20,000 nt of DNA from Desulfobacterales bacterium (GCA_040771865.1 JAXGZF010000004.1:461905-481904); one strand, 5' to 3'; positions 1-20,000 are shown, counted from the stretch's first letter. Numbers and translations: made by a program. The notes: generated by a model not told the origin, from the letters alone.

Positions 1-1118
1 GCAACGCGATCAACAACATGATCGAGGCCAACCTGAAGGGCGTGAAGTTTATCGCGGCCAATACGGATGCCCAGGCCCTGGAAATGTCCAAGGCCCCAAC
101 GTTGATTCAGATCGGCGAGCGGTTGACCGAAGGCCTGGGCGCGGGCGCCAATCCGCAGGTGGGAAAAGAGGCGGCTCTGGAAAACGCGGATGATATTCGC
201 GCCGCACTGGCCGACAGCCATATGGTTTTTATCACGGCCGGATTCGGCGGAGGCACCGGCACCGGGGCGGCCCCGGTGATCGCCGAAATCGCCAAGGAGC
301 TCGGCGCGCTGACCGTGGCCGTGGTGACCCGCCCGTTCTCCTTTGAGGGCAAAAAAAGGGCCAGACAGGCGGAAGAGGGGATCGAGGCCCTGAAAGAGCT
401 GGCCGATACGGTCATCACCATTCCCAACGACCGGCTACGAGGCATCGCCGGAAAGAATGCCAAGATGCTGGAGATGTTCAAAAAAGCCGATGAAATTCTG
501 CTGCATTCGGTCAAGAGCATCACGGACCTGATCATGATCAAGGGCCTGGTCAACCTGGACTTTGCCGATGTTCGGACCATCATGTCCAAAGCGGGAATGG
601 CGATCATGGGCATCGGAATCGCCAGCGGCGAGAACCGCGCGGTTACCGCCGCCGAACGGGCCATTTCCCATCCGCTTCTGGAAGATATCTCCATTGCCGG
701 CGCCAGAGGCGTGCTGGTCAATATCGCCAGCACCAGCGATCTGACCATGGAGGAGATGACCGAGGCTTCGGAGCGCATCTACACCGAGGTCGGGGAGGAC
801 GCGGAAATCATCTGGGGCGCGGTGGTGGATGATAGCCTGGGCGACGAGATCCGGGTCACCGTGATCGCCACGGGTATTGGAACCGAGAGCGAAAGACCGG
901 CGAAGGGCAGAAAAATAACGGATGTCGCTCCCCGGGGAAGGCTTCGGGATGTCACGCCGGAAGACATTCAGCAGGCCGTTGATTATGAAGAGCCGACCTA
1001 CATCCGCCAGCGGGCGGGCGGTGAAGGGAGCGGAGCAAAATTCCCCGGTTACAAGGGAATCGTTCTGGACAGCAATGATCTGGAAATTCCCACGTTTTTG
1101 AGAAGAAAGGCGGATTGA
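1..1118 (+). CDS. ftsZ: Cell division protein FtsZ (5' end outside window)
   Basis: Frame open from base 3 (NAINNMIEANL). Tubulin/FtsZ signature GGGTGTG, NLDFADV T7 loop and C-terminal peptide LEIPTFLRRKAD. Confidence 0.99.
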   Translation, partial: NAINNMIEANLKGVKFIAANTDAQALEMSKAPTLIQIGERLTEGLGAGANPQVGKEAALENADDIRAALADSHMVFITAGFGGGTGTGAAPVIAEIAKELGALTVAVVTRPFSFEGKKRARQAEEGIEALKELADTVITIPNDRLRGIAGKNAKMLEMFKKADEILLHSVKSITDLIMIKGLVNLDFADVRTIMSKAGMAIMGIGIASGENRAVTAAERAISHPLLEDISIAGARGVLVNIASTSDLTMEEMTEASERIYTEVGEDAEIIWGAVVDDSLGDEIRVTVIATGIGTESERPAKGRKITDVAPRGRLRDVTPEDIQQAVDYEEPTYIRQRAGGEGSGAKFPGYKGIVLDSNDLEIPTFLRRKAD

Positions 1119-1157
1119 TCGGCGGATCTGCAGGCAGACCGCGGATGATGCTTTTGA

Positions 1158-2873
1158 ATGACAATCAAGAAACCCAATAAACCCGGAGAGCCGGTCGAAT
1201 CCGGCGTGATCCGGAAAAACTGGCGTGGAAAAATCCGGGTGGCGCTGGCATATCCGAGCCGCTACCGCATCGGCATGTCCAATCTGGGTTTTCAGACGGT
1301 CTATCAGCAGCTCAACGCCTTCGAAAACGTGGTCTGCGAGCGGGTTTTTTCGCCCGAAGACGAGGCCGGTGCGGCAACGCCGGTGTTGTCTGTTGAATCC
1401 AGGCAGCCTCTGGCCGCTTTCGATATCGTTGCCTTTTCCATATCCTTCGAGAACGACTATTCGAACGTTCTGCGTATTTTGAAAGCAGCCGGGCTCCCCC
1501 TGCGATCCGAAAACAGAGTTTTCCCCCATCCTCTGGTGATCGCAGGGGGAGTAGCCTGCCTGCTGAATCCCGAACCCGTGTCTCCCTTCATCGACTGTTT
1601 CCTGATCGGCGAAGCCGAAACCCTGCTCGGCGAGTTTCTGGAACGCTTCGATTCAAAGGCCGAACGTTCGGCCATGCTCGACGAGATGGCCAGGACTCTT
1701 CCGGGGATCTATGTTCCGAAAAACTACCAGGTTCGGTATCACCGGAACGGCGCCATCGCCGAAAGGATTCCGCTCAACGGAGCCCCTTCAATGGTTCGAC
1801 GCCGGTATCTGGCCGATATTTCGAAGACCGCCACCTGTTCGTGTATTCTGACGCCCGACGCGGTCTTCAACGATTCGTTTCTGGTGGAGGTCGGCCGGGG
1901 GTGTCCGCACGGATGCCGGTTCTGCGCAGCGGGTTTTGTATACCGGCCGCCGAGGTTCAGGCCTTTGTCCATGCTGGCGGAATGCATCGCCGAAGGAAGG
2001 GCGTTGTCCGACAAGATCGGGCTGGTGGGCGCGGCGGTTTCCGATCTTCCGGGCCTCGTTGAGCTGTGCGGAAAATTCAGCCAGGACGACTGCCGTCTTT
2101 CCTTCAGTTCACTGAGGGCGGACAATCTGGCGCCGGAGCTGATCGCGGCCCTGAAAAAAAGCGGCGTCAAGACCGCCACCGTCGCCCCGGACGCCGGAAC
2201 CGAAAGACTGCGTGCGGTCATTAACAAGGGGCTGGAAGAGGCCGATATTCTGAAAGCAGCCGAAGCGCTGGTTGCCGGGGGAATTCCGAACCTGCGGCTG
2301 TACTTCATGATCGGACTTCCCACGGAAACCGACGCGGATGCCGCTGGAATCGCGGAACTCTGCAAGCGGATCAAACACCGCTTTTTAAAAGCCTCAAAAG
2401 CGCGCGGCCGCATGGGAAAAATCACGGTCAGCCTGAACTGTTTTGTCCCCAAGCCGTTTACTCCGTTTCAATGGATCGCCATGGAGGAAACCGGCGTTCT
2501 GAAATACCGGATCAAAAAAATCAGGGAGATTCTCAGAAAGGTTCCGAATGTCGAGGTGCATGCCGATATGCCCCGATGGGCCTATATCCAGGGCGTGCTG
2601 TCCAGGGGCGACCGAAGGGTCGCCGAGCTTCTGGCGGCGAATCTGGAAGATCAGGGAAACTGGGCCAGAACGTTCAAACGTTCTCCGGTGAATCCGGATT
2701 TTTATGCCTGCCGCGAGCGCGCGGATGAGGAGGTTCTGCCCTGGGACTTCATCGATCACGGAATCCGGAAATCCTATCTGCTTCAGGAACGCGACCGGGC
2801 CTTTCAGGAACAGACCACGCCGGCATGCCCGCCGGATTCTTGCGATGCCTGCCGTCGCTGCCGAAACGACTGA
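1158..2873 (+). CDS. Radical SAM protein with B12-binding-like N-terminal domain (TIGR03960-like)
   Basis: CxxxCxxC motif in EVGRGCPHGCRFC. N-terminal YPSRYRIGMSNLG, RLYFMIGLPTE, FVPKPFTPFQ, LPWDFID and Cys-rich C-terminus CPPDSCDACRRC. Confidence 0.88.
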   Translation: MTIKKPNKPGEPVESGVIRKNWRGKIRVALAYPSRYRIGMSNLGFQTVYQQLNAFENVVCERVFSPEDEAGAATPVLSVESRQPLAAFDIVAFSISFENDYSNVLRILKAAGLPLRSENRVFPHPLVIAGGVACLLNPEPVSPFIDCFLIGEAETLLGEFLERFDSKAERSAMLDEMARTLPGIYVPKNYQVRYHRNGAIAERIPLNGAPSMVRRRYLADISKTATCSCILTPDAVFNDSFLVEVGRGCPHGCRFCAAGFVYRPPRFRPLSMLAECIAEGRALSDKIGLVGAAVSDLPGLVELCGKFSQDDCRLSFSSLRADNLAPELIAALKKSGVKTATVAPDAGTERLRAVINKGLEEADILKAAEALVAGGIPNLRLYFMIGLPTETDADAAGIAELCKRIKHRFLKASKARGRMGKITVSLNCFVPKPFTPFQWIAMEETGVLKYRIKKIREILRKVPNVEVHADMPRWAYIQGVLSRGDRRVAELLAANLEDQGNWARTFKRSPVNPDFYACRERADEEVLPWDFIDHGIRKSYLLQERDRAFQEQTTPACPPDSCDACRRCRND

Positions 2874-3019
2874 ACGTTCGACCCCCCCCACACACACAAC
2901 AGCCATGCAAAAAGTTCGGATTCCGAGTTTCGCGGCATCCGCATTTTACCCTTTAACGGAATCTATGAAAAACCTCGGTAATCAATTTTTGATGCCGTTC
3001 GATTGCGGGGTTCAAGTGC

Positions 3020-3052
3020 CGGATTTTCAAAAAAAACAGTTTTGAAAATCCG
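3020..3052. repeat. Perfect 13-bp inverted repeat upstream of the cyt c3-rnf operon (operator or hairpin)
   Basis: CGGATTTTCAAAA (3020-3032), 7-nt spacer, TTTTGAAAATCCG (3040-3052), in an AT-rich intergenic region. Confidence 0.6.
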
Positions 3053-3184
3053 AATTTCGAAACCTGAAAAAATAGGAAATTGAAAAAATACTTGAAATTG
3101 TTTCCGCTTGATGATAGCAGATTCTCTTTGGTTTTAAGCGTTCATTTTACACCAACTTAACTTTCTGAAAGGGATGGATCAAAA

Positions 3185-3547
3185 ATGACAAAGAAAGATC
3201 TGCAACTTGCTTACGCCCTGGCAATTGTTTGTTTCGTTGTGGGTATTATAAGCTATGCAGCCTTTCCTGCCAAAACGCCGGATACGCCGCTCCGGCTGAT
3301 GTTTCACAGCTCGGCAGGAAAGATTTGGTTCGACCACGATACCCACGCGGATCAGGCAGGTTACGGCATTTCCTGCGAGGATTGCCATCATTACACGGAT
3401 CCGTATAAGTGCGGCGAGTGTCATGCTTTGGAGAGCGACGACGAGAGTGTTCCCAAACGGTCGGATGCTTTCCACAAGCAGTGCATAGATTGCCACAAGG
3501 AAGGCGGGGCCGGCCCGGTGGACTGCAATGCGTGTCACGTCATGTAA
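3185..3547 (+). CDS. Tetraheme class III cytochrome c (c3-type) with N-terminal membrane anchor/signal, Rnf-associated
   Basis: Four CxxCH motifs (CEDCH, CGECH, CIDCH, CNACH), c3-like FDHDTH and AFH distal His motifs, hydrophobic N-terminal helix. First gene before rnfC. Confidence 0.93.
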   Translation: MTKKDLQLAYALAIVCFVVGIISYAAFPAKTPDTPLRLMFHSSAGKIWFDHDTHADQAGYGISCEDCHHYTDPYKCGECHALESDDESVPKRSDAFHKQCIDCHKEGGAGPVDCNACHVM

Positions 3548-3580
3548 GCCAGACGGTTGCAAAACCGCTGGCTTTTTTTT
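3546..3580 (+). terminator. Intrinsic terminator-like hairpin between the cytochrome gene and rnfC
   Basis: AAGCCAG(A)CGGTT-GCAA-AACCG-CTGGCTT stem with a GNRA tetraloop, ending in a run of 8 T. Confidence 0.75.
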
Positions 3581-3621
3581 CGCCCTTTGACACTAAAACG
3601 CGAAAAGAAAAAGGTTGAATT

Positions 3622-4887
3622 ATGATTAAAAGATCATTTGTCAGTTTAACAACGCCCTCTTTTGAGTATTCTGTCAAGGACAGCTCAATCAGCGGGCCGC
3701 AGAAGGTGGCGCCGTCCAAGACGGTAAGGTTGATCATCGAGAGTCCTTTTTCAAAGTCGATTGCGCTCAAAGCCGGAAACGAGATCAAGACGGGGCAGAG
3801 GCTGTGCATCGGGAACGCATATGCCGTATCCAGCGTAACAGGCAAGATCGCATCCGTCGAAAGATACGTCAACCAGGCCGGCAAGGCCTGTACGGCGGTT
3901 TTCATCGAGGTTGCGGCCTCCGAGCAGATCGACGATGCTTTTGCCAACGCGTGCAGAAGCAACCCCCGAAAGGCCGCTCTGGAATTTCTGGCCAATGCGC
4001 CCGGAAATCCGGCCATGAGTCTGTTTGATGAAGGCAAGGGACTGGACACCGTCGTCATTTGCGGTGCGGATTCGGATCTGGAAATCGTTACCCAGCAGCA
4101 GGTTCTGGAACAGTCGACCGACGCCGTTCAAAAAGGCATTGCGGCGATCAAGAAGATTACCGGAATCAGCAACATCGTGGCGGCAGCGCCTCAGAGTCTG
4201 ATGCAGAAGGCCGGTTCGATCGGCGCCAGCGCCAAGGTCATTTCAAACGCCTATCCGGCGGCCAATCCCTACTGGATCATGAAAGACATCATCGGCAAGG
4301 TGGTTCCCGCCGGAAAATGCTGGGAGGATCTCGGGGTCTGCATTCTCAGCGCCGAGGCAGCGGCTTCGTTCGGCAAGGCTTTCGATGAGGGGAAGGTGCC
4401 CACGGAGAAAATCATTACGGTTGTCAAGAAAAACGGCGGCAAGCTTCTGGTTTCGGCCAAGATCGGCACGCTGTTCAGCGACATTCTTGCTGCGGCCGGA
4501 ATTTCGGTCGCCGGCGGCGACCGGATTACTGTCGGCGGGCCGATGACCGGATATGCCGCATATGCCGAAGATCAGGCGGTCGAGGCCGGAACGGACGCCA
4601 TCATGGTTCAGGACGCGACCGAAATCACGCCGGTATCCGATTATCCCTGCATCAACTGCGGCGAGTGCAACCGCATCTGCCCGGCCAAGATTCAGGTCAA
4701 CATGCTGGTCAGATTCTGCGAGGCGGCCAAGTACCAGGATGCGGCGGATCTGTATGATCTGGATTCCTGCATTGAATGCGGCCTGTGCAGCTATGTGTGC
4801 GTGTCGAGAATGCCGGTTTTTCAATACATTAAATTGGCAAAACATGAACTTGCCCGGATGAATACAGCGGAGGCAACGAATGACTAA
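3622..4887 (+). CDS. rnfC: Rnf complex subunit C (divergent; FMN/NADH motifs degenerate)
   Basis: Two [4Fe-4S] motifs (CINCGECNRICP, CIECGLCSYVC), GGPMTG, N-terminal sandwich-like SSVTGKI, position before rnfD. Confidence 0.9.
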   Translation: MIKRSFVSLTTPSFEYSVKDSSISGPQKVAPSKTVRLIIESPFSKSIALKAGNEIKTGQRLCIGNAYAVSSVTGKIASVERYVNQAGKACTAVFIEVAASEQIDDAFANACRSNPRKAALEFLANAPGNPAMSLFDEGKGLDTVVICGADSDLEIVTQQQVLEQSTDAVQKGIAAIKKITGISNIVAAAPQSLMQKAGSIGASAKVISNAYPAANPYWIMKDIIGKVVPAGKCWEDLGVCILSAEAAASFGKAFDEGKVPTEKIITVVKKNGGKLLVSAKIGTLFSDILAAAGISVAGGDRITVGGPMTGYAAYAEDQAVEAGTDAIMVQDATEITPVSDYPCINCGECNRICPAKIQVNMLVRFCEAAKYQDAADLYDLDSCIECGLCSYVCVSRMPVFQYIKLAKHELARMNTAEATND

Positions 4888-5839
4888 TCAGAAGAAATTT
4901 ATCGTTTCACATGCGCCTTTCTGGCATGACGGCAGTTGTATATCCGCGAGAAGCTACAATACAATGCTAGCCGCTCTGCCGGCGCTGCTGTTTGGCATTT
5001 TCCAGTACGGCATGCCGGCGGTGGGAGTGATCACTTTTTCCATCGGCTGCGCCATGCTTTGGGAAGTGATTCTGAATTTTGCGATGAAGCGCTCCGTCAG
5101 CATCGGAGACGGCAATGCCGCGGTGATAGGCCTTTTACTGGCCATGCTGCTGCCGGCGACGGCGCCGTGGTGGTTTGTGCTGGTCGGAACCTTTCTGGCC
5201 ATCGTGGTCGGCAAGATGATCTACGGCGGCATCGGGGGGAATTCCTTCAACCCCGTGGCGGTGGCGGTGGCGATTCTGGGACTTTCCTGGGGCAATGTTC
5301 TCGATTTCAGCGAAGCTTATGTCAACTATGACTTCAGCTTTTCGATGTTCTACCCGCTGGCCGCGCTCAAGGCCTTCGGCGTATCGGCCGTCAGCGGCCT
5401 TAACGCCGGCGATTTGATGATGGGCAAGCAGATCGGCGGCATCGGAGCGACCTTCGGGCTCGGACTGATCATCGGCGGCATTTACCTGATCATCCGCGGA
5501 ATCATCCGCTGGGAGATCGCCGTGTCCTTCCTGGTCGGCGTTTTTGTCACGGCCCTGCTCTTCAACATGGCGGATTCATCCAAATACGCCGGAGCGGTTT
5601 TTCACCTGCTCTCCGGCTACACCCTGATCGGCGCATTTTTTCTGGCTACAGAGGATTCCTCATCGCCGGTCAATTTCGTTCCCATGATTCTTTATGGGTT
5701 GCTTGCCGGCTTGATGACGGTTCTGATTCGAAACATCGGGGCTTATGTGGACGGCGTGATATACGCCATTCTGGTTGCCAACCTTCTCAGCCCGGTTCTG
5801 GACAAGATCCGGCCTAAAGCCATAGGAAAGGTTGTCTAA
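4880..5839 (+). CDS. rnfD: Rnf complex subunit D
   Basis: Polytopic membrane protein with GLLLAMLLP, KMIYGGIGGNSFNP, GAFFLATE and DGVIYAILVANLLSP motifs of the RnfD/NqrB family. Overlaps the rnfC stop. Confidence 0.95.
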   Translation: MTNQKKFIVSHAPFWHDGSCISARSYNTMLAALPALLFGIFQYGMPAVGVITFSIGCAMLWEVILNFAMKRSVSIGDGNAAVIGLLLAMLLPATAPWWFVLVGTFLAIVVGKMIYGGIGGNSFNPVAVAVAILGLSWGNVLDFSEAYVNYDFSFSMFYPLAALKAFGVSAVSGLNAGDLMMGKQIGGIGATFGLGLIIGGIYLIIRGIIRWEIAVSFLVGVFVTALLFNMADSSKYAGAVFHLLSGYTLIGAFFLATEDSSSPVNFVPMILYGLLAGLMTVLIRNIGAYVDGVIYAILVANLLSPVLDKIRPKAIGKVV

Positions 5840-5840
5840 C

Positions 5841-6428
5841 ATGCGTGAATTAATCAAAATGGTTGTTGTGCTTACGGTTTTATGTTTGGTTTCCGGCGGA
5901 CTTCTCGCATCCCTCCGAAACGGAACCAAGGAACAAATAGAAAACCAGCAGCTGACCTTCGTCAAGGGGCCGGCGATCAAGACAATTTTCAGCGCCGCGA
6001 GCAATGACCCGATCGCCGACCGCTTCAAGCTTAAGGACGGCGACATCGAAAGAACCTTTTTTGTCGCCAAGATCGACGGCAAGGCCCAATCCGTTGCTTT
6101 TGAAACCTATGGAAAAGGATTCGGCGGCGATATCGGCCTGATGGTCGGCGTCAATGTGAGTGACGACAAAATGGTCGGCGCCCAGGTGACCACCCACAGT
6201 GAAACCCCGGGCCTGGGTTCCAAGACCAAGGACGACCCGAAATTCTCGGGCCAGTTCAAAGGCATGGAACTCAAAGGCGATTTCAAGGTCAAGAACGATG
6301 GCGGGCAGGTGGATGCCATCAGCGGTGCTACGGTGTCTTCTCGAGGCGTTTCAGGCGCTTTGACCGAAGCCAGCACCGTGTATGCGCGTCTCAAAACTCA
6401 AATCGCTCAGAAACTTCAGGAATTTTAG
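5841..6428 (+). CDS. rnfG: Rnf complex subunit G
   Basis: N-terminal TM helix, GFGGDI, HSETPGLG and covalent-FMN motif DAISGATVSS. ATG at 5841 follows AGGAAAGG. Confidence 0.96.
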   Translation: MRELIKMVVVLTVLCLVSGGLLASLRNGTKEQIENQQLTFVKGPAIKTIFSAASNDPIADRFKLKDGDIERTFFVAKIDGKAQSVAFETYGKGFGGDIGLMVGVNVSDDKMVGAQVTTHSETPGLGSKTKDDPKFSGQFKGMELKGDFKVKNDGGQVDAISGATVSSRGVSGALTEASTVYARLKTQIAQKLQEF

Positions 6429-6437
6429 GAGATAAAG

Positions 6438-7031
6438 ATGGCAAAGACAATAGTCCAAGAATTTACCAAAGGTCTGTGGGACGAGATACCTCCTTTTCGG
6501 CTGGTGCTTGGCCTCTGCCCCACGCTGGCGGTCACAAAGTCGGTGGAGAACGGCATAGGCATGGGGCTTGCTACCACGTTCGTGATCGTGGGCTCCAACA
6601 TCCTGGTTTCGATGCTGCGCAACATCATTCCGGCCAAGGTCCGCATCGCCTGCTTTATCGTGGTGATCGCGACCTTCGTGACCGTGGTCGAGCTGCTCAT
6701 GCAGGCCTATACCTACCCCCTGTTCCTGACGCTGGGTATTTTTATTCCCTTGATCGTCGTCAACTGCATCGTGCTGGGCCGGGCCGAAGCGTTTGCCTAC
6801 AAAAACGGCGTTCTGGCTTCTACGGCCGATGGCCTGGGCATCGGAATCGGCTTTACCCTGGCGCTGGCCTCTCTGGGCGCGATCCGAGAACTCTTCGGAA
6901 ACGGCACCCTGCTGGGCGCTCAGATCATGCCGGATGCCTTCCAGCCCTTCACTTTCATGGTTCAGGCGCCGGGCGCCTTTGTGTGCCTGGGATTGATGCT
7001 GTGTGTTATGAACATACTCGGCAAGAAATAA
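6438..7031 (+). CDS. rnfE: Rnf complex subunit E
   Basis: LGLCPTLAV, LGIFIPLIVVNCIVLGRAEAFA, GAIRELFG. RBS AGGAG. Confidence 0.97.
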   Translation: MAKTIVQEFTKGLWDEIPPFRLVLGLCPTLAVTKSVENGIGMGLATTFVIVGSNILVSMLRNIIPAKVRIACFIVVIATFVTVVELLMQAYTYPLFLTLGIFIPLIVVNCIVLGRAEAFAYKNGVLASTADGLGIGIGFTLALASLGAIRELFGNGTLLGAQIMPDAFQPFTFMVQAPGAFVCLGLMLCVMNILGKK

Positions 7032-7043
7032 GAGGAGAAAACC

Positions 7044-7616
7044 ATGGATTATATCCTTCTTGCAATAAGCTGCATATTTGTTAACAATATTCTCCTTGCC
7101 CAGTACCTTGGAAACTGTCCGTTTCTCGGCACCTCCAAGAGGATGGAGACTGCAACCGGCATGGCCATGGCGGTTGTATTCGTGCTGGTGATGGCCGGCA
7201 TCATTACCTGGGTGACGGAGTATTTTCTTTTGAGACCCCTGGGGCTTGAATATTTACGCACTATCGCTTTTATTCTGGTCATTGCAGCTCTGGTTCAGTT
7301 CGTGGAGATGTTCCTGAAAAAAAGCATTCCGGCCCTGTACGCGGGTCTGGGAATCTTCCTGCCCCTGATCACCACCAACTGCGCGGTTCTGGGCGTGTGC
7401 CTGATCAATATCAACGAGGAATACAATTTTGTGACCTCGCTGATTACCTCGATCAGCTACGCGGCCGGTTTTGGCCTGGCGCTGGTGCTGTTCGCCGGGG
7501 TGCGGGAACGCATTCTTCTGGCCCGGGTGCCCAAGCCGCTGCAGGACACTTCCATCGGTCTGGTCACGGCCGGCATGCTGGCCCTGACATTTTACGCATT
7601 TAAAGGAATGGTCTGA
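7044..7616 (+). CDS. rnfA: Rnf complex subunit A
   Basis: VNNILLAQYLGNCPFLG, IAALVQFVEM, LGIFLPLITTNCAVLG. RBS AGGAG. Confidence 0.97.
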   Translation: MDYILLAISCIFVNNILLAQYLGNCPFLGTSKRMETATGMAMAVVFVLVMAGIITWVTEYFLLRPLGLEYLRTIAFILVIAALVQFVEMFLKKSIPALYAGLGIFLPLITTNCAVLGVCLININEEYNFVTSLITSISYAAGFGLALVLFAGVRERILLARVPKPLQDTSIGLVTAGMLALTFYAFKGMV

Positions 7617-7657
7617 TCATTCTCCCGTTACCGGGATAACAATACAAGGAGGCCATT

Positions 7658-9763
7658 GTGATTGAAGCGATACTTTTTATGGTGGGATTAGGTGGCGTCT
7701 GCGGCGTCGTTCTGGCCGCAGCGTCCAAAGTCTTCTATGTTTACGAAGATCCCAGAATTGCTCAGGTTGAAAACTGCATGGCGGGCGCTAACTGCGGCGG
7801 ATGCGGCTATGCCGGCTGCTCGGCGGCCGCGGTGGCCGTCGTCACCGGTGCGGCAGCGGCCAACGTCTGCATCGTCGGCGGCGTGGAATCCGCGACCAAG
7901 GTTGCGGCGGTCATGGGATTGGAAGTCGGCGGCGCGGAAGTTATCCGCTCCTATAATTACTGCCGTGGCGGAGACCGTGCGGACAATCGTTTTGAATATA
8001 TGGGCGTTGCCAGCTGCCAGGCTCTGGCTGCTCTTTACGGCGGGCAGCGAGAATGTCATGTGGGCTGCCTGGGTCTGGGCGACTGCGTCAAGGCCTGCAC
8101 TTTCGGCGCGCTTGAGATCGGACCGGATGGTTTTCCGGTGGTGATCGCGGAAAAATGCGTGGGCTGCGGCGCCTGCGAACGGGCTTGCCCCAAGAGCATC
8201 ATGAAGGTTCGGACCATGTCTCAGCGGCTGCTGGAATTCAATGAGGACGACGGCCGGCTGGCGCCCTGCGCGCAGACATGTCCCGCCCAGATCAATATTC
8301 CGAAGTACATCGACCAGATCCGGAACGGAGATTACGAGGGCGCGGTCGAGACGCTTCGCGAGAGAAACCCCCTGATCCTTTCCTGCGGCCGGGTCTGTCC
8401 CCATCCCTGCGAGACCTACTGCCGCCGCAGTGTCGAGGATGAGGCCGTTTCCATCAACCAGCTCAAGCGGTTTGTGGCCGACTACGAGCTGAACTCCGGC
8501 CGAAGATTCCCTGTTTCCTGCGCTCCGGACACCGGAAAGAAGGTCGCCGTCATCGGCGGCGGTCCGGCCGGTTTGAGCTGCGCGTTCTTCCTCCGCCGTC
8601 TCGGGCACAGCGTGACGATCTTCGATATGATGCCGGAGCTCGGCGGCATGATCCGGTACGGCATCCCCGAATACCGTCTGCCCAAGAAGGTTCTGAAGTG
8701 GGAATGCGACGGGTTCCTCAAGATGGGCATCGAGGCCAAGATGAACGTGCGGCTGGGGAAGGATTACGATCTGACCTCCCTGGTGGCGGCCGGCTACGAT
8801 GCGATCTTCCTGGGAATCGGCGCCTGGAGGGACTACGATCTGGGCGTTGAAGGCGAAAACCTGGGCAATGTGTATACCGGCATCAGCTTCCTGACCCGGT
8901 TCGCCCTGGATCAGCAGACCAACGAAGACAAACATACGGATATTCCGATCGGCAAGCAGTGCGTGGTGGTCGGCGGCGGCAACACGGCCATCGACTGCGT
9001 CAGAACGCTCAAGCGGCTGGGCGCCGACCAGGTGACCCTGCTCTATCGCCGGACCCGCGCTGAAATGCCCGCCAACATGGTGGAAATCGAGGCGGCCGAG
9101 CACGAGCACATCAAGTTCCACTTCCTGGCGGCTCCCACCAGGGTGATCGGCGATGAAAGCGGAAACGTCAAGGCCATCGAATTCATCAAGATGGAGCTCG
9201 GCGAACCCGATGCTTCCGGACGAAGAAGACCGGTTCCGATCAAGGGTTCTGAAACCGTTCTGGAATGCGACATGCTGGTTTCGGCCATCGGCCAGGGCCC
9301 GGATGTTTCCTTTGCTCAGCAGGAACCCGGCAAGCGCATGGCGGAGCTCCAGATCACCAAGTGGAAGACCATCGACGCCGTGCATCCGGAAACGCTGCAG
9401 ACCAACATTCCTTATGTGTTTGCAGCAGGCGACGCCCAGACCGGCGCTTCCCTGGTGGTTGAGGCCATCGGCGGCGGCCGAAGGGCCGCGCGTTCCATTC
9501 ATCTGTATCTGAACGGCCAGAAGGTGACGCCGCCCCCGAACTCTCTGTTCAAGCGGCATATCGACGGCTCGATCATGGACAAGGTGCCGGGCATCATCAC
9601 AACGCCGCGCGTCAAGATGCCCGAGTTGGAAGTCGAAGAGAGGATCAAGACCTTTGATGAAACGGACCTCTGCATTACCGAGGAAGAGGCCACTCGTGAA
9701 TCCCATCGGTGCCTGAACTGCTGCCAGTTCTGCTACAATCCGGATAAAACCGAGGCAGCCTGA
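7658..9763 (+). CDS. rnfB: RnfB fused to a GltD/NfnB(SudA)-like FAD/NAD(P)H oxidoreductase
   Basis: About aa 1-185 are RnfB (TM helix, GANCGGCGYAGC, GCLGLGDCVKAC, CVGCGACERACP). The rest is GltD-like (APCAQTCP, CGRVCPHPCE, GGGPAG, GGMIRYGIPEYRLP, GGGNTA, YRRT, C-terminal RCLNC). GTG start after AAGGAGG. Confidence 0.93.
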   Translation: MIEAILFMVGLGGVCGVVLAAASKVFYVYEDPRIAQVENCMAGANCGGCGYAGCSAAAVAVVTGAAAANVCIVGGVESATKVAAVMGLEVGGAEVIRSYNYCRGGDRADNRFEYMGVASCQALAALYGGQRECHVGCLGLGDCVKACTFGALEIGPDGFPVVIAEKCVGCGACERACPKSIMKVRTMSQRLLEFNEDDGRLAPCAQTCPAQINIPKYIDQIRNGDYEGAVETLRERNPLILSCGRVCPHPCETYCRRSVEDEAVSINQLKRFVADYELNSGRRFPVSCAPDTGKKVAVIGGGPAGLSCAFFLRRLGHSVTIFDMMPELGGMIRYGIPEYRLPKKVLKWECDGFLKMGIEAKMNVRLGKDYDLTSLVAAGYDAIFLGIGAWRDYDLGVEGENLGNVYTGISFLTRFALDQQTNEDKHTDIPIGKQCVVVGGGNTAIDCVRTLKRLGADQVTLLYRRTRAEMPANMVEIEAAEHEHIKFHFLAAPTRVIGDESGNVKAIEFIKMELGEPDASGRRRPVPIKGSETVLECDMLVSAIGQGPDVSFAQQEPGKRMAELQITKWKTIDAVHPETLQTNIPYVFAAGDAQTGASLVVEAIGGGRRAARSIHLYLNGQKVTPPPNSLFKRHIDGSIMDKVPGIITTPRVKMPELEVEERIKTFDETDLCITEEEATRESHRCLNCCQFCYNPDKTEAA

Positions 9764-9788
9764 CGCCTTCAGGATATAAATAAGGTAT

Positions 9789-9819
9789 AAAAGCGGCCCT
9801 CAATGAGGGCCGCTTTTTT
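9789..9819 (+). terminator. Intrinsic terminator of the rnf operon
   Basis: AAAAGCGGCCCT-CAATG-AGGGCCGCTTTTTT directly after the rnfB stop. Confidence 0.9.
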
Positions 9820-9832
9820 CTTTGCGGAATTC

Positions 9833-9872
9833 AAAAAAAGAAAGGCGCGCCGTTTAAACCGGCGCGCCTTTT
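9833..9872 (-). terminator. Intrinsic terminator of the cold-shock gene
   Basis: AAAGGCGCGCCG-TTTAAAC-CGGCGCGCCTTT stem with an A-run on the left side (U-tract on the minus strand), 19 nt beyond the csp stop. Confidence 0.88.
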
Positions 9873-9890
9873 ATTTTAGCAAAGATAAGA

Positions 9891-10091
9891 TCAGACAACC
9901 GTAACGTTGATTGCCGCAGGGCCTTTCTGCCCTTCGGACACATCGAACGTAACACGGTCGCCTTCTTTTAGCGACTTGAATCCTTTTGCGTTGATGCCGG
10001 AATGATGAACAAAAACATCCGGTCCGTTTTCCTGTTCGATAAACCCGTACCCCTTTTGGTCGTTGAACCATTTCACGATGCCGTTTGCCAT
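9891..10091 (-). CDS. cspA: Cold-shock protein (CspA family)
   Basis: [15 protein letters not shown] (RNP1) and DVFVHHS (RNP2), 66 aa, RBS AGGAGAGG. The paralog name is uncertain. Confidence 0.97.
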
Positions 10092-10396
10092 AGTGACGCA
10101 CCTCTCCTTTCCTGATTAAAAACAGGGTTTCGACCGGGGGTCAGCGCCGTGGCGCAGCGCTCTTCCCTCGGCAAAAACCGTCCGCCGTTAACGGCAGAAT
10201 AACTAATTTTATTTCACTAAACTGTTTTGCGCATAAAATCAATATAAATGACCATTAAAAAAATATTTTTTGCGTATCATTTGCCTCGAAATTACTTTTC
10301 TTGTTTATGAAATTCATGTAGGTTGCGGCCCAGACGGATTTGATTTTCGAACGCAGGACGACCGGTTTTATTTTAATGCCAGAGAAAGGACGACAC

Positions 10397-11971
10397 ATGC
10401 AGGTTCCGATGACGCCGATTCGCATACTGAAACGTGCGGTAAAGCTTTATTCTGAAAAAACCGCCGTGGTCGACGGCGGAATTCGTTTGACATACAGACA
10501 GGTAGCAAAGCGGGTCAACCAGGTGACCAATGCGATTTACAATCTGGGCATTCCACCGGGCGGAAGGCTCGCCATGCTGGATTACAACTCACACCGCTAC
10601 ATGGAGATGTACTTCGGCGCCGCCCAGTCCGGCCGCGTGCTGCTTCCGCTGAACACCCAGCTATCCGCGGACGAGTACGTTTATATTCTCGACGACGCCG
10701 AAGCCGAGGCCGTCGTTTTCCATGCGGATTTCAAGCCGGTCATGGACCAGGTGAGGACCCGGACCAGAACGGTGAAATATTTCTTCATCGCCGAGGGCGA
10801 GGCGGACACTTCCTGGATGGCTGGCACGTACGAAAACCTTCTCGCCGCTCAGAGCGCCGATGCGATCATCACCGAGCCGGACGATGAAAACGACATGCTC
10901 AACCTGTACTATACGAGCGGCACGACGGGACGTCCCAAGGGGGTGATGCTGACCCACCGGAATGTCTACGCCAACGCGCTTTCCACGATTATCTCGTTCA
11001 AATTCGAGGATTCCACTGTCTGGCATCACATCGCCCCGCTGTTTCATCTGGCCGATGCGTTTTTCATCTGGTCGGTCACCTATCAGGGGGGCCGGCACAT
11101 CATGAACCGGCAGTTCAGGCCCAAGGCCGTGCTTCAGAAAATGCAGGATGAGCGGGTGACCTGCGCCATGATGGTGCCCACCATGATCAACTGCCTGCTC
11201 GATACGCCCGGCATAGAGCAGTTCGATCTTTCGAGCCTCAAGTTTGTCATGGTCGGCGGCGCGCCGATGTCTCCGGCCAATGCCCGGCGGATGATGGAGA
11301 AACTCGGGTGCCAGTACATCTCCGGATACGGCCTGACCGAGACCTGTCCCCTGCTGACGGTCGGCAATCTCAAGGACACCCTGAGCGATCTGCCCCTTGA
11401 GGACCGGCTCGGGCATATCACTCGAACGGGCCTCGAGGTGGTCGGCGTGGATCTGCGGGTGGTGGACAAACACGGTCAGGATGTGCCCCGGGACGGCAAA
11501 ACCGTCGGCGAGATCATCGTCCGTGGAGACAACGTGATGAAAGGCTACTGGAAGCTTCCGGCCGAAACCGCCGAGGCCTTTAAAGACGGGTATTTTTATA
11601 CCGGGGACCTGGCCAATGTCGATTCAGAGGGCTATATTTTCATCGTGGACCGGTCCAAGGACATCATCATTCGAAGCGGGGAGAACATCGCTTCGGTGGA
11701 GATCGAAAACTTTCTCTACACCCATTCCCAGGTTCTGGAGTGCGCCGTGATCGCGGTTCCGGACAGGCGCTGGGGAGAGGTGCCCCGAGCCCTGGTCGTA
11801 CGGAAGCAGGGCGCCGAACTCACCGAGAGGGACCTGATCCGCTACTGCCGCGAAGGACTGGCCCGATTCAAGGTTCCGAAATACATCACGTTCCTCGACG
11901 CTCTGCCCAAGACCGGGTCGGGAAAGATCGTCAAGGCACGGCTTCGAGAAATATACGCCACGGAAGAGTAA
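10397..11971 (+). CDS. Fatty-acid/acyl-CoA ligase (AMP-binding, ANL superfamily)
   Basis: YTSGTTGRPKG AMP loop, GYGLTE, TGD, DRSKDIII, LPKTGSGKI. ATG 10397 preferred because it follows GAAAGGA. Confidence 0.95.
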   Translation: MQVPMTPIRILKRAVKLYSEKTAVVDGGIRLTYRQVAKRVNQVTNAIYNLGIPPGGRLAMLDYNSHRYMEMYFGAAQSGRVLLPLNTQLSADEYVYILDDAEAEAVVFHADFKPVMDQVRTRTRTVKYFFIAEGEADTSWMAGTYENLLAAQSADAIITEPDDENDMLNLYYTSGTTGRPKGVMLTHRNVYANALSTIISFKFEDSTVWHHIAPLFHLADAFFIWSVTYQGGRHIMNRQFRPKAVLQKMQDERVTCAMMVPTMINCLLDTPGIEQFDLSSLKFVMVGGAPMSPANARRMMEKLGCQYISGYGLTETCPLLTVGNLKDTLSDLPLEDRLGHITRTGLEVVGVDLRVVDKHGQDVPRDGKTVGEIIVRGDNVMKGYWKLPAETAEAFKDGYFYTGDLANVDSEGYIFIVDRSKDIIIRSGENIASVEIENFLYTHSQVLECAVIAVPDRRWGEVPRALVVRKQGAELTERDLIRYCREGLARFKVPKYITFLDALPKTGSGKIVKARLREIYATEE

Positions 11972-12036
11972 GACCGGAAAATTTTGTTCCGGCTGAGGGT
12001 TCGCGAGACCCGTCGGTCTGAAGAGGATTCGGTTCT

Positions 12037-13365
12037 ATGCAGCGTGCGCATTCCGGCATGAAGGGGTTTGCGGTCGTCTGGACCGGCCAGTTCATATCGC
12101 TTCTGGGCACCGCGATGACCACCTTCGCCCTCACGCTCTGGGCCTATGAAACCACCGGGAAAGCCACGCCCCTGGCCCTGATCGGCTTTTTCTTCCTTCT
12201 GCCCATGGTTGTGTTCGGACCGTTTATCGGCGTCGTAGTGGACCGAAGCAACCGGAAGCTGATGCTGATGGTCAGCGATCTGGCGGCGGCGGCGATCACC
12301 CTGATGGTTCTGGCGCTGCATGCGGCGGGCCGCCTCGAGATGTGGCACCTGTATCTCACCTCCTTTCTGGCCGGCGCATTTCAGGGGTTCCAGTGGCCCG
12401 CCTGTTCGGTGGTCGTCACCCTGATGCTGCCCAAGGATCAGTACGCCCGGGCCAGCGGCATGCTGGAAATGGGGAGCAACGCATCCTATGTATTCGGACC
12501 CCTTGCCGCCGGCGCCCTGATCGGCCCCCTGGGGCTGGAAGGCATACTGGTCATCGACCTGTTGACCGCGATTCTGGCTGTCGCGGCCCTGATGTTCGTT
12601 CGCATTCCCCAGCCGGTCTTTCCGGACAGCTCCCCGGATCCGGAAGAAAAATGGGTTCAGCAGATTTTCTTCGGTTTCAGATACATATTTTCGCGCAAAA
12701 GCCTGCTGGGGCTTCAGACAGTTTTTCTGGGCGCCAATTTTTTCAGCGGGCTGTCCTTTGCGGTGATGGCGCCCATGATTCTGGCCCGAACCGGAAACGA
12801 CGAACTGGTCTATGGAACCGTGCTTTCCACCGGCGCCGTCGGCGGCGTGATCGGCGGGCTGGCGATGGGCCTCTGGGGCGGTTCGCGGCGGCGGATTCAC
12901 GGCGTGCTGCTGGGATGGTTCTGCTCGGGCATTCTGGGCGACCTGGTGCTCGGAATCGGCCGAAGCGCGCCGGTCTGGATGGCCGGCGCCTTTCTGGGCG
13001 TTTTCTTCAGCCCGATGAGCTACGGCTGCAACCAGGCGATCTGGCAGGCCAAGGTGCCGCCCCACATTCAGGGCCGGGTGTTCACCGCCCGCCAGTTTAT
13101 CGCCCTGTCCGTGCTGCCCCTGGCCAGCCTGGCGGCCGGCCCCCTGTCGGATCAGGTGCTGGAGCCGGCCATGGCTGCGGGCGGTTTTCTCGAACCGGCG
13201 TTCAAATGGCTGACGGGGTCGGGCCCCGGCGCCGGCATGGCCCTGCTGTTCGTGTTCAGCGGCATTCTGGCGGCACTGACCGGCCTGGCAGGCTATCTGT
13301 TTCCGATGATCCGGCAGGTCGAGGACATTCTGCCGGATCACGACCATTCTCCCGGTTCCGCCTAG
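12037..13365 (+). CDS. MFS transporter (DHA3/MefA-like efflux family)
   Basis: Many hydrophobic helices, WTGQFISLLG, motif A GVVVDRSNRK, C-half QAKVPPHIQGRVF. Confidence 0.92.
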   Translation: MQRAHSGMKGFAVVWTGQFISLLGTAMTTFALTLWAYETTGKATPLALIGFFFLLPMVVFGPFIGVVVDRSNRKLMLMVSDLAAAAITLMVLALHAAGRLEMWHLYLTSFLAGAFQGFQWPACSVVVTLMLPKDQYARASGMLEMGSNASYVFGPLAAGALIGPLGLEGILVIDLLTAILAVAALMFVRIPQPVFPDSSPDPEEKWVQQIFFGFRYIFSRKSLLGLQTVFLGANFFSGLSFAVMAPMILARTGNDELVYGTVLSTGAVGGVIGGLAMGLWGGSRRRIHGVLLGWFCSGILGDLVLGIGRSAPVWMAGAFLGVFFSPMSYGCNQAIWQAKVPPHIQGRVFTARQFIALSVLPLASLAAGPLSDQVLEPAMAAGGFLEPAFKWLTGSGPGAGMALLFVFSGILAALTGLAGYLFPMIRQVEDILPDHDHSPGSA

Positions 13366-13489
13366 GCCATTCACATCCAGCTGTCGAAAACAAAACATTC
13401 ATGGTATTTTGATTTTCAGAAGGGCCGTTCGGCCATTCTGAGGGCCGGTGCCCTCGGGCCGGTTCGAGCAGCGTTCAGGGAGATGCGCC

Positions 13490-13744
13490 ATGGATACGGA
13501 AATTTTCGGAGAATACACGGTCTGGGTCCTGATCACCGTCGCACGGGTCGTACTGATCGTTGTGATCCTCTACTATGTTCTGAGAGGGGTTCTGAACAGA
13601 TGGAAGCAGCGGAATACCCGCCGCCAGCGCCGGACGGCGGTCTGCCCCCACTGCGGCTGGCAGGGAGATGCGGGTATTCATGCCGGCAGGTGCCCCCGGT
13701 GCGACCGTTTCCTTGAGGACCGGAAGATCGACGGAGAAACCTGA
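13490..13744 (+). CDS. Small membrane protein with C-terminal zinc-ribbon (84 aa)
   Basis: RBS GGGAG, a TM segment (WVLITVARVVLIVVILYYVL), basic linker, CPHC...CPRC. Stop overlaps the next ATG (TGATG). Confidence 0.75.
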   Translation: MDTEIFGEYTVWVLITVARVVLIVVILYYVLRGVLNRWKQRNTRRQRRTAVCPHCGWQGDAGIHAGRCPRCDRFLEDRKIDGET

Positions 13745-14781
13745 TGACAATCATCACCTGGACGGGAATCCTGTTTTGCATTTCCCAGGCCGGAATGTTT
13801 TCCGGGCTGAACCTGGCCTTTTTCAGCGTGGGCCGTCTTCGGCTGGAGGTCGAAGCCGCGCGCGGCAGCATCGATGCAAAAAAGGTTCTTACGCTTCGGA
13901 AAGACGCCAATTTTCTGCTGACCACCATTCTCTGGGGAAACGTCAGCGTCAACGTGCTGCTCGCCCTGCTTTCCGGCTCCTTGCTCTCCGGAGTGGCGGC
14001 CTTTCTGTTTTCGACCGTGCTGATCACCCTGCTGGGCGAGATTCTGCCCCAGGCATTTTTTTCGCGTTACGCGGTTCGATGCGCGTCTTTTTTTGCCCCG
14101 GTTCTTCGAATTTATCAGATTCTGCTGTTTCCCGTGGCCAGGCCCACGGCGATGCTTCTGGACCGATGGCTGGGACCGGAGGCGATCTCTTTTTTTCAGG
14201 AAAAGGATTTTCACCATCTGATTCAGGTTCACATCGAGTCCGAGCACTCCGACATCGGAAAGGTGGAGGGCACCGGGGCGATCAATTTTCTGGCCCTGGA
14301 CGACATTCCCGTGATCAGCGAGGGGGAGGCCGTCGATCCGCGAAGCATTCTGACCGTGCCGTTCAAGGACAACATGCCGGTCTTTCCCAGTATGGCGCAC
14401 AGCCCGAAGGATCCCTTTCTCAAAAAAATACAGGCCTCCCGAATGAAGTGGGTGATTCTGGTCAACGCCGCCGGAGTGCCCTGCGCGGTGCTCAACGCGG
14501 ACAAGTTCATTCGCGACGCGTTGTTTGAAAAAAAGACCTTCGACCCCTATCATTACTGCCACCGGCCGATCGTGATTCGGGACGAAAAGACCCGCCTGGG
14601 GGAAACGATTCTTCGCCTTCGGGTATACCCCACCCGGGCCGATGACGACGTGGTCGACCAGGACATCATTCTGTACTGGACTGCGGACATGAAGCGCATC
14701 ATCACCGGATCGGACATCCTCGGAAGACTTTTGCGGGGAATCGCCCGGCAGGAAAAGAAAACCTTCACCAGCCTGACATGA
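13744..14781 (+). CDS. DUF21 (CNNM/CorB-type transmembrane domain) protein, putative Mg2+/Co2+ transporter
   Basis: GMFSGLNLAFFS, LLTTILWGNVSVN and GEILPQA motifs. Degenerate CBS-like C-terminus ending IITGSDILGRLL. Confidence 0.88.
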   Translation: MTIITWTGILFCISQAGMFSGLNLAFFSVGRLRLEVEAARGSIDAKKVLTLRKDANFLLTTILWGNVSVNVLLALLSGSLLSGVAAFLFSTVLITLLGEILPQAFFSRYAVRCASFFAPVLRIYQILLFPVARPTAMLLDRWLGPEAISFFQEKDFHHLIQVHIESEHSDIGKVEGTGAINFLALDDIPVISEGEAVDPRSILTVPFKDNMPVFPSMAHSPKDPFLKKIQASRMKWVILVNAAGVPCAVLNADKFIRDALFEKKTFDPYHYCHRPIVIRDEKTRLGETILRLRVYPTRADDDVVDQDIILYWTADMKRIITGSDILGRLLRGIARQEKKTFTSLT

Positions 14782-14800
14782 ACTACGGAGAACCGCAGCG

Positions 14801-14947
14801 ATGAACCCATGGTTTGTTCTGGTTCTGGGCCTGGCCCTGACGGTGATCGGCGCTCTGAGCCCGTTCGGCAGCTTTGGCGGCCTGTTTCTGATCGCCGGGG
14901 CCGTCACGCTGATCAACGCGGCGCGCAGCATATTCCGGCGAAAATAA
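14801..14947 (+). CDS. 48-aa two-helix membrane microprotein (not in ORF track)
   Basis: Own translation MNPWFVLVLGLALTVIGALSPFGSFGGLFLIAGAVTLINAARSIFRRK. GGAG RBS at 14787-14790, GC3-rich codons, basic tail. Confidence 0.7.
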   Translation: MNPWFVLVLGLALTVIGALSPFGSFGGLFLIAGAVTLINAARSIFRRK

Positions 14948-15031
14948 TCCTGTTTTCCCGCCCGCGGAAATGAACCGGACAACACCCGCCCGAGTGCGAG
15001 GCGGAACCTTGAAAATTTTTTCATAAACCGG

Positions 15032-15063
15032 TTGACAGGAAAAGCAATGTATCATAATGATAC
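15032..15063 (+). promoter_or_regulatory. Promoter of the TAC operon with palindromic operator
   Basis: Consensus -35 TTGACA at 15032-15037 and -10-like CATAAT at 15053-15058 (short 15-nt spacer). The -10 lies inside the palindrome GTATCAT-A-ATGATAC (15049-15063). Confidence 0.7.
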
Positions 15064-15076
15064 TTATTGAAACGGA

Positions 15077-15418
15077 ATGAATAAACGAAAACCCCACACC
15101 GATTTGAATGCATTCAAGCAGCTTTTCCGCCGCGGTACGGCGAGAGTTATCACCGCAACGGCGCGGAAAGGGGCTGTCGCCATGGGTTTCATGGATGAGG
15201 AGGATATTCTTTCGGTCGTTAACCGCCTGGGTCCCGAACACTTCTACAAGTCCATGACCATACACGGCAGCCACAAGATCTGGCAGGATGTGTACCGGTA
15301 CCAGGATGACCAGGATAATGCCCTTTACATCAAATTGCAGCTGTCTTCGGACAGCCGGAAAGCCGTTCTGATTCAGATGAAAAAAGACGAGGGAAAAGAT
15401 GAACAGGATAAAGCTTGA
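15077..15418 (+). CDS. mqsR: MqsR-family toxin (RelE-fold mRNA interferase)
   Basis: KPHTDL, ITATARKGA, FYKSMT, KIWQDVY and LYIKLQ motifs typical of MqsR. Confidence 0.92.
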   Translation: MNKRKPHTDLNAFKQLFRRGTARVITATARKGAVAMGFMDEEDILSVVNRLGPEHFYKSMTIHGSHKIWQDVYRYQDDQDNALYIKLQLSSDSRKAVLIQMKKDEGKDEQDKA

Positions 15419-15926
15419 TTGCCCGGTCTGCGGCGCCGGTACGCTGACCCGGCATGTCGGAACCGAAACCTTTGAATACCGTGGGCAGACCCGGACGATT
15501 CCGGATTACGCGACCTGGGTGTGCGATGCATGCGGAGAGTCCGTCGTCGACGCCGGGTCTCTGAAAGCCTCGGGCAGAATATTGAAGGATTTTCAGCGCA
15601 AGGTCGACGGCCTTCTGACCGGTCAGCAGATCAGGGAAATCCGCGCCAGGCTTGGCCTCACCCAGGAGCAGCTGGCCGACATCATCGGCGGCGGACTGAA
15701 AAGCGTGGCCCGCTACGAGTCCGGGCAGGTATGCCAGAGCCGGGGCATGGACAACCTTCTGCGCATTCTGGATGCCTATCCGGAAACGCTCAGGATCATT
15801 CAAAGAAAGGAACGGCCGGTTCAGGAATCGGCCAAGGTCGTTTACATCGAGGATGCGAGAAACAAAAATGCCTATCGATTGGCGGGCAGGACCTTTGAAA
15901 CAGGGGAGGTCGGTTATGGCTTCTAG
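15399..15926 (+). CDS. mqsA: MqsA-family antitoxin with a C-terminal extension (putative ChAD)
   Basis: Zn finger CPVC...CDACGE and XRE HTH (IRARLGLTQEQLADIIGGGLKSVARYESG), followed by about 40 extra residues. Overlaps mqsR by 20 nt. Confidence 0.93.
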   Translation: MNRIKLDCPVCGAGTLTRHVGTETFEYRGQTRTIPDYATWVCDACGESVVDAGSLKASGRILKDFQRKVDGLLTGQQIREIRARLGLTQEQLADIIGGGLKSVARYESGQVCQSRGMDNLLRILDAYPETLRIIQRKERPVQESAKVVYIEDARNKNAYRLAGRTFETGEVGYGF

Positions 15927-16419
15927 ATTCCAGATCGGCTCGATTCGCCTGGTCGAGGCTCATTTTTCACTCAACCGTCAGTTCAAATGGGAAAGCGGAA
16001 AGCCGGTCGAAATTCCGCAGAACGTCGAGATCAAATATCAGCAGATCAAGGAAAAAAGCATCCGCGTGCTCGTCTCGGTTTCCTCTGTTTCCGATCAGCA
16101 GCCTTTCCGGTTTTCCGTCGCCTGGGAAGGTTCGTTCGTGTTCGAAGAAAAACCCCGGAAAGAAGAACTGGAGCGCATCGCCCACATCCATTGCGCATCC
16201 ATCATGTTTGCCTATATTCGAGAGTCCGTGGCCGACCTGACCCGGCGCGCCAGCCTGCCCGCCCTGAATCTGCCCCCTTATAATTTTGCCGCCCTGTACG
16301 AGGAAAACAAAAAATCGGCGCTTTCGGCAACCCCGCGAAAAATCCGCAAAAAGCCGGAGGCCTTGCAGAAGCCGTCCGCCCCGAAGCAGCCGAAGGACGC
16401 GAAGATTCAAGAGAGCTGA
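15916..16419 (+). CDS. SecB-like chaperone of a TAC system (167 aa)
   Basis: ATG 15916 after GGAGG, overlaps mqsA by 11 nt. SecB-like C-terminal motif HCASIMFAYIRESVADLTRRASLPALNLPPYNFAALY. Confidence 0.88.
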   Translation: MASRFQIGSIRLVEAHFSLNRQFKWESGKPVEIPQNVEIKYQQIKEKSIRVLVSVSSVSDQQPFRFSVAWEGSFVFEEKPRKEELERIAHIHCASIMFAYIRESVADLTRRASLPALNLPPYNFAALYEENKKSALSATPRKIRKKPEALQKPSAPKQPKDAKIQES

Positions 16420-16845
16420 TTCACCCCGAAGCAAAGATCGAAACGAAGGTATTCTCTGCAATGCCTTCGTGAACTGTGCGCCCTTGAGGTTCATAAAACA
16501 GCCGGAAGCAGGTTTTTTCAAAAGCCTGCCAATTATTCGATCTACGGCCCCAGAGCGGCGGCCCTTTGCCGCATCGAATCATTCAGAACTCCGTTGCTAA
16601 TCCGCATTGCATAATCGATGTTCAGGAAAACAGCCTGCGCCGGCCGATTTTCATTGACAGCCGCGCTCTTAGGTTCTACATAAAACTCTTTGCTAACCAT
16701 TACTTAATCTGGTTTTCGCGCCGGGCTTTCCATGAACCACCCCTGTTCGACCCGCGCCTTCCGCATGCATTTTCGCATCGCGGCTTGAAGACGCCGCCCG
16801 ACGATTGGTATATTTCAGCAGGCATTGTTCTTTGATGGAGGCCGT

Positions 16846-17823
16846 ATGTCGAACCATCTGGTATGGGAGCGTTTCTGCTGGTTTGATTCCCAGGTAAGGG
16901 CCGCGAAATATCCCAACGCAAGCCGCCTGGCCGAACACTTCGAACTGTCTTCCAAGACCGCCCGGAGGGACATCAATTTTTTGCGAGACCGTATCGGCGC
17001 CCCCCTGGAATACTGTCCTGTCCGCAAGGGGTACTACTATACGCAGGATTCCTTCGAACTTCCCCGGCTTCAGGTGAGCCCGGAGGAGGTGCTCTCCATC
17101 CTGCTGGCAAAACGCCTGCTCTCCCGTTCCGCCGACGGCATGATCAGCAGGTCCATTCAGATGTTCGGCAGGAAGCTTTTAGCCCAGGCCGGCCATCCGG
17201 GGCTGACCGAAACCGCGATGGACGAATCCTTTTCCGCCGTCTGGAACGCCTATTCTCCAACCCAGTCCCAAATCTTTCAAAAAACCGCCGACGCCCTGCT
17301 TTGCGGCAAACCCCTTGAATTCACCTATCGTTCGCCGGCCGGGTGGCAGACCCGACGCATCGTCGAGCCGCACCACCTCCAGCACTACATGGCCAGCTGG
17401 GTCCTGATCGCCTGGTGCCGAATGCGAAACGACTGGCGGAAGTTCTACCTGGCCCGCATCAGCGATCTTGCGGTTCTGGACGAGCCGTTCGAGAAGAAGC
17501 CCGCTCCGGTCTGGAACCATCTTCTCGAAGGGGGCTTCGGCATCTTTCAGGGAAACGACCTGGTGGAAGTGACGCTGCGGTTTACTCCCTTTCGGGCCGG
17601 ATGGGTCCGCGAACAGAGCTGGCATCCGGACCAGAAAATGCAAACTCTTGCCGACGGAAGCCTGGAAATGACTTTGCCGGCGGCTGATTTCCGGGAAATC
17701 CGAATGCGCATACTTCAGTTCGGCGCGGACGTGGAGGTGATCGGCCCGGCGGAGTTGAGAGACGAGGTGGCCGAAGAGGCCCGGCGGTTGACGGCCTTGT
17801 ATGAAAAACAGCCGAATGAATAA
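16846..17823 (+). CDS. WYL-domain transcriptional regulator (wHTH-WYL-WCX)
   Basis: N-terminal HTH LAEHFELSSKTARRDINFLRD, WYL core RIVEPHHL...WVLIAWC..RNDWRKFYLARI, C-terminal ILQFGADVEVIGPAELR. ATG 16846 after GGAGG. Confidence 0.95.
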   Translation: MSNHLVWERFCWFDSQVRAAKYPNASRLAEHFELSSKTARRDINFLRDRIGAPLEYCPVRKGYYYTQDSFELPRLQVSPEEVLSILLAKRLLSRSADGMISRSIQMFGRKLLAQAGHPGLTETAMDESFSAVWNAYSPTQSQIFQKTADALLCGKPLEFTYRSPAGWQTRRIVEPHHLQHYMASWVLIAWCRMRNDWRKFYLARISDLAVLDEPFEKKPAPVWNHLLEGGFGIFQGNDLVEVTLRFTPFRAGWVREQSWHPDQKMQTLADGSLEMTLPAADFREIRMRILQFGADVEVIGPAELRDEVAEEARRLTALYEKQPNE

Positions 17824-17872
17824 ATTTGGGCCTTTTGGGAAAAATTCAGGCGATGTGAAAAAATATTTTGAA

Positions 17873-17909
17873 CCTGGGACGCTATATGTCCGGGGCAGGG
17901 GAGTATGAT
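17873..17909 (+). promoter_or_regulatory. Candidate WYL-box promoter
   Basis: Pseudo-palindrome CCTGGGAC-N7-GTCCGGGG (17873-17895) followed by a -10 TATGAT (17904-17909), with no canonical -35. Confidence 0.55.
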
Positions 17910-17960
17910 GCACATCGTACGATGGCCCCATATTCCATAAACATCACCCCGGAGGAAGCA

Positions 17961-18065
17961 ATGAACATTACTCGAAGGAAATTGCTCAAGGGTCTGCCAG
18001 CTCTGCTGGTTTCAGGCGTTGCGCTCAGATCGCGGACCGCTGAAAGCGCCATCCAAGGGCTTTAA
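17961..18065 (+). CDS. 34-aa peptide consisting almost entirely of a twin-arginine (Tat) signal; microprotein or truncated gene
   Basis: RBS GGAGG, then MNITRRKLLKGLPALLVSGVALRSRTAESAIQGL*. Confidence 0.5.
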   Translation: MNITRRKLLKGLPALLVSGVALRSRTAESAIQGL

Positions 18066-18094
18066 AGCAAACAAGAATCCTTGTCGACGATTTC

Positions 18095-18172
18095 GGAGGC
18101 CGCATGTCGAATCATCTGGCATTGTGGGATCGGTTCCACGTCTGGACGTTGCTCGGGAAATTGAGGGAATAG
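18095..18172 (+). pseudogene. Remnant 5' end of a second WYL regulator gene
   Basis: 18095-18136 aligns to 16837-16875 (RBS plus first codons of the WYL gene) at 34/39 nt plus one inserted codon. MSNHLALWDRF versus MSNHLVWERF, then a stop at 18170-18172. Confidence 0.7.
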
Positions 18173-18266
18173 AACGAAAATATGATGGACAGTTTCAGGT
18201 GGTGTTCGAAGCAATCCGGCAGGGCTGAAGGAAGAAGAAAAACCACAGCTGAGGATCGGTTTCTAA
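18145..18266 (+). pseudogene. Frameshifted C-terminal fragment of an ORF6N-domain-type protein
   Basis: DVAREIEGIERKYDGQFQVVFEAIRQ, frameshift, LKEEEKPQLRIGF*. Resembles the KYDxQFxxVFxAIRQL...KRxIGF tail of ORF6N proteins (recognised from memory). No N-terminal domain or start. Confidence 0.65.
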
Positions 18267-18436
18267 TCAAACAGGAGGCTTGCAAGGGCCGGATATGAGT
18301 GGATTCAGGTTTTCCTATAATCGGAATCGGCTTCAGTCATCGACAAACGGCGATAAGGTAAATGTGATTAAACACCCAGTTGGAATTTCGGTTTAAATTC
18401 GTGCTCAACCTTTTTAAAACGGTAAAAGGAGGGATC

Positions 18437-20000
18437 ATGGAACAATTATTGGCCCATAAAAATCAATCATTGATTTCCCATTTAGAAGGGGTGAGCCAAA
18501 AATCGGAAAGTTTTGCAGCGGCGTTTGATGCTTCAATACAGGGGAAGGTTGCCGGTATCCTACATGATATCGGTAAGGCCGAATCTGAATTTCAGAAACG
18601 TATCAATTCAAACGAAAAAGATGGTGAAAAACAACCCCATGCTCACCATGCCGCTGCCCATGCCCTCTATGGATGCAACCCAGCTCAGTGGCCGATTGCA
18701 ATCGCTGTCAATGGCCATCATGCAGGACTCCATAACCGTGGTAATGTCGACCAATCCGCAGGCAAGTACAATGAAAAGGTCAAAATGTGTTTGGAAAAAA
18801 TCAGAGAAACAGACCCTGACTTTACAATTCCAACATCGTCGGGGATGTTGCCGGACTGGCTCAAGGAGCTTGAATTCTTCCCGGGCAACAAAGGAAACGG
18901 TTGGTTGGCCACTGATCTTTTTACTCGTTTCCTATTCAGCGCCTTAATCGATGCGGACCGTCTTGATACAGAGGAACATGCGTCAGATGGGGATAAAAAA
19001 ATTGAGGCCAGGCGGTGGGAATCGTTTGCTCCCGAAATCTTACTGCCGCGTCTGGAAGACGAACTGAGGGAACGGGCTCATAAGGCAATATCTGAGGGAA
19101 AGGCTTCCAAAGAAGTCATGACCGTTCGGCAGGAAGTGGGTGCCTGTTGCCGGGAAGCCGCTGCCAAGGAACGGGGGCTGTTTTCTCTAACTGTCCCGAC
19201 CGGCGGCGGCAAGACATTGGCATCCATACTATTCGCCCTTTGCCACGCTGCCCACCATAAAAAATCCGCTCCGGAAAGCAATCATTTCCGGCGCATCATT
19301 GTGGTAATCCCCTATCTCAGCATTATTCAGCAAACCGCCAAGGAACTCCGGGATATTTTCGAGTCCGATGAGTTGAAAAAAGGGCGCATGGTCCTGGAAC
19401 ATCATTCCCAAGTGGAAGACGAGCCGGAGCCGGCAGGGAAGCAGAAAAACAAGAAGGAGGTCGAACCGTTCTATGACAGCCTTTCCGAACGTCGGCGCCT
19501 GGCGGCCGAAAACTGGGATGCTCCTATTATAATAACCACGAGTGTACAGTTCTTCGAATCACTCTTCTCGCGCCGTCCAGCCAAGGCCCGCAAACTCCAC
19601 AACATTGCTCAGTCCATTGTTATTTTTGACGAAATCCAGACACTGCCGCCGCTCATGCTCCAGCCGATTCTGCACGTCCTTTCTGAATTGGCGAATCCCC
19701 AAAGGCCTTATGGGTGTTCGATGGTCTTCTGCACAGCTACCCAGCCGGCTCTGCATAAAAGCGATGATTTGCCGACCGGGCTTGATCATGTCCGCTCCAT
19801 AGTTCCACCGGAAACAGCGCGAGAACACTTTGCATCTTTACGCAGGGTGACTTATCGATGGCCTGAAACGGATGAAAGAATTTCATGGGAAGAAATCGCC
19901 ACTTCAGTATCGGAGCGCGGTGTCAACCAAGCCCTGATTGTCGTCAATACCCGCAAGGCCGCGCGTGATCTTCACCGGGCATTCAGCGACCACCTTGGAG
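18437..20000 (+). CDS. cas3: CRISPR-associated HD nuclease/helicase Cas3, type I-C-like (3' end outside window)
   Basis: Own translation from ATG 18437 (RBS AGGAGG), open to the window end. Contains AH...SHL, LHDIGK, GHHAGL, FSALIDADRLDT, PTGGGKT, IPYLSIIQQ, VLEHHS, ENWDAP, KLHNIA, FDEIQTLP, TATQP, IVVNTR. Confidence 0.96.
   Translation, partial: MEQLLAHKNQSLISHLEGVSQKSESFAAAFDASIQGKVAGILHDIGKAESEFQKRINSNEKDGEKQPHAHHAAAHALYGCNPAQWPIAIAVNGHHAGLHNRGNVDQSAGKYNEKVKMCLEKIRETDPDFTIPTSSGMLPDWLKELEFFPGNKGNGWLATDLFTRFLFSALIDADRLDTEEHASDGDKKIEARRWESFAPEILLPRLEDELRERAHKAISEGKASKEVMTVRQEVGACCREAAAKERGLFSLTVPTGGGKTLASILFALCHAAHHKKSAPESNHFRRIIVVIPYLSIIQQTAKELRDIFESDELKKGRMVLEHHSQVEDEPEPAGKQKNKKEVEPFYDSLSERRRLAAENWDAPIIITTSVQFFESLFSRRPAKARKLHNIAQSIVIFDEIQTLPPLMLQPILHVLSELANPQRPYGCSMVFCTATQPALHKSDDLPTGLDHVRSIVPPETAREHFASLRRVTYRWPETDERISWEEIATSVSERGVNQALIVVNTRKAARDLHRAFSDHLG

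Follow-up and report, generated by a model that had tools for sequence, protein, structure and literature searches.

The closest described system is the Rnf2, or 'Desulfobacula toluolica Tol2-type', Rnf complex, known from Desulfobacteraceae (PMC11887813; Wöhlbrand et al. 2016, cited through PMC5109826). In this complex, RnfB is about 700 amino acids long and includes an NAD(P)-binding domain, RnfC has neither an NADH-dehydrogenase nor an SLBB domain, and the cluster also contains a gene for a small acidic cytochrome. The complex is reported to belong to the core genome of Desulfobacteraceae and to be formed constitutively and in abundance (PMC11887813). Here we analyzed a window of 20,000 nucleotides from a Desulfobacterales bacterium (GCA_040771865.1 JAXGZF010000004.1:461905-481904) that contains an operon almost certainly of this class. 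Its RnfB has 701 amino acids, its RnfC also lacks both domains (a Pfam profile search gave no SLBB match), and its small cytochrome is a 120-amino-acid tetraheme protein. The architecture is no different from that of Rnf2, but dsrA, dsrB and aprA were not found in the host genome, unlike in the described hosts.

The initial annotation knew of no characterization of the concerted cofactor loss in such operons. A large, NAD-binding RnfB, an RnfC that has no NADH domain and a cytochrome gene are in fact in print (PMC5109826, PMC11887813), while the loss of the RnfD threonine, the kept riboflavin ligands and the predicted docking of the cytochrome on RnfD were not found described for Rnf2 in those portions of the literature that were available to the search. 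To the published architecture, the present analysis adds the linkage of the losses, a clade that includes the Desulfovibrio alaskensis G20 type, the conservation of RnfC and RnfD, and a docking model.

The operon has seven genes, all on the + strand, and its boundaries at 3185 and 9763 were confirmed. The six Rnf subunits are encoded together in the order C-D-G-E-A-B, with Pfam and NCBIfam matches for all six, and rnfC starts 74 nt downstream of the cytochrome gene. The features are as follows.

3185..3547, + strand: tetraheme class III cytochrome c (120 aa; PF02085)
3622..4887, + strand: RnfC-like subunit (421 aa), with the RnfC fold and two [4Fe-4S] motifs, FMN/NADH motifs missing
4880..5839, + strand: RnfD (319 aa; PF03116, E 1.2e-85; alignment to 9eri_D and 7zc6_D)
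5832..6428, + strand: RnfG (198 aa from a TTG start, with an alternative ATG start 3 codons inside; NF045876), periplasmic FMN domain with SGAT
6438..7031, + strand: RnfE (197 aa; TIGR01948, 252 bits, above cut-off)
7044..7616, + strand: RnfA (190 aa; TIGR01943, 246.4 bits, above cut-off), T-N-C motif kept
7658..9763, + strand: whole RnfB fusion (701 aa), an RnfB part followed by an NfnB/GltD-like part
7658..8242, + strand: RnfB module of the fusion (about residues 1-195; PF04060 and Fer4 families)
8255..9763, + strand: NfnB/GltD-like module of the fusion (about residues 200-701; PF14691 and PF07992)
9789..9817, + strand: terminator-like hairpin (stem of 13 bp and a following T-rich run, 26 nt past the rnfB stop), from a consensus scan in which the regional total of such sites was not above that of shuffles

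The RnfC-like subunit scored under the cut-off with both TIGR01945 (155 bits; cut-off 246) and Complex1_51K (PF01512; 21.1 bits; cut-off 31.2). When it was aligned to the solved A. woodii RnfC, the reference 'GLGGATFPTHVKL' stood opposite 'LANAPGNPAMSL' in the window, and 'NGAECEPYL' stood opposite 'CGADSDLEI'. The glycine-rich FMN/NADH loop (GxGGAxFPT in canonical Rnf), already suspected to be lost, is missing from the window protein, and so is ECEP. On this sequence evidence, NADH or FMN binding at RnfC would be excluded, as would NAD+ reduction there. Both CxxCxxCxxxC motifs are kept (C343/346/349/353 and C383/386/389/393). The AlphaFold2 model of the protein (pLDDT 90.9) gave a Foldseek TM of 0.82 to A. 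woodii RnfC versus 0.65-0.68 to NqrA.

Alignment of RnfD to 9eri_D and 7zc6_D placed Tyr158 at the column of the FMN-bearing threonine (T156 in A. woodii; PMC11889175, also for the riboflavin-ligand identities), confirming the second flavin loss that had been claimed. The riboflavin-ligand positions are occupied by N124 and E258.

The sites that the initial annotation had listed as intact are all present. RnfG retains the SGAT flavinylation motif (T167) and matched the exception model NF045876 RnfG_DVU2794 at 259.7 bits (curated cut-off 205); on the RnfG of six other clade loci, the same model scored above 205 for five and 185 for one. The membrane [2Fe-2S] cysteines are C27 and C110 in RnfE and C25 and C113 in RnfA. 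The cytochrome matched PF02085 at 46.6 bits (cut-off 22.9; E 4.5e-12), and its four CxxCH motifs (C64/C67/H68, C76/C79/H80, C100/C103/H104 and C114/C117/H118), together with H51 and H54, are invariant in 41/41 aligned relatives. It also has an N-terminal hydrophobic anchor (about residues 8-28), a hydrophobic segment being kept among the relatives.

RnfB does carry its own GltD-like flavoprotein, and its relatives are of the Nfn type. The domain order is a membrane helix, an FeS domain and a 2x[4Fe-4S] domain, then Fer4_20 and Pyr_redox_2. Residues 1-204 align to the solved RnfB proteins 9eri_B and 7zc6_B. The fused part comprises Fer4_20 (PF14691; 88.4 bits, E 3.6e-25), which holds 2x[4Fe-4S], Pyr_redox_2 (PF07992; 115.2 bits, E 4.9e-33) with FAD and NAD(P)H Rossmann folds, and a C-terminal tail. 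Among solved structures, residues 180-690 are closest to NADPH flavoproteins of the Nfn/Stn type (E 1e-122 to 1e-99; 9bov_A at 1.2e-122, NfnI 5jca_L at 8e-101), and residues 200-625 show the features of the NfnB/glutamate synthase small-subunit family. Scores against whole-protein NCBIfam equivalogs were below their cut-offs (414.8 against 471.75 for TIGR01316), as expected since RnfB is a fusion. After the second Rossmann strand stands Y463-R464-R465 ('YRR'), as in the aligned solved Nfn relatives; we take these arginines to be an NADPH-type signature.

We then surveyed 158 Rnf loci, 149 of which were readable for the RnfC and RnfD motifs. The motif losses are common to 80 of the 158 loci, which form one clade on the RnfE+RnfA tree, and so are not a matter of chance. 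The RnfC and RnfD losses were linked in all 149 readable loci (79 with both lost, 70 with both kept, none mixed), and all 70 readable canonical loci have a threonine at the RnfD FMN column. Since the losses are confined to one clade, this linkage represents a single event. A gene for a multiheme cytochrome directly precedes rnfC in 55/76 motif-less versus 0/72 canonical loci, which makes the cytochrome gene a specific companion. The RnfB-GltD fusion was found in 40 of the 62 motif-less loci with a readable rnfB versus none of 71 canonical loci.

The fusion and the cytochrome gene thus occur only inside the motif-less clade, but neither is universal there. The fusion is absent from 22/62 readable loci, and 21/76 loci have no adjacent cytochrome gene, 14 of these carrying the fusion. 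The co-variation that had been proposed as a check therefore holds for the two motif losses and only partly for the fusion and the cytochrome gene. Where the operon has no rnfB, a full-length fusion was found elsewhere in 4/5 such genomes. Members of the clade come from 28 family codes of the phylum sample, and the cofactor sites left to them do not vary. The window belongs to a 27-row (starred) subclade in which the upstream cytochrome gene is present throughout and the fusion wherever rnfB is readable in the locus. The closest named relative is a Desulfobacteraceae MAG with an RnfC 93% identical, and the named relatives reached are Desulfobacteraceae/Desulfobacterales MAGs.

The host genome (98% complete) has the window rnfD as its sole rnfD and this operon as its sole Rnf. 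It also encodes QrcABCD, all four above NCBIfam cut-offs, and one ApbE, outside the operon. Contigs from 4 metatranscriptome runs of one study cover positions 3145-9773 at an identity of at least 99%, with a contig depth of 0 at 2700-2956; such presence in RNA libraries cannot prove transcription.

Since two flavin sites are lost while an NADPH-binding module and a small cytochrome are present, electrons probably pass from NADPH to periplasmic cytochromes and not from ferredoxin to NAD+. The operon quite possibly encodes a reversible, Na+/H+-coupled NAD(P)H:cytochrome c oxidoreductase, for which we infer the following steps, partners and direction. The FAD of the NfnB/GltD-like module would be reduced by NADPH, and the electrons would pass through the two [4Fe-4S] clusters of the module and then the RnfB clusters to the membrane [2Fe-2S] cluster of RnfA/E, the step at which solved Rnf complexes couple electron transfer to ions. 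On the periplasmic side they would move onward to the covalent RnfG FMN and end at the tetraheme cytochrome, a putative membrane-anchored seventh subunit on RnfD over the former FMN loop. From its hemes they could reach periplasmic partners such as QrcABCD, and in the reverse direction they would enter from these partners.

The cytochrome could be placed on the complex by modeling, as the initial annotation had suggested doing. The model of RnfD, RnfG, the cytochrome and 4 hemes scored 0.76, against 0.00 for the best of 3 controls; helix-on-helix packing was not specifically controlled, since the controls were non-membrane proteins. The score mark was met by 58/80 solved complexes and 2/110 mismatched pairs, counts that are only approximate here, since the model relied on our own alignments and included a riding ligand. 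Three model runs shared at least 77% of contacts, with a partner pLDDT of at least 80. The predicted interfaces are formed by the cytochrome helix (residues 1-32) against RnfD 44-63 and by the heme domain against RnfD 139-166, Y158 included. The cytochrome is thus predicted to seat on RnfD, over the loop that lost FMN, and not on RnfG. A path from NAD(P)H through RnfB, RnfA/E and RnfG to the cytochrome, the reverse of the order proposed at the outset, is the simplest one left by the remaining cofactors.

Several observations speak against the oxidoreductase reading: dhcA mutants of D. alaskensis G20, whose operon falls in the same clade, lack the phenotypes of rnf mutants (PMC4215793), the cytochrome gene is missing from the 21 loci noted above, and cofactor sites in RnfC and RnfD are conserved. 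None of the 158 loci has lost any of the eight RnfC Fe-S cysteines, and the RnfD riboflavin ligands of the motif-less class are N in 68/80 and D/E in 79/80. Divergence relative to RnfE+RnfA speaks for the oxidoreductase reading: it rose from canonical to motif-less loci in the former FMN/NADH part of RnfC (1.16 to 2.08) and in RnfD (1.22 to 1.70), with no rise in RnfG (1.57 to 1.67). The RnfC Fe-S domain is as constrained as in canonical Rnf and shows no faster evolution. The earlier idea that RnfC and RnfD are largely structural is not supported by this conservation, nor by the docking on RnfD. The conserved sites argue that the C/D branch still carries electrons, for which the oxidoreductase reading offers no explanation.

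The same conservation favors a complex that keeps the U-shaped path with swapped ends, in which electrons would go from NAD(P)H at RnfB through RnfA/E and the RnfG FMN to a cytochrome heme replacing the RnfD FMN, and then back through the RnfD riboflavin and the two RnfC [4Fe-4S] clusters to ferredoxin or another cytoplasmic acceptor. Such an ion-coupled ferredoxin:NADP+ oxidoreductase would also fit the model, which seats the heme domain exactly at the former FMN, and the view of Dörries et al. (PMC5109826) that RnfC requires a donor or acceptor other than NAD. Inside the clade, a threonine at the FMN column was found in 8/21 loci without the cytochrome gene versus 1/55 with one, a weak hint since it comes mostly from one family. 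The need of a cell for such a complex beside soluble Nfn is hard to see, and we consider this arrangement rather unlikely.

The NfnB-like FAD might instead split the electron pair of NADPH between ferredoxin and a membrane chain to the cytochrome, a membrane-bound flavin-based bifurcation (or confurcation) suggested by the solved proteins closest to the fused module, which are bifurcating, NADPH-binding subunits from the Nfn, NfnABC and Stn complexes. However, a second branch of the NfnA kind is missing from the operon, the two [4Fe-4S] clusters of the module continue the line of the RnfB clusters, an arrangement like that of the linear glutamate synthase small subunit, and the unfused clade members (22/62) do without the module, so that bifurcation here appears very unlikely. 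Sulfate-reducer models commonly draw Rnf as an ordinary ferredoxin:NAD+ oxidoreductase that reduces NAD+ at RnfC; PMC11887813 takes Rnf2 as the link of the NADH and ferredoxin pools, and PMC4215793 takes the G20 complex as a Fd:NADH oxidoreductase. All six subunits in canonical order agree with this drawing, but the missing glycine-rich loop and ECEP, the sub-cut-off Complex1_51K score and the lost RnfD threonine, the same for all 80 clade members, make it highly improbable. A decaying, non-functional remnant, to which the lost motifs and the faster divergence of RnfC and RnfD might point, can be virtually dismissed in view of the intact frames in the sole Rnf of the genome, the invariant remaining cofactor sites over 28 family codes, the presence in RNA libraries, the Rnf2 subunits detected by proteomics in D. 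multivorans (PMC5109826) and the strong phenotypes of G20 rnf mutants (PMC4215793).

Returning to the cytochrome c-linked oxidoreductase, we tentatively extend it to the whole RnfG_DVU2794-type clade (80/158 loci, the G20 type included). These complexes would be not ferredoxin:NAD+ oxidoreductases but ion-translocating and cytochrome c-linked, with the covalent RnfD FMN replaced by a heme of a membrane-anchored cytochrome c as a fixed seventh subunit on RnfD, and RnfB alone would set the substrate, which would be NADPH with the NfnB-like module and ferredoxin without it. Desulfobacteraceae play an important part in the marine carbon and sulfur cycles, and metabolic models draw Rnf2 as a ferredoxin/NAD link. 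If the extension is true of the whole clade, the energy-conservation schemes of sulfate reducers and relatives would be revised, and the missing donor to the periplasmic cytochrome/Qrc route would be named for species without periplasmic hydrogenases. If NAD(P)H or ferredoxin is linked to periplasmic cytochromes with ion translocation, the ATP yields of these bacteria would have to be recalculated, and there would be a reason why organisms that do not use H2 or formate form Qrc and Tmc-type complexes constitutively. The predicted cytochrome seat on RnfD offers a concrete hypothesis for structural work. Judged by its motifs, the Desulfovibrio complex, whose mutants do not grow on H2, formate or ethanol, would likewise not reduce NAD+ at RnfC.

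That complex, DhcA-RnfCDGEAB(-ApbE) of D. alaskensis G20 and D. vulgaris (DVU2791-2798), falls in the same clade on the RnfE+RnfA tree. All ten published G20 rnf primers match a decaheme-led operon inside the clade (locus L128), in which RnfC lacks GGAxFP and ECEP and RnfD lacks the FMN threonine. The cytochrome gene is also first there, and RnfG matches NF045876. In contrast to the tetraheme protein of the window, the cytochrome there is of the decaheme type, ApbE is encoded inside the operon and not elsewhere in the genome, and RnfB is unfused (about 310 aa), which leaves the Desulfovibrio complex without any NAD(P)H site.

In Methanosarcina acetivorans, a cytochrome c gene (mmcA) is also co-transcribed with rnfCDGEAB (PMC4023990, PMC11024163); RnfG is proposed to pass electrons to the cytochrome and NAD(P) is not used at RnfC (PMC4023990), which speaks for the oxidoreductase reading of the window operon. 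However, MmcA is a 7-heme protein, kin of octaheme tetrathionate reductase and not of c3, RnfB is unfused and the electrons come from ferredoxin. The window subunits scored far under the archaeal NCBIfam cut-offs.

Na+-NQR (NqrABCDEF) represents a parallel rewiring, as NqrA has no NADH and FMN sites and the NADH-oxidizing flavoprotein NqrF stands at the place of RnfB (PMC4014512, PMC12174285). In contrast to the window RnfC, NqrA has also lost its Fe-S clusters, and NqrB keeps the covalent FMN that the window RnfD lost. The acceptor of Na+-NQR is ubiquinone, with no cytochrome, and NqrF is unrelated to the GltD/NfnB module. Assignment of the operon itself to Na+-NQR was rejected: there is no NqrF, all Nqr models scored far below their cut-offs, and the RnfC Fe-S motifs are kept.

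The two-subunit 'Nqr/Rnf-like' complexes (PMC10979944) differ in that their RnfD-like protein itself carries the NAD-binding domain as a fusion and RnfA/E, RnfB, RnfC and the cytochrome are absent. Like the window operon, they combine an RnfD-like protein lacking the flavinylation threonine with an NAD(P)H module and an RnfG-like partner that is flavinylated, and a one-way flow from NAD(P)H to extracytosolic acceptors has been proposed for them (PMC10979944).

The Rnf operon in the window consists of seven closely packed genes, which encode a tetraheme cytochrome, RnfC, RnfD, RnfG, RnfE, RnfA and an RnfB fusion protein. The operon and its surroundings are as follows.

Upstream of the operon: FtsZ gene and radical-SAM gene
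3185-9763, + strand: Rnf2-type operon of seven genes
First gene of the operon, + strand: class III cytochrome c, 120 aa (PF02085), with four CxxCH motifs
Within the operon, + strand: RnfC-like protein, 421 aa
Within the operon, + strand: RnfD, RnfG, RnfE and RnfA
Within the operon, + strand: RnfB, 701 aa, whose C-terminal 500 residues form an NfnB/GltD-type flavoprotein (Fer4_20 and Pyr_redox_2)
9789-9817: strong hairpin followed by a T-rich run, 26 nt past the last stop codon of the operon
Downstream of the operon: acyl-CoA synthetase gene

The best solved relatives of the flavoprotein part of RnfB are the NADPH-binding subunits of Nfn/Stn (E 1e-122 to 1e-99). A promoter scan of the + strand upstream of position 3185 returned no promoter-like site, with site counts not above those of shuffled sequences. 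Contigs from four metatranscriptome runs, all of a single anaerobic-digester study, span positions 3145-9773 at an identity of at least 99%, and the depth directly upstream of the covered stretch is zero. The leftmost contig starts at 3145-3160 in all four runs, 25-40 nt before the start codon of the cytochrome gene, while the cover stops at 9707-9773, shortly before the hairpin. The cover fits expression of the operon, without being proof of it, and also fits one transcription unit, although contigs cannot reveal transcript ends; as all of them come from one study, neither end of a transcript is claimed.

Antisense to the rnfB fusion runs a 672-aa open frame (7688-9706, - strand) that has no family support and most likely arises as a side effect of the G+C-rich coding sequence on the other strand. 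Elsewhere in the window, a toxin-antitoxin gene pair of the MqsR-like (PF15723) and MqsA-like (PF15731) types occupies 15077-16419 together with the ORF that comes next, which has a SecB-like domain; the set recalls three-part toxin-antitoxin-chaperone modules. At 16825-19999, a gene for a regulator with WYL and WCX domains precedes a Cas3-like HD/helicase gene cut short by the end of the window, where the contig ends too.

The motif states of the subunits were checked through alignments to solved Rnf chains. In RnfC, the Acetobacterium woodii segment GLGGATFPTHVKL is aligned with LANAPGNPAMSL in the window protein, and 'NGAECEPYL' with 'CGADSDLEI', while both CxxCxxCxxxC motifs are retained. 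The window RnfC stays under the curated cut-offs of its family models (155 vs 246 for TIGR01945; 21 vs 31 for Complex1_51K). Its AlphaFold2 model is confident (pLDDT 90.9) and, with a TM score of 0.82 to RnfC vs 0.65-0.68 to NqrA, is nearer RnfC. Alignment and model together indicate an RnfC whose fold is preserved and whose cofactor residues are gone. In RnfD, Tyr158 takes the place of the FMN-bearing threonine, which is T156 in A. woodii according to excerpts of PMC11889175. The remaining sites are intact (T167 in RnfG; C27 and C110 in RnfE; C25 and C113 in RnfA). Alignments and family models thus bore out every sequence observation of the initial annotation: the loss of the RnfC FMN/NADH and RnfD FMN-threonine motifs is real, the RnfG threonine and the four RnfA/E cysteines are present, and the GltD-like part of RnfB and the tetraheme gene at the operon head are recognised by Fer4_20/Pyr_redox_2 and PF02085, respectively.

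We then compared Rnf loci across a sample of 400 genomes from the window's phylum, 401 with its own genome counted. A gene for RnfD was present in 166/401 genomes and a relative of RnfC in 159/401. The 158 loci compared comprise the stretches around the 149 non-self matches listed for RnfC (another 33 lie outside this list), seven loci from named Desulfobacterales MAGs, the Desulfovibrio-type locus L128 and the window. The search of named genomes gave 16 loci, nine of which (L009-L017, Bacteroidota) were excluded before counting because the match was a 20-residue Fe-S motif only. In each locus, ORFs were delimited by stop codons, identified through BLASTP searches with the proteins of the window and then aligned by MAFFT. 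Nine of the 158 loci, in which RnfC or RnfD is cut by a contig end, were omitted.

Among the 149 loci in which both proteins are readable, 79 have lost both the RnfC and the RnfD motifs (motif-less class) and 70 have kept both (canonical class); none in either class has lost only one. The RnfB-GltD fusion was found in 40/62 motif-less and 0/71 canonical loci with a readable rnfB, and a multiheme cytochrome gene stands directly upstream of rnfC in 55/76 vs 0/72. Within this class, the fusion occurs without the cytochrome gene in 14 motif-less loci, and the cytochrome gene without the fusion in 16. The RnfG motif is present in 76/77 motif-less loci, a count limited to this class because many canonical RnfG proteins are too far from the window RnfG to be reached by a BLAST search with it. 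The RnfD threonine is kept in L173 and L176 ('SSATVLG').

The motif-less class forms one clade (SH-aLRT 100, branch length 0.30) in a quick-search tree of RnfE plus RnfA with 141 rows. The motif-less state needs one change on this tree, and the fusion and the cytochrome gene four each. By these sequence comparisons, the concerted loss in RnfC and RnfD is real and stable but goes back to one old event rather than to repeated co-evolution, and it requires neither the fusion nor the cytochrome. A claim of independent co-variation between the RnfC and RnfD states was rejected, since all states map to one branch and leave no independent pairs. The initial annotation had suggested examining whether the losses go with the fusion and the c3 gene; the two losses are indeed linked in 149/149 loci, as one event, but fusion and cytochrome gene are not universal.

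Part of the operons that share the window's subtype have rnfB missing or split. Six operons of the motif-less clade, mostly of this subtype, stop at rnfA and lack rnfB (L018, L031, L033, L036, L006 and L115); in L026 and L027, rnfA is followed by an unassigned 367-aa ORF and, as a gene of its own, a GltD-like one of 477 aa. A full-length RnfB-GltD fusion is encoded elsewhere in four of five genomes with such operons. The loci of family f27 within the motif-less clade (e.g., L056, L066, L068, L070 and L135) have the fusion and no cytochrome gene; their RnfD has a threonine at the FMN column in an altered context ('SETPLM', 'AQTPLM') and might still be flavinylated.

The clade also takes in a locus of the Desulfovibrio type. 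All 10 primers published for the rnf operon of D. alaskensis G20 (PMC4841214, Table 1) match genome G422, which belongs to another family, exactly and in order.

G422, contig C5, 260000-272500: Rnf operon L128, with a decaheme cytochrome gene

At the two motif positions, the L128 RnfC reads 'LKSLGIDLRV' and 'NPDPGI', without FMN/NADH motifs; its RnfD ('...MLINPLT') lacks the FMN-threonine, and its RnfB, of about 310 aa, is unfused. L128 groups inside the motif-less clade in the RnfE plus RnfA tree, and the RnfG of the clade matches an NCBI exception model named after DVU2794. By the states of these three subunits, the genetically studied Desulfovibrio 'ferredoxin:NADH oxidoreductase', whose mutants cannot grow on H2/formate/ethanol, shows nothing that can be recognised as an NAD(P)H site.

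The initial annotation had taken RnfC and RnfD to be largely structural, which does not entirely hold. All eight Fe-S cysteines of RnfC are kept in 158/158 loci. At the positions of the riboflavin holders of A. woodii RnfD (N123 and D249 in the excerpts of PMC11889175), motif-less RnfD has N at the first in 68/80 and D or E at the second in 79/80. Divergence was expressed relative to RnfE plus RnfA, for pairs from a common divergence band that are not independent of one another. It amounts to 1.16 in canonical and 2.08 in motif-less loci for the former FMN/NADH part of RnfC, 1.22 and 1.70 for RnfD, 1.54 and 1.61 for the Fe-S domain of RnfC, and 1.57 and 1.67 for RnfG. The pattern points to a branch in which both terminal flavin sites are lost and selection still acts on the riboflavin and Fe-S segment in between. 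Decay of the Rnf complex, set beside such selection, is the least probable of the readings considered.

In the cytochrome, the four heme motifs and two more histidines are invariant in 41 relatives. The N-terminal hydrophobic segment is likewise conserved, which suggests that it serves as an anchor and is not cleaved off as a signal. The complex of RnfD, RnfG, cytochrome and four hemes was predicted from our own row-matched alignments. The prediction scored 0.76, against 0.00 for the best of three controls, which were non-membrane proteins; the mark for this score is reached by 58/80 solved complexes and 2/110 mismatched pairs, counts that apply only roughly here. At least 77% of the contacts agree between runs, and the pLDDT of the partner is at least 80. 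The confident contacts of the cytochrome are with RnfD, not RnfG: its helix (residues 1-32) is modelled against RnfD 44-63, and its heme domain against RnfD 139-166, the loop bearing Y158. Replacing RnfD abolished the score. Searches of solved structures found no similar complex, so recall of a known structure by the model is unlikely. Within the clade, a threonine at the FMN column occurs in 8/21 loci without the cytochrome gene vs 1/55 with it, mostly in one family, a weak hint in favor of a cytochrome seat on RnfD.

We tentatively propose that the window complex could act as an NAD(P)H:cytochrome c oxidoreductase that is reversible and coupled to ions. Electrons would pass from NADPH to FAD and an Fe-S chain, all within the RnfB fusion, then to the [2Fe-2S] cluster of RnfA/E, to the FMN of RnfG and to the hemes of the cytochrome bound to RnfD, and from there to the periplasmic pool or Qrc. 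The cytochrome c3:NADP(H) path of the initial annotation is partly supported by these results: the motif losses stand, but the largely structural role of RnfC and RnfD does not entirely hold, and the cytochrome is modelled on RnfD, not RnfG. The main rival, which we consider rather unlikely, is that the heme only stands in for the lost RnfD FMN, the electrons returning via riboflavin and the RnfC clusters, whose residues are kept, to an acceptor in the cytoplasm, for instance ferredoxin. Bifurcation at the NfnB-like FAD ranks as improbable. The canonical Fd:NAD+ reaction, for which the RnfC FMN/NADH motifs are missing, is more improbable still. A quinone-reducing role for RnfD/RnfC, by analogy with NQR, was discarded, since riboflavin in NQR is fed by a covalent FMN that is absent here.

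The host genome (2.98 Mb, 98.3% complete), whose nearest relative is a Desulfobacteraceae MAG, has a single rnfD and one ApbE. It encodes QrcABCD, with all four subunits above cut-off, a second small c3-like protein, 12- and 20-heme proteins, an octaheme cytochrome of the tetrathionate-reductase type with a cytochrome b, one [FeFe] hydrogenase, and four large FdnG-like genes (about 1020-1050 aa), of which two contain an in-frame TGA. No match to [NiFe] hydrogenase, dsrA, dsrB or aprA was found in this 98.3% complete genome. The host may be a non-sulfate-reducing member of its order, possibly syntrophic or electroactive.

Among known systems, the window operon belongs by its sequence to the Rnf2 kind. 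An Rnf termed 'D. toluolica Tol2-type' appears in the excerpts of Dörries et al. 2016 (PMC5109826), credited there to Wöhlbrand et al. 2016, with an RnfB of about 700 aa bearing NAD-binding sites, a 15-kDa cytochrome encoded in the cluster and subunits seen by proteomics. In the excerpts of a 2025 study (PMC11887813), this complex is named Rnf2, is part of the Desulfobacteraceae core genome, and its formation is abundant and constitutive. For Desulfovibrio, PMC11434368 records rnf operons with an FAD-dependent oxidoreductase at their end and a 10-heme cytochrome that co-occurs; dhcA mutants had no phenotype where rnf mutants showed one, according to excerpts of PMC4215793. The initial annotation knew of no characterisation of the concerted loss. 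The Rnf2 architecture was already in print, but our literature search, which covered subscription journals poorly, found no printed statement of the RnfD threonine loss, nor of a missing NADH site in Desulfovibrio RnfC. What we add to the known Rnf2 and Desulfovibrio systems, as leads and not as proof, is the linked RnfD loss, the single clade into which the Desulfovibrio type falls, the retention of riboflavin and Fe-S sites, and the predicted cytochrome seat on RnfD.
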